A DNA stretch of 64,000 nt from Obrimoposthia wandeli (taxonomy: Eukaryota). Shown here in pieces: positions 1 through 64,000 of this stretch. The number at the start of each line of letters is the position of its first letter. The first letter of the stretch is position 1. The notes below the pieces were generated by a model. The model was not told the DNA's origin and ran no database searches. It saw nothing but the letters and a program-made list of their open reading frames with translations. The position numbers and the translations under genes were made by a program. The stretch covers positions 186,001-250,000 of the forward strand of contig CDROCS010003917.1 of assembly GCA_977020255.1 (NCBI GenBank), written 5' to 3'.

Positions 1-225
1 TCTTTGCTGTAATAACGATAGCTATAATAGCTAGAATAATTAAAGAGCCTGACCATGTGAAGAAGCCTGAAGTTGAAATTAAACACGAAACTAGCTAATT
101 CAACCTTTAGCCTTCGAACCCCAATTTTTTATAACGGTGCTAGATATTATATATCAGCACCGATTATTTAAGAACTTTTGCACTTACCAACACTGCACAA
201 GATTGTTGATATTATGCAGTGAGTA

Positions 226-1125
226 TTACGGTATTATTTCTTCAGCGGCTTTAGCTAAAATCCACTCTTTGAAGCAATTAACTTGCAAGTTGTCTTTTTT
301 ATTATCTGGTATTACTAAGTAATAACAGTCATCTGTATCTATTGCTTCTCCTAACTGAACAACTGATTCTTGCTCTAATTCACGATCGATAAAATAGGTG
401 GGTAATAGAGCAATACCCAAATTAGCATTCAGTGCAGATATAATCATTGAAAATTGATCAAAGCTAAGATGATTATTTTGGCTAATATCTAATGAATGTA
501 GATCGAACCAATCTTTCCAGCTGCCCAAACGACTCGTCATTTGTAATAAATTTTGCTGTTCTAAATCTTGTAGTTTATTAATGGGATTTTGCTGCAAATA
601 TTTGCGCGAAGCAACAGGTACCATTTGCTCTTTACTTAATAAATAGCATTGTGCTTGTGGCCAATTGGGTTTACCAAAGTGAATCGCTATGTCAGCGAGT
701 TTATCGCTAAACGTAAAGGGCTTAGTACGAGAGCTAAAGCTCAGCGCAATATTAGGGTTTTGCTGGATGAAACTATCGAGTTTAGGAATGATCCAGCGGC
801 TGGTAAAAGTAGGTAGTGCTGCTATATTGAGAGATGATTTGGCACCGACAGACATAGCCCTTAACATTGCATCTTCAGTAATATGTAATATTTTTTTAGC
901 GTCGTCTAAAAATCGAATACCAGTGTCAGTTAACACTACACGCTGTCTGACTCGCTTGAATAGTGAAACGCCTAACTGGTTTTCTAAATCTTTAATCTGC
1001 CTACTGATAGCGCTTTGTGTCAAATGAAGCTCTATTGCAGCTTGCGTAAAGCTGCAATGTTTTGCTGCGGCGACAAAGCTATGTAAATTGTGAATATTGG
1101 GAATATGCTTTTTGAGTAAGGTCAT
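226..1125 (-). CDS. LysR-family regulator (GcvA-like)
   Basis: 299 aa; N-terminal HTH 'SFTQAAIELHLTQSAISRQIKDLE' plus LysR substrate-binding domain. Confidence 0.95.
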   Translation of the reverse strand: MTLLKKHIPNIHNLHSFVAAAKHCSFTQAAIELHLTQSAISRQIKDLENQLGVSLFKRVRQRVVLTDTGIRFLDDAKKILHITEDAMLRAMSVGAKSSLNIAALPTFTSRWIIPKLDSFIQQNPNIALSFSSRTKPFTFSDKLADIAIHFGKPNWPQAQCYLLSKEQMVPVASRKYLQQNPINKLQDLEQQNLLQMTSRLGSWKDWFDLHSLDISQNNHLSFDQFSMIISALNANLGIALLPTYFIDRELEQESVVQLGEAIDTDDCYYLVIPDNKKDNLQVNCFKEWILAKAAEEIIP

Positions 1126-1262
1126 GCATCTATATTTTCAATTTATGTGTATATCGCATGTTATTGTAGTTTTTACTAATATGCTATGACGATAGCGTAT
1201 TAACTGGTTAAAGCTTTAACTGAAAAAATAGTAAAAACGTTTCACTAAATACCCTTAAGAGG

Positions 1263-1304
1263 CTATTTCAGAATGAAAACTCGAAAGTGTTCATTCTGAA
1301 ATAG
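1263..1304. terminator. 15-bp perfect inverted repeat (terminator or mRNA-stabilising hairpin) downstream of dctM
   Basis: ctatttcagaatgaa (1263-1277) / ttcattctgaaatag (1290-1304). Confidence 0.5.
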
Positions 1305-1346
1305 TTTATGGCAATCTTGTTATTTAAACATTAAGTCTTTAGCTCA

Positions 1347-2663
1347 CTATAGTCCGACTAAAATACTGGGTAAATAAGTAGCGGTTGCAGGCCAAACGGC
1401 CACAACTACAAGCACTAAGAGCTGCATTAACACAAAGGGTAATACTCCCCAATACATGTGTTTATAAGTTAAACTTTTTGGTGCTATCGAGCGAAGGTAG
1501 AAGATAGACGGGGCCATTGGAGGCGTTAGGTAAGAGGTTTGAATAACAACCATTACCATAATTGCAAACCAAATAGGATCAATGCCAGCAGCTTTAATAA
1601 AAGGTGTAAAAATAGGAATGCATATCAAAACGATAGAAATCCAATCTAATACGAAGCCAGCAACGAAGACGATGGCTAAAAAGAAAATGATCAAGCCGGT
1701 TTTTTCAAATCCAAAATAGCCAACTAAATCACGCACTAACTGGCCACCTCCTGATACTGCAAATAAGCTGGTAAACATAGTACCGCCAACAATAATTAGC
1801 ATTATCATTGCCGTTACTCGAATCGTGACTTGTAGAGCTGCTATTAGATTTTTATAGCTTAGCTCGTTGAACAAAGCTGCTAAAATTAGTGCACCTATAG
1901 CACCCACTGCCGCGGCTTCTGTCGGTGAGGCGGCCCCGGCTAATAAAGAGCCTAATACAGCAAAGATTAGCACTAATGGGGGGACCATTGCTTTGAAGGT
2001 AATTAATAGTTTTTCAGCCAATGGCATATCAATTTCAGTTCTTATCACTCTGGGAGCGTCACTAGGTTTGAGTAAAGCTCTGCCGACAATATAGAGTAAG
2101 AAAAACACTACCATTAATAAGCCTGGAATCATCGTCGCGGCAAACAGCTGTCCAATAGATAGCTGAGCGATAGAGGCATAAATTACGACGACAATGGAAG
2201 GAGGGATGATAGTGCCGAGTGAGCCACCTGCACAAATAGTTCCCGCAATTAAGCCGCCGTTGTATTTATATTTTTGCATTGCAGGTATTGCCATTAAGCC
2301 GACTACAATTTCAACAGCACCCACTACACCTGAGGCAGCAGCAAATGTGGCACACATTAAAATAGTGGCGATAGCTAGCCCACCAGGCCATCCACCGACC
2401 CAAATTTGCAGGCCTTGAAATAATCTTAGCGCAATGCCAGTTCGTTCCAATACCGCGCCCATAAATACAAATAGTGGGATAGCAGCGAGAATAAAGTTTG
2501 AACTGGTAGATAAAACAGCACCATAAAGTTGTAAAGCGGCTAGATCTCCAAACACCATTAAAGCGGCTCCAACAGCAACGATGATAAGTGAAAAAGCTAC
2601 TGGCAATCCAGCAAATATCAGTAGGAATAGTGCTGGAAACATTAATATTGGGATTAAATCCAT
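1347..2663 (-). CDS. dctM: TRAP transporter large permease
   Basis: 438 aa, highly hydrophobic; 'AIPLFVFMG', 'GGSLGTIIPPS', 'YLTPP' motifs. Confidence 0.95.
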   Translation of the reverse strand: MDLIPILMFPALFLLIFAGLPVAFSLIIVAVGAALMVFGDLAALQLYGAVLSTSSNFILAAIPLFVFMGAVLERTGIALRLFQGLQIWVGGWPGGLAIATILMCATFAAASGVVGAVEIVVGLMAIPAMQKYKYNGGLIAGTICAGGSLGTIIPPSIVVVIYASIAQLSIGQLFAATMIPGLLMVVFFLLYIVGRALLKPSDAPRVIRTEIDMPLAEKLLITFKAMVPPLVLIFAVLGSLLAGAASPTEAAAVGAIGALILAALFNELSYKNLIAALQVTIRVTAMIMLIIVGGTMFTSLFAVSGGGQLVRDLVGYFGFEKTGLIIFFLAIVFVAGFVLDWISIVLICIPIFTPFIKAAGIDPIWFAIMVMVVIQTSYLTPPMAPSIFYLRSIAPKSLTYKHMYWGVLPFVLMQLLVLVVVAVWPATATYLPSILVGL

Positions 2664-3199
2664 TATAGAGACTCCTCATCAGTAATCATTTCACCATTGT
2701 GATCACCGGGAATTTTTTGTTGTTTCAGGTAGCGAATACCATCGGCTATAAACTGTAGTGCAATTACCCATAAACCTATTGCAATAGCTAGGTAAAAGGG
2801 CCAAACCAAAGGAGCCCATGGACTAACACTTTCCACTTCTGAAGTGGTAAAAGCTAATAACGTTTTTGTACTGGCGACATAAGCTAAAGATGAAAAAATG
2901 GGCAGTAAAATGCAAAGATAAAAAAAGGCATTTATGTGCTGCTGAATTCTTAATGGTAGTGCACTTGATAAAAAATCAATCCGCACGTGGGCATCAGCTT
3001 TTAATGTAAAACCTGCACCTAATAAAAATATGGTGCCGTTTAGCATATAAGAAATATCAAAAGCCCAAAGGGTAGGGCTATCAAACAAATATCTAGCGGC
3101 CACCTCCCAAATCATCGCGCCGATTAAAGCTAATAACATTGCTTTGGCTATCCAGGCGAATAAATCAGAGATGCGGTCAATAATGGTTAGAAAATACAC
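2663..3199 (-). CDS. dctQ: TRAP transporter small permease
   Basis: 178 aa, about 4 TM segments, 'HVRIDF' motif, overlaps dctM start. Confidence 0.92.
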   Translation of the reverse strand: MYFLTIIDRISDLFAWIAKAMLLALIGAMIWEVAARYLFDSPTLWAFDISYMLNGTIFLLGAGFTLKADAHVRIDFLSSALPLRIQQHINAFFYLCILLPIFSSLAYVASTKTLLAFTTSEVESVSPWAPLVWPFYLAIAIGLWVIALQFIADGIRYLKQQKIPGDHNGEMITDEESL

Positions 3200-3520
3200 T
3201 TAACACTCCTTTAAGAAGCATTGTAGAGCTAAGGTTATACAAATGTCGGTGCAGGTGTATCTGCATAACTTTGCTACCAGTGAGCTGCTTATAATAAGCA
3301 GTAAGCATTACAATAACTTTTGTTGTATTTTTAAGTTGTCGACACTATAAGTAATACTCAAATATAGGAAAAATATTCAACCGTCTAACATTGCAAAAAA
3401 CTCATATTAAATTGCAATTGAGCAATATAATATGAGCGTTGTTTTAGCTACTAACGGTTTGAACATTTAACCTTTATTTTATTGAGCTGGTTAATCTGCT
3501 ACTTTCTAAAACCTGCAGTG

Positions 3521-4597
3521 TTATTTACCGTCACGAATTAAGTAGCCAGAGTTATCTGCCCAATTCTTTTGATAAGCTAAGTAAGAATTGAGAATTTTCT
3601 GCATTAGCGGATCACCAGCGGCCGTTTTTTCAGCAGCTTTTGCTTTCGCCCAATCACGACCTGAAGTACGAAGCTCTTCCACAACCTTAGTATCTAGTTG
3701 AATAATCTCAGCTTTACTTTTCTTATATACAGCCATCGCTTTAATATCGGCATCGCCAAACTTAGCAAAACTTTCATAGGTGGTTAGTTTAGCAGCGGCT
3801 TCTATTTGCTTTTTCAATTGGTCAGGTAGTGCTGTCCATGTTTCTTCTTTAACAACAACTTCCCAAACAAATGAAGGCTGATGTACACCTGGCATAATAA
3901 TATAAGGCGCTACTTCGTGAAAACCTTCGCTTAAGTTAGCACCAGGGGTTGACCATTCAATAGCATCAACACCTTTACGTTGTAGTAAGGTATAGATTTC
4001 GCCACCGGGAACAACGGTTGGAACTCCGCCGTATACATCTTTAACAACAGATGCCCAAGCCCCTGAAGTACGGTATTTTAATCCTTTGAAATCAGCTGTT
4101 GTGCGAATTTCTTTGTTGGAATGCGCCAATATTTCTGAAGTACCTACGCCAACAACAATTGAATGGAGGCCCATTTTTTCACGGCGAAAATCTTGTAGCA
4201 TTTTTTCGCCACCACCGTTATATAACCAGTGCAAAGTTGCAATACCTGACATTCCGCCGGGGAAACTTGCAAAAATAGCATTAGTCGGATCTTGATTTAC
4301 TAAGTATGAAGGAGTTGAGTGGCCCGCTTCTACAACGCCATCCTGCACCGCTTCATAAACCTTAAAAGCGGGGACGACAACGCCTGCACCGAAAGGTTTG
4401 ATTTCCATTTTTCCGCCTGTTGTTACAGTGACATTATCGGCAAAACGTTGCATGAAGTTGTTATAGAAAAAAGACCCTTCAGATATAGCAGCAGGCATTT
4501 TCCAAGTGATATCTGCAGCACTAACTGTTTGTGACATTAATGCAGTAAAAAGGCTGGTGGTAATGATTGCAGCACTAGCAATTGCTGGTATTTTCAT
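3521..4597 (-). CDS. dctP: TRAP substrate-binding protein
   Basis: 358 aa with signal peptide; 'FKGLKYRTSG', 'LQRKGVDAIEW'; upstream of dctQM. Confidence 0.9.
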   Translation of the reverse strand: MKIPAIASAAIITTSLFTALMSQTVSAADITWKMPAAISEGSFFYNNFMQRFADNVTVTTGGKMEIKPFGAGVVVPAFKVYEAVQDGVVEAGHSTPSYLVNQDPTNAIFASFPGGMSGIATLHWLYNGGGEKMLQDFRREKMGLHSIVVGVGTSEILAHSNKEIRTTADFKGLKYRTSGAWASVVKDVYGGVPTVVPGGEIYTLLQRKGVDAIEWSTPGANLSEGFHEVAPYIIMPGVHQPSFVWEVVVKEETWTALPDQLKKQIEAAAKLTTYESFAKFGDADIKAMAVYKKSKAEIIQLDTKVVEELRTSGRDWAKAKAAEKTAAGDPLMQKILNSYLAYQKNWADNSGYLIRDGK

Positions 4598-4725
4598 TTT
4601 TATCTTCCTTATGTTTGGATAGTTTTTATTTTTAAAATTAAGCAGTAATAATTTTTTGAGGCGTTTTTTTCACCAATGGCTTAGTGTTAATGAACATATA
4701 TCTAAGTCGACATTAAGAATACTAT

Positions 4726-4737
4726 ATTGTATGCAAT
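4726..4737. promoter_or_regulatory. Possible FadR/GntR-type operator upstream of dctP
   Basis: attgtatgcaat, near-palindrome resembling TTGTATACAA-type sites. Confidence 0.25.
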
Positions 4738-5152
4738 TTGTATATAGTTCGATGGTGATGTAAGTGTTTCAAGATTTATATGGTGCTAATATAAATTTAT
4801 TGTTTTAAAAACATAGTTTTAGTGAATGTTTTTAAAGTTTTAATTATGCTATATAAATACAATACCATATTGTAAAAACTAGATAGTTGTTAAATATATA
4901 CTTAGAAAAATGAAAAAATTTTTTAAGTTAAGTAGAGAGGAACAGGTGTCGCAGATGGTAAGTTGAATAATAAATTAAACAAGTAGCTGTTTTTGAGTAA
5001 TACTGAAAGTAGTATCTATGAGCACTGCAGTGATTGCGGGTAAAAGAGTATAATAAATAACCTTTTGTAAAAACCACCCCAGGATCACCTTATTACAGCG
5101 ATGCATTAAATGTTACTGGGATGTGTGATTAGCAAAGTGACTGAACCATTAG

Positions 5153-5998
5153 TTATTCGCTATCAACAACTTTTTGAACTTGAGTACCCAAGCCATCAAT
5201 ATGCAACTTCATGCTGTCTCCTGCTTTTAAATATATCTGCGGCTTTTGCCCCATACCTACACCAGGAGGGGTACCGGTAGAAATAATATCGCCCGCTTGC
5301 AAGCTCATAAACTGTGAAAGGTAGGCAACAACGTGAGCTACACCGTATACCATGGTATTAGTATTACCATCTTGGAAACGTTTACCGTTAACGTCTAGCT
5401 GCATACCCAGCGCTTGAGGGTCAGCAACTTCATCACGTGTCACTAGCCAAGGGCCAATAGGACCAAAGGTGTCGCATGACTTTCCTTTTACCCATTGCCC
5501 AGCGCGCTGAAGTTGAAAGTCACGCTCAGATAAATCGTTAATGACACAGTAGCCTGCCACGTAGTCGAGAGCATCTTCTTCCTTGATGTACTTCGCATCT
5601 TTACCGATGACAACACCTAGCTCAACTTCCCAATCAGTGGCAGTAGAAGTACGCGGTATTTCCACTGTATCATTAGGGCCTATAATGGCTGAAGTTGCTT
5701 TAAAGAAAACCACTGGCTCAGGTGGAACTTCCATGCCAGCTTCAGCTGCATGATCTGAATAGTTAAGGCCAATACAAATAAACTTTCCGACATTAGCCAC
5801 GCAAGGCCCAATACGTACATTGCTTTCCACAATAGGCAGTTTACTAATATCAAGTGCGCGCAGCGCTGCAATAGCTTGATCGCTTAAGTTCTTACCAGAA
5901 AAATCACTTATATGTGCCGACAGATCCCGAATATTTCCTTGCTCATCCATTAAACCAGGGAGCTCATTGCCTTTGTTACCGAAACGTAATAATTTCAT
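5153..5998 (-). CDS. Fumarylacetoacetate hydrolase family (probable 2,4-diketo-3-deoxy-aldonate hydrolase)
   Basis: 281 aa; 'ICIGLNYSDHAAE', 'DWEVELGVVIG', 'GKSCDTFGPIGP', 'STGTPPGVG'. Confidence 0.9.
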   Translation of the reverse strand: MKLLRFGNKGNELPGLMDEQGNIRDLSAHISDFSGKNLSDQAIAALRALDISKLPIVESNVRIGPCVANVGKFICIGLNYSDHAAEAGMEVPPEPVVFFKATSAIIGPNDTVEIPRTSTATDWEVELGVVIGKDAKYIKEEDALDYVAGYCVINDLSERDFQLQRAGQWVKGKSCDTFGPIGPWLVTRDEVADPQALGMQLDVNGKRFQDGNTNTMVYGVAHVVAYLSQFMSLQAGDIISTGTPPGVGMGQKPQIYLKAGDSMKLHIDGLGTQVQKVVDSE

Positions 5999-6035
5999 TT
6001 ATGTACCTAAATAGTTTGTGGTAATTTTGGTTTTT

Positions 6036-6791
<756 letters not shown>

Positions 6792-6813
6792 TTATTTGAT
6801 GATTGAATAAAAT

Positions 6814-6855
6814 TTGTAGCTTGTAGCTTGTAGCTTGTAGCTTGTAGCTTGTAGC
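6814..6855. repeat. Perfect heptamer tandem repeat (TTGTAGC)x6
   Basis: Six exact units abutting the lactonase stop codon. Confidence 0.95.
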
Positions 6856-7680
6856 TCAAAGCCTATAAAACTGTTGCGCATTGCTGGTAAAAACTCGTTC
6901 GCGCTGTGTATCGCTTAATGCTTTTAATAATGTTTCGCTGGTGGCTACCCATTGTGAATAATCACAGGCCAAATTAAGTACCGGCCAGTCACTTCCCCAA
7001 ATCAAGCGTTGATGGGTAAAGCAATCGAGTAAGTGTGTGACGTATGGCAGTAAATCGGTTGTTTTCCAATCAATAGCCGCTTCAGTGACTAAGCCCGATA
7101 ACTTACAGTAGCAATGGGTGTGTGCTGCAAGCTCTTGAATATCAGCAGCCCATTGATCAAATTCTCCTTTAGCTATAGTAGGTTTTGCACAGTGATCGAT
7201 CACTATTTCTAGCTTAGGATAGCGCTGGCTAAATCGTTGTAAGTTTTTTAAATGACAAGGTAATACTAAAGCATCAAAACATAAGTTGTGTTCTATCATT
7301 GCTTTAATAGCAGGTTGTAGATCATCGCTCAACATCCAATCTACATCTTCAATATCTTGAATCATCGGACGCAAACCGCGAAGTTTTGAGTGCTTTGCTA
7401 AATTAGCGATCTGTTGCGGCGCATCTTCTGCCATTAAATCTACCCAGCCAACAACTGCTAGTACACTAGTGTTTTCGTCAGCCAGTTGTAGCAAGTATTG
7501 TGTTTCAGCGACAGTCGGTGCGGCTTGTACTAATACAGAACCTTGTACATTATTTTGCTGCATTAAAGGTGTTAAATCTTGAGGTACAAAATCACGATAA
7601 ATCGCGTTTAGCTCTGGCGTTAACCAAGCGTAATCTCCTCGTGATAGCTGCCAAAAGTGCTGGTGGGCATCAATACGCAT
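6856..7680 (-). CDS. Amidohydrolase 2 family (probable L-fuconolactonase)
   Basis: 274 aa; 'IDAHQHFW', 'DHCAKP', 'CKLSGL', 'WGSDWPV'. Confidence 0.9.
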   Translation of the reverse strand: MRIDAHQHFWQLSRGDYAWLTPELNAIYRDFVPQDLTPLMQQNNVQGSVLVQAAPTVAETQYLLQLADENTSVLAVVGWVDLMAEDAPQQIANLAKHSKLRGLRPMIQDIEDVDWMLSDDLQPAIKAMIEHNLCFDALVLPCHLKNLQRFSQRYPKLEIVIDHCAKPTIAKGEFDQWAADIQELAAHTHCYCKLSGLVTEAAIDWKTTDLLPYVTHLLDCFTHQRLIWGSDWPVLNLACDYSQWVATSETLLKALSDTQRERVFTSNAQQFYRL

Positions 7681-7761
7681 ATTAGCTTTTCTCTTGTTAT
7701 GGATGTTATTTACAACTTAACTACCTGATTTTTAAATGCAAGGCACTTAAATGCCAAGCAC

Positions 7762-8199
7762 CTAAACTTCAGGCGCTATCACCCCTTTGGTCAAAATAAT
7801 ATTGCCATACAAACGTGCTTCACCGGTGCTAATAACTAGGTAAGCAGTTTTTACTCTTTCGTAAAATGCAAAGCGTTCAATACTGCCAAAATTAACCTGT
7901 GATGCCTCGTGCTGATTTAGCAAAGTGGCGAATTCCTCACAGATAGCTGGAACTGCATTAGCATCACCCACCACCTGCATATGATGAGCAGGTTGCTCGA
8001 CAAAACTATCTAACGGTAATACCGATAACACGGCATTGAGCACCGCGGTGGCAGATAACCCGGGCAAGGTGACATGGCGCTTTGCCATACTCGTAGCAGG
8101 AAAGTTTGCATCAACAATAACTACTTCATCCCCGTGGCCCATAGCACACAGATGATAGAGTAAATCGGCACTTAATAATGGGTCTATATTTTTAAGCAT
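7762..8199 (-). CDS. fucU: RbsD/FucU family mutarotase
   Basis: 145 aa; 'MLKNIDPLLS..L..L.AMGHGDE.VIVDANFP', 'TGEARLYGNIILTKGV'. Confidence 0.9.
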   Translation of the reverse strand: MLKNIDPLLSADLLYHLCAMGHGDEVVIVDANFPATSMAKRHVTLPGLSATAVLNAVLSVLPLDSFVEQPAHHMQVVGDANAVPAICEEFATLLNQHEASQVNFGSIERFAFYERVKTAYLVISTGEARLYGNIILTKGVIAPEV

Positions 8200-8275
8200 T
8201 GATTTGTCCTTTTACGAATAAGTTATTATCAGCTCGACTACGGTTTAAAAAATGACTTAACTACCAACTTAGCTA

Positions 8276-9307
8276 TTAAGGTACTGGTGCATCAAGATGC
8301 AATAAGCTTTGATCTTTTAGCGTTTGCCAAAGTGCTGGATTAACTTTAGCTGCAAAGGTAGCGACATTGCGCAGTACTTCTTCTGGCATTTGCCCACCGG
8401 GAATGACCGAAACAACACTTGGATGGCCCAGTGGGAAATGTAAAGCTGCTTGCGCTAAAGTGACATCATGGGCATTACAAATAGCTTCAATGGCTGCTAC
8501 GCGCTGTTTAATTTCAGCATTAGCAGGCGCGTAGTTGTACATCGCATTTTCAATGGCACCTGTGGCTAAAATACCGCTGTTATAAGGAGCACCTAAGATG
8601 ATACCACTGCCTTGTTGTTCACACTTTGGTAAGAAACTAGCCAGTGCTTCTTGCTCTAATAAGGTATAACGACCCGCGAGTAAGAATAGATCAAAATCAC
8701 CTAATCCTAATAGCTTTTCACATACTTGCCATTCATTAACACCAACCCCAATAGCATCAATATCACCATTATCACGCAGCTCGCATAGTGCTTGATAACC
8801 GCCGTTCATTACTTCATCGACTCTCTTATCAGAAGCTGCTTGTGAGCCATGGGTGAACGTGTCAACATCGTGGATATAGAGAATATCAATGCGATCGAGT
8901 TTGAGCCTTTTTAAGCTCTGTTCGTAAGAGCGCATTACGCCATCGTATGAATAATCATAGCGAATGCTATTACAAGGTACGTTTTGAAATGCAGCTGCAT
9001 TTTGCTCACCTTCTGCACAGGGAATTAATAAACGACCCACCTTGCTGGAGACAATATATTCATTGCGCGGCAGCTGTTGAAAAAACTCCCCCATGCGCAT
9101 TTCACTTAAGCCGTGACCATACTGAGGTGCTGTATCAAAATAGCGAATGTCACTATCCCAAGCTGCTTGTAATGTTTGCTGCGCTTCTTGCTCGGTGCGC
9201 GCACGATACAAATTACCTAACGGTGCGCCGCCAAAACCTAGTTGACTAATGGCTAATGCACGCCCTTTAAGTGTGGTAAAAATAACTTTGTTCATAAACA
9301 TTCTCAT
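8276..9307 (-). CDS. Aldo/keto reductase (probable D-threo-aldose 1-dehydrogenase / L-fucose dehydrogenase)
   Basis: 343 aa; 'GFGGAPLGNLY', 'YFDTAPQYGHGLSE', 'DYSYDGVMRS', 'LLAGRYTLLEQ'. Confidence 0.88.
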   Translation of the reverse strand: MRMFMNKVIFTTLKGRALAISQLGFGGAPLGNLYRARTEQEAQQTLQAAWDSDIRYFDTAPQYGHGLSEMRMGEFFQQLPRNEYIVSSKVGRLLIPCAEGEQNAAAFQNVPCNSIRYDYSYDGVMRSYEQSLKRLKLDRIDILYIHDVDTFTHGSQAASDKRVDEVMNGGYQALCELRDNGDIDAIGVGVNEWQVCEKLLGLGDFDLFLLAGRYTLLEQEALASFLPKCEQQGSGIILGAPYNSGILATGAIENAMYNYAPANAEIKQRVAAIEAICNAHDVTLAQAALHFPLGHPSVVSVIPGGQMPEEVLRNVATFAAKVNPALWQTLKDQSLLHLDAPVP

Positions 9308-9349
9308 TCAAAAGCGGCTTAATAAACGCCATTACACATTTAAGCTGAT

Positions 9350-10522
9350 TTACGCAGCAGTGCTCTCATTACTAACAGGGCTGTCTTCGCTACTAATATG
9401 GCTATCTACATTATTATCAATATTGCCACGCAACCTAGCGCCTTGCTCATTATCAAAAAAGAAAACCCGATCATTGGTGACCTCAATCTCCACCACGGTA
9501 TCAATTTGCTCTTCGTAATCGGGCGGCATACGCACCACTATCTGCGCCTGCTTTACTTTATCTTCAATAGAGCAAGTGACAATCGTTTCATCGCCCGTTA
9601 GCTCTAAAGAATATATTTTTGCTTTGATGCGGCCTTTATTCAGGCTTTTATTTAGTCCAAGGCCATGCTGATTATCAGTGGTAATAATCTGCATATCTTC
9701 AGGGCGAACCCCTAATACAGCATTTGCATGATCCGACATTGCCGCGCATTTTAGCTCAGCGGCAGGGCTACTAAAGCGACCTGCTATGATATTGCCACGA
9801 ATCATGTTCATCTGTGGCGACCCTACAAAGCCTGCGACAAATAAGTTAGCTGGATCATTGTAAATATTACGCGGCGTATCTAATTGTTGAATAACGCCAT
9901 TATTGATCACGGCCACTTTATCAGCCAAGGTCATCGCTTCTATTTGATCGTGGGTTACATAAACAGTAGTGACGCCGAGCTTCTTTTGTAGATGCTTGAG
10001 CTCAGCGCGCATATGCCCGCGCAGTTTTGCGTCCAAGTTTGATAAAGGTTCATCCATCAAGAACAGGCGAGGGCGGCGTACCATGGCACGTGCAAGTGCT
10101 ACACGTTGGCGTTGTCCACCTGAAAGTTGGCGTGGATATCTATCTAAGTAAGGGTCTAAGTGTACTTTTTCAGCCGCTTCTTGAATCGCTTGTTGCTTGA
10201 TGTTTTTTTCAATTTTACGCAGCAGTAACGGATAGCCAATATTCTCGGCGACTGTCATATGTGGATACAATGCATAGCTTTGAAATACCATGGCTATATC
10301 ACGATATTTTGGCAATACATGGGTCACATCTTCATCGGTGATGAATACTTTACCTTCAGTAACCGTTTCTAACCCTGCCATCATTCTTAATAGTGTTGTT
10401 TTCCCACAACCTGAAGGCCCCAGTAATACTAAAAATTGGCCATCTTCAACTTCTAAATCAACACCTTTTACAACTTCTATATTGCCGTAACTTTTACGGA
10501 TACCTTGTAATTTAACACTCAT
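9350..10522 (-). CDS. Sugar ABC transporter ATP-binding protein (MalK-like)
   Basis: Walker A GPSGCGKT, signature LSGGQRQR, 'FLMDEPLSNLD', C-terminal TOBE. Confidence 0.95.
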   Translation of the reverse strand: MSVKLQGIRKSYGNIEVVKGVDLEVEDGQFLVLLGPSGCGKTTLLRMMAGLETVTEGKVFITDEDVTHVLPKYRDIAMVFQSYALYPHMTVAENIGYPLLLRKIEKNIKQQAIQEAAEKVHLDPYLDRYPRQLSGGQRQRVALARAMVRRPRLFLMDEPLSNLDAKLRGHMRAELKHLQKKLGVTTVYVTHDQIEAMTLADKVAVINNGVIQQLDTPRNIYNDPANLFVAGFVGSPQMNMIRGNIIAGRFSSPAAELKCAAMSDHANAVLGVRPEDMQIITTDNQHGLGLNKSLNKGRIKAKIYSLELTGDETIVTCSIEDKVKQAQIVVRMPPDYEEQIDTVVEIEVTNDRVFFFDNEQGARLRGNIDNNVDSHISSEDSPVSNESTAA

Positions 10523-10528
10523 TTTTTA

Positions 10529-11626
10529 TTATCCTTTGACTGCGCCGCTTAACTGGCCTTTAGAAATTAAACGACCCATAAAACCTGCTGCGATTAATAC
10601 TGGAACGATCATCACCACGATTAACACTGACATATACCACCACTGTGGGCCACGTGTGGCATTTTGTGCCGCGACCATTAATGGCATGGTTTGCGCATCA
10701 GCGGTCGACAAAAATAGCGCCAGCAAATATTCATTCCAAGAAAGGATTAAAATTAACATTGTTGTAGCAGCTATACCGGGCTTTGCTAATGGCATATAAA
10801 TGGTGAGGAACACCCGCATGCGCGAAGCACCATCTAGCATTGCGCTCTCTTCTAAATCAATGGGAATACGTGCAAAAAAGTCACGCATTAACCACACGGC
10901 AATCGGTAAATTAACTGCCATATAAGTAATGATTAAGGCGAAGTGTGTATCGAGTAAACCGCTTTGTTGAAACATAATATAGATAGGTAAAACAGAGACG
11001 ACAGGTGGCATGATACGCTGGGAAATGATCCAGAATAAAATGTCATTATTGTTTAAAGAGCGCTTAAAGTGCTTGTTAAAAGACAGCACAAACAAGACAA
11101 ATAATGCAACGCCGATGCTCAACGATATCTGCCATGATATTTTTACCGACACAGTCAAATACACCACTAATGCGAGTATCGCGATAAAGCCAAATATGCT
11201 GCCAACTTTAGGTTGGTACTCAATGCGCGTTAATGCATAAGCAGACATAGAACCGATAAACACCGCTAATGCGGTGCTAATAAAAGCGATAATAATCGAG
11301 TTAAAATAAGGTCTTAAAGTATCTGATCCTAAATCAACAAAGATGTACTCCCAGGCGTGTAAAGAGGGGGTAAAGTCAATAAAGGGTAGATAGAAAGGCC
11401 CATCGGATACATGAATAGGTAATTTAAATGAAGTGATAAATAACCAATATAATGGGAAGAGCACGATGAAAGTCCAAAACAATAACACTGCATAAGTTAA
11501 AATTTTTTTTGCAGGTGCGATTGATTGCACATCTTTGGGTTCCCACATTCTTTGCCATAAGCTACTTTTTGATGAGCTCTTTTTCGATAAGCTTTGCAGG
11601 CTAGGCGTTTTGCTATTATCTGTCAT
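10529..11626 (-). CDS. Sugar ABC transporter permease (MalG-like, extra TM insertion)
   Basis: EAA loop 'EESAMLDGAS'; likely start ATG 11626 (MTDNSK). Confidence 0.92.
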   Translation of the reverse strand: MTDNSKTPSLQSLSKKSSSKSSLWQRMWEPKDVQSIAPAKKILTYAVLLFWTFIVLFPLYWLFITSFKLPIHVSDGPFYLPFIDFTPSLHAWEYIFVDLGSDTLRPYFNSIIIAFISTALAVFIGSMSAYALTRIEYQPKVGSIFGFIAILALVVYLTVSVKISWQISLSIGVALFVLFVLSFNKHFKRSLNNNDILFWIISQRIMPPVVSVLPIYIMFQQSGLLDTHFALIITYMAVNLPIAVWLMRDFFARIPIDLEESAMLDGASRMRVFLTIYMPLAKPGIAATTMLILILSWNEYLLALFLSTADAQTMPLMVAAQNATRGPQWWYMSVLIVVMIVPVLIAAGFMGRLISKGQLSGAVKG

Positions 11627-11627
11627 G

Positions 11628-12776
11628 TTAAGTTCCTTTTGCAGCAGTACGCTGACCAATAAAGTTAAAGAACGAGACGCAAACCACCACTGCTATAAAC
11701 AACAATGAGTAACCAACTGCTGCTGAGCCACCTAAATCTTGAGTACGCCAGGCAATAAATGAATGCAGTGTCATCGATTCAGTAGCGATACCTGGGCCGC
11801 CATTGGTTAATATATTGGGTAAATCAATTATCTTGAATGCCTCAATTAAGCGAATCAATACCGCTGTAGCGGCAACCGGTGCTATCGCTGGAAAAGTAAT
11901 ATCTTTAAAGACGCGCCATGAGCTAGCACCATCTAACTGCGCCGCTTCAATTTGCTCTTTGGGTTGATTTTCAATGGCGGCTAATAGCACCATGAACAAA
12001 AAGGGAATCCACTGCCAAGAATCGCCAAGTAATACCACCCAACGCGCTAGCCATGCATCAGCTGCCCATGAGAAATCACCGAGGCCAAAACCTAACCAAA
12101 TAGGAGAGAAAGGGCCTTGCGACATATCCATCATCATGCGAAATGCATATGCAATGCCAACAGGTGTCACCATGATAGGAATGAAAAAAGCCATGCGAAA
12201 AAAGTTACGCCCGCGAATGTTTTGTGCACACAAAAGTGCTAAACCAAGAGCGATCACAAACTGTATAGAAACCCCTGCAAAGACGTAAAACAAAGTAACG
12301 ATTAACGATCCTGGATGGCCGCTATCGTTAAGTACAGAAAAAGCTAAAATAGTTAATACAGTAAAAACGATGACGGTAATTAAACGACCAATAGTACCAA
12401 TCACACTGACAGTCGCACCGCGAAAGTAACGTACTAACCAATAGCAAAAGCCACTAAAAACGATACCAATAATGGCCCATTCCCAGAGCATTATTTCGCC
12501 TAAAGTACCGACAAAATGGTATTGCTGAGAGCCAGAAATAAGTTTTTTGAAATTCCTAAAACCAACGAATTTTAATTCAAATCCGCCGCGTACTAACTTA
12601 AAGCGCGATAACGCGAGGTAAGCAGATAGTAGTAAAGGATAAATAGCTAAACCTAAGATAATAATTACCGTAGGTAAAATCAGCAGCTTTGGCGCTTCCT
12701 GATCTAGCCATTCTTTGTAACTTACCTTGCGTTTAGGGTGCGTGCTATCTTGCATTTTTTTTTGAGCAGCCAACAT
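11628..12776 (-). CDS. Sugar ABC transporter permease (MalF-like, extra TM insertion)
   Basis: 'EAAQLDGASSW' EAA loop, 'WQWIPFLFMVLLAA'. Confidence 0.92.
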   Translation of the reverse strand: MLAAQKKMQDSTHPKRKVSYKEWLDQEAPKLLILPTVIIILGLAIYPLLLSAYLALSRFKLVRGGFELKFVGFRNFKKLISGSQQYHFVGTLGEIMLWEWAIIGIVFSGFCYWLVRYFRGATVSVIGTIGRLITVIVFTVLTILAFSVLNDSGHPGSLIVTLFYVFAGVSIQFVIALGLALLCAQNIRGRNFFRMAFFIPIMVTPVGIAYAFRMMMDMSQGPFSPIWLGFGLGDFSWAADAWLARWVVLLGDSWQWIPFLFMVLLAAIENQPKEQIEAAQLDGASSWRVFKDITFPAIAPVAATAVLIRLIEAFKIIDLPNILTNGGPGIATESMTLHSFIAWRTQDLGGSAAVGYSLLFIAVVVCVSFFNFIGQRTAAKGT

Positions 12777-13047
12777 GAAAGATTACTCTTAAGCGATGAA
12801 GTGCTGAGTCTTTTAAAGACTGTACCAAATAGATACTGTCAAAATAGGTGCTAGCAAAATAAGCGCTGCTAAAAATAATCCCTATTAAATGAGCTCTAAT
12901 AAATAGGCACTGCTTTAAAAAGATCGAGCTTTTTATTATAAGATGAGACCTTTGCACGACATTAGTAATAGAACTAATAGCCATCGACAAAGGCCTCTTT
13001 ACTTCTACAGAATTTTCTAGCTCAAGTAACCTTGAGCCGTAACCGTA

Positions 13048-14547
13048 TTACTGACCTAGAGTCGCTTTATAAAGTTTTAGCTGTTCTTCTACGCCTAAAT
13101 CTTCGTTTAGCTCATTCCAGCCTTCTTCAATAGATTGCATGGTTTGGTTAACGTCAATTTCATTAGCCAGGAAGCGTGCAATGGCAGTATCTAATACCAC
13201 TTGCTGGTAGTTTTGGTTCTTAGGAATACGCAAATCAAGCATCATGTTAGGGCTGTTTAAGCTGTTTTTAATCGCGCCTAAATAGTTATCTGCTGCGGTT
13301 TTACTCATACCCGCTGCTACCCAGTTATCAGTGGAGTTAAACTGTGATAAACGATATGGGTTAAAGCCGGTAATCCCTTTAGTAACATCAATATTTGATT
13401 GTGCAGGCTGGCTCACATAAGAAAAGAAATCATAAGCGGCATCTTTGACTTTACCGGTAGCAGCGGCGTTAATACCGCCAGACCATCCACCAAAGGCTGC
13501 GTAAGGCGCGCGGTTAACACCATCCACTGCGTGTGGGCAGCTAGTGGTAGTACATGCTTCTAACTTACCTGTTGCACGATTGAGCACTTTGGTAGAACCT
13601 GGCAGCATAATAGCGCCAACTTTATCAATGACCTTAGAGCTATTAGGATCAATTGCCAATGTTCCTATATCACCCCAATCTAGAGTCAGTGCACAGCGAC
13701 CAGAGATAAATAAGCTACGAGTATCACCTACATCTAAGTTGATTTCATCGGCAGGGGCATACTTGCTAGAATCTTTATAGATGTTTAAAGCAGCAGCGAA
13801 AGCTTCGTTGTTCACCAGTGGCTTCATATCTTTAGTATCAAAGAATGCACCTTGGCTAGTGCCTTGGCTTTGTAAGTAACCACCGGCAATTGACATGATA
13901 GACCAGTAAGCTTGGGCATTACGCTTTTTAGAGATACAAGAGCCGTAATCAGCTTTACCATCACCATTCATATCCTGACCATTTACCGCTTTTGCAACGG
14001 CTAAATACTCATCCCAGGTTTTTGGTGGCTCTAAGCCTGCAGCTTTAAGTACGTCAGTGCGGTAATAAACCATATGAAAATCACCATCTAACGTGATCAT
14101 ATAAGGCGTACCTTGATACTGGGAAGAGAAGGAGCGGAAGAAACCACTGATATCTTTTTCATCTAATGCCGTATCTTTAGCGATGCGAGTACTTAAATCT
14201 TCTAAAAACCCTGGACCGACGTAATCAACCATCCACTGTGGTGCAAATACAGCAGCATCGACACTGTTAGTGTCAGTTACGTAATCTGTCAGTAATTTGG
14301 TGTATAAATCAGAGAAAGGCACTGTCACAATGTTGATCTGCGCACCGGTCATTTCTTTAAACTCAGGCGCGTGACGTTGTAAAGGTTCAGCGATTTGTGG
14401 GCCGGTAAAGGTCATTACATTTACGGTGACGCCATCATACTTTTTAGCGAGCGCATTGCTGGCAGTAAGACCAAGCACAGTGGTTGCTGCTATGGCCACA
14501 CTGAGCGTTTTAAGCTTACTCGGATTTATCATTGTTGCTAGTTTCAT
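13048..14547 (-). CDS. Extracellular solute-binding protein family 1
   Basis: 499 aa with signal peptide; 'YYRTDVLKAAGLEPPKTWDEY'. Confidence 0.92.
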   Translation of the reverse strand: MKLATMINPSKLKTLSVAIAATTVLGLTASNALAKKYDGVTVNVMTFTGPQIAEPLQRHAPEFKEMTGAQINIVTVPFSDLYTKLLTDYVTDTNSVDAAVFAPQWMVDYVGPGFLEDLSTRIAKDTALDEKDISGFFRSFSSQYQGTPYMITLDGDFHMVYYRTDVLKAAGLEPPKTWDEYLAVAKAVNGQDMNGDGKADYGSCISKKRNAQAYWSIMSIAGGYLQSQGTSQGAFFDTKDMKPLVNNEAFAAALNIYKDSSKYAPADEINLDVGDTRSLFISGRCALTLDWGDIGTLAIDPNSSKVIDKVGAIMLPGSTKVLNRATGKLEACTTTSCPHAVDGVNRAPYAAFGGWSGGINAAATGKVKDAAYDFFSYVSQPAQSNIDVTKGITGFNPYRLSQFNSTDNWVAAGMSKTAADNYLGAIKNSLNSPNMMLDLRIPKNQNYQQVVLDTAIARFLANEIDVNQTMQSIEEGWNELNEDLGVEEQLKLYKATLGQ

Positions 14548-14774
14548 GGCTTGATAGCCTCCTGTTATTATATTTATCTAGGTTTGAACTTAACGGGTTG
14601 AGTCAGTTTTGTTTATTGCATATCTAAATGATAGTCACTGGCAACAATGCGTAGCACTTTAAAAACAGCTGCGTTTTGAAGGTAAAGAGGCAGCTTAAAC
14701 ATGACATAAGGCATCACATTTTAACGGTGCCCACTACTGATGAATCTCCTGCAGTTTGTTATCTATTACTCAAA

Positions 14775-15473
14775 TTATTCGTCGACAAAAAGCTTTGGCT
14801 GTTGTTGATGTATTTCTTCAACCAGTGAAACCACTTTGCCAACATGTATTTTCATAGCCTTCGCGGCAGCGTCACCATCGCTATTGCGGATAGCTTCTAG
14901 GATGGCCTTGTGTTCTTGGTGGGTATCTTCAGGGCGACCTGGAGAGGGTAGTAACAGCTTGCGCACTCTTGCCAATTGCGCATATGCACCCTCAATCACC
15001 CGCTTTAAACGGCCGTAACCGGTAAACTCGCAAAGCAACTGATGAAACTCTTCATCAAGTTGGTAAAAACTCACTAAATCTTGATCTTCGATGCATACTC
15101 TTTGAAACCGTAAATTCTTGGTTAGAGCATCAAGCATTTTGTCAGTGTGATGCTCAGCGACTTGCCTAGCGATAGCGACTTCTAAAGCTTGGCGGATGAA
15201 GGCACTTTCTTTCACATCTTCGATGCGAATTTTGGATACATAAGTACCTCGTTGTGGAAATACTTCCACTAATCTGTCTTCTGTGAGCTTGGCTATCGCT
15301 TCACTAACAGGGGTACGCGACACTCCTAAAGCCTTGCCGACTTCTTCTTTATTGATGGCAACACCCGGTACAAGTTGTTGATCTACAATTGCTTGTAGCA
15401 AAATGTCATACACTTGCATCGCCAGTGGGCGGCTGCGATCAAAGCTCACATCATGTAAAAAACTATAAGGCAT
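14775..15473 (-). CDS. GntR/FCD family regulator
   Basis: wHTH 'LGVSRTPVSEAI' plus FCD 'DEEFHQLL', 'EHKAILEAI'. Confidence 0.93.
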   Translation of the reverse strand: MPYSFLHDVSFDRSRPLAMQVYDILLQAIVDQQLVPGVAINKEEVGKALGVSRTPVSEAIAKLTEDRLVEVFPQRGTYVSKIRIEDVKESAFIRQALEVAIARQVAEHHTDKMLDALTKNLRFQRVCIEDQDLVSFYQLDEEFHQLLCEFTGYGRLKRVIEGAYAQLARVRKLLLPSPGRPEDTHQEHKAILEAIRNSDGDAAAKAMKIHVGKVVSLVEEIHQQQPKLFVDE

Positions 15474-15499
15474 AATTATTTATCTTCTGATCTATCATG

Positions 15500-15521
15500 C
15501 TAACATGTTAGTGTGCTAGCA
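15500..15521. promoter_or_regulatory. Candidate GntR operator palindromes upstream of gntR
   Basis: ctaacatgttag (15500-15511, perfect) followed by tgctagca (15514-15521). Confidence 0.35.
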
Positions 15522-15650
15522 TATATTTGGTCAAGCGTAATATCAAGTAATTACACATTTAATAATTATTCTTGGTTCCTCAGCTGTTTAATTAATAATA
15601 AGCTGTCGCAGTTAAACGAAGAAACTTTGCTATTTGAACACTTTGCGCTT

Positions 15651-15702
15651 AGTAAAATCAATGAGTTAAAGAACAACAAAAATTAAACTGGACACTAATG
15701 AT
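15651..15702 (+). repeat. 52-bp dispersed direct repeat, copy 1
   Basis: 49/52 identical to 31150-31201. Confidence 0.9.
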
Positions 15703-16034
15703 TAATACTAAGAAAAGCCTAGTAAACGAAGAAAATTCGCGCTATTTGAACATAAATAGCGCTAAGTGTAATGAAATATCCAGCGCTGCTATTTTTATAA
15801 CTAAAATATATAGGTAATTGGTTATTACATATAAGCTTTAGCAATAAAATGTAGGTAGGGCCGCGACTGAATATGATTGAAAAATACTGTTGAAATTGAA
15901 CAGCTAGACAGCAGGGATGAAATAGACGAATACGCAGGAACATATAAACAGGGCCAGCAATTAACCAAACTGTTCACTATCAATAAACTTCCTCATTACG
16001 CGCCCCGATATTAATAAAAAAAGGTAAATATTAG

Positions 16035-17567
16035 ATGGTCTCCAACACGCTAAGATTACACCCGAAAGACAATGTGATCGTCGCATTAACGGCATTACAA
16101 ATTGGTGCCTCTCTCAGTGAGAGCTCAGAGCTAAATATTAAAAACAGTATTGTCAAAGGCCATAAAATTGCTACCCGTGATATTGCTAAAGACCAGGCAA
16201 TCTACAAATATAATCAAATTATTGGCTTTGCCAGCGAAGATATTAAAGCTGGCGATCATGTGCATGTGCACAACTGCGCCATGGGTGATGATGAAGGTGG
16301 CTTTGAACGAGATTACGCTTTTGCTAGTAAAGTGGAAGCGGTTGATATGGTGCCGTTAGCGCAACGGCGTACTTTTCAAGGCTATTTGCGTAGTGACGGA
16401 AAAGCAGGCACCCGTAACTATATAGGCTTAATCGCCTCCGTTAATTGCTCTGCCACTAGTGTACGCTTTATCGCTGACAAAATTAAAGAGTCAGGCATTT
16501 TAAAAAGCTACCCCAATATTGATGGCATTGTCCCTATCTATCACAGTACAGGTTGCGGGATGGCAGATAGTGGGGAAGGGTTTGATAACTTAAAGCGTGT
16601 CATTAAAGGCTTTACCTTGCATCCAAATTTTGGAGGTATTTTATTGATGGGTTTAGGCTGTGAAGTCATGCAGATTAAACACCTATTGCAAGCACATGAA
16701 GAGCACCAATGCTTGCGCCAATTAACCATACAAAGCAGTGGTGGTACATCCAAAGCAATAGTAGATGGTGTAACCGCCGTGACCGCGATGTTAGATAGTG
16801 TCAATAGTGTTAAGCGCCAAGCAATACCGATAAGTGAGCTTACCGTTGCGTTGCAATGTGGTGGCTCCGATGCCTATTCAGGCATCACAGCAAACCCAGC
16901 TTTAGGCAGAGCCGCTGATCTGCTGGTGGCACAAGGTGGCACGGCTATTTTATCTGAAACAACAGAAGTGTTCGGTGCCGAGCATTTACTAACAAGACGT
17001 GCAGTGAGTCGCGAAGTAGGGCAAAAGCTGGTGGATCGATTAGCTTGGTGGCAAAGCTACACCGCTATGCATGGCGGCAATATGAACAACAACCCCTCAC
17101 CGGGTAATTTAGCGGGCGGTTTAACTACTATTCTAGAAAAATCATTAGGTGCGGTGGCAAAAGGTGGCAGTACTCCGATGCAAGGGGTTTATCTATATGC
17201 AGAACAAATTGATAAAAAAGGCTTTGTGTTTATGGATAGCCCAGGTTATGACCCTTGCTCAGTAACTGGGCAAGTGGCAGCGGGAGCTAATGTGGTATGT
17301 TTCACTACTGGTCGCGGCTCAGCTTTTGGCTTTAAGCCAGTGCCTTCTATTAAATTAGCGACCAACAGCCAAATGTATCAATTCCAAATGGAAGATATGG
17401 ATATCAACTGTGGCGATATTATTGAAGAAGGCTGCAGTATCGATACTAAAGCTGAAGAAATCTTAGATTACATTATTGAAACCGCGTCAGGAGCTCAATC
17501 TAAGAGCGAAGCGCTGGGGTATGGGGATAGTGAATTTGTGCCTTGGCAGATTGGTGCGGTGATGTAG
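16035..17567 (+). CDS. uxaA: UxaA/GarD family sugar-acid dehydratase (SAF domain)
   Basis: 510 aa; 'GHKIA', 'GTRNYIG..ASVNCSA', 'LQCGGSD', 'NNPSPGN.AGGLTTI.EKSLG', 'FTTGRGS'. Confidence 0.9.
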   Translation: MVSNTLRLHPKDNVIVALTALQIGASLSESSELNIKNSIVKGHKIATRDIAKDQAIYKYNQIIGFASEDIKAGDHVHVHNCAMGDDEGGFERDYAFASKVEAVDMVPLAQRRTFQGYLRSDGKAGTRNYIGLIASVNCSATSVRFIADKIKESGILKSYPNIDGIVPIYHSTGCGMADSGEGFDNLKRVIKGFTLHPNFGGILLMGLGCEVMQIKHLLQAHEEHQCLRQLTIQSSGGTSKAIVDGVTAVTAMLDSVNSVKRQAIPISELTVALQCGGSDAYSGITANPALGRAADLLVAQGGTAILSETTEVFGAEHLLTRRAVSREVGQKLVDRLAWWQSYTAMHGGNMNNNPSPGNLAGGLTTILEKSLGAVAKGGSTPMQGVYLYAEQIDKKGFVFMDSPGYDPCSVTGQVAAGANVVCFTTGRGSAFGFKPVPSIKLATNSQMYQFQMEDMDINCGDIIEEGCSIDTKAEEILDYIIETASGAQSKSEALGYGDSEFVPWQIGAVM

Positions 17568-17588
17568 GGAAGGGGGAATTAGTAGCGA

Positions 17589-17616
17589 GTTAGAAGCTAC
17601 AAGTTACAAGCTAGAG
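17589..17616 (+). repeat. Degenerate GCTACAA heptamer repeat
   Basis: gttagaa-gctacaa-gttacaa-gctagag just after the uxaA stop. Confidence 0.6.
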
Positions 17617-17735
17617 CAGGTCGTTATTCATACTTGATATTATAAGTAGCATCTATAGCTAACTACCTAGACTTACTGGTGTTTTTCGTAGTAAATTGGC
17701 GGCTTAACTCTCTTTCATATTATTAAGGATATTTT

Positions 17736-18239
17736 GTGAATAAGGTAATAGTTCGCCATAGCGAACCCGAAGATGCCCGTGCAATAAAAGCGATTTATCA
17801 ATGTGAGAATGCTTATAGCCAGACATTACAATTACCTTTTGTTTCCAACAAAAATTGGGATGAGCGCATGGCTAATATTCCAGATAATGTGTATAGCTTT
17901 GTCGCAGAAATCGATGCCAAAGTGGTGGGCAATTTAGGGTTTGAAATATGTAAAAACCAGCGCCGTCGACATGTAGGAAATTTCGGCATGGGCGTGATGG
18001 ATGATTACCAAGGAAAAGGAGTAGGTAGTGCGTTATTGGAAGCATTATTCAAGTTCACTGATCAATGGTTAAATTTAAGACGCATCGAATTAACGGTTTA
18101 CACGGATAACGAAGCCGCTATCGCTTTATATAAAAAATTTGGATTTGCGATTGAAGGAGAATCCAAAGACTTTGCTTTTCGAAATGGTGAGTATGTCAGT
18201 GCGTATAATATGGCGCGCTTAAATACCCCTTTGCAATGA
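17736..18239 (+). CDS. GNAT acetyltransferase (YhhY/AaaT-like)
   Basis: 'YQGKGVGSALL', 'LRRIELTVYTDNEAAIALYKKFGF'. Confidence 0.9.
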   Translation: MNKVIVRHSEPEDARAIKAIYQCENAYSQTLQLPFVSNKNWDERMANIPDNVYSFVAEIDAKVVGNLGFEICKNQRRRHVGNFGMGVMDDYQGKGVGSALLEALFKFTDQWLNLRRIELTVYTDNEAAIALYKKFGFAIEGESKDFAFRNGEYVSAYNMARLNTPLQ

Positions 18240-18285
18240 TCCCTACTTACGTTTCGAAGCCATTAGACGACGCTAAAGGAAAAAG

Positions 18286-18630
18286 ATGAAAATCTATAAA
18301 GGTAGTTGCCATTGCCAAAGTGTGTTATTCGAAGTTGCCTGTGATTTAGGTACTGCCCGCCAGTGTGATTGTTCTTTGTGTATACGCAAAGGCGCAAAAA
18401 TGGTTTATGCAAATGAATCAGATTACAAGCTATTAGCAGGGGAGCAAAATTTAGCTATGTATCAGTTTAATACTCATGCGGCCGAGCATTATTTTTGTAA
18501 AACATGCGGCATCTACACCTTTCATAAAACCAGAATCAAGCCAGATATGTTTGGTTTTAATACCGGCTGTTTAGAAGGCGTTGATGTTATGGCGCTGGAT
18601 GCAATTACCGTCCATGGCTCAAAGCGCTGA
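18286..18630 (+). CDS. GFA/CENP-V family Zn-binding protein
   Basis: 'GSCHC', 'CDCSLC', 'FCKTCGI'. Confidence 0.92.
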   Translation: MKIYKGSCHCQSVLFEVACDLGTARQCDCSLCIRKGAKMVYANESDYKLLAGEQNLAMYQFNTHAAEHYFCKTCGIYTFHKTRIKPDMFGFNTGCLEGVDVMALDAITVHGSKR

Positions 18631-18674
18631 GCTATTACCTTGAAAATTTAAAGTAATCCCTTATTTTAAAGCGC

Positions 18675-19412
18675 TCAATCGAAATTAACACTTTGTGATA
18701 ACAGGCGGCTAGGTCCAAGTAAGTGCGCTTTAATTAACGCTTTGGCGCTGTCTGTTTTTTTATCTATTAATGCGTTTATTAGGGCGTCATGTTCTCTTTG
18801 ATTATCGTCAAAAATACTAGGCTGCATCATATTGTCTTGCAACCATAAGTTGCGATAGCGAGAAGCTTTTTCATAAAGCGAACGCCTAACATGTAACAAC
18901 GTAGGGGATTGGCAGCCGCTGGCAATAGCTGTGTGAAACGCTTGATGCCTGCGCTCCCATTCTTGTGGATCTTGTTCTAACTTAGAATGATATTTTCGCA
19001 TACTGTGCGCTGTTGCTACTATTCCAGCTTCCCAGTCATCTCCACCACGTTCAATAGCTAGCTCTATACATAGCTGCTCAATTTCAGCACGGGTCTGGTA
19101 AATATCGATCATTTCCGCTTTTGAAATGGGGTGCACTGTAAAGCCGCGTTGGTTTTCTACTATCACTAATTGCTCAATAAGCAGTTGCGATAACGCTTCG
19201 CGAAGCGGGCTGATGCCCACGCTATAGCGCTCTTTTAAACGATTCATACGCAGCTTTTCCCCGGGCTTAAAGTAGCCACTAAGAATATCTTGCTTGAGCC
19301 TGCCCATTACTTGTGCGGCAAAATTATCTTTGGCCTGATTAGATAGCTCAGTAGTAGTGGCTTTAGCGGTTGTAGCAATAGCGTCTGGCAAGAAAGAGTA
19401 GCGATCAGTCAT
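18675..19412 (-). CDS. csiR: GntR-family regulator CsiR/GlaR
   Basis: 'LKQDILSGYFKPGEKLRM..LKERY.VG.SPLREALSQL', 'WERRHQAFH'; divergent from csiD. Confidence 0.9.
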   Translation of the reverse strand: MTDRYSFLPDAIATTAKATTTELSNQAKDNFAAQVMGRLKQDILSGYFKPGEKLRMNRLKERYSVGISPLREALSQLLIEQLVIVENQRGFTVHPISKAEMIDIYQTRAEIEQLCIELAIERGGDDWEAGIVATAHSMRKYHSKLEQDPQEWERRHQAFHTAIASGCQSPTLLHVRRSLYEKASRYRNLWLQDNMMQPSIFDDNQREHDALINALIDKKTDSAKALIKAHLLGPSRLLSQSVNFD

Positions 19413-19513
19413 TAGGTTGTTTTACTCAATGTAGTATTTGGCCTTAGTTTAAGGGATGTATTGCTAATAGTTAAGCAAGATAATAAATAAAAATGTTGAC
19501 GTAATTATAAAAT

Positions 19514-19538
19514 ATCGACATTATTGCTTTATGTCGAT
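19514..19538. promoter_or_regulatory. Candidate CsiR operator
   Basis: atcgacat-N9-atgtcgat inverted repeat in the csiR-csiD intergenic region. Confidence 0.45.
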
Positions 19539-19585
19539 TGTATGGCAAATTAATCCGCTTATTTATGAAAATAGGAAGCACAGCA

Positions 19586-20539
19586 ATGAATGCGCAATTA
19601 CAAGTAGCCTCAAAACCTAACAAGACTCGCGGTTTTCGTATTGAAAACCATGCTCTTAATAAACGCTTACAACGCGTTACTTTAAATGCACAAACAGTGG
19701 AACTGTTTAGCCAGCAAGTTGCAAAGTGGCCACTGCAAGCGCTTGAGTACAAGCCTTTTTTACGCTTTGAAGTTGCACATTTGTTAGATCAAATTACTCA
19801 AGGGGATTTGGGCGTGGCTTTGCTAGATATAATGACAAATCGTGCGCAAGGCGCATTTTTACTTGAATATGAAGGCCAGCCTGATATTGAAGCTGGGGAG
19901 CTGCGCACTGAGTTTGATATCAAGCTATCGACAGCCATATCGCATTTAATAGGCATGCCTAATCACGATTCGATGCACGGTAAATACTACGCCAGATTTA
20001 CGGTAGAAAATGTTGACAACTCTGACAGCTATTTGCGCCAAGCACATCGTCGTATGGAGTTACACAACGATGGCACTTATGTGCAAGAGCGAACTGATTT
20101 TGTGTTGATGCAAAAACTCGCTGAAGCGAACATGCAAGGTGGTGAATCTTTATTGCTACATGTTGATGACTGGCAAGAGCTGGATAAGTTTTATCATCAT
20201 CCTATGGCTAAACAAAGCATCGTATGGGGCGCCCCAAAATCTAAAAATGTTGAGCACAAAGTGGTGCATCCAGTTTTTTTTGAAGAGGATAAGCAAGGGC
20301 AGCCGCATATGCTGTTTATCGATCAATTTGCTGAGCCGCAAAATATGGCTCAAGGGCGATACCTTTATGAAATGGGTGTCTCATTAGAAGCCGATCCTAA
20401 TTATATTGCTGTGCCATTGGCAGCAGGATCAATGCTGGTATTGCACAATCATCGCTGGCTACACGGGCGCGATAAGTTTGTGGCACATCCACAGCTAATG
20501 CGTGAATTACTGCGCCAACGTGGTCATTTTACTCAATAA
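19586..20539 (+). CDS. csiD: Glutarate 2-hydroxylase (Fe/2-OG dioxygenase)
   Basis: 'ELHNDGTYVQERTDFVLM', 'WLHGR'; likely start ATG 19586 after aggaag. Confidence 0.93.
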   Translation: MNAQLQVASKPNKTRGFRIENHALNKRLQRVTLNAQTVELFSQQVAKWPLQALEYKPFLRFEVAHLLDQITQGDLGVALLDIMTNRAQGAFLLEYEGQPDIEAGELRTEFDIKLSTAISHLIGMPNHDSMHGKYYARFTVENVDNSDSYLRQAHRRMELHNDGTYVQERTDFVLMQKLAEANMQGGESLLLHVDDWQELDKFYHHPMAKQSIVWGAPKSKNVEHKVVHPVFFEEDKQGQPHMLFIDQFAEPQNMAQGRYLYEMGVSLEADPNYIAVPLAAGSMLVLHNHRWLHGRDKFVAHPQLMRELLRQRGHFTQ

Positions 20540-20633
20540 AAAGCGTAAGCTGCTACAATTGTTAACTTTGTATTAGCACCACATTTTTAAAATGTTTTTT
20601 AGTATTACTTGAGCAAAGATTTTGAGAGAGAGT

Positions 20634-21836
20634 ATGACGTACGATTATATAGTGATTGGTGGGGGCATTGTCGGCATGTCAACCGCTTGGCAATTACAGC
20701 AGCGCTATCCAGAAAAAACAGTGCTGCTGTTAGAAAAAGAAAACAGCTATAGCGCCCATCAAACAGGCCACAACAGTGGTGTTGTGCACGCTGGTGTTTA
20801 TTATGCGCCGGGCAGTTTGAAAGCGAAATTTTGTAAAGAGGGAGTTGATGCAACGCTCTCTTTTTGTCGTGAGCACGATGTTGCCTTTAATCAGTGCGGC
20901 AAAATGTTAGTGGCGACTAACAACGTCGAAGTTGAGCGTATGCAAGCGCTCTATCAGCGTTGCGCGCAAAACGGGATTAACGTTGAATTGCTTGATGCGC
21001 AGCAACTTAAACAGCGTGAACCTAATATAGTAGGCCTTGGTGGACTGTTTGTGAAAGATACCGCCATTGTTAATTATCAGCAAATTACCACTAAAATGGC
21101 GCAGTGTTTTACAGATGCTGGTGGCGATGCACGCCTTAATCACAAAGTTATTGCCTTGCAAGAATCACCGTCTGTTGTCACTGTTGAAGTGGATAATGCT
21201 GGAGAAATATTCAGCTTTGAAGGGCGATTTTTGATTACTTGCTCAGGGTTAATGGCAGATCGTACTACCAAGATGTTAGGCATAAAAACAGACTTTCAAA
21301 TAATTCCCTTTAGAGGTGAGTATTATCAATTACCCGCTAAGTACAACAACATAGTTAACCATTTAATCTACCCAATACCTGATCCTGAATTGCCCTTTTT
21401 GGGGGTGCATTTAACCCGTATGATCGATGGCAGCGTTACAGTGGGGCCAAATGCGGTGCAAGGTTGGAAGCGAGAAGGTTATGCTAAGCTCAATTTTAAC
21501 TTCAAAGATGTATGGCAAATGCTGTGCTTTAGCGGCTTTTGGCGAGTATTGAAAAACAACTTTGCCACAGGTTTAGTGGAAACTAAAAACTCTTGGTACA
21601 AACCTGGCTATTTGAAAACAGTGCAAAAGTATTGCCCGCAATTAACTGTAAAAGATCTACAGCCTTACCCAGCAGGTGTGCGAGCGCAAGCGGTGATGAA
21701 AGATGGCTCTTTAGTGCATGATTTTTTGTTCGCAACCAGCCCGCGCAGTTTGCATGTGTGTAATGCGCCATCTCCTGCAGCGACTTCAGCAATACCTATC
21801 GGCAAATACATTTGCGATAAGTTGGAAGAGCTTTAA
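20634..21836 (+). CDS. lhgO: L-2-hydroxyglutarate oxidase/dehydrogenase
   Basis: 'GGGIVG', 'HQTGHNSGVVHAGVYY.PGSLKA', 'PFLGVHLT', 'NAPSPAATS'. Confidence 0.95.
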   Translation: MTYDYIVIGGGIVGMSTAWQLQQRYPEKTVLLLEKENSYSAHQTGHNSGVVHAGVYYAPGSLKAKFCKEGVDATLSFCREHDVAFNQCGKMLVATNNVEVERMQALYQRCAQNGINVELLDAQQLKQREPNIVGLGGLFVKDTAIVNYQQITTKMAQCFTDAGGDARLNHKVIALQESPSVVTVEVDNAGEIFSFEGRFLITCSGLMADRTTKMLGIKTDFQIIPFRGEYYQLPAKYNNIVNHLIYPIPDPELPFLGVHLTRMIDGSVTVGPNAVQGWKREGYAKLNFNFKDVWQMLCFSGFWRVLKNNFATGLVETKNSWYKPGYLKTVQKYCPQLTVKDLQPYPAGVRAQAVMKDGSLVHDFLFATSPRSLHVCNAPSPAATSAIPIGKYICDKLEEL

Positions 21837-21872
21837 AGCTCTATTGTCAAAACGGTGGATTATCGCTTATAA

Positions 21873-21909
21873 AAAACGACTGGCTATATGAATGATAACC
21901 AGTCGTTTT
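21873..21909. terminator. Probable bidirectional terminator between lhgO and the HAD gene
   Basis: aaaacgactgg / ccagtcgtttt 11-bp inverted repeat between convergent genes. Confidence 0.6.
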
Positions 21910-21930
21910 ACTGAAAATCCCACTGTACTT

Positions 21931-22737
21931 CTACAAAATATCAGCGAGTTCGACAAAGCCGAAACCACCGTTAGATTGCGTAATATAACGCGGGTGATAT
22001 TGCATATTGCCAATAAATTTGGCGATATTAGCCACCCCTATTGAACAATCGAAATGCTCAAACATCGCCTCATCATTGGGCGAATCTCCAATAAAGGCAC
22101 AGTGCTCAGTGGTGCTTTTTCCTTGATCGGCCAACCAGCGCAGTGCCGTTGCAGCTTTTGAGTAATCACCCAGCCAAGCGTTAATGTGAATGGAGCTGAG
22201 CTTGGCATTAATGCCTTGCTGTTGCAGCCAGTGTAATGCAGCTAATGCTTGCTGTGGATCTACTTTCGTTTCTTGGCCGATATCAAAGGCGATATCAGTA
22301 AAGCGAAAAGCTTGGTCAGGTGTGTAATCAATAGTTGGAAAGCGTTTTTTAACTTCAGTGGCTAAGGTGTGTAATTTGGCTAAATTTTGCTGGCGCTGTT
22401 GCTCTTGTACACTATAGTTGTAGCTGACTTTTCCGTTTTTATCGCGAGCCATCCAAAAACTACCGTTTTCGCCAATCACATAATCAATCGGCCAAGTGCG
22501 AATCATGCAATCACACCAACCGGCGCTAGCACCTGTCACAGGTATTACCGTAATACCTTTTTTTCGCAGCTTATCTAATGCAACAAAGGTTTCAACGGGC
22601 AGTTTTCCCTGCCAAGTTAGCGTGTCATCTACATCGGTAAAGAGGATCTCAATTTTATGCTGTAGTGCGTTAGGCAAAGGCTGTAGCGCTGCAGGTTGTG
22701 CGTTCGATGATGTTGTAATCAAAAGGGGTCTCTTCAA
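21931..22737 (-). CDS. HAD-IIB family phosphatase
   Basis: DxD motif 'FTDVDDTLT', 'PVTG', 'GDSPND'. Confidence 0.9.
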   Translation of the reverse strand: MKRPLLITTSSNAQPAALQPLPNALQHKIEILFTDVDDTLTWQGKLPVETFVALDKLRKKGITVIPVTGASAGWCDCMIRTWPIDYVIGENGSFWMARDKNGKVSYNYSVQEQQRQQNLAKLHTLATEVKKRFPTIDYTPDQAFRFTDIAFDIGQETKVDPQQALAALHWLQQQGINAKLSSIHINAWLGDYSKAATALRWLADQGKSTTEHCAFIGDSPNDEAMFEHFDCSIGVANIAKFIGNMQYHPRYITQSNGGFGFVELADIL

Positions 22738-22750
22738 TTTAAAGTAATAA

Positions 22751-23635
22751 TTAGGTAATAGCAGAACTAACGGTTAAGCAAATCGGCTGGTGGTCAGATG
22801 CGGGCGTTTGTGTGTCAACTTGCATACTGCTTAATTGTGCTGTCATATCCTCACTACATAAAAAATAATCACGACAATGCGCACCTTGCGGCCATTGTTG
22901 GTGATCAAATATGCCACAAGTAGCCAAGTGCTCTTGCTCTGGGTAAAGCACCGGCCAAGCATCTATCCAATGTGATGCCAAGATATGATCATAATCCTCT
23001 TCACCTAAAGCCACGTTAAGGTCACCACACAAAATAGTGCCAGCAGGAGATTGGGCATAACTATAACAACCTTGCTGATTAGCATCACTAGGTGCCAGCG
23101 CACGCTCTTGAGCACGATCTTTAATAGCGCTTAAATAATCAAGCTGTGCGACCCGCTCCGTATAAGAGTGAAACGCCAAATGGGTGCTGAGCACCCGAAT
23201 AGCTTGATCGCCTTGTGCCACAATTACTTCTATCGCAGTTCTAGGCATTTGCATCAAACCCTGTGTGGCAGGCGCTGGCAGGGTGTGCAGTTTAAAATCG
23301 AGTAATAAGCCTTTTTTGACTAACACTAAATTGCCAAACTCGCGGCGCTGCTCTTTTTTAGCAAACAAGCTAGTCGCAGATGTATTGGCCAAATCAGCAT
23401 CAGCAAGTTGCGGCCAACTTAAACCTGGCGCCCAAACACTGCTGTATTGCTCAAAGGCGTTTTCGAGCAGTTCAAGTTGGTCTTGTGCACCATGCTCTAC
23501 AAAATTACGGGCCACTTCTTGTAGACAAATTACCTCGGGATCGGCTGTTTCTTTAATGTGTGAGATGATGTTTTGCAATGCCACAATGCCATCACAGCCT
23601 TTACCGTTTTGAATATTCCAACTAAAGATTTGCAT
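22751..23635 (-). CDS. Endonuclease/exonuclease/phosphatase (EEP) family protein
   Basis: 'SWNIQNGKG', 'CLQEV', 'CGDLN', 'SDHQP'. Confidence 0.9.
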   Translation of the reverse strand: MQIFSWNIQNGKGCDGIVALQNIISHIKETADPEVICLQEVARNFVEHGAQDQLELLENAFEQYSSVWAPGLSWPQLADADLANTSATSLFAKKEQRREFGNLVLVKKGLLLDFKLHTLPAPATQGLMQMPRTAIEVIVAQGDQAIRVLSTHLAFHSYTERVAQLDYLSAIKDRAQERALAPSDANQQGCYSYAQSPAGTILCGDLNVALGEEDYDHILASHWIDAWPVLYPEQEHLATCGIFDHQQWPQGAHCRDYFLCSEDMTAQLSSMQVDTQTPASDHQPICLTVSSAIT

Positions 23636-24444
23636 TATTTAAGCCCTGCATGCACGAATGATTGCACAAATTGACGCTGAAATAATAAGAATAAAATTAA
23701 CAAAGGCCCAACGGATATCAAAGTACCTGCGCAAATAACTGACCAATCGACGCCAGATTCAGGCGCACCAAAGATGGCCATACCTACTGTAAGAGGGCGG
23801 CTCTGCTCTGTGTTAGTCACCACTAACGGCCATAAAAAGTTATTCCAGTGATAGCTGATAGAGACCAACGCGAAGGCTAAATAAGTTGGCTTAGCCAGTG
23901 GCACATACACTTTCCAAATAATACCGAGCAAGTTACAACCTTCAATCTTGGCGGCATCTTCTAAGTCTTGCGGAACGGTCATAAAGGTTTGGCGCAGTAG
24001 AAATATCCCAAAAGCACTGGCTAAATAGGGAAGCCCGACACCGATGTAGGAATCGATAATGCTAAAAGAAGCTAAGGTTTGATAGTTCTCTACGATTAAG
24101 ATTTCAGGAACAACCATCAACTGCATGAGGATTAAGGCAAATACAAAACCGCGTCCGAAAAATTCCATACGTGCTAGTGCATAAGCCGCTAATGTGCAAA
24201 GCACTAGCTGGCTAGCTAAAATTAAGGATGTAATAACAACCGTGTTGAGCATATAGCGCATAAAAGGCGCTTGTTCCCAGGCAGCTCTGAAATTCTCTAA
24301 ACTTAAAGGTGCAAATAAAGAGAAGTGTGTAGCGTATTCAGGTGGATGAAAGGCGGCCCAAAAAGCGTATAGCAGCGGGAAGAGCCATGCAATGCCTAAC
24401 AGCCAAGCTGCGCTGGTGGAGAAAAAATTGATAACTGGCTTCAT
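23635..24444 (-). CDS. ABC permease (UgpE-like)
   Basis: 'SAFGIFLLRQTF..VP.DLEDAAKIEG'. Confidence 0.92.
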   Translation of the reverse strand: MKPVINFFSTSAAWLLGIAWLFPLLYAFWAAFHPPEYATHFSLFAPLSLENFRAAWEQAPFMRYMLNTVVITSLILASQLVLCTLAAYALARMEFFGRGFVFALILMQLMVVPEILIVENYQTLASFSIIDSYIGVGLPYLASAFGIFLLRQTFMTVPQDLEDAAKIEGCNLLGIIWKVYVPLAKPTYLAFALVSISYHWNNFLWPLVVTNTEQSRPLTVGMAIFGAPESGVDWSVICAGTLISVGPLLILFLLFQRQFVQSFVHAGLK

Positions 24445-24497
24445 AAGTATTCTCTAATTTTCATATATAACATTCGTTTTTCAACACAACAAATCGG

Positions 24498-25361
24498 TTA
24501 GCGATAGTGAACACGCCGTTCTAATACACCGAATTGAATGATTGCCAGCACCACTAAAATTAACAGTAGGATGACGGTAAGTACGGCCGCGTAGCCAATA
24601 TCAAAGAAGCTGAAAGCGTTTTCGTATATATAATAAAGTAATAAATTACTGGCGTTATTTGGCCCGCCTTTAGTCAATATAAATAAGTGATCAACCAGCT
24701 TAAAGGCGTTGAGTACTGCGTTGACTAATACAAATAAAGTGGTAGGCATTAGCAGTGGAAAAGTAATGCGCTTAAAGGTGTTCCATGCGCTAGAGTTCTC
24801 AATCGCGGCGGCGTTATATAGCTCTGGGCTTACAGCTTGTAAAGCTGCTAAATAGAAAATCATAAAAAAGCCAGCTTCTTTCCAAATGGTCATCACCATT
24901 AAGCTGAACAAGCTAAAATCGGGATCGCCCAGCCAGTTAATACCTGGATGGCCGAACCAATCTAAAACGGCATTAAACATGCCAATTTCAGGCGAATAGA
25001 AAAATAACCAAATGTTTGCCACAGAAATCATCGGCAATATCGTTGGTGTGAAATACGCTAAACGCAATACGCCGCGACCAGTCATTTTACTATTGACCCA
25101 CAGTGCCATCGCTAGTGCCAGCACGATAGAGACCGGAACCGTCACTAATGCATAGTAAAAGCTATTGCTTAACACTTGCATTAAGGTTTCATCTTCAAGT
25201 AGGAACAGGTAGTTTTCTATATTGAGGGGAGCATCTTTAGCCCCTAAAGTCGAAACACTGCGCCACAGCGTTTTCAGCGTTGGGAAGTGGGTAAAACTCA
25301 CTAAAAAGAACAGGGCAGGTAGTAACAGCAGCCATGCGTATAATTGACTTTTTCGACTCAT
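24498..25361 (-). CDS. ABC permease (UgpA-like)
   Basis: 'WKEAGFFMIFYLAALQ', EAA loop 'YNAAAIENSS'. Confidence 0.92.
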   Translation of the reverse strand: MSRKSQLYAWLLLLPALFFLVSFTHFPTLKTLWRSVSTLGAKDAPLNIENYLFLLEDETLMQVLSNSFYYALVTVPVSIVLALAMALWVNSKMTGRGVLRLAYFTPTILPMISVANIWLFFYSPEIGMFNAVLDWFGHPGINWLGDPDFSLFSLMVMTIWKEAGFFMIFYLAALQAVSPELYNAAAIENSSAWNTFKRITFPLLMPTTLFVLVNAVLNAFKLVDHLFILTKGGPNNASNLLLYYIYENAFSFFDIGYAAVLTVILLLILVVLAIIQFGVLERRVHYR

Positions 25362-25405
25362 AAAATTTAACTCTTAAAAATAGCTTTTAAAAAAACGGAC
25401 AAAAA

Positions 25406-25423
25406 GCGGGTGCGCGCACCCGC
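25406..25423. terminator. GC-rich palindrome just downstream of the binding-protein gene (stabilising hairpin)
   Basis: gcgggtgcgcgcacccgc, perfect 18-bp palindrome. Confidence 0.45.
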
Positions 25424-25436
25424 CTTATCATCTTTA

Positions 25437-26702
25437 TTACTTGTAACGAGACAGAATACGATCAGCTTGCTTTTGTGCACTATCTAAAGCATCTTTCGCT
25501 GATTTTTGACCACTTAAAGCAGCTTGAATAGCATCGTCTAAGATTTTACGAACACGACCTGCTTGGTGTGTTGAAAACTCAGCCGTGGCATATTTAAGCT
25601 GATCACGGGCAACCGCGGCAGGTGGGAAAGCCACTACGTAATCTTGTAATGCTTTAGTATCGTAAGCACTTGGGCTAACACCCATATAACCTGTGGCAAT
25701 ACTCCACTTGGCTGCTTGCTCTGGTGCTGTCATGAACTTAACAAGTTTTAGAGCAGCGCTGCGCTCATCTGCAGAAGATTTTTTGAATAAGTAGAAGTTA
25801 CCGCCTCCGGTTGGCGAGCCCAACTCTTTATTACCAGGCAGCATTGCAACGCCAAAATCAAACTTAGCGTTTTTCTTAACAGCGCTTAAGTTACCGGTTG
25901 AATGCCACATCATGGCTGTTTTTTGTTCGAGGAAGTTTTGACGTAACGTGCCCCATTCAATCATGCCCTTTGGCATAATTTTGTGCTCGCTACCTAATGA
26001 TTTCCAAAACTCAAGCGCGGCCACAACATCAGGGCTGTTGAAGTTAGTTTTAGTACCATCGCCATTCATCAGCTTTTGGCCATTTTGCTTAGTCAAGGCA
26101 CCGAACATCCAATAAGGATAGCCTGTTGATGGGATCATCGCGCCCCACTGATCAGCATTGGTAATTTTTTTACCCATGCTAACGTACTCATCCCATGTTG
26201 TTGGCGGCTTTTCAGGATCTAGGCCAGCGGCGCGAAACATGTCTTTGTTGTAGTACATAACGATAGTTGAACGTTGAAAAGGGATGCCCCAAGTTTTACC
26301 TTGTGCCTTACCGTTTTCCATCAATGCAGGGTAGAAGCTATTTAACCACTTCTTTTCTTGCTCAGTGCTGATCACATCGTCAAATGGCACGATGGCATCT
26401 AGGTTCATTAGCTCGTGAATATCGATTGAGAACATCACCGATAACTGCGCAGGCTTACCACTTTTAAGTGCCGCAAGCGCTTTAACGCGCGCATCGTTGT
26501 AGTTGCCAGCATAGATCGCTTTAACATCGATATCTGGGTTCTTTTTCTCAAAGTCACTAATAATGCCATCGACAACCTTAGTGATAGAGCCGCCAACCGC
26601 GACAGGATAGTACATCGTCAAATCGGTTTTAGCTTGTGCAAATGTACAGACACTGCTGGCAACTAACGCTGCCACTAACGTTTTTTTAGTCGTTTGGAAC
26701 AT
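25437..26702 (-). CDS. ABC substrate-binding protein (UgpB-like)
   Basis: 421 aa with signal peptide; 'GIPFQRST.VMYYNKD.F.AAGLDPEKPPTTW', 'PTGGGN'. Confidence 0.92.
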   Translation of the reverse strand: MFQTTKKTLVAALVASSVCTFAQAKTDLTMYYPVAVGGSITKVVDGIISDFEKKNPDIDVKAIYAGNYNDARVKALAALKSGKPAQLSVMFSIDIHELMNLDAIVPFDDVISTEQEKKWLNSFYPALMENGKAQGKTWGIPFQRSTIVMYYNKDMFRAAGLDPEKPPTTWDEYVSMGKKITNADQWGAMIPSTGYPYWMFGALTKQNGQKLMNGDGTKTNFNSPDVVAALEFWKSLGSEHKIMPKGMIEWGTLRQNFLEQKTAMMWHSTGNLSAVKKNAKFDFGVAMLPGNKELGSPTGGGNFYLFKKSSADERSAALKLVKFMTAPEQAAKWSIATGYMGVSPSAYDTKALQDYVVAFPPAAVARDQLKYATAEFSTHQAGRVRKILDDAIQAALSGQKSAKDALDSAQKQADRILSRYK

Positions 26703-27028
26703 GGGAATAATCCTATATTACGAAGCTATTTTATTTTAAGTTAAATTAAGTTCAATTCAGTTCAATGCGTTGCTATTTCTATCGTTATCACCGTTAAGCT
26801 AAGCTCAGCAGTGTTGGTGACTTAAACTAAAATGCGGTGACTCAAAATCTGCTACAGCCATTTAGACGCTGTATTTAACTTTTAAGAAGCGCATTGTGTT
26901 TATCTAAGCCTATTCACGGTGCATCGTTAATCACTTGAAACAGTGGCTTACGGAGCACTGTAAGAATTCTCTATCATTGGGATAACCAGTTTTTTTCATT
27001 TAGCGTGAAAACCTTATCCAGATGTTTA

Positions 27029-28075
27029 TCAGCAGGCTTGGTCACTAAGATTTACTCGCTTACCTGTTTGTAAATCAAAGTAATGTTGCTGATCCAGCGG
27101 CCAATCTAAATACACAGTATTGCCCACTTCTATGCGCTGTAATCCCTCTAAACTGAGCTTGAAAGTTTCATTGTGATACTGATCATCATTGAGCTGAACT
27201 TTGACTAACGTATCCACGCCTTGGTAGTCACAGTTAAGAACTTGTGCAGTTACTACCTGGCTATATTCTGCTGATGTTTCGCTATGTGGATGGCTATGAT
27301 GAGTGCGAATATGTTCCGGGCGCACCCCAATAGAGTGTTGCTGTGTGGTAAATAAATTCATCGGTAAATGGCCGATAAATGAAGCCACAAAAGTGCTGGC
27401 AGGCTCGTTATAAAGCGCTTCAGGAACGCCTGCTTGCTCGATCGCGCCTTCATTCAATAACACGATACGATCGGCCATGCTCATCGCTTCTATTTGATCA
27501 TGGGTTACATAAATAACGGTAAGGCCAAGGTTTTTTTGCAGAGAGCGAATTTCACTGCGCATTTCAGCGCGCAATTTTGCATCTAAGTTTGATAACGGCT
27601 CATCCATGAGGCAAATAGGCGCTTGAGATACGATAGCTCTAGCAAGGGCAACTCGTTGGCATTGACCACCTGAAAGCTGGCCAGGTTTTTTATCAATTTG
27701 TGCTTTTAAATTAACCAAATCAACCACAGAATCTAAACGTTTTTGCTGCTCTTTTTTTGCTAGATTGCGCGCTTTTAGGCCAAATAAAATATTTTCTTTT
27801 ACCGATAGGTGAGGGAACAATGCGTAAGATTGAAACACCATTGATAGTTGGCGCTTACCAGGAGGTAAGTGCGTAACCTCATTACCTTCGAGTATAATAG
27901 TGCCGCTTGTTGGTTCTTCAAGGCCTGCAATCATACGTAAAGTAGTGGATTTTCCACAACCTGAAGGGCCGAGCAGTGCAATAAATTCACCTTGCTCAAT
28001 CTCGATATTAATAGCGTCAACGGCAGTAGTACCCTGCCATTGTTTAGACAGTTGCTGTATTTGTAAAAAGCTCAT
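27029..28075 (-). CDS. ABC ATP-binding protein (UgpC-like)
   Basis: GPSGCGKST, LSGGQCQR, DEPLSNLD. Confidence 0.95.
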   Translation of the reverse strand: MSFLQIQQLSKQWQGTTAVDAINIEIEQGEFIALLGPSGCGKSTTLRMIAGLEEPTSGTIILEGNEVTHLPPGKRQLSMVFQSYALFPHLSVKENILFGLKARNLAKKEQQKRLDSVVDLVNLKAQIDKKPGQLSGGQCQRVALARAIVSQAPICLMDEPLSNLDAKLRAEMRSEIRSLQKNLGLTVIYVTHDQIEAMSMADRIVLLNEGAIEQAGVPEALYNEPASTFVASFIGHLPMNLFTTQQHSIGVRPEHIRTHHSHPHSETSAEYSQVVTAQVLNCDYQGVDTLVKVQLNDDQYHNETFKLSLEGLQRIEVGNTVYLDWPLDQQHYFDLQTGKRVNLSDQAC

Positions 28076-28869
28076 TTGTTTCCCTCATGGCTGCACTCAA
28101 TCACTTCCACACCGGCCTGTTTACAAGTAGCAGCTAAAGGGTTAGGTAACTGATCAATATAAAATTTGTCGACTTGGGCAATTGTCGCGGTCTTAATCGG
28201 TGCACTGCGCAAATACTTACTTTTATCTGCCACTAAAATGCAGTTATCACAATTGTTGATAATGGCGCTGGAAATGTGTGACTCTTCTGGAGAGAAGTCA
28301 AGCAACGCACCGTTTTCAGCAATACCACCGACTCCGAAAATGCCGAAGTTAAGATGAAACTTGCTTAAAAAGCGTGTGCAATCTTCACCGGTAACATCTT
28401 GATCTAATGGTCGTATCTTGCCGCCACTTAAATAAGTATCAATATTCGGATTCTGGCACAGCACTAAACCAGCATTGAGATTATTAGTTACAACGGTTAA
28501 ACCCGGATGATGAATTAACTCTTGAGCAATTTGCTGTGGTGTTGTACCGATGCCTAAAAATATACTGGCACCTTTTGGCAAAGTGGCAACAACGGCACGG
28601 GCAATCGCTTTTTTAGCTTGCAGGTTAATGACTTGGCGATTAGTAAAAGAGAGGTTGTGAGATTGAACAGGCAAGGTGATACCACCATGCACACGTTTCA
28701 CTAATCCCAAATCACTGAGTAAATTTAAGTCTTTGCGAATACTTTGTACTGACACTGCAAAGTGCTGAGTCAACATAGCGCTAGTAATTATTTCAGCTTG
28801 ATCTAGTTCTGTGCTACGCAACTGTTGCAAAATTTGTTGCTGCCTGTGGCTTAACTGCTCTTCATTCAC
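28072..28869 (-). CDS. DeoR/GlpR family regulator
   Basis: 'VSVQSIRKDL', 'RVHGG', 'FLGIGTT', 'VVTNNL'. Confidence 0.92.
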   Translation of the reverse strand: MNEEQLSHRQQQILQQLRSTELDQAEIITSAMLTQHFAVSVQSIRKDLNLLSDLGLVKRVHGGITLPVQSHNLSFTNRQVINLQAKKAIARAVVATLPKGASIFLGIGTTPQQIAQELIHHPGLTVVTNNLNAGLVLCQNPNIDTYLSGGKIRPLDQDVTGEDCTRFLSKFHLNFGIFGVGGIAENGALLDFSPEESHISSAIINNCDNCILVADKSKYLRSAPIKTATIAQVDKFYIDQLPNPLAATCKQAGVEVIECSHEGNK

Positions 28870-29027
28870 TGTTTGTTTCTCAAAAATAGTTTCGTAAGAA
28901 ATATACTAGCTTTCGATAGATAGTGTCAATGTCATTTTTTAAACTGTTTTTATGACGAATTGTTAATGTTAAGGATTAAAACATTTTAATATGACACTAA
29001 TATGACATTTTTTTGATAATGCATTAG

Positions 29028-29049
29028 ATGTTCGAACTTTCGTTCGAAA
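29028..29049. promoter_or_regulatory. GlpR-like operator upstream of the DeoR-ABC operon
   Basis: atgttcgaactttcgttcgaaa resembles the E. coli GlpR half-site WATKYTCGWW; more half-sites near 28890-28920. Confidence 0.45.
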
Positions 29050-29120
29050 TTAGCAGGTTGTTTTTAAACATGAGGGGGTAAAGTGGTGCCGTTGTGGCAA
29101 TACTAGGAGTTTAGGACACA

Positions 29121-29155
29121 AAAAGCTAAAAGCTAAAAGCTAAAAGCAAAAAACT
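29121..29155 (+). repeat. Heptamer repeat (AAAAGCT)x3 plus 2 degenerate units
   Basis: aaaagct aaaagct aaaagct aaaagca aaaaact. Confidence 0.85.
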
Positions 29156-29642
29156 AAAGCGCGGTAAAGTAATTTGAAAGATCTATGTCTCTCACTCTAT
29201 CATTTGCATTGGGTATTTCTTCACTATCGTTATGCACGCTAAAGTAGAGCTTATCATTCTCAATTAAAAAAACTTGGTATTGGCGTATTTCGAAGGGTGA
29301 GCCGTTAAATGTAGTAATCAAAGTATCAATTTCAGTGACTGCTTTCGCGTTACTATCAATAAACGTTTCGCCGATTTTAAAGTTGCCAGCAGCAGTAGGG
29401 TTTGGTGCATATTTGTGAGGAATTTTACAGTTGTCATCCTTAAAATTTTTAATATCACTATTAAACAGTGAGCCTGAAAAGTTCAAGCGAACAATATCGT
29501 AATGTGAATCTGGATCACTAGGATCAGCTAAATGACAACTGCGCTCCCAGCTCCCTTCTAACTGACTAGAGGCAGCAGACACCGACTGTATTGATAGCAA
29601 AGCAAAAGATAAAACCAACCAACTGATAGACTTAGAATTCAT
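29154..29642 (-). CDS. Hypothetical secreted protein, beta-rich, two Cys
   Basis: 162 aa, signal peptide 'MNSKSISWLVLSFALLSIQSVSA'; no family recognised. Confidence 0.75.
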   Translation of the reverse strand: MNSKSISWLVLSFALLSIQSVSAASSQLEGSWERSCHLADPSDPDSHYDIVRLNFSGSLFNSDIKNFKDDNCKIPHKYAPNPTAAGNFKIGETFIDSNAKAVTEIDTLITTFNGSPFEIRQYQVFLIENDKLYFSVHNDSEEIPNANDRVRDIDLSNYFTAL

Positions 29643-29700
29643 ATGCTTTCCATCAATATTTATTAAATATAAAACTAGGATTAGATTCGGTATAACTTAG

Positions 29701-29869
29701 GAAACATGCGATTAAGTCCCTAACGCCTCTGGCGTTTTCAAAGAAAGCTAAGGGGGTATCTCTTTTGTCAAAACGCTTGGAAAGGATTCGTCAATCACTG
29801 CGTGTTTTTTCGCGGATCTACTCCCTTAGTTATCTACAGAGAAGATTTAGGGAGTTAATCGCATGTTCC
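29701..29869. mobile_element. 169-bp MITE derived from an IS5-subgroup element
   Basis: 23-bp TIRs 21/23 identical (gaaacatgcgattaagtccctaa / ttagggagttaatcgcatgttcc), TTAG direct repeat on both sides, no ORF. Confidence 0.8.
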
Positions 29870-30037
29870 TTAGCCAGCGCGCATGAAAACTGTGCTTAAT
29901 AATACAGCGTTAAAGATCGGTTCATTATCGAGATGCGATGTTTACTGAATACTCATGTACACTAGTAATACCCATAAACAGGGGCAAGTTGACTCTGTTA
30001 AATCGACGATCTTTAAAAAATAGCTGTTTATATTTTC

Positions 30038-30907
30038 TTAATCTTGCAGTGCAATAGCCGCCATTTTCGAGATGCTCGCAAATGATTCAGCACCAGCTAT
30101 GAATAAACCATTATGGCAGAACATTGCATCGCTAATGCCTGTTTCATCTTTAAGCGCTTGATCGGATAAGCCTGCCCAAGGTTTTGGTAGAGATTTCCTG
30201 TCATCAAATGAGCCTAGCTCAGCAGGCACTGTTTGAATAAGCCATTGGCCAGATTGAGAAGGGTAGATGACAAATAAGGCTTCTTGGGACAAGGTGTGAA
30301 CCGTTTTTTTCCATGGGGTGTATTTTTCTAATACGATCACTCTTGGGTCTTGTGCATTATCAATCGCTTTGGCTACAATGGCTTTAGCATTAAGACCACC
30401 ACTTGAAGCCGCTATGAAGCGCGTTAAAATGCGCGACGCAAAACTAACCGCTTCATCAAAGCAATTATCAAAGTCACCCTCTTCTTGCCATGTTGGGTTA
30501 AACATTGAAATCGTTTGGCTCAAACTAATCCCCTTCGAAACTCCCTCAACATGACCGCAATCGATAGCATCAATGGTGGATACCAGCTTTACATCGATAG
30601 CATTGGCAAGATCTTGATCCCCTTGGCAAATTTGTAGCCCATATTTCTGCCAAATCAAGCCAAAAGAAGAATAGGGAATGCCATTTTCACGCTCACCTGC
30701 ACCGCCGCGTTGATGGTGATCAAAGCGTCCAGTATCTGGATCATATTCACCGCCTACATCAATCACGATATCAGCTTCACTAATAAGCGCTAAATCACGG
30801 GTGCGTATGAGCTTAAAAGTAGGAAAGATGAGCTTAAGTGCAGCGATACTGAAAACATCATCTGCATGAAAATTACCGTTGTGAGTTGCTATCGTTAAAT
30901 CAGTCAT
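30038..30907 (-). CDS. MYG1 family protein (putative exonuclease / metal hydrolase)
   Basis: 'THNGNFHADD', 'RTRD', 'DVGGEYDP...FDHHQ', 'FCHNGLFIAG'. Confidence 0.93.
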   Translation of the reverse strand: MTDLTIATHNGNFHADDVFSIAALKLIFPTFKLIRTRDLALISEADIVIDVGGEYDPDTGRFDHHQRGGAGERENGIPYSSFGLIWQKYGLQICQGDQDLANAIDVKLVSTIDAIDCGHVEGVSKGISLSQTISMFNPTWQEEGDFDNCFDEAVSFASRILTRFIAASSGGLNAKAIVAKAIDNAQDPRVIVLEKYTPWKKTVHTLSQEALFVIYPSQSGQWLIQTVPAELGSFDDRKSLPKPWAGLSDQALKDETGISDAMFCHNGLFIAGAESFASISKMAAIALQD

Positions 30908-31149
30908 TTTATGGGTGTCATGTTAGGAGATTGTAAGAAGGAGTATTGCGTTCAGTTTTAATACTTTGTAAAAAACTGAACATGTAGAATATGGGGAGGA
31001 TTCTATACGAAGCGCAGGCAGATAACAAAAATAGCGGGTTTTAATCACAAAATATCCAATATCATTGCTGTCCGGTTAAAAAAAGAAAGCTCTTTACTCA
31101 TTGATTTGTGGTTTTCTAGCATCGTTAATTCGAGCCAATTAACACTTAA

Positions 31150-31201
31150 AGTAAAATCAATGAGTTATAGAGCAACAAAAATTAAACCGGACACTAATGA
31201 T
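31150..31201 (+). repeat. 52-bp dispersed direct repeat, copy 2
   Basis: 49/52 identical to 15651-15702. Confidence 0.9.
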
Positions 31202-31286
31202 CCAATATGAAACAAAATAAGAGGCTTAGCGCTTCATTTATTTAAGTGAGGCTTTGTTACTGCGAACTGTCAGTTTAGCAGCTAGT

Positions 31287-32186
31287 TTACTCGGGGCTTT
31301 CCTGGAACGAGCGGCCTTCTAACAAATCCTGTTTACCTTGCACAAACTCTGTCATATAGCGTACAAAAGCTTGCGTTTTAGCATTCTTGCGTAAATCTGG
31401 ATGGCTCAAAATCCATAGTTCGTATTTAGCTTCGCTTGTATAAGGCGGGATGCGCATTAGCTGTGGATCGATATCGCCAATAAAACACGGCAAAACACCT
31501 ATCCCTATGCCATAGCGTGTTGCTAATGCATGTAATTTGCCATTGGCAATTTTGTGTTTGGAGTGCAACTTTGGATATTCGCGAGCAATTTTACCAATCG
31601 GGCGTCTTTGTTTATCGGCCCAACCAATCCAGTTTTGCTGCTCTAGCCAGCCTTTTTGTTGTAAATGCACTTGATACTTTTTTGCCATATAACAAGCTCT
31701 ATGAATAACGGCGAGTTTGCGGCCAATTAAATAATCCGGTGGCTCTTTGGTAATTCGGAACGCGACATCCGCTTCTCGATTTGCCAGATTGAAGAGTGTT
31801 ATTGAATCGACGATCTCTAGCTCTACCTGCGGGTATTTTAGGCAAAATTGCGCACAGCCCTCAAGTAAAAGCTCCTGTCCAATGATATCTGACATCGTCA
31901 CGCGGATTTCACCACGCAGCTCCTCGCTATTACCTAAAATACGCCGTTCGATATTGTTTAAACGTTCTTCTAAATAGGCTGCCTCATTATAAATTTCATC
32001 TCCTAAGCGGGTGCGAAGGTAACCTTGAGGAGTGCGTTCAAATAAACGCTGGCCAAGGGCGTGTTCAAAACTATTGATGCGCCGCGAAACCGTGGCATGG
32101 TTTACTTTCAAATCTTGTGCTGCAGCACGTACAGATCCTGCACGACTAACGGCTAAAAAAAACTTCAAATCATCCCAGTTCAACAT
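31287..32186 (-). CDS. LysR-family regulator
   Basis: 'MLNWDDLKFFLAVSRAGSVRAAAQDLKVNHATVSRRI'. Confidence 0.95.
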   Translation of the reverse strand: MLNWDDLKFFLAVSRAGSVRAAAQDLKVNHATVSRRINSFEHALGQRLFERTPQGYLRTRLGDEIYNEAAYLEERLNNIERRILGNSEELRGEIRVTMSDIIGQELLLEGCAQFCLKYPQVELEIVDSITLFNLANREADVAFRITKEPPDYLIGRKLAVIHRACYMAKKYQVHLQQKGWLEQQNWIGWADKQRRPIGKIAREYPKLHSKHKIANGKLHALATRYGIGIGVLPCFIGDIDPQLMRIPPYTSEAKYELWILSHPDLRKNAKTQAFVRYMTEFVQGKQDLLEGRSFQESPE

Positions 32187-32405
32187 AACAGTTCACTCGC
32201 AGCTTCAATTTATTATAGCAGGCTCTTATTAACTGCCCTTTTAGTAAAACAGCCTTCTATTAAAGCATAAAGAGCTGGTGCATATTTGCAACATGACTTT
32301 GCAATTCTCACTAGTTTTCATTGTTTGTTGATTCTCCTATGCTGATCTCGGTTTACAAAAACAGCATCAGTTATCCGGCTGATGCCTATAAACAGGAGCG
32401 TTAAC

Positions 32406-32933
32406 ATGAGTACTCAGCACAAGAATCTGGATTATGATAAGCAGCATGGTTTCAAATCTAGTATTACAATTGATGCACCAAAGGACAAGGTTTGGAGTGT
32501 TTTGGAAGACTTTAACAATGTATATAGTTGGGCGCCTGGAGTCACTGAATCACATGGTTTAGGTAGTAAATATCAAGAAATTGGAGCATCTCGTTATTGT
32601 AAGTTGTCAGAATTTGGCACCATAGATGAAGTTGTCACCCAGTGGCAGCAAGGTGAAGGCTTTACTTATACTGTTTCACCGTTAGGGCCGTTAAACGATG
32701 CTATCAGTCGCTGGAGTTTGATAGAAATAGATGCTAAAACCACGCGTTTAGAAGTGGAGTTTGCTTACAATATTCGCTTTAGCGTATTAGGCAAAATGAT
32801 GCATCGTTTCGTGATGCGCAAAAAGCTACTCAGCTCTTTACCTGATACTTTGCTAGCACTGAAAAACCGTATTGAAACTGGTAAGTTAGTGCGCCCATTA
32901 ATCAATACACAGCAAGCAGCGAACGCCAATTAA
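32406..32933 (+). CDS. SRPBCC (polyketide cyclase/START-like) protein
   Basis: 'ITIDAPKDKVWSVLEDF.NVYSWAPGV'; start ATG 32406 after aggag. Confidence 0.85.
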   Translation: MSTQHKNLDYDKQHGFKSSITIDAPKDKVWSVLEDFNNVYSWAPGVTESHGLGSKYQEIGASRYCKLSEFGTIDEVVTQWQQGEGFTYTVSPLGPLNDAISRWSLIEIDAKTTRLEVEFAYNIRFSVLGKMMHRFVMRKKLLSSLPDTLLALKNRIETGKLVRPLINTQQAANAN

Positions 32934-32970
32934 TACAAATGTTAATTCGATTTGTAAATGGAATAAAACA

Positions 32971-34002
32971 ATGATTGTTCAAGTTGAGCCGCTATTACAA
33001 GGTGAAAACGCGTTAGATAACGCACCTAAAACAAAATTGGCCGATGGCCGGTTTTGCATTCCACAGCATTATCTTTTTTACCAACATACTCTTAAATCTG
33101 TAGAAGCAGTGGTATTGGATATCGAATTTGACCCGCGCTACGCGATTATTGTTAGCCAAGATCAAGGCGGAATATATATTCAAATTGGTATTATAGGGCA
33201 TGACAACTACCTCGAATCAGCAATACAAGAAAAGGCTAAACTGGTTTATGGGCGCAAGTGGCGGGTAGAATCACAACTGCCCACGTCTGAGATTATTCAA
33301 ACAGTATTTTTAGCTTTAAAGAAAGCGCGTGAGCATGAGGTTCGTGAGCTGTTTAGGTTGAGATGTAATGAAAAAATTACCACACCTTTTAATAACCATC
33401 ATGATGTTATTTTATTGGGTAACAGTCAAAACCGATTGGCAGCAGGCCTATCAGAAGCGCCACAACACGGTCTTGCTGATGTTAAAGAAAACTTGGAGCT
33501 GCTTTTGGCCAGAATCAATTATGATGGTACTTTATTTGAGTTGTCAAATGTTAGCAAAACCTTGAGTAATCACTATCTAGTAGAACTAAAGCTACACAGC
33601 GATGGTAACCCGCAATGTCAAATAATCGAGCTGACTGAAACCAAATATTTGAATTTGGTGGTAGAACATCTCAATTTTAATAATATCCTCCAGCAAATGA
33701 TGCAGCAATTAATTAACTTAAGTGATCGATATGTCGATGAACATTTTTATTTTCGAAGCTTTAATCGCTTTAGTTGGCAGCATGACGTAGATGTTATCGC
33801 TCAACTTTCATCTGAAGTACGCCAACTACATAAGCAAACACAGGCTAAAAAATTTGCGCAACGTTGGCAAAAAGAAAATGATGAAACAGATCGCAGTCGT
33901 ATACCTATTCTTGAGCTCGGCCCTTTATGGGTAAAAATAAAAGATCAACTCGCAGAGTTCTCGCCGATAGAAAGCACTTTGCCTATCACTAAGATCTGCT
34001 AA
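32971..34002 (+). CDS. Hypothetical protein with an internal two-fold repeat
   Basis: 343-aa ORF; no catalytic family recognised. Confidence 0.8.
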   Translation: MIVQVEPLLQGENALDNAPKTKLADGRFCIPQHYLFYQHTLKSVEAVVLDIEFDPRYAIIVSQDQGGIYIQIGIIGHDNYLESAIQEKAKLVYGRKWRVESQLPTSEIIQTVFLALKKAREHEVRELFRLRCNEKITTPFNNHHDVILLGNSQNRLAAGLSEAPQHGLADVKENLELLLARINYDGTLFELSNVSKTLSNHYLVELKLHSDGNPQCQIIELTETKYLNLVVEHLNFNNILQQMMQQLINLSDRYVDEHFYFRSFNRFSWQHDVDVIAQLSSEVRQLHKQTQAKKFAQRWQKENDETDRSRIPILELGPLWVKIKDQLAEFSPIESTLPITKIC

Positions 34003-34066
34003 ATACGCTTTTTCAATGAAAGTAATAAAGATTAGGATTATCAATTATGTAATTTGCAAACGACAG

Positions 34067-34981
34067 CTACTTTACCAGCAACTGCGAACATTTTGTTCTT
34101 AATATATCTCTTAGTAGTAGGATTGCAGGGGTGATTTGCTGTCGATTTGGACACAATAAATTCAATGCGATTTTTTTAGATTGGTAGTCGGGTAGTATTC
34201 TAATTAACCTGCCAGCAAGTAAATCTGCAGCTATGTCCAATCTGGATTTGTAGGCAATACCTTTGCCTGCTATCGCCCAACGTTTCACAACATCACCATC
34301 ATTAGCGGTGCGGTTGCTATCAATGTTTATTTTTATTTTCTCATTTGAGTCTTCTTTACAACTAAATAATTCCCATTGTTTATCAATTCTATTATTTAGT
34401 TGGAATAATAAGCAATTATGATCAAGTAATTCATAAGGTGTCTGTGGGGTGCCGTGAATGGCTAAATATTCTGGGGAAGCGACTAGTACTCGCTCTATTT
34501 TTGCCAATTCAAAGGCAACCATAGAAGAGTCTGGTTGGTCGCCATATCTTATGGCTAAATCAACTTTGTCTAAGTAAAAATCTGCGAGAGAATCACCTAA
34601 TAATAGTTTGAATGATAAATTCTGATGTGAAGCCATTATTTCATCGATCCAATTTAGCAGTATATTTCTGCCTAAATCAGAAGGTATTGAAATAGTTAAA
34701 TCACCAGCCACTTTACCGTCGATGGCATGAATTGCCGTTTTACCCAAATCAAGCGCTGCAATGGCTTTACGACAATAGAGTAAAAAACGTTCACCTTCTG
34801 CAGTGATTCTTAGTTGGCGAGTGGAGCGAATGAACAGCTGCACTTGCAATTGCTTTTCTAAGCGTTTTAAAGCGGCACTTGCCGTAGCGCTTGATATATC
34901 AAGTTGTTCAGCTGCACGTGAAATGCTGCCGCTATCCGCTGTATGTATAAAAAGTGTGAGATCTTTAGTATTCATTATCAA
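34067..34981 (-). CDS. LysR-family regulator
   Basis: 'SGSISRAAEQLDISSATASAALKRLE'; divergent from the Zn-ADH gene. Confidence 0.95.
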   Translation of the reverse strand: MIMNTKDLTLFIHTADSGSISRAAEQLDISSATASAALKRLEKQLQVQLFIRSTRQLRITAEGERFLLYCRKAIAALDLGKTAIHAIDGKVAGDLTISIPSDLGRNILLNWIDEIMASHQNLSFKLLLGDSLADFYLDKVDLAIRYGDQPDSSMVAFELAKIERVLVASPEYLAIHGTPQTPYELLDHNCLLFQLNNRIDKQWELFSCKEDSNEKIKINIDSNRTANDGDVVKRWAIAGKGIAYKSRLDIAADLLAGRLIRILPDYQSKKIALNLLCPNRQQITPAILLLRDILRTKCSQLLVK

Positions 34982-35174
34982 AAATTTATTGATTAAGTTT
35001 CTTTTATTACCCTGTTTATATCATGAATAGAATATCTAATAATAGTACCAACAGTAAATGATTACTTTTTTAGGCGGATAAAGCGCGTTAAAAAGCCATT
35101 AAGTAAGCTGACATAAAGCATGGATCAATCAAGCATAATATTACTTAACCAATCAACCGAGTATAGGTGAAAGC

Positions 35175-36245
35175 ATGAAAGCGATAGGATATTTAAAACC
35201 ATCAAAAATAGATCAAACAGATGCACTTATTGATATCGAGTTGCCTAAGCCTATTGCGCTTGGCCGAGACTTGTTAATCAAAGTGCAAGCAATTTCAGTT
35301 AACCCAGTTGATACCAAAGTGCGTGCTAACAAATCACCCGAAGCTGGGAAATACAAAGTACTTGGTTGGGATGGTGTGGGTGAAGTTGTCGCAAAAGGAG
35401 AGTTGGTCGAAGCATTCAATATTGGTGATCAAGTGTGGTATGCCGGTGACGTGACTAGAGAGGGCACTAATGCAGAATATCAGCTGGTAGATGAACGTAT
35501 TGTAGGCAACAAACCACAATCACTATCTAATATTCAAGCAGCAGCACTGCCTTTAACGGCCATTACAGCTTGGGAGCTACTTTTTGATCGTTTAGGTTTT
35601 GAAATAATTTTGCCTAATAATGATTATGCTCAAACTCGCATAAAACAAAATGAATTCACCATCCAAAATAAGCCGCAAGAACATATTTTGATTATAGGCG
35701 CCGCGGGTGGTGTAGGCTCAATTTTAGTACAGCTAGCGGCGAAGTTAACTAATGCAAAAGTGATTGGAACGGCGTCCAGGCCAGAAAGTAAAGAGTGGGT
35801 AGAAAACTTAGGTGCAGATTTTGTTATTAATCATCATCAACCAATGTTAGCGCAATTACAGGCTTTAGGCATTAATGAAGTCAGTCATGTGATTAGCTTA
35901 ACTCATACAGATCAGCATTTTGAACAGATTGTAGAAGCAATAGCGCCACAGGGCAAATTCGCTTTAATAGATGACCCCGCTACGCCTTTAGATATTATGA
36001 AACTAAAAATGAAAGCTGTTTCATTACATTGGGAATCAATGTTTACCCGCTCTATGTTTACTACTTGGGATATGCAAAAACAACAGCAATTACTGAATCA
36101 ATTATCGATGCTAGTTGATCAAAGGGTTATTAAAACCACAATTGGTGAACACTATGGGAAAATAAACGCAGCAAACTTGCGACGCGCCCATGCTCATCTT
36201 GAAAGTAATAGCGCGGTAGGAAAAATAGTTTTAGAAGCTTTCTAG
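35175..36245 (+). CDS. Zinc-binding alcohol dehydrogenase / quinone oxidoreductase family
   Basis: 'AISVNPVDTK', 'GWDGVG', 'IGAAGGVGS', 'WESMFTRS'. Confidence 0.92.
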   Translation: MKAIGYLKPSKIDQTDALIDIELPKPIALGRDLLIKVQAISVNPVDTKVRANKSPEAGKYKVLGWDGVGEVVAKGELVEAFNIGDQVWYAGDVTREGTNAEYQLVDERIVGNKPQSLSNIQAAALPLTAITAWELLFDRLGFEIILPNNDYAQTRIKQNEFTIQNKPQEHILIIGAAGGVGSILVQLAAKLTNAKVIGTASRPESKEWVENLGADFVINHHQPMLAQLQALGINEVSHVISLTHTDQHFEQIVEAIAPQGKFALIDDPATPLDIMKLKMKAVSLHWESMFTRSMFTTWDMQKQQQLLNQLSMLVDQRVIKTTIGEHYGKINAANLRRAHAHLESNSAVGKIVLEAF

Positions 36246-36302
36246 CTTAAATGTTTGTCGCAGAAAATATACCGAGTCAATTGCATTAAAATGAGAGAGA
36301 CC

Positions 36303-36593
36303 ATGGCTAATAAATTAACGATACTTGCGAAAATCGAAGCAAAAGCAGATCAAGTAGCACTTGTCAAAGCAGCGCTAATAAAGCTTATCGAGCCTACACG
36401 AAAAGAAACAGGTTGTTTACAGTATGATTTGCATCAGGATAACGAGCATCCTGAGATTTTCGTATTCTATGAAAACTGGCACTCTAGAGCATTGTGGCAA
36501 GAGCATATGAATAACGAGCACTTAAAAGAATACATGCGCGAAACAGAAGGGGCGGTAGCTGATTTTAGTATAAATGAAATGACTCACTTATAA
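36303..36593 (+). CDS. Putative quinol monooxygenase (ABM domain)
   Basis: 'PTRKETGCLQYDLHQD', 'FYENW'; start ATG 36303. Confidence 0.9.
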   Translation: MANKLTILAKIEAKADQVALVKAALIKLIEPTRKETGCLQYDLHQDNEHPEIFVFYENWHSRALWQEHMNNEHLKEYMRETEGAVADFSINEMTHL

Positions 36594-37024
36594 CTTGTTA
36601 GTTAATTACCCGCGGCGAATCGTTCAAAGGCATAGCCCCGGTTCAATGGATTGTACGCCTACTGGGGGCTGCGGTATCTTGCTGCCGCGGCTTAGCTTTG
36701 CTGTGTAATAAAAATATGTTCATCTGTATTGCACAAATAAACAATAATTAAGCTAAAGTTTTATGTGGTTGTTCACACATGCTGCTAACTTAATAGAAAG
36801 CTAGATGATCGTGGAGTTTTCAGGAAAGTGGTCTAGTTGGGTTATTGTTGTTATCTAGTTCCTTAAATTTATAACTCCTTAAATTTACGTTAACTGCAAA
36901 TACTATTTCACTGAAAAAGGGTAATTTAACTACAGCGGTAGAAAGGGAGTATAGCTACCGCTCTTTAAATGTGCTTTGTAAAAAAGGCCCTTTATAATCG
37001 CTACTGTAAAGGTTTCTTTATTAC

Positions 37025-37915
37025 TTAAACTGAAAGTGTTTGCAACTGTAGTATTAGCATGTCGAGCATGGTTCGCAGCGTATTAGACATATGCCGACGC
37101 GAGCTATATAGCCCGTAAATACCGAGCTTTTGTGGCGCGTATTGTGGGAGTATGGGTACCAGCAGCCCTTTTTTGATATAAGCATTTGCGGAATATTTAG
37201 GCTGCAGCGATATCCCTAGCCCCTGTAGTGCAGCTTGTAAAATCACTGATGGATCATCAGCAGTAAAATTCCCGTTTACAGGCACAGATAGCGCTTCATC
37301 ATTATGAGAAAAGTGCCATAAACTCTTGCCGAATCTAGAATAAGTTAAACAATTATGATTACTTAAATCATCGAGCTTGGTAATACTGTTATGTTGTTGT
37401 AGATATTCAGGTGTTGCACAAATAACGGAATGGCATTGGCCTAGTTGGCGCGCGATCAAATTGGGGTCTAAATCGTTAGTTATTCGAATGGCTAAATCAA
37501 TGCGTTCTTTTATTAAATTGACGGCTAAATTGCTGATATGTAAATCCACAGACACTAGCGGATTATTTTTTAGAAAATCTTGAAATAACGGCATCAGCAC
37601 ATCTTGGCTAAAGCTCAGCGAGCATGCAATGCGCAAAGATCCACTGAGTGAGTCGGCGCTATTTTGGGAATCAATGTTAACTTCATCTGCAATAGATTGA
37701 AGTTTTTGGCATTGAATCAGCATTTTTTCGCCAGCAGGTGACAAGCTAATGCTACGTGTTGAACGGTGAAGTAACCTAGCACCAGCCCACTGTTCCATAG
37801 TGTTTAAATATCGTGTCACCATGGAACGAGACATATCTAAGCTATCGGCAGCGCCGGTTAAGCTACTGTGTTCTACAATACTGATGAAGACCTTAGCTGC
37901 TATTATTCTATCCAT
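37025..37915 (-). CDS. LysR-family regulator
   Basis: 'SLTGAADSLDMSRSMVTRYL'; divergent from the MBL gene. Confidence 0.95.
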   Translation of the reverse strand: MDRIIAAKVFISIVEHSSLTGAADSLDMSRSMVTRYLNTMEQWAGARLLHRSTRSISLSPAGEKMLIQCQKLQSIADEVNIDSQNSADSLSGSLRIACSLSFSQDVLMPLFQDFLKNNPLVSVDLHISNLAVNLIKERIDLAIRITNDLDPNLIARQLGQCHSVICATPEYLQQHNSITKLDDLSNHNCLTYSRFGKSLWHFSHNDEALSVPVNGNFTADDPSVILQAALQGLGISLQPKYSANAYIKKGLLVPILPQYAPQKLGIYGLYSSRRHMSNTLRTMLDMLILQLQTLSV

Positions 37916-38127
37916 AATGATTACCTTGTTGGTAAAGCTTCAACCAAAGTGCCTTTATAAATTCCCGCTTACTGAGCGGCGTTTAATTTACAAAAATAAT
38001 ACAGTAATTTGCCAACAATAAAACTTATATGATCTAATACTGCAACAATGAAGCTCATTTTATCGGGTTTATTGTTCGAATATTGCAACGTATATTATCT
38101 GAAACCCACCTACATAAGGAATCAGAG

Positions 38128-39018
38128 ATGTCTAAAGTATTTCGTAAAACAGTAATTGCTACCACCTTGAGCATTTCTTTGGCCAGTTTGGCCCAAGCTG
38201 CAGCGCTAAAAACCCAAGTCTTTAACCCGGGATCTAATAGTATATTCCCAGTGACTTCTACGCTCATTACAGGGCCAACAGAAGCGATACTGATTGATGC
38301 ACAGTTTCAACGTAATGATGCAAAAAGTGTGTTGAAAATGATTCAAAACAGCGGGAAAGAGCTAACGACAATCTATGTAAGTCACGGTGATCCGGATTTT
38401 TATTTTGGCTTAGATGTTATTACTGCTGCATATCCAAAAGCTAAAGTTGTCGCATCCATGGAAACGATCAAACATATAAAAAGTACTGTAACTAAGAAGG
38501 TTGCTTATTGGGGGCCTATCTTAAAAGAAAACGCGCCTTTAACTACCGTGATACCAACGCTAGTTACAACAGATACTTTACTGGTTGATGGCGAAAAAAT
38601 AAAAATTATGGGCTTAAAAGGTGATAATCCTAAACATACATTTGTATGGCTACCAAAGTTGAAAACAGCATTAGGAGGCGTGATTGTTTATAAAAATGTG
38701 CATGTATGGATGGCCGATAGCCAAACTGAAAAATCCCGTAGTTTATGGATAGATACTTTAAATCAATTGTTAGCGTTAAAACCTGAAAAAGTGATTCCAG
38801 GGCATTTTATAAAGAATGAATCTGCCAAGATAAGCACTAAATATCAAAGTGTTAACTTTACAAAATCTTACATAAGCGCATTTTCAAATGCTGCTAAAAA
38901 GGCAACAGACTCAACGGCTCTTATTGAAAGTATGAAAGCGAGCTACCCAGCCTTTACGAATATAGGTGATCTTAGCTTAAGTGCAAAAGTGATAAAAAAG
39001 GAAATGCAGTGGCCATAA
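38128..39018 (+). CDS. Secreted metallo-beta-lactamase-fold protein (Vmh-like)
   Basis: Signal peptide; 'YVSHGDPDFYFG', 'VIPGH'; start ATG 38128. Confidence 0.88.
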   Translation: MSKVFRKTVIATTLSISLASLAQAAALKTQVFNPGSNSIFPVTSTLITGPTEAILIDAQFQRNDAKSVLKMIQNSGKELTTIYVSHGDPDFYFGLDVITAAYPKAKVVASMETIKHIKSTVTKKVAYWGPILKENAPLTTVIPTLVTTDTLLVDGEKIKIMGLKGDNPKHTFVWLPKLKTALGGVIVYKNVHVWMADSQTEKSRSLWIDTLNQLLALKPEKVIPGHFIKNESAKISTKYQSVNFTKSYISAFSNAAKKATDSTALIESMKASYPAFTNIGDLSLSAKVIKKEMQWP

Positions 39019-39336
39019 TTTTGGGCAAGATAGAATGTATCAGTTAAGATAAAAGGAAGTCAAAAGAAAGGCAAAAGAAACTAAAGAGCTGCTTAATGAA
39101 GTCGCTCTTTAGTGCGCATATGTGTTGTTATTATAGCGATTAAAGAGAGCTAATTTCAAATCTTATAAACGCAGCTGCATAAAACACTTCTAATGCAGCA
39201 AAATCGTGCCAGTGTTGCTCTCGATTATCTAAGTCAAATGCACTGTAATAAAGCTTAAATAACAATAGCTCTAAGGCTTATAACAGAGTGATAACTTTTC
39301 TAATGACGAGCTATAAATAAAAATATTTCACATCTT

Positions 39337-39365
39337 TGCATCTAAAATTGCCTTACAAATCGTTT
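39337..39365 (+). promoter_or_regulatory. Possible ECF-sigma promoter
   Basis: tgcatc-N18-cgttt upstream of 39473, loosely like promoters of RskA-controlled ECFs. Confidence 0.25.
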
Positions 39366-39472
39366 CTATAGATGAGTTTCTAATTTAGAACGTCTATCCA
39401 GACCCAGACAATACTCAGCAAGTGCTAAACAATCACTCATCTAAAGAACATTATAAATTAAAGGGCTTTACC

Positions 39473-39886
39473 ATGTCGCAATTAAAGAAGATCGTCATTC
39501 CTTTCGTAGCAGCTGTAAGTTTAATAGCTGCTGGCAGTGCTCATTCAGCTAATGACTATTCGAACCAGGCACTGCCTGTACAATTAAGCATAGTGAAAAC
39601 TTCATTAGGTGGAGTATTAGCCAATAATAAAGGGCTTACTGTGTATAGTTTCGATAAAGATAAACAAGGAGTTTCAGAATGTTACGGCCCTTGCGCGAGT
39701 AAATGGCCACCAGTATTAGCAACCTCGTCATTCTCAAAAGGTAAATTTAGCACTGCACAACGAGCAGATGGCAGTACTCAAGTTCGCTATAACAATAAAC
39801 CATTATACCTTTGGGTTGGCGACAAAAAACCAGGGGAAACGAATGGCGACAACATTAAAAATGTGTGGCACATTATCAATCTATAG
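39473..39886 (+). CDS. Secreted COG4315-type protein (Yx(FWY)xxD repeats)
   Basis: 'GLTVYSFDKD', 'CYGPCASKWPP', 'Y.NKPLYLWVGDKKPG'. Confidence 0.88.
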   Translation: MSQLKKIVIPFVAAVSLIAAGSAHSANDYSNQALPVQLSIVKTSLGGVLANNKGLTVYSFDKDKQGVSECYGPCASKWPPVLATSSFSKGKFSTAQRADGSTQVRYNNKPLYLWVGDKKPGETNGDNIKNVWHIINL

Positions 39887-39963
39887 CTAACATTTGATAG
39901 AGATCTACCAGTAGAAGCTATTTTACTGGTTTAAAATGACGTTTTGACTCAAGAAGGTAGCAT

Positions 39964-40491
39964 GTGAACCAAGATGAAATTAACCCGTTAATTGTTAATA
40001 TCTCTTTAAAAAACCAACAGGCATTCAAGCAACTTTATGAGCTTTGTAGCCCTAAGTTATATGGCTTATTAATTAAGATAATTATTGATAAGGAGATAGC
40101 AGCTGATACGTTACAAGAAGTGTTTACCAAAATTTGGTTAAATGCCGAAAAATGCGATCTCAGCCTAGGCAATGGCTGGCCATGGATGTGCCAATTAGCC
40201 AGGAATACTGCATTTGATAAACTCAGAAAAATGCATAAATATCCCAGCAGCATTGAAGAAGTGAATTGGCAAGAAGACGGCGAAGATAAAAATCAGCAGT
40301 GGCAAAGTAATATCGACTTAAATAGCTGCTTAGGCAAGCTCAATCCTAAACCACGTAATGCTATTATCCTCTCATATTTACACGGTTTTTCACATGTTCA
40401 GTTAAGCCAAAAACTTGCATTACCACTAGGTACGTTAAAATCGACTATTCGACGGGCAATGAAGGAGCTAGAGCTTTGTCTAAAACTTTAA
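39964..40491 (+). CDS. ECF sigma factor (SigK-like)
   Basis: Region 2 'ADTLQEVFTKIW', 'WMCQLARNTAFD'; region 4 'LPLGTLKSTIRR'. Confidence 0.92.
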   Translation: MNQDEINPLIVNISLKNQQAFKQLYELCSPKLYGLLIKIIIDKEIAADTLQEVFTKIWLNAEKCDLSLGNGWPWMCQLARNTAFDKLRKMHKYPSSIEEVNWQEDGEDKNQQWQSNIDLNSCLGKLNPKPRNAIILSYLHGFSHVQLSQKLALPLGTLKSTIRRAMKELELCLKL

Positions 40492-41183
40492 GATACCAAA
40501 AACTAGTAATAAGACAACATCTTGCGCAGCAATACGCACTTAATAATTTAAGCGATTTGACAGTTAGAAGGCTGGAAAAGTTAATGAGTAACGAACCAGA
40601 ATTTAAAAAGCTTGTTTACCGTTGGCAAGAAAAGCTCACTGTTATTGTTGATGCGATACCTGAACAGCAACCACCGAAAACAGTTTGGAGTGCACTTTGT
40701 GCTCAACACAATTTGGTGTCTCCCAATAAGCAAAAAAGTATTTGGGGTAGCTGGTTTTGGCCAAGTTCATTTGCTTTTGCTTTATCTGCGCTAATCATTG
40801 TGAGCCTACAGTTATATAAATTACCTGTGATTAACACTCAATTTTCACCTAGTTATACCGCAGTTATGAACAAAGCAGATAATAGCCTTCGTTTTGTGAT
40901 TAATGCTTATGCGGGCTTAACGCCCGGTAAATCGCAATTAAAAATTCAGTGGGATCAAAATGTAAGCTCTGAAGATTTGACTGGATTAACCCTTTGGTCA
41001 ATAGCCAGAGGAACGGGTAAAGCTGAGAAAATCGATAACATTGAAGTGCTAGCGAGTCAGCAGTATTTCTTCTCAAAAGAGCATTGGTTAAAGATTAAAA
41101 ATAGCGAGTACTTAGAAGTAAAACGCGGTAATGAAATCGTTTATAGAGGGGAATGTATACAACTATCTAGCTGGAAGAGTTAA
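40476..41183 (+). CDS. Anti-sigma factor (RskA-like, divergent)
   Basis: 'LAQQYALNNL', 'PEQQPPKTVWSAL', one TM segment; overlaps the sigma gene. Confidence 0.75.
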   Translation: MSKTLRYQKLVIRQHLAQQYALNNLSDLTVRRLEKLMSNEPEFKKLVYRWQEKLTVIVDAIPEQQPPKTVWSALCAQHNLVSPNKQKSIWGSWFWPSSFAFALSALIIVSLQLYKLPVINTQFSPSYTAVMNKADNSLRFVINAYAGLTPGKSQLKIQWDQNVSSEDLTGLTLWSIARGTGKAEKIDNIEVLASQQYFFSKEHWLKIKNSEYLEVKRGNEIVYRGECIQLSSWKS

Positions 41184-41220
41184 TGGTATTGCAGCGATAC
41201 TGCTAAATGTCTGGCGCAAA

Positions 41221-41248
41221 AGGGATGATGATGTAGGTCATCATCCCT
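41221..41248. terminator. 11-bp inverted repeat hairpin after the anti-sigma gene
   Basis: agggatgatga-tgtagg-tcatcatccct. Confidence 0.45.
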
Positions 41249-41802
41249 CGCTGCGCACAGCTAAACTGACAGAAAACTAAGGCGTAAATTCTGAGTTTAG
41301 TGATATTTAGTACACCGAAAAGGCGGCAGTGATGGGCTTTGTACGCAGTGGTTTCTTTACGATAAGTCAAATATTCGGCAATTTTTAAACTGACTTGGGC
41401 AGTCATGTAAGCGTGTTACTCTTCGAATGATAGAAGCGATAATTTAGAAATCTACTTAAAATCAACCTCCAATTCAGCATGTTATTCTCTTCGTTTTTGG
41501 TATCAGAAATAATCGTCATTATGTATTCGCCATTGTCGGAACCAAGCAGAGTACTTTCATTCAATTTGTGTCTATAACACCTTGATATCCACAAGGCATG
41601 TGCTGAATTGTGTTGTTTGTTCGTGTTGCACAAGAGTCTTTTAATTCATTGCGCAAGTTCCTTTTCGTTCATTACGAAAGTTCAGCTATACCTAATGTAA
41701 AGGAAGCAATGTTTGTATTTAAAGTGAAAATAACTAATGGCACAGTGCAGATCTATGAAGATTGCAATAAAGCAATCTTGCCAAATCTAACTGAGAGTTA
41801 TT

Positions 41803-42180
41803 ATGACTGCTAAATACATAAAATCTATAACCAACACTAAAGGTCTTGATGGCGCTTGTGTGCCAACACCGGCTGATGTTCTTATTAGTGGTAATGGTGA
41901 TACCAGGATTGACATCCCCTTTAAAGCGACCGATTCGTCGGTGATGTCTGGGATTTGGGAGTCAGAAGCGTTTAGCAAAAAGAAATCTCATCCTAACGAA
42001 ATGGAGTTTTGTTATTTGATAACAGGAGAAATAAAAATTTCAGATGCACAAGGAAATTTTAGCGAATTCTCTGCAGGAGACGCTTTCATTGTCGAGCCAG
42101 GCTTTGACGGTGTTTGGGAATCTAAAACATTTGTGCGTAAATACTTCGTGCTTGCTAAGTGCAACGCAATTACAGAATGA
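41803..42180 (+). CDS. Cupin (DUF861/EutQ-like)
   Basis: 'SGIWES', 'EFCYLITGEIKISD', 'AGDAFIVEPGFDGVWE', 'RKYFV'. Confidence 0.88.
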   Translation: MTAKYIKSITNTKGLDGACVPTPADVLISGNGDTRIDIPFKATDSSVMSGIWESEAFSKKKSHPNEMEFCYLITGEIKISDAQGNFSEFSAGDAFIVEPGFDGVWESKTFVRKYFVLAKCNAITE

Positions 42181-42303
42181 TTTTTTGAGACGAATGTAAC
42201 TTCTTATTGCCATTATTGTTAGATCAACTGACTAAAAACTGTGATCCAGATAAGCGTCAACCTATTCGAAACACACAAGCAATAAGCTGAGACAAAGGCG
42301 GTT

Positions 42304-43716
42304 ATGATGAACGATTATAAAAATACCAGCTTCTGGTTTGACACAATGGATCAAGAGCCTACATTACGCAGCTCATTATCTAGTGATATTGAAGCAGATG
42401 TGGCGATTATTGGTGCAGGTTACACCGGCTTATGGACTGCTTATTATCTTAAAAGTATTAAACCAGAGCTTAACATTGTCATTCTTGAAGCAGAGATAGC
42501 AGGTTATGGAGCTTCAGGCAGAAATGGCGGTTGGGTCGCTGGCGTTATAGCGGGCTTGGAAAAATATGTTGCTCCTTTATCAATGAGCGCGCGTAGAACA
42601 TGCTGTAGCATGCTCATTAAAAATGTTGATGAAATTGGTGCTGTGCTTGCACAAGAAGGCATAGACGCAGACTTCAACAAAGGTGGAGTTATATATGCTG
42701 CAGCCCGCTATCCTGAACAAGTAAAACAGCAGCGAAAGTTACTCAATCAACTGTATGAAACAGGCCATACAGAAGACGATTGCTATTGGCTTGATGCACA
42801 GCAACTTAATGAAAAAGTGCGTCTTAGAAACGGATTAGGCGCAATATACAAGCCGCATTGCGCCACCGTTAATCCGGTGTCAATGGTGCGTGGCCTAGCT
42901 GCAGTTGTTGAGAAAATGGGCGTTAAAATTTACGAAAAAACCCGCGCCATAAAGATACAGCCGAGAAAAGTGATTACTGAACACGGCACCGTTCAAGCCA
43001 CGACAATCATACCCTCGCTAGAAGGATACTCTTCTACTATCAAAGGGTTTGGACGTTACATTATTCCTGTACAAAGCTTGATGATAGCAACCGAACCGCT
43101 AGGTGAAACCCTTTGGGATGAGATTGGTTTGAACAATCGAGAAGCATTTAGTGATGGTAGTAGGATGGTGAGCTATGGGCAGAGATCTGTTGATGGCAGA
43201 ATGATTTTTGGTGCCCGTGGTGGATATAATTACGGAGGAAAACCAAGCGGCAAATTTACATTAAGTGACCCAGAATTTCGAATAAGAGAAGCGTTATTGT
43301 TCGATCTCTTTCCGATGCTAAAAAATGTAAAAATTACCCACGGATGGGGAGGGGAGCTAGGCATGGCGCGAAACTTCGCACCGCATGTAATCTATGATTC
43401 AAAATCAGGTATTGCAACGGCTGGTGGGTATGGTGGACAAGGCGTTGCCGCCTCACATTTGTTTGGTCGAACACTGGCAGATTTAATCTTAAATCGCGAA
43501 ACAGAGTATACCCAAATGCCTTGGGTGTTCAATGATTCCTCCCACCGTAAAGTATTAAAAAAATGGGAACCTGAGCCTTTTCGATGGTTAACCTCTAAAC
43601 TGATAACGAAAGTATTCACTTGGGAAGAAAATATGTATCAAGCCAAAGCGGGGCCTTCTTTTAAAAAATCTATCGCCAATAATGTCAGTAATACAGTATC
43701 TTTACTGATGCGTTAA
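42304..43716 (+). CDS. FAD-dependent oxidoreductase (PuuB/DadA-like)
   Basis: 'IIGAGYTGLWTAYYL', 'GASGRNGGW', 'GGYGGQGV'. Confidence 0.9.
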   Translation: MMNDYKNTSFWFDTMDQEPTLRSSLSSDIEADVAIIGAGYTGLWTAYYLKSIKPELNIVILEAEIAGYGASGRNGGWVAGVIAGLEKYVAPLSMSARRTCCSMLIKNVDEIGAVLAQEGIDADFNKGGVIYAAARYPEQVKQQRKLLNQLYETGHTEDDCYWLDAQQLNEKVRLRNGLGAIYKPHCATVNPVSMVRGLAAVVEKMGVKIYEKTRAIKIQPRKVITEHGTVQATTIIPSLEGYSSTIKGFGRYIIPVQSLMIATEPLGETLWDEIGLNNREAFSDGSRMVSYGQRSVDGRMIFGARGGYNYGGKPSGKFTLSDPEFRIREALLFDLFPMLKNVKITHGWGGELGMARNFAPHVIYDSKSGIATAGGYGGQGVAASHLFGRTLADLILNRETEYTQMPWVFNDSSHRKVLKKWEPEPFRWLTSKLITKVFTWEENMYQAKAGPSFKKSIANNVSNTVSLLMR

Positions 43717-43796
43717 TAGCACTATTTCTAACAGTCTCAACAGGTTAAAATATATAATCTAAATACGACAGGAATAAATTTTTAACCAATAGCTGC

Positions 43797-44747
43797 ATGT
43801 ATAAATTAATGAATGGTGACGAAAATATGGCGACTTCTAAAATGCACTTTACAGGACAAATTCAGGATATGGATTTGCGGCTTCTTAGAGTGTTTAAAGC
43901 AGTCGTTGAATCTAAAGGCTTTTCTGCTGCCGAAGTTGAGCTTAATGTAAGCCGATCTGCTATTAGTGCTAGTATGTCTGACCTGGAATCTAGGCTAGGG
44001 TTAAAGCTATGTAAAAGAGGTCGCTCTGGATTTTCTTTAACCGATTCAGGTAAAAATGTGTATGACAATACGCTTCTCTTACTCGATTCAATGGAGGCAT
44101 TTCGCCGTCAAATCAACACCATTCACTCCTCTTTGAAAGGTGAGTTAAACATTGGGATTACTGATAACCTCATAACAATGTGCCGCACCAAAATCGTAAA
44201 ATCACTGCAATGTCTAAAAAAAGAATCCCCTGATGTAACCATCAATATCACCATGATGCCACCCAATGAAATAGAGAAAGGTGTGTTAAATGGTCAATTA
44301 CATATCGGCATGGTTCCCAAAGTTCGAGACTGTCCTGGTCTCGATTACCTACCCATGTATGAAGAGCATTCGAGCCTTTACTGTGGCGAAGATCACCCTC
44401 TTTTCGCCGTTTCTGCAGATAAGTTAACGGCTGAGCAGATTCTTGAATACGACACTATCGCGCTGACATATGCGCTTCCTGAATACATTCAAAAAATTTA
44501 TGATAAGCACAACATTACCGCTACGGTAAGTGATCGAGAAGGTATAGCTTTTTTATTAATGACTGGCTGCTTTATAGGTTTTTTACCGACTCACTATGCA
44601 GATAGCTGGGTTGAAAGAAGTTTATTTAGAAAAATCCCTTTGACTGAATTTAGCTATTCAACGCAAATTATGGCGATTACTAAAAATGGCAATAATACTG
44701 ATTTAGTGCTCAATAGTTACATGTTAGCGCTTCAAAATACCGATTAA
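43797..44747 (+). CDS. LysR-family regulator
   Basis: 'DLRLLRVFKAVVESKGFSAAEVELNVSRSAIS..MSDLE.RLG..LC.RGR.GF.LT'. Confidence 0.93.
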   Translation: MYKLMNGDENMATSKMHFTGQIQDMDLRLLRVFKAVVESKGFSAAEVELNVSRSAISASMSDLESRLGLKLCKRGRSGFSLTDSGKNVYDNTLLLLDSMEAFRRQINTIHSSLKGELNIGITDNLITMCRTKIVKSLQCLKKESPDVTINITMMPPNEIEKGVLNGQLHIGMVPKVRDCPGLDYLPMYEEHSSLYCGEDHPLFAVSADKLTAEQILEYDTIALTYALPEYIQKIYDKHNITATVSDREGIAFLLMTGCFIGFLPTHYADSWVERSLFRKIPLTEFSYSTQIMAITKNGNNTDLVLNSYMLALQNTD

Positions 44748-44932
44748 TCGAAACCACTTAGGCTACATTTTTATCGCAATAATTAATGTGGTGTAAAAGT
44801 AGGAGTTGTGGAAGGTAAATACTAAAAACCCCTAGTTTGCAGTGAAAAGATAGCCATATCTCACGAGTATAGCTATGTGGGTAGTGATCTATCACAAGAG
44901 TACTTAACTTTTATTATTTGATCTACAATCCA

Positions 44933-47251
44933 TCATTCATGCTTAGCATTATATAATAAACGCTCAAAACCTTCTTTAGATAAAGGCCTATGTAAATAGT
45001 ATCCTTGACCATAATCACAGCCCGCTTTTGTTAATAGCTCTTGTTGTAGCTTTGTTTCTATTCCTTCGGCGATAACCAGAATATTAAGTTTTTTAGCCAT
45101 TACGATGATAGCTTCACACAAAGCCATATCATTATTTGTTGCCGACATACCTTGTACGAATGACTTATCAATTTTAATGTAGTCAATTTGAAATTCTTTT
45201 AGGTATGAAAAAGAAGAATAGCCTGTTCCAAAGTCGTCAATGGAGATATTGATACCTTTCTTTCGAATACTGGCTATCGCGTCAGATACTTTTTCACTGT
45301 CTTCCATCAGTAAATTTTCAGTAATCTCAATCCCTATGGCTTGGGTTGATATTCCTCTTTTTTGCAGTCGTTTAATCCAATTTTTTATTTGTTTTCCCTC
45401 GTCCTTATATTGCAGTGGGGAGGTGTTTATATTAATTTGCAGGTTTTCCTCAAACTCTATTCGCCAATGATCTACTTGAGTTGAAACTTCTTGAAATATC
45501 CAATCACTAATATCTGATATTAAGCCTGTTTCTTCGGCTACAGGTATAAATTCTAAAGGAGATATAATGCCTTTGGACGGGTGATCCCACCGTATTAAGG
45601 CTTCAGCTTTAACTATTCGATTATCGGATAAATTAACGATGGGTTGGTAAACGAGAAAAAACTGCTGTTCTTTTACCGCTAAATGTAAGTCCTTAATAAG
45701 CTCCATTCGTTGTAGATAAGAAGCATGCATACTGTCGTTGAAGAAATGAACATTATTGTCTCTCTCCCTTTTAGCTATATACATTGCCTGATCGGCATTT
45801 ATTAATAAACCGTTCATATCTAGCGCATCAAAAGGATAGTTGGCTACTCCAATACTGGCGGTACAATATATTTTTTCTTGTTTGATATAGTATGGAGCAG
45901 ACAACGCTTTAAGTAATTTCTTACAAATTTGATGAGTGGAAAATATACTGTGCAGGTTGTTCATTATGATAACAAATTCATCTCCACCTAGCCGTGCAAC
46001 CATGTCATGTTGGTTTAAATTATTCTTGATGCGCTTTGAAGCATCTACTAAGATTGCGTCACCGATATCGTGACCTAAAGTATCGTTAATTTCTTTAAAA
46101 TCGTTGAGATCCAGTAAAACTAAAGAAAATTGTTTATTTTCATGCAAAGCTTCGTCAATTGTTACATCTAGGTATTCACGTAGCATATTACGATTGGGTA
46201 AATTAGTCAGTCCATCAAAGTTCGCTTGTTTCCAAATGATTTTATCCGACTTTTTTCGCCATATAGCAATGCGCGCCAGATGTATGCATTGTTCTATTAA
46301 TGAATGATCTTGAGCGCTCCTTTGCATCCTATCTCGGTAGTAAATTGCAAAAGTACCTAGTACATTCCCTTTAGTGTGGATAATCGGTTCTGACCAACAC
46401 GATTTGAAATTTGCTTTCACAGCTAGTTCCGCCAAAGGGGCAGCGATAGAGTGCGTATGCAGATCATCTATATCTGTTCGCGTACCCGTAAACGCAGTAT
46501 GACTACAAACTCCTTTTCCTTTACCTATCACTACACCATCAATTGCTTCATTAAAAAAACTAGGAAAGCTTGGTGCCGCTCCTATTGTTAAGTGCTTACT
46601 GGAAGAATCAGCGAGTAAAATACTGCAAGTGGAGTTGGGGATTTCCTTTTCAACGCTTAAAACAATTTTTGATAAAATCGCCGAAATATCATCGGAGTTG
46701 ACAATTATTTCTAAAATTTCGTTACGTAATTTACTTACTCTATGACTATGAGTTAAGGCTTTGTGACTATGGGATAAAGCCTGATTTTTACGCTCTATAG
46801 ATTTTGAGAATATTATTGAAAGGATGTTAGTCAATATAAGGGAGATTAATACTCTCATAAAATTATCAGTTGAAAAATCAGAATATGTGATACACAACGC
46901 ATATACTGTGAATATTAAGGAAATAATACTGGCGGTTGTTGAAGCCAGTAAATAAAACAAAATGACTATTAAAGGGTACAACCAATAAATTGCCTCACCA
47001 CCTTTTTGAAAAATACCCACTGCCAGTACAATTATCATAAATAAAGAAAGCATCATACCGTATCTATCTGTATTGCCAGTTCGATAAACACCCATAAAAA
47101 TAGCAGATGACCCGATGAGGCTAATAGAATTAATCAGAAGATGTACATGTTCTTGTTGTAGATATGCTTGAATAGTATAAGGAGTAAGGGTCACAAAAAA
47201 TATGAAGATCATACCTAATAATAATTTTTCATCAAATGTCTTATTTGTCAT
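44933..47251 (-). CDS. Membrane GAF-GGDEF-EAL diguanylate cyclase/phosphodiesterase
   Basis: About 5 N-terminal TMs, GAF, 'RLGGDEF', 'AEALIRW', 'DDFGTGYSS'. Confidence 0.93.
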   Translation of the reverse strand: MTNKTFDEKLLLGMIFIFFVTLTPYTIQAYLQQEHVHLLINSISLIGSSAIFMGVYRTGNTDRYGMMLSLFMIIVLAVGIFQKGGEAIYWLYPLIVILFYLLASTTASIISLIFTVYALCITYSDFSTDNFMRVLISLILTNILSIIFSKSIERKNQALSHSHKALTHSHRVSKLRNEILEIIVNSDDISAILSKIVLSVEKEIPNSTCSILLADSSSKHLTIGAAPSFPSFFNEAIDGVVIGKGKGVCSHTAFTGTRTDIDDLHTHSIAAPLAELAVKANFKSCWSEPIIHTKGNVLGTFAIYYRDRMQRSAQDHSLIEQCIHLARIAIWRKKSDKIIWKQANFDGLTNLPNRNMLREYLDVTIDEALHENKQFSLVLLDLNDFKEINDTLGHDIGDAILVDASKRIKNNLNQHDMVARLGGDEFVIIMNNLHSIFSTHQICKKLLKALSAPYYIKQEKIYCTASIGVANYPFDALDMNGLLINADQAMYIAKRERDNNVHFFNDSMHASYLQRMELIKDLHLAVKEQQFFLVYQPIVNLSDNRIVKAEALIRWDHPSKGIISPLEFIPVAEETGLISDISDWIFQEVSTQVDHWRIEFEENLQININTSPLQYKDEGKQIKNWIKRLQKRGISTQAIGIEITENLLMEDSEKVSDAIASIRKKGINISIDDFGTGYSSFSYLKEFQIDYIKIDKSFVQGMSATNNDMALCEAIIVMAKKLNILVIAEGIETKLQQELLTKAGCDYGQGYYLHRPLSKEGFERLLYNAKHE

Positions 47252-47929
47252 GCATTTCCTATGATTAATATCTAAAGTAAATGTTATCGCATATTATTCG
47301 CGACTTAAATTACAAACTACTTATTTGTGTTTTGTCACTTAGGCGATTGTCAGTGTACTAAATTGCAAATAAACTTATCAATTGAGGACAAAAAGGGCGA
47401 AGAGAATACAATCATTGATACAGATGCTAATAAACTAATTCTCAATTTACTTCCTTTAGCTTAAATTTATAAACTGTTGTCGATATTGATTCGCTTTTTT
47501 AAAAATGCGTTTACTCTATATAGTAGTGTAAAGGCGTTTATTTCGATGTGTGTTTACTTATTGTTTGGCCTTAACTTGGTCTTATCTTTTCTAGTCGTCA
47601 GTAATAAAACTCAGCCCACTTCATCCAAAAATAAATACTATAATGCCTACCACCGCTACATTGCTTGGCTATGAATTAGTGACGGCTTCAAACTAAGCGA
47701 TAATTGTACCATGACAAAATATGCGAGGGGAGAGCGTGAGTCAACTATAATGATTCTGTTTGAGCGCTTTTATTTATAAGGTATAAATAGAGCTAAACTC
47801 TACTCGAATTAGGAGAGTGGTTCTGTATAATATCCACATATTAATAGTGAATTAAGATCGTCTTGACTTTCTAGCTGAGAAGGCTTTTTCATTCAGTACT
47901 ATCTCCTTTAATAAAACCCTTAAAAAGCG

Positions 47930-48130
47930 ACCTTAATGAGCAGCACAATCGTTTGTGCATTGACATTGGCGACGCTATTTTTGCAGTAGCGGTACTAAAT
48001 TTTTTTTGCCAGCACTGATGAACTATTTACCAGTATCGGCGCGGTGATAGGGGCTATTCCTTGCAATATCTGAACGCTTTTATAATGATATCTTAATTAT
48101 TTCTTGGCAGTATTTTGTGATTTCTTTCAC
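47930..48130 (-). pseudogene. Possible degraded IS110-family transposase fragment
   Basis: Broken minus-strand reading '..LQGIAPITAPILV..' resembles the IS110 'IPGIGPITA' motif. Confidence 0.3.
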
Positions 48131-48292
48131 GCGCGTATTGGTTCAGTGAAAACTCAGACATAGATAATATCATCTGCTAAATCATTGAATAGCTGAGTTT
48201 TTTATGATATTTATTTTATGCCTCATACCTTTTACCATAGTTTTTTCGTATATTCCTTAGCACTCGCTAATTATTTTTCTAGGATTCATTTA

Positions 48293-49486
48293 ATGTCTAC
48301 TCAAGCATCGGTTAAATATGTAACAGGCTCTATTTTTAGTCTTTTCTGTTTAGGAGGCTATTTTTTAGCGATAGCCTATGGAGTCACGTTTCTTATCCCT
48401 ATGCTGGTGGAGCAAAGCGGTGGCGATGAAGCGGTAGCTGGATTAGTTATATCAAGCGCGACGATAAGTACGGTGTTGTTTGTGGTGTTATGTGGTCACC
48501 TAACCGATTACTTAGGGGCAAACTTGGCAGTGGTGCTATCGAGTGTGCTATTAGCTATTGCCAGCTTTGGCTTTGCCTTTAGTGGCGGCTCTATCACATT
48601 AATGATGTTGTTTGGTTTTATTTTGGGCATAGGTTGGGGAGTGTTTTATACCTTGGGTCCTATTATCCTTTCTTCAATTATCGAGCCAAGCAAGAGAGTA
48701 CAGTATTTTGCGCTGTTATCCGGCTGCATGATGACGGGTATTGGAACAGGGCCATTGCTGGGGCGTATGACCAGTGTGTTGGGAGTCTCACTTGAGCAGG
48801 CGTTTATAGGCGCGGGGGTCGCTAGTTTGTTAGGAGCTGCGCTGTTTATCTATATTCGCCATGTACTGGAGCGTTCTTTTAGTTTTGAAGCTAGTTCAAG
48901 TCGGATATCTGCCACTAGTGTGCTTGAAGTGGTTAAGTCACAAGCGACATATGCGATAGTGATGGTCGGCTTAGGTGCTTGTATCTTCAGCGGATTATCG
49001 AGCTTTCAAAGCAGTTATGCACAAAGCCTTGGTCACGATTACTCGCTATTTTTCATCGGCTTTGTCATCGCTGTGATCAGTTGTCGGCTATTCGTGTCTG
49101 GCTTTATCGTCAAGCGAGATCCGCTTATCTCGTTACTAATACTGACGGCACTTGTGAGTATTTCATTGCTGATGTTTTTATTTCTAGCAGAGAATGTTTA
49201 TTGGTACGTGCTGGCGTCAGTGGTGCTAGGCATCGGTTACGGTTTGACTTACTCTGTAATCAACGGCCTTGCAGCGAACGAAGCACCGACCCGTTTTATC
49301 AGTCAATCGCTGTTGCTGTTTAGTTTGTCGTATTTTGTGGGAGTATTTGGTTTCCCATTAATAGCAGGCCAGTTAATAGTGTCTGCAGGGATGCAAGCAA
49401 TGCTCTATGTGCTGCTGGGAATTAGTTTGGTCAATCATGTACTTTGCTATTACCGTTTATATAAAAGAGCCAGCCTTAAAGGGTAG
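48293..49486 (+). CDS. MFS transporter
   Basis: About 12 TM segments; 'GHLTDYLG'; start ATG 48293 after agga. Confidence 0.9.
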   Translation: MSTQASVKYVTGSIFSLFCLGGYFLAIAYGVTFLIPMLVEQSGGDEAVAGLVISSATISTVLFVVLCGHLTDYLGANLAVVLSSVLLAIASFGFAFSGGSITLMMLFGFILGIGWGVFYTLGPIILSSIIEPSKRVQYFALLSGCMMTGIGTGPLLGRMTSVLGVSLEQAFIGAGVASLLGAALFIYIRHVLERSFSFEASSSRISATSVLEVVKSQATYAIVMVGLGACIFSGLSSFQSSYAQSLGHDYSLFFIGFVIAVISCRLFVSGFIVKRDPLISLLILTALVSISLLMFLFLAENVYWYVLASVVLGIGYGLTYSVINGLAANEAPTRFISQSLLLFSLSYFVGVFGFPLIAGQLIVSAGMQAMLYVLLGISLVNHVLCYYRLYKRASLKG

Positions 49487-49631
49487 TTAATAACAAAAAG
49501 CGTCAAACAGGCAAGTGGCCGAGGTTGGATGCCAAGGTAACATAAATAATTTTGCGCAGCCGAGTAATTGTGGCTTATCTGAGAATTTCAATTAGATGCT
49601 AAATTATGCCGTATTGATATTTAGCGAGTTT

Positions 49632-50225
49632 TCACACTGGTGGTTGTTTGTTTGGCACATAATAATCGGGCCAAAACTCTTTAACTGCGGGTCTTGAAGC
49701 TCCCCAAGCATGACAAGTGTTAACGACTTCTGGGCTACCGAATATTAGCGCATCGTCACCTAGCTGTTTTCCCTGCTTAGCTTGCGCTCTAATAAACCTG
49801 GGCTTTACCAATGCTTGGTATGAAGTGGAGGCAACTGGCCCTAAAAGCTCTCTTAAGTGGGTACAACCGGAGATATTACCGAACAGCGATTTGGTTAATT
49901 TAGCCCAGCCGGGGCCGATACGCTGGCCGATGAGTTTTTTATACGAGCCGCTAATCTCTGAGCAAACATTTTGCGGCGCGTAGTCAATAACGGCATCGAC
50001 ATCATGAATCAAGAAATCGAGATCTATGGTTAAGCGAATCGCCATATCATGCAGCGGCTCGCCAGCGGCTATGCATCCGTCACGATCTTTGTTGATCCAA
50101 TCAAAAGGTTTAATGTCTAATAATTTACCCTCTATATCCCAAAGGCCATCAGTGCGTTCATAAGCGGTGCAAGTGACAGTGCGAGTGTGCGCTAATTTAC
50201 GTGCTACAGCGGTTTGTAATGGCAT
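49632..50225 (-). CDS. DUF2889 family protein
   Basis: 'HTR...C..Y.R.DGLWDIEG.L.D', 'LHDM..RLT.D', 'GCTHLRELL', 'NTCHAW'. Confidence 0.8.
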   Translation of the reverse strand: MPLQTAVARKLAHTRTVTCTAYERTDGLWDIEGKLLDIKPFDWINKDRDGCIAAGEPLHDMAIRLTIDLDFLIHDVDAVIDYAPQNVCSEISGSYKKLIGQRIGPGWAKLTKSLFGNISGCTHLRELLGPVASTSYQALVKPRFIRAQAKQGKQLGDDALIFGSPEVVNTCHAWGASRPAVKEFWPDYYVPNKQPPV

Positions 50226-50407
50226 GTACTCGGGTTCCTTTAGGTTGTGATGTTTCAGAAAAGTACTGGTTGGTTTTCAATGAAGGTATATTGCTTACCT
50301 ACAACTTAGCTTTTATCCCGTGTTACTTCAAGTAGTGGTACTTCTAGGGTTATCAGGTAGTTGCTGGATTAACAGGTTGAAAGATTAAGAGTGTTTTACT
50401 GATTTTT

Positions 50408-50900
50408 CTTTTGAAGTTGAAGATCAAAGAGTTTTAAAGGCTTCGACTTTGTTGATTTACTTTCTTATGGCGACCAAAGCTTTCGTGTCCTGCTCCCCCC
50501 TTTACCGAAATCCATTTAGGAAAAAAATGAAACTAAGCAAAGTCGCTCTTTATTATCCGTAGCACCGCTTAATACTGTACATTCTGAAAAAAAGGTCGCC
50601 CATCATTGTCTCCGCTGCTCTTTCATACCCATGCGATCGCTGCATTTGTAATCCATTCACATCAATCCTTATGCCTTGGCCAAAATTATTGGTTGCTCGT
50701 CAGCACTATCTCGGCAAGTGCTCCATGCTTTACTTCAACTTCAACTTCAACTCCAACTCCTGCATCTGAGCAGTCTCTGGTGCACACGCACATGCTCAGC
50801 TTCTATAGTTTCAGCCAAAGCAGCGGCGACGATAAAAAGGGTTGCGCGGCTTCGTAGTTAACTCCTGTTAATCGGTTAGTTTTATAAAAAGCATTAATAA
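50408..50900 (-). repeat. Modular intergenic repeat, copy A (inverted)
   Basis: Reverse complement aligns with 58390-58816, 60884-61362 and 53841-54329; internal (ACTTCA)n expansion at 50732-50760. Confidence 0.85.
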
Positions 50901-51035
50901 CAGAAAACCATTTCGATATCTACCAAGGCACTCTTCTTCAGTTGCTCTTAGCTTGGACAGGGTTCGATAGTTGGTGTTAGTTATTCAAATATTTAAGTGA
51001 TACTATAGTGATACTTTTATAGTTGAGGAGTGGTT

Positions 51036-51293
51036 ATGAGAACTGAAGTCGTTACGACATTAAAGAGGCAAGCCACTAAGTTACTGGCAGATTTACATGA
51101 AACGAAAGAACCCATTCTGATAACTGAACATGGACAACCGTCAGCCTATCTGCTTGATGTAGATGATTATGAGTTGATGGTTGATCGTATGAAGATCCTT
51201 GAGGGTATTGCGAAAGGTGAACAAGCTATTCGTGATGGCCGGATAATGCAAACACAGCAAGCAAAAGAGAAAATGAGTAAATGGCTGAAATAA
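51036..51293 (+). CDS. Phd/YefM family antitoxin
   Basis: 'VTTLKRQATKLL', 'PILITEHGQPSAYL'. Confidence 0.92.
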   Translation: MRTEVVTTLKRQATKLLADLHETKEPILITEHGQPSAYLLDVDDYELMVDRMKILEGIAKGEQAIRDGRIMQTQQAKEKMSKWLK

Positions 51294-51601
51294 TTTGGAC
51301 AGAGCCAGCGCTAAACGATTTAGATGATATAGCAGAGTACATTGCTGTTAGTCACCTAGGTGCAGCGAAGCAGTTAGTCGCAAAAGTATTCAGCAAAGTC
51401 CAGAGGTTAGAGTATTTTCCTCTTTCAGGTAAGATTCCTAAAGAAATTCCTACTTTAAATTACCGAGAGTTAGTGGTTAATCCATGTAGGATATTTTACA
51501 AGATTAATGTTGATATGGTTTATATTTTGCATGTTTTAAGGCTAGAAAGGGACTTGCGGAAATTTTTGATATCTGTGGATGAGAAAAGCAAATCATCGTG
51601 A
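51281..51601 (+). CDS. RelE/ParE family toxin
   Basis: 'IIWTEPALNDLDDIAEYIA', 'YRELVVNPCRIFY'; overlaps the antitoxin stop. Confidence 0.92.
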   Translation: MAEIIWTEPALNDLDDIAEYIAVSHLGAAKQLVAKVFSKVQRLEYFPLSGKIPKEIPTLNYRELVVNPCRIFYKINVDMVYILHVLRLERDLRKFLISVDEKSKSS

Positions 51602-51779
51602 TAGTTTGTTTTTTGCTCTCGTAACATTTAAAAGATGAGAAGAGTTTTACTGGTTTTTTTGAAGTTTTAAGGACAAAGGAATTTAAGGGTTTTCGGCTTC
51701 GTCAAATGGTAGTCCTTCTCAAAAATGTTGTAAATTTCAACCTGTGGGCTGGCAGCGGTTCTGAAATTAAACGAAAATC

Positions 51780-52236
51780 CATAACAGACGGTATCTTGAT
51801 GAGAGATTTGAAATGGAGAGGGCAAACTAGAAATGGATCATCACTTTCCGTAATCATGATTGATATTGATTATTTTAAGAAGTATAAGGATACCTAAAGA
51901 CATCAAGCGGGCGATGATTGACTCTGACTCTGCCAAGTAGCAAGTGCATTGCAGCGAGCACTAATAAGTCCATCTGATATATTGGCAAGATATGGCGGTG
52001 AAGAATTGTGCGGGATTGTAAATGGGGGTATGGAAGGTGTAATGAACATTGCTGATTTTTTGCGTAAATCTATTGAGAGTTTGAATATAGAGCATAGCCA
52101 ACCTGACAATGGTATAGTTTCAATTAGTATAGGAGTTAATTCCACAACCTTTTTGAAAGGAGATAGTCCTGCTTTATTTATAGAACAGGCAGATCAAGCT
52201 TTGTATCAGAAAAAAGAATGGACGAGACCAAGTTAG
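51780..52236 (+). pseudogene. Disrupted diguanylate cyclase (GGDEF) fragment
   Basis: 'LSVIMIDIDYFKKY' stop 'HQAGDD' stop/frameshift 'ARYGGEEL..SISIG..ADQALY'; reads on + strand. Confidence 0.85.
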
Positions 52237-52431
52237 CTCATTATAAATTTTCATATTTGCCTATTAAGTTGGGGTGTTATTTTTGTCTATGAAACCGCAT
52301 TTTTTAGTTATTTAAATCTATAAAAACTATAAAAAAAACTATAAAGGACACCCAGAAAATTTGATAAGGCAAATAACTAATGAGTGATGATGATAGATTT
52401 GTTGAATGCTGCAAACATGGAAAACAACAAG

Positions 52432-52625
52432 GTAAGCGGTTAACCAACAACAAACTATTCAGTTCAAAGCTAATCTCATTAAACTAACTTCTTTATCTAA
52501 GGGGTAGTGCATGAGTTGTAGATCATCATCAGATTGGAAAGAATTGGTTGAGCAGCAATGTAACAGTGGGTTTACTGCATCTGTGTTTTACTGTGAAAAT
52601 CACTTCGATCCAAAATACTTCCGAC
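52432..52625 (+). mobile_element. IS66-family left-end remnant (TIR plus TnpA N-terminus)
   Basis: Begins GTAAGCG; 'W.ELVEQQ..SG.TA..F...H..PKYF' matches the IS66 TnpA pattern. Confidence 0.6.
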
Positions 52626-52648
52626 AAACATCACAGTGGGTTTTAATT

Positions 52649-53365
52649 TTGAAAATACTTTTTTTTATACTCATTGCGCTTTCTTCAGCAATATTGAATT
52701 CTGCTGAAAAATTAGTATTCACGGCCCCCGTAGGCTCTTTACTACATACAATCTCTATAAAAGTACTGACCGAGGCCTATAGAGAAATTGGATACGAAGT
52801 TGAAGTTTTGCGTCAGCCTAGTCAACGTGGACTTATAACATCAAACAGTGGCGTAGCTGATGGTGAGGTATCAAGAGTCAAAAGTATTAATAAAGTGTAC
52901 ACCAACCTAATTCGTGTTCCCGTTGTTATTAATCTCCTTGAAGGATTCGCTTTTTCTAAAAGAGCAGATGTTGTTGTATCTGACTGGAACAGTTTAAAAA
53001 AATATGATGTAATCTGCGTCAGAGGAATCAAGTTTTATGAGAAATTGCTGACAGATCGTAATATTGATTGCCAACAAGTCTCTATCTTTGCGCAAGCGGT
53101 TCGAATGATACAAGTTGACCGTGGAGATGTTGTAATTGGCTCGAAAATTAGCGGCCTAAACTACATAAGAAAACTAAATGCGAGCGACGTAAAGATCTCT
53201 GAAAATCCACTGATAACAATAGAACTGTATCATTACTTGCATAAGAAAAATGAAAGCCTCTTGACTGATATTCAAACCGTTTTAGAGGCAATGGTTAAAA
53301 GTGGACGAGTTGCAGAAATTAGAGATGAATACATCAAAGAAATCAATTACGGCCTTGTAGATTAA
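52649..53365 (+). CDS. Solute-binding family 3 periplasmic protein
   Basis: 'R.L..SNSG..DGE.SR', 'YHYLHKKN'; likely true start TTG 52649, the longer ORF includes IS66 sequence. Confidence 0.8.
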   Translation: MKILFFILIALSSAILNSAEKLVFTAPVGSLLHTISIKVLTEAYREIGYEVEVLRQPSQRGLITSNSGVADGEVSRVKSINKVYTNLIRVPVVINLLEGFAFSKRADVVVSDWNSLKKYDVICVRGIKFYEKLLTDRNIDCQQVSIFAQAVRMIQVDRGDVVIGSKISGLNYIRKLNASDVKISENPLITIELYHYLHKKNESLLTDIQTVLEAMVKSGRVAEIRDEYIKEINYGLVD

Positions 53366-53388
53366 ACCACAGTCCAATTACTCCGCCA

Positions 53389-53460
53389 TTAACTCATGCC
53401 TTTAGCGTAGAGACAAAGTATTTGCTTATCCATTTCAGTGAAACGAATTTGGCCCTTTTG
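53389..53460 (-). mobile_element. IS256-family transposase fragment
   Basis: 'QKGQIRFTEMDKQILCLYAKGMS*' matches the conserved IS256 segment. Confidence 0.7.
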
Positions 53461-53812
53461 TAACCGCGGATTATGTGTTATCAAAATGACCGTTTTATCC
53501 TCCATCACTGCCTGCTCGGTAATTGGGTCTAACTCCTCCGTCGGTTTATTCAAAATTAAGCTAGGCGAATTCTTAAATAACGCTTGGATGATATGAATCC
53601 ATCGTTCTTGATCACTCGATAACCCCTTGCAAGTATAGCCTTACTAGGTATTAATCCCTGATGGTAAATAGGCGATAAAATCACAAGATGCGGTGCTGCA
53701 AGCTTGCACTAACTTATCAGTTAGCCTTTGGGCTTGCTCAGTATAGGTGCCATTTAATGGTGGCTGCAAATAGGTAGTAGGTTTGCGATACAAGCGGTAT
53801 TTGTGCGCGCAA
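53461..53812 (-). pseudogene. Degenerate copy of the cydC 3' region
   Basis: Colinear with 61465-61839, with frameshifts and a 21-bp deletion. Confidence 0.9.
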
Positions 53813-53840
53813 AAAAAAGATGAAAGATATGGGACACTTT

Positions 53841-54329
53841 TAACATCTAAGCCCTTAGGGTTTTATAGCTGAAATACACACAGAAGCACTATCATACGTT
53901 AATCAAACTAAGAAGGCGCCAATACTTTTGTATTGCGCCGGAGTAATTTGATAAATTGACGAAGTGTAGTGACAGGATGCTACAAAGAGTGAATTCGCCA
54001 TAAATGGTGCTCATGAGCGGCCGGCAATTTAGAAAATTATGGAAGAGTTTTTCGGCAATAGCAGGGTGAGTTTTTATGTACAGGATGTATGTTATTAAGC
54101 GGTGCCATGATTGGCAAGGAGCGGCTTTGCTTACTTTCATTTTGACTACATAGATGTAGGTAAGGAGCGTGAGCAAGACGCGGAAACTTTGGCCGCAAAA
54201 GAAAGTCAGTCGACGAAGACGAAAGCCTTTAAAAACAGGTTTGAATTTAAACCTCAAAGCTCTTTGACACCCATGCCATCGCTACATATTGTACTTCCTG
54301 TACATAAAAAATAAATCAGTTAAATCTTC
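53841..54329 (+). repeat. Modular intergenic repeat, copy B
   Basis: Left module aligns with 60884-61030, right module with 61240-61362, tail 54299-54329 with 58786-58816. Confidence 0.85.
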
Positions 54330-54355
54330 TATTTTTACATATCGGTAAATTAAAC

Positions 54356-54722
54356 ATGCATTCTGCCACCCATTACATAATCCTAACAATCTTCGGTGTC
54401 ACCACCGCAAATCTACTATCAAATGGGATAACTGCTTACGCCGTTGAGCTACAACTGGCAGAACAAAGCAAAAAACTAATCGCTAGCTTCCAGCAAGCAA
54501 GTCAAAAACAACAAAGATACAACACTGCTTCAGAAAATAGCTGAAGATAACTGGAGAAAATCAAAAAATAAACGCACAAGCTCAACAACCGGTGCTCGAC
54601 TTTGGCGAAACTGTAAAGACTGGGAAAAAGTTAACGTACAAACGCCCAGCTACACCACCAATCAAGGCAAGCTGAAACATTGTAGCGTTTATAAAACTTA
54701 TATCGATAAAGGCCAACGCCTT
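54356..54722 (+). pseudogene. Frameshifted small secreted/membrane protein
   Basis: Hydrophobic N-terminus in the 62-aa ORF; continues in another frame as 'WRNCKDWEK..SYTT..KHC..Y..YI.KG'. Confidence 0.4.
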
Positions 54723-55551
54723 AGTTGTGAATATATTCTGTTGCTGTTTTATCAAACAGCTGTAGTTTTCTACAAACCCACAATGTAACTAAATAGGCAA
54801 TACAGCCGACAAGGATGCCTTGTAAACTACCTAGTGTGATATCTATCGGTGTGTGTACGCGTAAAATGAGCCTTGAGTAACATACCAGTGCAGCCCAAGG
54901 TAATAATAGATAAAAGAAATACTGCTTTTCCCTCTCTAAAAAGGTTATGGCCAAAAGAATGAGAAAACTGCTAAAAAAGAGCGTAGTAAAGGCATGCCCT
55001 GATGGCATAGAATAACCCGCTTCCTGTTGCCAATGAGCAGTAATTTTGGGTGTAAGTTCGTAGTTTTTATCCAATTGATTCAGCGCTATAGTCAGTACAG
55101 CGCGCCGTGCTTCTTTATCTCCTGTTTTATAAAATTGCTCAGGGCTCATGCCTAAAGGTCCTGAACTATCTTGCTCCGCTAGCCATACAATATTTGGACG
55201 AGGTACCTGCAAAGCCTCTTTTATTACATGCTCATTAAACATTGAACCGCTGCCAGCAAATGCACCGCCAATTACAGCGAATATGATAAAACTTTTAAAG
55301 TTTAACGCTTTCGCATAATTCGTTTGTAAGCTAAATATAATTAAGCATAGCAAAGCTATGGCTGGTGCACCGTATTTGCCACCGGATTCTGATAGCCAAT
55401 AAAAAAAATTATAGACGTTTTGGGGAAATGTTAGAAAAGGCGGCTGCGACGCATCTATCGTTTGTGATAAAAATGAGGCACTAATAAATAGCCATAACAC
55501 TAGTAAAGGGATGATAGCACGCGTTAATAAATAGGAAAATTTTATCGGCAT
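54721..55551 (-). CDS. PAP2 family phosphatase (PgpB-like)
   Basis: 'K.AL.VPRP', 'YSMPSGHA', 'SRLILRVH.P.D'; likely start ATG 55551. Confidence 0.88.
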   Translation of the reverse strand: MPIKFSYLLTRAIIPLLVLWLFISASFLSQTIDASQPPFLTFPQNVYNFFYWLSESGGKYGAPAIALLCLIIFSLQTNYAKALNFKSFIIFAVIGGAFAGSGSMFNEHVIKEALQVPRPNIVWLAEQDSSGPLGMSPEQFYKTGDKEARRAVLTIALNQLDKNYELTPKITAHWQQEAGYSMPSGHAFTTLFFSSFLILLAITFLEREKQYFFYLLLPWAALVCYSRLILRVHTPIDITLGSLQGILVGCIAYLVTLWVCRKLQLFDKTATEYIHN

Positions 55552-55801
55552 TGGTTGATTTTTATCTCTTGAATAATATCGGCACTTGCATAGCAATTGA
55601 TAAGTATAACGCTTAATCGTAAAAATAGGTCTGCCCAAAGCGCATCAATGTATTCTTAGGCAGGAATATAGAATTTATGCGAACGAATAAATAAAATAGT
55701 CTATGGAATAGACGCTTTTAAGGTTTCACCGTTAATTACAAACTCTTCTATTTTCAAGTTCAAAAAGGGTACTAATGCTTTATGGACGACCCATACATGC
55801 T

Positions 55802-56257
55802 TCATATTAAACGCCTTAGCCGTGTGCCAGTGCTTTTAAAACCTTTACTCTCATAGAATTTAATAGTTCTAGGGCTTTCGTTTGGAGGAGGGCTGCCTAC
55901 TTCTAACCGCTTCCAACCTAGTTCATTTGCTTTTTCAACAGCGGCGTTTAACAGCAGATCACCAATGTTAGATGAGCGATGTGTTGGTTTAACATACAGC
56001 TCAGATATTTCACCGAACACACCCCCGGCGTATATTGCTGCACATTCATGAAGCGTAATAATGCCAATGTTTTCATTATTATGTTTTGCTATGAACGCCC
56101 ATATTTTAGATGAATCTATTAAATCTTTGGCTACACGCTCTAACTCTGTATTTTCAATATTGTCTTTAGCGCAAGGGCTAAGTTCAGTCAATAGGGCTTT
56201 CACTAATTCAGCTATATCTTTATAGTTAACGCTTTGTGTAATCACGACATTATTCAT
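55802..56257 (-). CDS. GNAT acetyltransferase
   Basis: 'ISELYVKP.HRS..IG..LL', 'KFYESKGF'. Confidence 0.9.
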   Translation of the reverse strand: MNNVVITQSVNYKDIAELVKALLTELSPCAKDNIENTELERVAKDLIDSSKIWAFIAKHNNENIGIITLHECAAIYAGGVFGEISELYVKPTHRSSNIGDLLLNAAVEKANELGWKRLEVGSPPPNESPRTIKFYESKGFKSTGTRLRRLI

Positions 56258-56489
56258 ATTAACTCTCTTATTAAATAGTTATCTTACAAGACTAAACTAC
56301 TGACCAGTAAGATTTTTTTCTCGTATTAAAATTTATTTAGGCCTTTACTAACACTAACAATAGATTGCCTGTGTAAATAAAAGCTATGGGACATATATGG
56401 ACACCCCATCATAGTCAATTTAAATTGTCGTGTTTATCGTACCGTCGCACAATTTTAAGTACTCTATTTCGTTTCGCAGGCTTATCGAT

Positions 56490-56557
56490 AATCAATAGGG
56501 TCAGAGTAACTTGATAATCAATTTACTCTGACCCTATTGATTTGACCCCATTGATTT
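56490..56557. repeat. REP-like 20-bp perfect palindrome plus partial third arm
   Basis: aatcaatagggtcagagtaa (56490-56509) / ttactctgaccctattgatt (56523-56542); tgaccccattgatt follows. Confidence 0.85.
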
Positions 56558-57012
56558 CTTAGACACAGATTTTACCCGCAATTTTAATCTAAATTCATTA
56601 TGCAAATAATTTATCGGCTCAGCCTCTCCCTGCTGCCCGGTTGAGTTTGGTTCTTGGTGTAGCCAGCTATTAGCAATCTAAAAAAAATCTAATTTACTCG
56701 CACCTTTCTGCCTTTAATTATAATTTTAGTCAAATTAGTTGCATTTTCACTGAAAAAAGCTCTAAAACCTATAACTAGTTACAGGTGTATAAGTATTTGT
56801 TTTGTAATAAAATACACCTCGACTTTAGAGGGCTTTTCTATATTATTTTGACTTAAAAGCAAGAAGAAAGGCCTGGCCCTTTTATCCTATAAGTTAATGT
56901 TTGAAAGATCAGCAGGCTTAAAATTAGTTGATACTGCGTCCGGTAATTGAGCATAAATAAAACTATCATTTGCTATGAATATATTCATTTTTATATAAAG
57001 AGATTCAAATAA

Positions 57013-58236
57013 ATGCTAGAGATATCACAGAGCAAAGCGCCATCTCAACTGTTTGCTCGACAGCCTATTTTCGATATTGATCTGGAACTGGTGGGCTATG
57101 AACTTTTATTTCGCCCTATAGAAGAATTAAGCCGAATGGATGGTGAGTTAGCTACCTCTAAAGTACTACTTAATTGCTTTGCTGAGACTACCCTTGCTGT
57201 TGCTGTTGAAAATACCTGTGCGTTTATCAATTTTAACGATCATTGGCTGTTGGAGACCCCACCCTTTGGTCCTGAAAATATTGTTATTGAGGTATTAGAA
57301 GGGGTGCAGGTGAACGTCGAGTTTTTAGATAAAATAAAAAATCTACATGCTGAAGGCTATCAAATAGCGCTCGATGATTTCGTGTTAAATTTAGAAACAG
57401 CACAGTTACTACCCTATGCCTCAATCGTAAAAATTGACATTTTAGCGCAAGAGTCCATTGCGGAACTGACTCTCTTAGTCAAAAAATTAAGGAAGCATAC
57501 TTTTAAATTATTAGCCGAAAAGGTAGAAGATTACGAGACATTTCGCGTTTGCCAGCAATTGGAATTCGATTTGTATCAGGGTTATTATTTCTGCAAACCG
57601 GAAATCATTGAAGGTCATGTTGTTCATCCCCATCGCATTGCAACACTTGAGTTATTAGGTAAGTTAAATGAGCCGAATATAAGTATTACTGCGATAGAGG
57701 ATTGCTTAAAAAGTAATCCTGTCTTAGTGGTTAAGTTACTTAAGCTAGTTAATAGTGTGCAGTTCATTCAAAGTAACTCAGTTGATTGTCTAAGAAAAGC
57801 CATTATCATATTAGGCTTAGATAACTTGAAACGTTGGGTTTTATTAATTGTATTGGTTTCAATGGACGATAAGCCTAATTCACTGCTTAGACATGCCTTA
57901 GTACGTGCACGAACCATGGAGAATATTGCTCTGAAAATACCCAACAAAAACCCTCATGCGTATTTTTTAACGGGCATATTATCCTATATGGATACTTTTT
58001 TTGATAAGTCCCTTGAAGAAGTGATTAACATTTTACCTATAGCTAATTGGATGAAAGAGGCTATTCTTTTACGTACAGGTGAGGTAGGTAATCTTTTGTT
58101 GTTAATGGATTTTATTGATATTGGTAAGTGGCAAGAGTTGGCTACAAACACACTGCCGGTATCCGAAGATGAATTTAATTCTGCCTTCGTTGAGAGTATT
58201 GAGTGGGTAGACAATGTGATGGTTAATCTGAAATAA
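57013..58236 (+). CDS. EAL-HDOD protein (YuxH/CdgJ-like)
   Basis: 'FARQPIFD..GYELLFR', 'ALDDF', 'AEKVE', 'QGYYF', then HDOD 'LLKLVNS..AI..LG'. Confidence 0.92.
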   Translation: MLEISQSKAPSQLFARQPIFDIDLELVGYELLFRPIEELSRMDGELATSKVLLNCFAETTLAVAVENTCAFINFNDHWLLETPPFGPENIVIEVLEGVQVNVEFLDKIKNLHAEGYQIALDDFVLNLETAQLLPYASIVKIDILAQESIAELTLLVKKLRKHTFKLLAEKVEDYETFRVCQQLEFDLYQGYYFCKPEIIEGHVVHPHRIATLELLGKLNEPNISITAIEDCLKSNPVLVVKLLKLVNSVQFIQSNSVDCLRKAIIILGLDNLKRWVLLIVLVSMDDKPNSLLRHALVRARTMENIALKIPNKNPHAYFLTGILSYMDTFFDKSLEEVINILPIANWMKEAILLRTGEVGNLLLLMDFIDIGKWQELATNTLPVSEDEFNSAFVESIEWVDNVMVNLK

Positions 58237-58389
58237 ATTCAATAGCAAAGCTGTGGTTGAGCCGTAAAGTATATCTAGAGAGAGTGGGGTCTTTTCTGTT
58301 GCCTAAGCAAGAAGCTAAATCTGGCCCCAAGACCTTTATAGGCGTATCAAGGGTAATATGGGAAAAGGTAATATGGGATAACCACTTTT

Positions 58390-58816
58390 AAGAACTAAGT
58401 CATTAAGATTTTATAGTTGTTCCCTATTATTAGATAAATATATAGGCATAAGCACTATCACTCTCTAATCAAGCTACGAAGCTGCCTAGACCCCTTGTAT
58501 TGCCGCCGCAGCTTTGGGTGAAATTATTGAAGCGTTGCAACAGGCAGACTTTTAGCTCCCGGCAAAGTCTAAGTATCTATATCCCTATAGGCAATGTTGC
58601 GTAGAGCGACTGCGACTGAATGGATGCAGGAGGTAGAATAAAGCATCGAGAACTTATCGAGATGGCGTTTACTAGCGGCGCAATAATTTTGCGCAAGCGC
58701 AGGAACTTGATGTAAAAGGATTTACAAATGCAGCGATCACATGGATGTGAATGAGCTGTAGAGGCAATAGTGGGCGATCTTTGTATGTACATAAAAAATA
58801 AATCAGTTAAATTCTT
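58390..58816 (+). repeat. Modular intergenic repeat, copy C
   Basis: 58390-58700 aligns closely with 60884-61200. Confidence 0.9.
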
Positions 58817-59321
58817 CCTAATCTTTATATTTTATTAAGCCCTCTAAGCTAAAGCCTCCAACCCCTTTCTCTGCGACAAGATTAAGCAAATTCAATAATC
58901 AATTTGGCAACTCCCCGTGTAATCATAGAAAAGACAGTCATTAGAATGAAAGGAGCATTTAGCGATTGTTAAACACTATATAAAATCGTCGATGAATTAA
59001 CTTATTCTGATAAGAGCCAGGAATCTTTCAGATAACGTTTTTAGAGAGGCTGTCGGGGTGTTATTTCTCTGTGAGATAAAGCGTTATAAGTGTTGTTATA
59101 GTCACTTTATATACGATTATTGAAAACCTATTTTTTATAACTAATCGAATAATGGCGCCCTTGTCGTTACAAGGGTGTAGTGACTTTGTCGTATATCCTG
59201 CCTAGTGACTTGATGGTTATGTTCTCGTTAGCAAACGCTATATTGATAATGCTATCTGTATAGAAATGTTTGTTTATCAGCGCATTATCCATGGCGTATG
59301 CACTTTTGCATCACCCTGATG

Positions 59322-60568
59322 CTACGTTTCAATAACACGAGCGTGTGCGGCTTTATTATCTAAAGTTAGTTTTATAACACTTTGCTCTGCCGGTACTCCC
59401 AACCTGAAAGGAAATCCATAGTGACCGGTACCTCGATGCACATATAACTTTATTTTACCCAAACCCCATAATCCATGATCGGGCGTCTTTGAAAATAAAC
59501 TGAGTATCGTAGTTTTAAAACCTAAGCTCCAACCAGCGATTTTGGCCCCGCCATGCGTATGGCCATAATATTAGTCAATCTGGTTACTAGGTAGTGACAA
59601 AATATGAGCAGGATCATGTAGCATGGCAATACTTACTGATGACATTGCCACTATATTAGTAAAGCCTTTCATTGCTTGATTTAGTTTCGATACTTTGTCT
59701 TTAAAATGATGCAGAAACCAATTACTTGAACAGCACCAAGTCGTGTTTGCACTATTTGAGACTCATCTATTAGCAAAGTAATATCGTTGTTAGTTAAAGC
59801 TTCCTTTACAATTTCAGGCGCCTCGTAGTCATGATTCCCCCTACACGCAAATACCTTGCCTTTAAAAACTTTTAATGGCTTTAGTGCTAGCGTCAGTATT
59901 TTTGCACTCTCTTTTGATTCCATAGTTAACAAATCACCCGTCACTAAAATAAAGATCAGGGGTTTTGTGCCACAAATACTGCAGATCACGCTTAAGCCGT
60001 TCTAATAGACATATAGGGTCCCAAATGAGGGTCAGTTAATTGCACGATATACGAATTTAGCATCGAGTGTCATTGGCACTGGGTTTAGCTAAGTTTAATC
60101 GACTCAATTTTAAGGGCTCAGCGTTATCACTGAGATCTATATATACGCTCTCTTGGGTGCAGTAAAAATTTTGTATTAAACCAATTCCCCCCAAAATATA
60201 GGGAATATATAGCAAATTAATATTGTCAAACGGTGGTGACCACCATAGTGCCCAGGGGAAACGCTAGGATGGTGCCCCAAACCACTAGCCCGGCCAATTA
60301 GCAAAACTCGCATTATCACAGGGCGCATTTTAGGCCTAACAAGTAGTAGGGAGTCAGCAAATACTAAACCATGTAACAGCACTATAATGGGAAGGGGGAT
60401 GAAGTTTATTAAAGTGTCAAATACAGCGATAAAAATCAAGCTATAAACTGTTAAGATAATGCCCCGAAAAATAGCAAAGGATTTAGAGCGAAAGAACCAA
60501 CTAATAACGAAGTTAAACAATAATAAAAAAAATGTTGCTACGCTCATATTATCCAAAATAATATCCAA
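59322..60568 (-). pseudogene. Fragmented membrane metallophosphoesterase (YkuE/YaeI-like)
   Basis: TM N-terminus, 'IVQLTDPHLGP', 'VTGD', 'GNHD', 'GHTHGG', 'YVHRGTGHYGFPFRLGVPAE' spread over several frames. Confidence 0.88.
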
Positions 60569-60883
60569 AATGCGTTCATCCTATGCGTAATTATAAAATA
60601 ATCATTTATAAAAAGAGTACCCCTTGTGAATTATTATCATAATTATAAAAGAGCAAAACTATAGAATTTTCAAGCGCGACCTATTCGCTATCAATTAGCG
60701 TCGTTTTCTAAGAGGCAAAAATTACTTTAAGCAAGCTGTTGATACCATTCAGCTTCACTGATCAAACCTAGCGTCGATTCTAATTGATCGATAAAGGTTA
60801 ACCCGTTTAAATTGTCTAGTTCATGCTTGAAAATACGGGCTAATGGGGTCAAGTCTAGTTTCTTGTATTCATGGTGAATAAAT

Positions 60884-61362
60884 AAGAACTAAGTCATTAA
60901 GGTTTTATAACTTCTTCTCTTTTATTAGATAAATAGATAGGCAGGCAGAAGCACTATCACACTCGAATCAAGCTACGAAACTGCCTAAACCCCTTGTATT
61001 GCCGCCGGAGCTTTGGGTGAAATTATTGAAGCTTAGCAACAGGCAGACTTTTAGCTCCCGGCAAAGTCACAAGTACCTATCCCTATAAATAATGTTGCGT
61101 AAGTGAGTACATTTCATGGATCACAGGAGGTAGAATAAAGCATGGAGCACTTATCGAGATGGCGCTGATGAGCGGCCAATAATTTTGCACAAAGCGCAGG
61201 AGTTGTCGGCAATGGTAGGGTGGCCTTTGCTTTGGTTCTGTTTCTTTTGCCTACAGGACGTAGGTAAGGAGCGATAGCAGGACGAGGTAGCTTTGGCTAC
61301 TCAAAAGAAATGAACTCGACGAAGTCGAAAGCCCTTAACATCTCTTGAATTTAAACCTCAAA
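60884..61362 (+). repeat. Modular intergenic repeat, copy D
   Basis: Left and middle modules as in copy C, right module as in copies B and A. Confidence 0.9.
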
Positions 61363-61431
61363 AAAGAAAGCAGCTAAATCTATTAATCTATCAGAAAAAA
61401 ACCACCAAGTTAGCCTACAAAAACACCTACA

Positions 61432-63183
61432 TCACAATGAATACACCCTATCAACACTCTTCAATAACCGCGGATTATGTGTAATCAAAATAACCGTTTT
61501 ATCCGCCATCAGCTGCCAAATAGCCGCCATCACTGCCTGCTCGGTTATTGGATCTAACCCCTCAGTCGGTTCATCTAAAATCAGGATAGGTGAGTTCTTA
61601 AGTATAGCTTGGGCGATATGAATACGCCGTGCTTGACCGCCTGATAAGCCCTTGCCCGTTTCGCCTAACCAAGTATCAATACCTTGCGGTAAATCGGCGA
61701 TAAAATCACAAGCTGCGATGCTGCAAGCTTGTGCCAACTCATCATCAGTTGCTTTTGGGTTGGCCAGTAATAGGTTGTCTTTAATGGTGGCTGCAAATAG
61801 GTAACAGCTTTGCGATACCAGCGATATTTGTGCACGCAATGCATCACCTGAACAATCATTTATATCAACATTATCAATACCTCCATGCAAGCCGCCAATA
61901 CCAATCATGTCTCTATCGCAAGGGTAAAATCCTTGTAGCAGCTGTACAATGCTGGATTTTCCACTACCGCTTTTGCCGGTTAATGCTATTTTTTCACCTT
62001 GTTTAACATGCATTGAAAAGTTATTGATGACATTGCGGTGATCAGTATTTGGATAACTAAAGCAAAGCTGCTTAATGCTGATGTTGAGTTGCTGTTTTGA
62101 GCTAAGAAAGTCGATAGATTGTGGCTTAAGGGGCTCTGCTCTTACCGGTGTTTGATCAGCAAGTTGGAATAAACGCTTGGCGGCGGCCAATGTGCTAGAC
62201 AGTTGTTCAAACGCTAAAGGTAGCGGTAATACAGTTTCAAAAGCAGCGATGACTAATAACAGCAGCATGATTAACTCGCCGTTTTTGATCTCACTATTAA
62301 TTACTGCATTTGATAGCAGTAACAAGCTACACCAAATGCAAATGTTGATGATGGTTAGTGAGATGCTTTGTGCATTGGCGTTGACGTTATTTAGCTGTGT
62401 TTGCGTATCACTTAATTGCTCGCTACAACGTAACACATGGGCTTTTTGGGTGGCACTGGCGCCATAGATTTCAAGCTCGCGCATGCCTTGTAAGCCATCA
62501 ATAATCGCGGTTGATAACTGTTGTTGCTCAGTGCTTACCAGTGCGCCACTTTTTTGGCTTCTTTTGGCTACCCAAAGAGGTAACAGTACGCCGCTGCTGA
62601 TCAGCGCGATGATTAAGATCAGCGCTAGCGGTGGGTAAAAATAGTTAGCCACAGCATAGACGATAGGCACAGTGATAAGCGCAACAATAACTGGTAAAGC
62701 AATGCGTAAATAAAAATTATCGAGCTGTTCAATATCTGCTTGTAGCCTTGAGAGTAGATCGCTGCTGCGATATTGATGCAGGCCAGCGGGAGCGAGTGGT
62801 TCTAGCTTTTGGTAAAACCAGTGACGCAAATATGCCAACATTAAAAAGGTAGCGTTGTGGGTGACTAAACGTTCGCCATAGCGCCCCGCGGTTCTAACGA
62901 TGGCTAAAAAACGGATCACACCAGAGGGGGTGAAGTAATTGATGCTTACCCCTGCGATACCGGCAGCGGCCATGGCAGCAATGAACCAGCCAGATACACT
63001 TAATAGCGCAATATTGGCAAGTACTGTAGTAGCCGATAACAAAATACCCACACTTAGCCACTGCCAGTGGGGGCGAGCGAAGGCTAATAAGCGCAGTATT
63101 GTGCGCCAATTGCTCTCTTCAGCTTTAGCGCTGCTGGTGGTTTTTTTTGATAATACCGGAGAGGGTGTTGCTGTTTTATTCAT
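61432..63183 (-). CDS. cydC: Thiol reductant ABC exporter subunit CydC
   Basis: 'ALLSVSGWFI', 'RTAGRYGERLVTHNATF', GKSGSGKS, LSGGQARR, DEPTEGLD. Confidence 0.93.
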   Translation of the reverse strand: MNKTATPSPVLSKKTTSSAKAEESNWRTILRLLAFARPHWQWLSVGILLSATTVLANIALLSVSGWFIAAMAAAGIAGVSINYFTPSGVIRFLAIVRTAGRYGERLVTHNATFLMLAYLRHWFYQKLEPLAPAGLHQYRSSDLLSRLQADIEQLDNFYLRIALPVIVALITVPIVYAVANYFYPPLALILIIALISSGVLLPLWVAKRSQKSGALVSTEQQQLSTAIIDGLQGMRELEIYGASATQKAHVLRCSEQLSDTQTQLNNVNANAQSISLTIINICIWCSLLLLSNAVINSEIKNGELIMLLLLVIAAFETVLPLPLAFEQLSSTLAAAKRLFQLADQTPVRAEPLKPQSIDFLSSKQQLNISIKQLCFSYPNTDHRNVINNFSMHVKQGEKIALTGKSGSGKSSIVQLLQGFYPCDRDMIGIGGLHGGIDNVDINDCSGDALRAQISLVSQSCYLFAATIKDNLLLANPKATDDELAQACSIAACDFIADLPQGIDTWLGETGKGLSGGQARRIHIAQAILKNSPILILDEPTEGLDPITEQAVMAAIWQLMADKTVILITHNPRLLKSVDRVYSL

Positions 63184-63188
63184 GTAAG

Positions 63189-64000
63189 TTATTCATATAG
63201 GTTTGCACTAAACAGTTGTTGGTATAACGTTGAAGAACTCATCAGTAATGCGTGTGAGCCACGCTCAACTATGTTGCCTTTATCGAGTACAAAAATGCTT
63301 TTGCTAGCAGTGATGCTGTGTAAACGATGGGCCACAATAAAAACATAATGATCTTTGGCGTAGTCTTTTAACGTTTGTTGTAGCCATTGTTCTGTTTCTT
63401 CATCTAAATGGGCGCTTGGTTCATCCAAAATTAGAATGGGTGCATCTTTTAAAAATACTCTCGCCATGGCGATGCGCTGTTTTTGTCCGCCCGATACTCC
63501 CACTCCCTGTTCTGAAATAGGGTGCTGCCAGCCGAGTTTGAATTGATCAACAAACTGATCAACTCCCGCTAAGTGTGCAGCTTGTTTTACTTGTTCAACA
63601 CTGGCATTAGGATTGGCTAATTGTATATTTTGCAACAAAGAGGCAAAAATAAGCTGTGGGTTTTGTGGTACCCAGGCTAAATGTTGCTGCCAGCTTTTGC
63701 GCTCTATATGGGCTAGGTTTTGCTGGTTGATTAAAATCTCGCCACTTAAAGGGGTTAAAAAACCTAGTAGTAAATCAATTAAAGTGCTTTTGCCCGCACC
63801 ACTTGGGCCAACGATGGCGTACATGCCAGGCTCGTTTATGTGTAGCGATACATTACTTAAAGCAGGGCGCTGATTGGGATATTCAAAGCTAACGTTGTGG
63901 TATTCAATACTAAATTGCCCATTTGCTTGTTGAGAGGCTTGGTGAGGTGCTTGCTGCGATACTTGCTGAGAGGCACCATAACTGTTATTACGAGAGCTGT
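63189..64000 (-). CDS. cydD: Thiol reductant ABC exporter subunit CydD (3' part; start lies beyond the window)
   Basis: Frame open to 64000; GPSGAGKST, 'WVPQNP', VSGGQKQR, DEPSAHLD; directly upstream of cydC. Confidence 0.88.
   Translation of the reverse strand, partial: SSRNNSYGASQQVSQQAPHQASQQANGQFSIEYHNVSFEYPNQRPALSNVSLHINEPGMYAIVGPSGAGKSTLIDLLLGFLTPLSGEILINQQNLAHIERKSWQQHLAWVPQNPQLIFASLLQNIQLANPNASVEQVKQAAHLAGVDQFVDQFKLGWQHPISEQGVGVSGGQKQRIAMARVFLKDAPILILDEPSAHLDEETEQWLQQTLKDYAKDHYVFIVAHRLHSITASKSIFVLDKGNIVERGSHALLMSSSTLYQQLFSANLYE

What the first reader, a model, noticed from the sequence alone, without database searches (positions are those of the whole stretch)
50408..61362. Four diverged copies of a modular ~430-490 bp non-coding element within 11 kb
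Copies: A 50408-50900 (-), B 53841-54329, C 58390-58816, D 60884-61362. They share ordered modules: left (TAAGTCATTAAG.TTTTATA ... GCACTATCA ... CTACGAAGCTGCC..CCCCTTGTATTGCCGCC..AGCTTTGGGTGAAATTATTGAAGC), middle (GGATGCAGGAGGTAGAATAAAGCATGGAGCACTTATCGAGATGGCG..ATGAGCGGCCAATAATTTTG) and right (GTAGGTAAGGAGCG..CAAAAGAAA..TCGACGAAG.CGAAAGCC..TTGAATTTAAACCTCAAA). Each copy carries a different subset: C lacks the right module, A has a hexamer expansion, and B and C share a 30-bp tail. I see no TIR, no TSD and no conserved ORF. All copies sit in the pseudogene-rich zone. Inference: a non-autonomous mosaic mobile or RNA element of unknown mechanism that may promote local rearrangement.
Basis: partly seen in the sequence, partly recalled or inferred. 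Interest (0 to 1): 0.7.

Follow-up and report, generated by a model that had tools for sequence, protein, structure and literature searches.

The report
Decaying copies of TwoAYGGAY small RNA
The four repeats are real, but they are copies, each damaged to some degree, of an already catalogued multi-copy bacterial small RNA (TwoAYGGAY, Rfam RF01731) thought to soak up the regulator protein CsrA, so this is a new host clade for a known RNA, not a new kind of element.

Summary
Four diverged, modular copies lie at about 50394-50920 (-), 53827-54325, 58371-58812 and 60883-61379. They are not a local duplication: the same assembly holds at least 23 more on over ten contigs. They are genes for a structured RNA. 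A covariance model of the 5' domain aligns 77 copies with 93.7% of cells paired and compensatory changes at 35 of 49 pairs. G-U pairs outnumber A-C mismatches 262 to 46, which fixes the strand. The 3' domain is a covarying pseudoknot. Two hairpin loops and one junction carry GGA, and every extra "module" is another GGA-loop hairpin plugged in at fixed points. Compact sibling copies and distant relatives reach the Rfam TwoAYGGAY model (RF01731); the four window copies do not, because of inserts and decay. A 2026 preprint already describes this extended, multi-copy architecture in Pseudomonadota and proposes a multivalent Csr/Rsm sponge that spreads like a mobile element. New here are the Oceanospirillaceae clade, head-to-tail runs of up to nine units in one strain, a positioned upstream motif, a candidate triple helix in the pseudoknot, and erosion of the window copies. 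An earlier report of this scan (s1-250282) found TwoAYGGAY-like repeats on other DNA of this assembly. Function is inferred, not shown.

The parts
60883..61379 (+). Copy D, the most complete. Upstream block 60883-60909; RNA core starts near 60973; 5' domain 60985-61220 (outer stem 60990-61006 with 61207-61220; long inner stem 61010-61028 with 61177-61195; first hairpin 61036-61098 with a ~50-nt loop insert; second hairpin region 61103-61175 with an insert and its 5' strand substituted); pseudoknot 61220-61311 with two extra GGA hairpins (61250-61264 and about 61270-61290); small hairpin 61316-61328; A-rich tail to 61379.
   Evidence: Model R1 scores 99.4 bits at 60985-61220. Sequence read. Orthologous copy at the same position in the sister strain, C1143:337259-337634.
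58371..58812 (+). Copy C, a 3'-truncated variant. Upstream motif 58371-58383; core starts near 58474; 5' domain 58486-58720, with the 5' strand of the second hairpin lost in a 6-nt deletion; two extra GGA hairpins at 58712-58725 and 58738-58749; outer-stem 3' strand 58763-58774; pseudoknot deleted; tail 58786-58812.
   Evidence: R1 scores 56.3 bits. Aligned with its two close relatives, C1143:267413-267842 and C688:9695-10081. Sequence read.
53827..54325 (+). Copy B. The helices of the 5' domain are kept, but the loops are eroded. Upstream motif 53827-53837; 5' domain 53919-54066; first hairpin 53966-53983 keeps GGA; second hairpin 53997-54009 has lost it; pseudoknot region 54064-54206 holds four inserted hairpins, three of which have lost GGA, and the first pseudoknot stem no longer pairs; small hairpin 54210-54222; inverted piece of the A/C module 54259-54295; tail 54299-54325.
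   Evidence: R1 scores 99.0 bits. Loop letters and from the sequence. Inverted pair I4 and direct family D11.
50394..50920 (-). Copy A, heavily decayed. Core starts near 50857 reading downward; only a partial 5' domain remains at 50665-50826; the first hairpin is lost; a hexamer expansion sits in the insert of the second hairpin (about 50735-50760); the first pseudoknot stem is still recognisable (50600-50594 with 50475-50469); tail near 50410-50394.
   Evidence: With filters off, R1 gives only 19.2 bits, over model positions 21-131. Sequence read.

Best explanation
The four elements are genes, or gene remnants, of the TwoAYGGAY small-RNA family in its extended Pseudomonadota form. The host is an Oceanospirillaceae bacterium whose contigs sit in a large mixed assembly. 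The transcript folds into a long two-part basal stem that holds a three-way junction with two hairpins. The terminal loops of those hairpins present GGA (the AYGGAY type), and a third GGA lies in the junction after the stem. A 3' H-type pseudoknot and a small hairpin follow. Extra GGA-loop hairpins are plugged in at a few tolerated points: the two loops, the junction, and two points of the pseudoknot. That gives 3 to about 8 sites per RNA and explains the mosaic of modules. The most likely function is a multivalent decoy for the single CsrA protein of the cell, with the stem and pseudoknot acting as a stable scaffold. Shown here: homology, structure, strand, loop conservation, copy number and distribution. 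Inferred: transcription, CsrA binding and the scaffold role. In this window the copies are eroding: A is nearly dead, B has lost most GGA loops, C has lost the pseudoknot, and D has one damaged stem.
For: Dispersal: 42 DNA matches and 23 model hits across the assembly. Structure: 16 of 49 pairs are compensatory among 5 copies. Across 77 copies, 93.7% of cells are paired against 35-45% in the slid controls, and 35 of 49 pairs change on both sides. Strand: 262 G-U pairs against 46 A-C mismatches. Loops: the first loop is AGGAU or AGGAC in 56 of 77 copies, and the second is UGGA or GGGA in 62 of 77. GGA outnumbers its complement 5-11 to 1-3 in each window copy. Pseudoknot: 5 of 6 pairs of the first stem covary. 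Family: RF01731 hits of 51.2 and 46.0 bits on sibling copies against a gathering score of 43, and 45-55 bits on distant relatives at the same places and on the same strand as my model's hits. Literature: CsrA-site proposal (PMC4333381); extended architecture, high copy number, extra AYGGAY hairpins and the sponge hypothesis (bioRxiv 10.64898/2026.09.22.753630). Each of the five genomes searched has at least one csrA gene (four have one, one has two), and none has a CsrB, RsmZ or RsmY match above threshold.
Against: No Rho-independent terminator ends the RNA in this clade, and no GacA/UvrY-type palindromic box was seen by eye upstream. Both are usual for Csr/Rsm decoys. In strain AS21 the first loop reads ACGAU in 12 units. 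Twenty or more copies for one CsrA is far beyond any proven sponge set. The four window copies themselves do not reach the Rfam model. The minimum-free-energy fold of copy D is no more stable than shuffles (z = 0.18).
Confidence: 0.62

Rival explanations
1. A selfish, non-autonomous mobile element. The conserved fold serves its own copying (as RNA or as single-stranded DNA), and the GGA loops are incidental or serve a mobility protein. This does not exclude the sponge reading.
For: At least 20 copies in several genomes of the clade, but typically one weak match in the more distant genomes that have it (three of them have 4-8). Dispersed, tandem and divergent arrangements occur. The same C-type variant, with its upstream block, sits at an unrelated locus. 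The preprint reports copy numbers that vary by tens to hundreds between strains and an excess of divergent doublets.
Against: No terminal inverted repeat or target-site duplication. No recurrent neighbouring protein in the flanks. A true integron integrase occurs in only two of five carriers, and not near the copies. Copy D keeps its position between the same two genes in a sister strain with about 90% protein identity. The GGA loops are conserved across the order.
Confidence: 0.2
2. A cis-acting element for neighbouring genes. Read on the opposite strand, the small hairpin plus a T-run would act as a terminator for genes that converge on the element.
For: The consensus scan finds a terminator-like site on the minus strand at 61329-61315, just downstream of the ABC-transporter gene that ends at 61432. 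In genome G012 four copies each converge on a toxin-antitoxin operon.
Against: The wobble-pair asymmetry puts the selected structure on the sense strand. A 5-bp stem cannot account for about 230 conserved, covarying positions. Many copies are tandem or divergent, with no converging gene.
Confidence: 0.06
3. Remains of a decayed protein-coding gene family, or of one local segmental duplication.
For: Short stretches look translatable, and the zone is rich in pseudogenes.
Against: No frame stays open in any copy. Variation follows base pairing. Copies lie on many contigs and in free-living relatives.
Confidence: 0.02

Closest known systems
TwoAYGGAY RNA motif (Rfam RF01731; Weinberg et al. 2010, PMC2864571)
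   Same: [quoted passage not shown] There is no consistent downstream gene. It occurs in Gammaproteobacteria. Sibling copies score above the family's gathering threshold.
   Different: The Rfam model covers only the core. Here the basal stem is much longer and two-part, a 3' pseudoknot follows, and the loops often carry inserts. As a result the window copies escape the model.
Extended TwoAYGGAY of Pseudomonas (Li et al., bioRxiv 2026, 10.64898/2026.09.22.753630)
   Same: Elongated basal stem, additional hairpins, a 3' pseudoknot, tens of copies per genome, clustered copies, and variants with added AYGGAY hairpins.
   Different: A different clade: Oceanospirillaceae is not named in that text. 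Head-to-tail runs of nine and four units occur in strain AS21, whereas the preprint found only doublets enriched. The upstream feature here is a GGGACA-type motif near -110, not short GMTBT repeats. The triple-helix register and the two pseudoknot insertion points do not appear in the sections I read or in my text search of the main text; the supplement was not read.
CsrB / RsmX-Y-Z decoy RNAs
   Same: Several GGA motifs are shown in hairpin loops and in single-stranded linkers. There is no ORF, and gene families can be multi-copy. Rfam lists RF01731 in clan CL00106; from memory, unverified, that is the Csr/Rsm clan.
   Different: No sequence match to those models. A rigid long-range scaffold and a pseudoknot are present. 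No terminator or GacA box was seen. Copy number is much higher. Binding to CsrA has never been tested for this family, as far as the papers I read say.
Mosaic intergenic repeats (BIME/REP arrays, BOX elements, MITEs)
   Same: Modular make-up, many copies between genes, variable orientation, and association with other repeats.
   Different: Much larger, with a complex covarying tertiary-type fold, strand-specific wobble pairs and what looks like its own upstream control region. No terminal inverted repeats.

Membership tests
TwoAYGGAY RNA (RF01731) | Score at or above the curated gathering threshold (43 bits) | tested here: inconclusive
   Met by sibling copies in the same assembly (51.2 and 46.0 bits) and by distant relatives (45-55 bits). 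Not met by the four window copies, which give no hit at E<=5. These are tied to the siblings by my model R1 (99, 99, 56 and 19 bits) and by DNA identity.
TwoAYGGAY RNA (RF01731) | Two sequential hairpins on a common basal stem | tested here: met
   Consensus fold and pair counts. Both hairpin stems have compensatory changes (helices 5 and 7).
TwoAYGGAY RNA (RF01731) | AYGGAY-type terminal loops on both hairpins | tested here: met
   Across the family, 56 of 77 and 62 of 77 copies have it. In the window it is partly lost: B lacks it in the second hairpin, A lacks the first hairpin, and C and D carry inserts in both loops.
Extended Pseudomonadota TwoAYGGAY | [quoted passage not shown] | tested here: met
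   A 21-pair inner stem plus the outer stem. The first pseudoknot stem covaries at 5 of 6 pairs. The pseudoknot is absent from copy C and broken in B.
Csr/Rsm protein-sequestering sRNA | Several GGA sites, mostly in hairpin loops | tested here: met
   Three core sites plus up to five plug-in hairpins. Strong strand bias of GGA.
Csr/Rsm protein-sequestering sRNA | Binds and titrates CsrA/RsmA | not testable with these tools
   csrA is present in every genome checked, one gene each in the carriers G002, G012 and G028, and on six contigs of this assembly. No binding data exist.
Csr/Rsm protein-sequestering sRNA | GacA/UvrY-type upstream box and an intrinsic terminator | tested here: not met
   By eye, no palindromic box of that type in 73 upstream regions. 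A different positioned motif is present instead. No sense-strand terminator in the scan.
MITE / IS-derived element | Terminal inverted repeats, target-site duplication, or a cognate transposase | tested here: not met
   None. No recurrent flanking protein.
Integron attC site | Simple imperfect hairpin of 57-141 bp next to cassettes, with an integron integrase | tested here: not met
   The fold is a junction plus a pseudoknot of 230 nt or more. An integrase above cut-off occurs in only 2 of 5 carriers, and far from the copies.

The most novel reading that the evidence does not exclude
The 3' pseudoknot is a major-groove triple helix. Its first loop (UUUUCUUU) runs parallel to the purine strand (AAAAGAAA) of the second stem, and the two change together in distant relatives: all-U with all-A, and two C with two G. 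The triplex would cap and stabilise a scaffold into which GGA hairpins are plugged at set points. In some strains up to nine units would be co-transcribed as one giant decoy.
Probability: 0.4. Interest if true: 0.55.

Novelty: new member of a known kind. Interest (0 to 1): 0.3.

Why it matters
It removes a false lead. The mosaic "unknown element" is a catalogued RNA family, and the modules are explained. It extends that family to an animal- or environment-associated Oceanospirillaceae lineage, where curated models miss most copies. It shows that the copies decay in a pseudogene-rich zone. It also supplies concrete structural predictions, namely the triplex register and the fixed insertion points, for a widespread RNA whose function is still unproven.

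Tried and rejected
Direct Rfam scans of the window gave nothing at gathering thresholds or at E<=5 over 50-62 kb. The family surfaced only through my own model and its distant hits.

Coding reading: six-frame translations are all broken.

A recurrent partner protein was sought in the flanks of 18 loci; only syntenic genes of a sister strain turned up.

Integron idea: prompted by toxin-antitoxin cassettes beside copies in G012, and dropped after the integrase search.

Known decoy models CsrB, RsmZ and RsmY gave no valid hits. The weak hits were gene ends with terminators.

Thermodynamics: the fold of copy D is no better than shuffles.

An automatic search for triplex tracts was too crude. I replaced it with a register count on alignment A6.

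I left that step out, so sub-feature coordinates in 'parts' were read by eye and may be off by a base or two.
Full report
**Observation.** A is inverted. C lacks the right-hand block. B and C share an identical 27-nt tail. All six frames are broken in every copy. The repeats are not confined to the locus. A DNA search of the whole assembly with copy D returns 42 matches on more than ten contigs, and copies A and B find more. Mapping the pieces shows about 25 elements of 220-670 bp, each holding a different subset of the blocks. Compact forms are 230-270 bp.

**What kind of thing it is.** The compact copies show helices that change in step. RNAalifold on five of them gives 49 pairs, 16 of them with compensatory changes. 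I built covariance model R1 for this 149-position 5' domain. It finds 23 copies in the assembly. On 77 copies from several genomes, 93.7% of cells are paired against 35-45% when partners are slid, and 35 of 49 pairs change on both sides.

The fold has an outer stem and a long inner stem that enclose a three-way junction with two hairpins. Downstream lies an H-type pseudoknot whose first stem covaries at 5 of 6 pairs, then a 5-bp hairpin and an A-rich tail.

**The modules.** The first hairpin loop is AGGAU or AGGAC in 56 of 77 copies. The second is UGGA or GGGA in 62 of 77. The junction after the inner stem also carries GGA in most copies. Every optional block is one or two further hairpins with GGA in the loop. 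These are inserted in the two loops, in the junction, or at two fixed points of the pseudoknot. This explains the mosaic without any exchange mechanism.

**Identity.** The window itself gives no Rfam hit. The nearest genome is an Oceanospirillaceae MAG, with 95% identity for one enzyme. R1 finds 9 copies in that MAG and 18 in the isolate AS21. In AS21, nine units lie head to tail on one strand and four on the other. They are separated by a resolvase fragment and a 1498-residue ATPase-like gene. Of 151 genomes sampled from that family, 11 carry the RNA, nine of them with six to at least twenty matches. Of 151 sampled from the order, 13 carry it, mostly as a single weak match.

Those distant matches coincide in place and strand with Rfam TwoAYGGAY (RF01731) at 45-55 bits. 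Compact siblings in this assembly reach 51.2 and 46.0 bits against a threshold of 43. The family was defined in 2010 (PMC2864571). Its loops were proposed as CsrA sites in 2015 (PMC4333381). A 2026 preprint describes the extended Pseudomonadota form: a longer basal stem, extra hairpins, a 3' pseudoknot, medians of 11-23 copies among non-aeruginosa Pseudomonas groups, divergent doublets, and variants with added AYGGAY hairpins. It proposes a multivalent Csr/Rsm sponge with mobile-like expansion. An earlier report of this scan reached a TwoAYGGAY-like reading on another piece of this assembly.

**Mechanism.** I favour the decoy reading. Each of the five genomes checked has at least one csrA gene. 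None of the five has a valid match to the CsrB, RsmZ or RsmY models. The loop letters fit the CsrA consensus as I recall it. Against this reading, no terminator or GacA-type box was seen, and nothing here shows transcription or binding.

A different upstream motif (GGGACA type) sits about 106-116 nt before the model start in 17 of 73 distinct upstream regions, against 0.9 expected. This suggests regulated promoters. Some tandem units have no room for a promoter of their own.

**A structural detail that may be new.** The first loop of the pseudoknot runs in parallel register with the purine strand of the second stem. In that register, 146 of 152 cells are U with A or C with G, against 45-70% when slid. 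In distant relatives the loop, the Watson-Crick strand and the purine strand change together. This fits a major-groove triple helix, but most sequences share one variant, so the support is moderate.

**State of the window copies.** A scores 19 bits and has lost the first hairpin. B keeps the helices (99 bits) but has lost GGA in the second loop and in three of four inserted hairpins, and its first pseudoknot stem no longer pairs. C (56 bits) lacks the pseudoknot and the 5' strand of the second hairpin. Two relatives elsewhere share the missing pseudoknot but not the 6-nt deletion. D (99 bits) is complete except for a substituted strand in the second hairpin. It keeps its place between an ABC-transporter gene and a phosphoesterase gene in a sister strain, where the neighbouring gene is intact but is in pieces here.

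**Verdict.** This is a real feature and a member of a known family in a new clade. Function is inferred.

Noticed in passing
window 59325-60580 (-): A calcineurin-like phosphoesterase gene is in at least five pieces here. An intact 399-residue ortholog lies beside the orthologous RNA copy on contig C1143 (L007:1954-3150).
   Followed up: partly
window 53392-53862: A fragment resembling the 3' part of the ABC-transporter gene at 61432-63183 (79-94% DNA identity in blocks) lies directly before copy B. It looks like the remnant of a duplicated gene-plus-RNA unit in rearranged order.
   Followed up: partly
window 56490-56542: A near-perfect 26-nt palindrome (96% complementary, 1 nt between the arms). 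A similar sequence lies in a spacer of the AS21 array (L093, about 15420-15450). It may be a shared REP-like hairpin.
   Followed up: no
window 55652-59352: About 3.7 kb here corresponds to only about 240 bp in the syntenic stretch of contig C1143. It holds an acetyltransferase gene, an EAL-HDOD gene and copy C. This is either an insertion here or a deletion there.
   Followed up: partly
whole assembly G000: The assembly is 1.35 Gb in 6912 contigs and carries csrA on six different contigs. It also holds two Oceanospirillaceae strains about 90% alike in protein sequence. It therefore contains several bacterial genomes besides whatever else it holds.
   Followed up: partly
L093:8969-13937 (genome G002, strain AS21): A resolvase fragment and a 1498-residue gene with weak AAA-ATPase matches lie between the nine-unit and the four-unit RNA runs. 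They look like an island inserted into one former array.
   Followed up: no
L120 (genome G012, 2906500-2915500): Four RNA copies each converge on a toxin-antitoxin operon: three HigB/HigA-like pairs, one AbiE-like pair, and a HipA fragment.
   Followed up: partly
L052/L021 (contig C4142, about 1-110); L093:15700-15800; window about 50735-50760: Short tandem repeats of 6-8 nt abut or sit inside several copies: a heptamer run after one copy, an octamer run in AS21 spacers, and the hexamer run in copy A.
   Followed up: no
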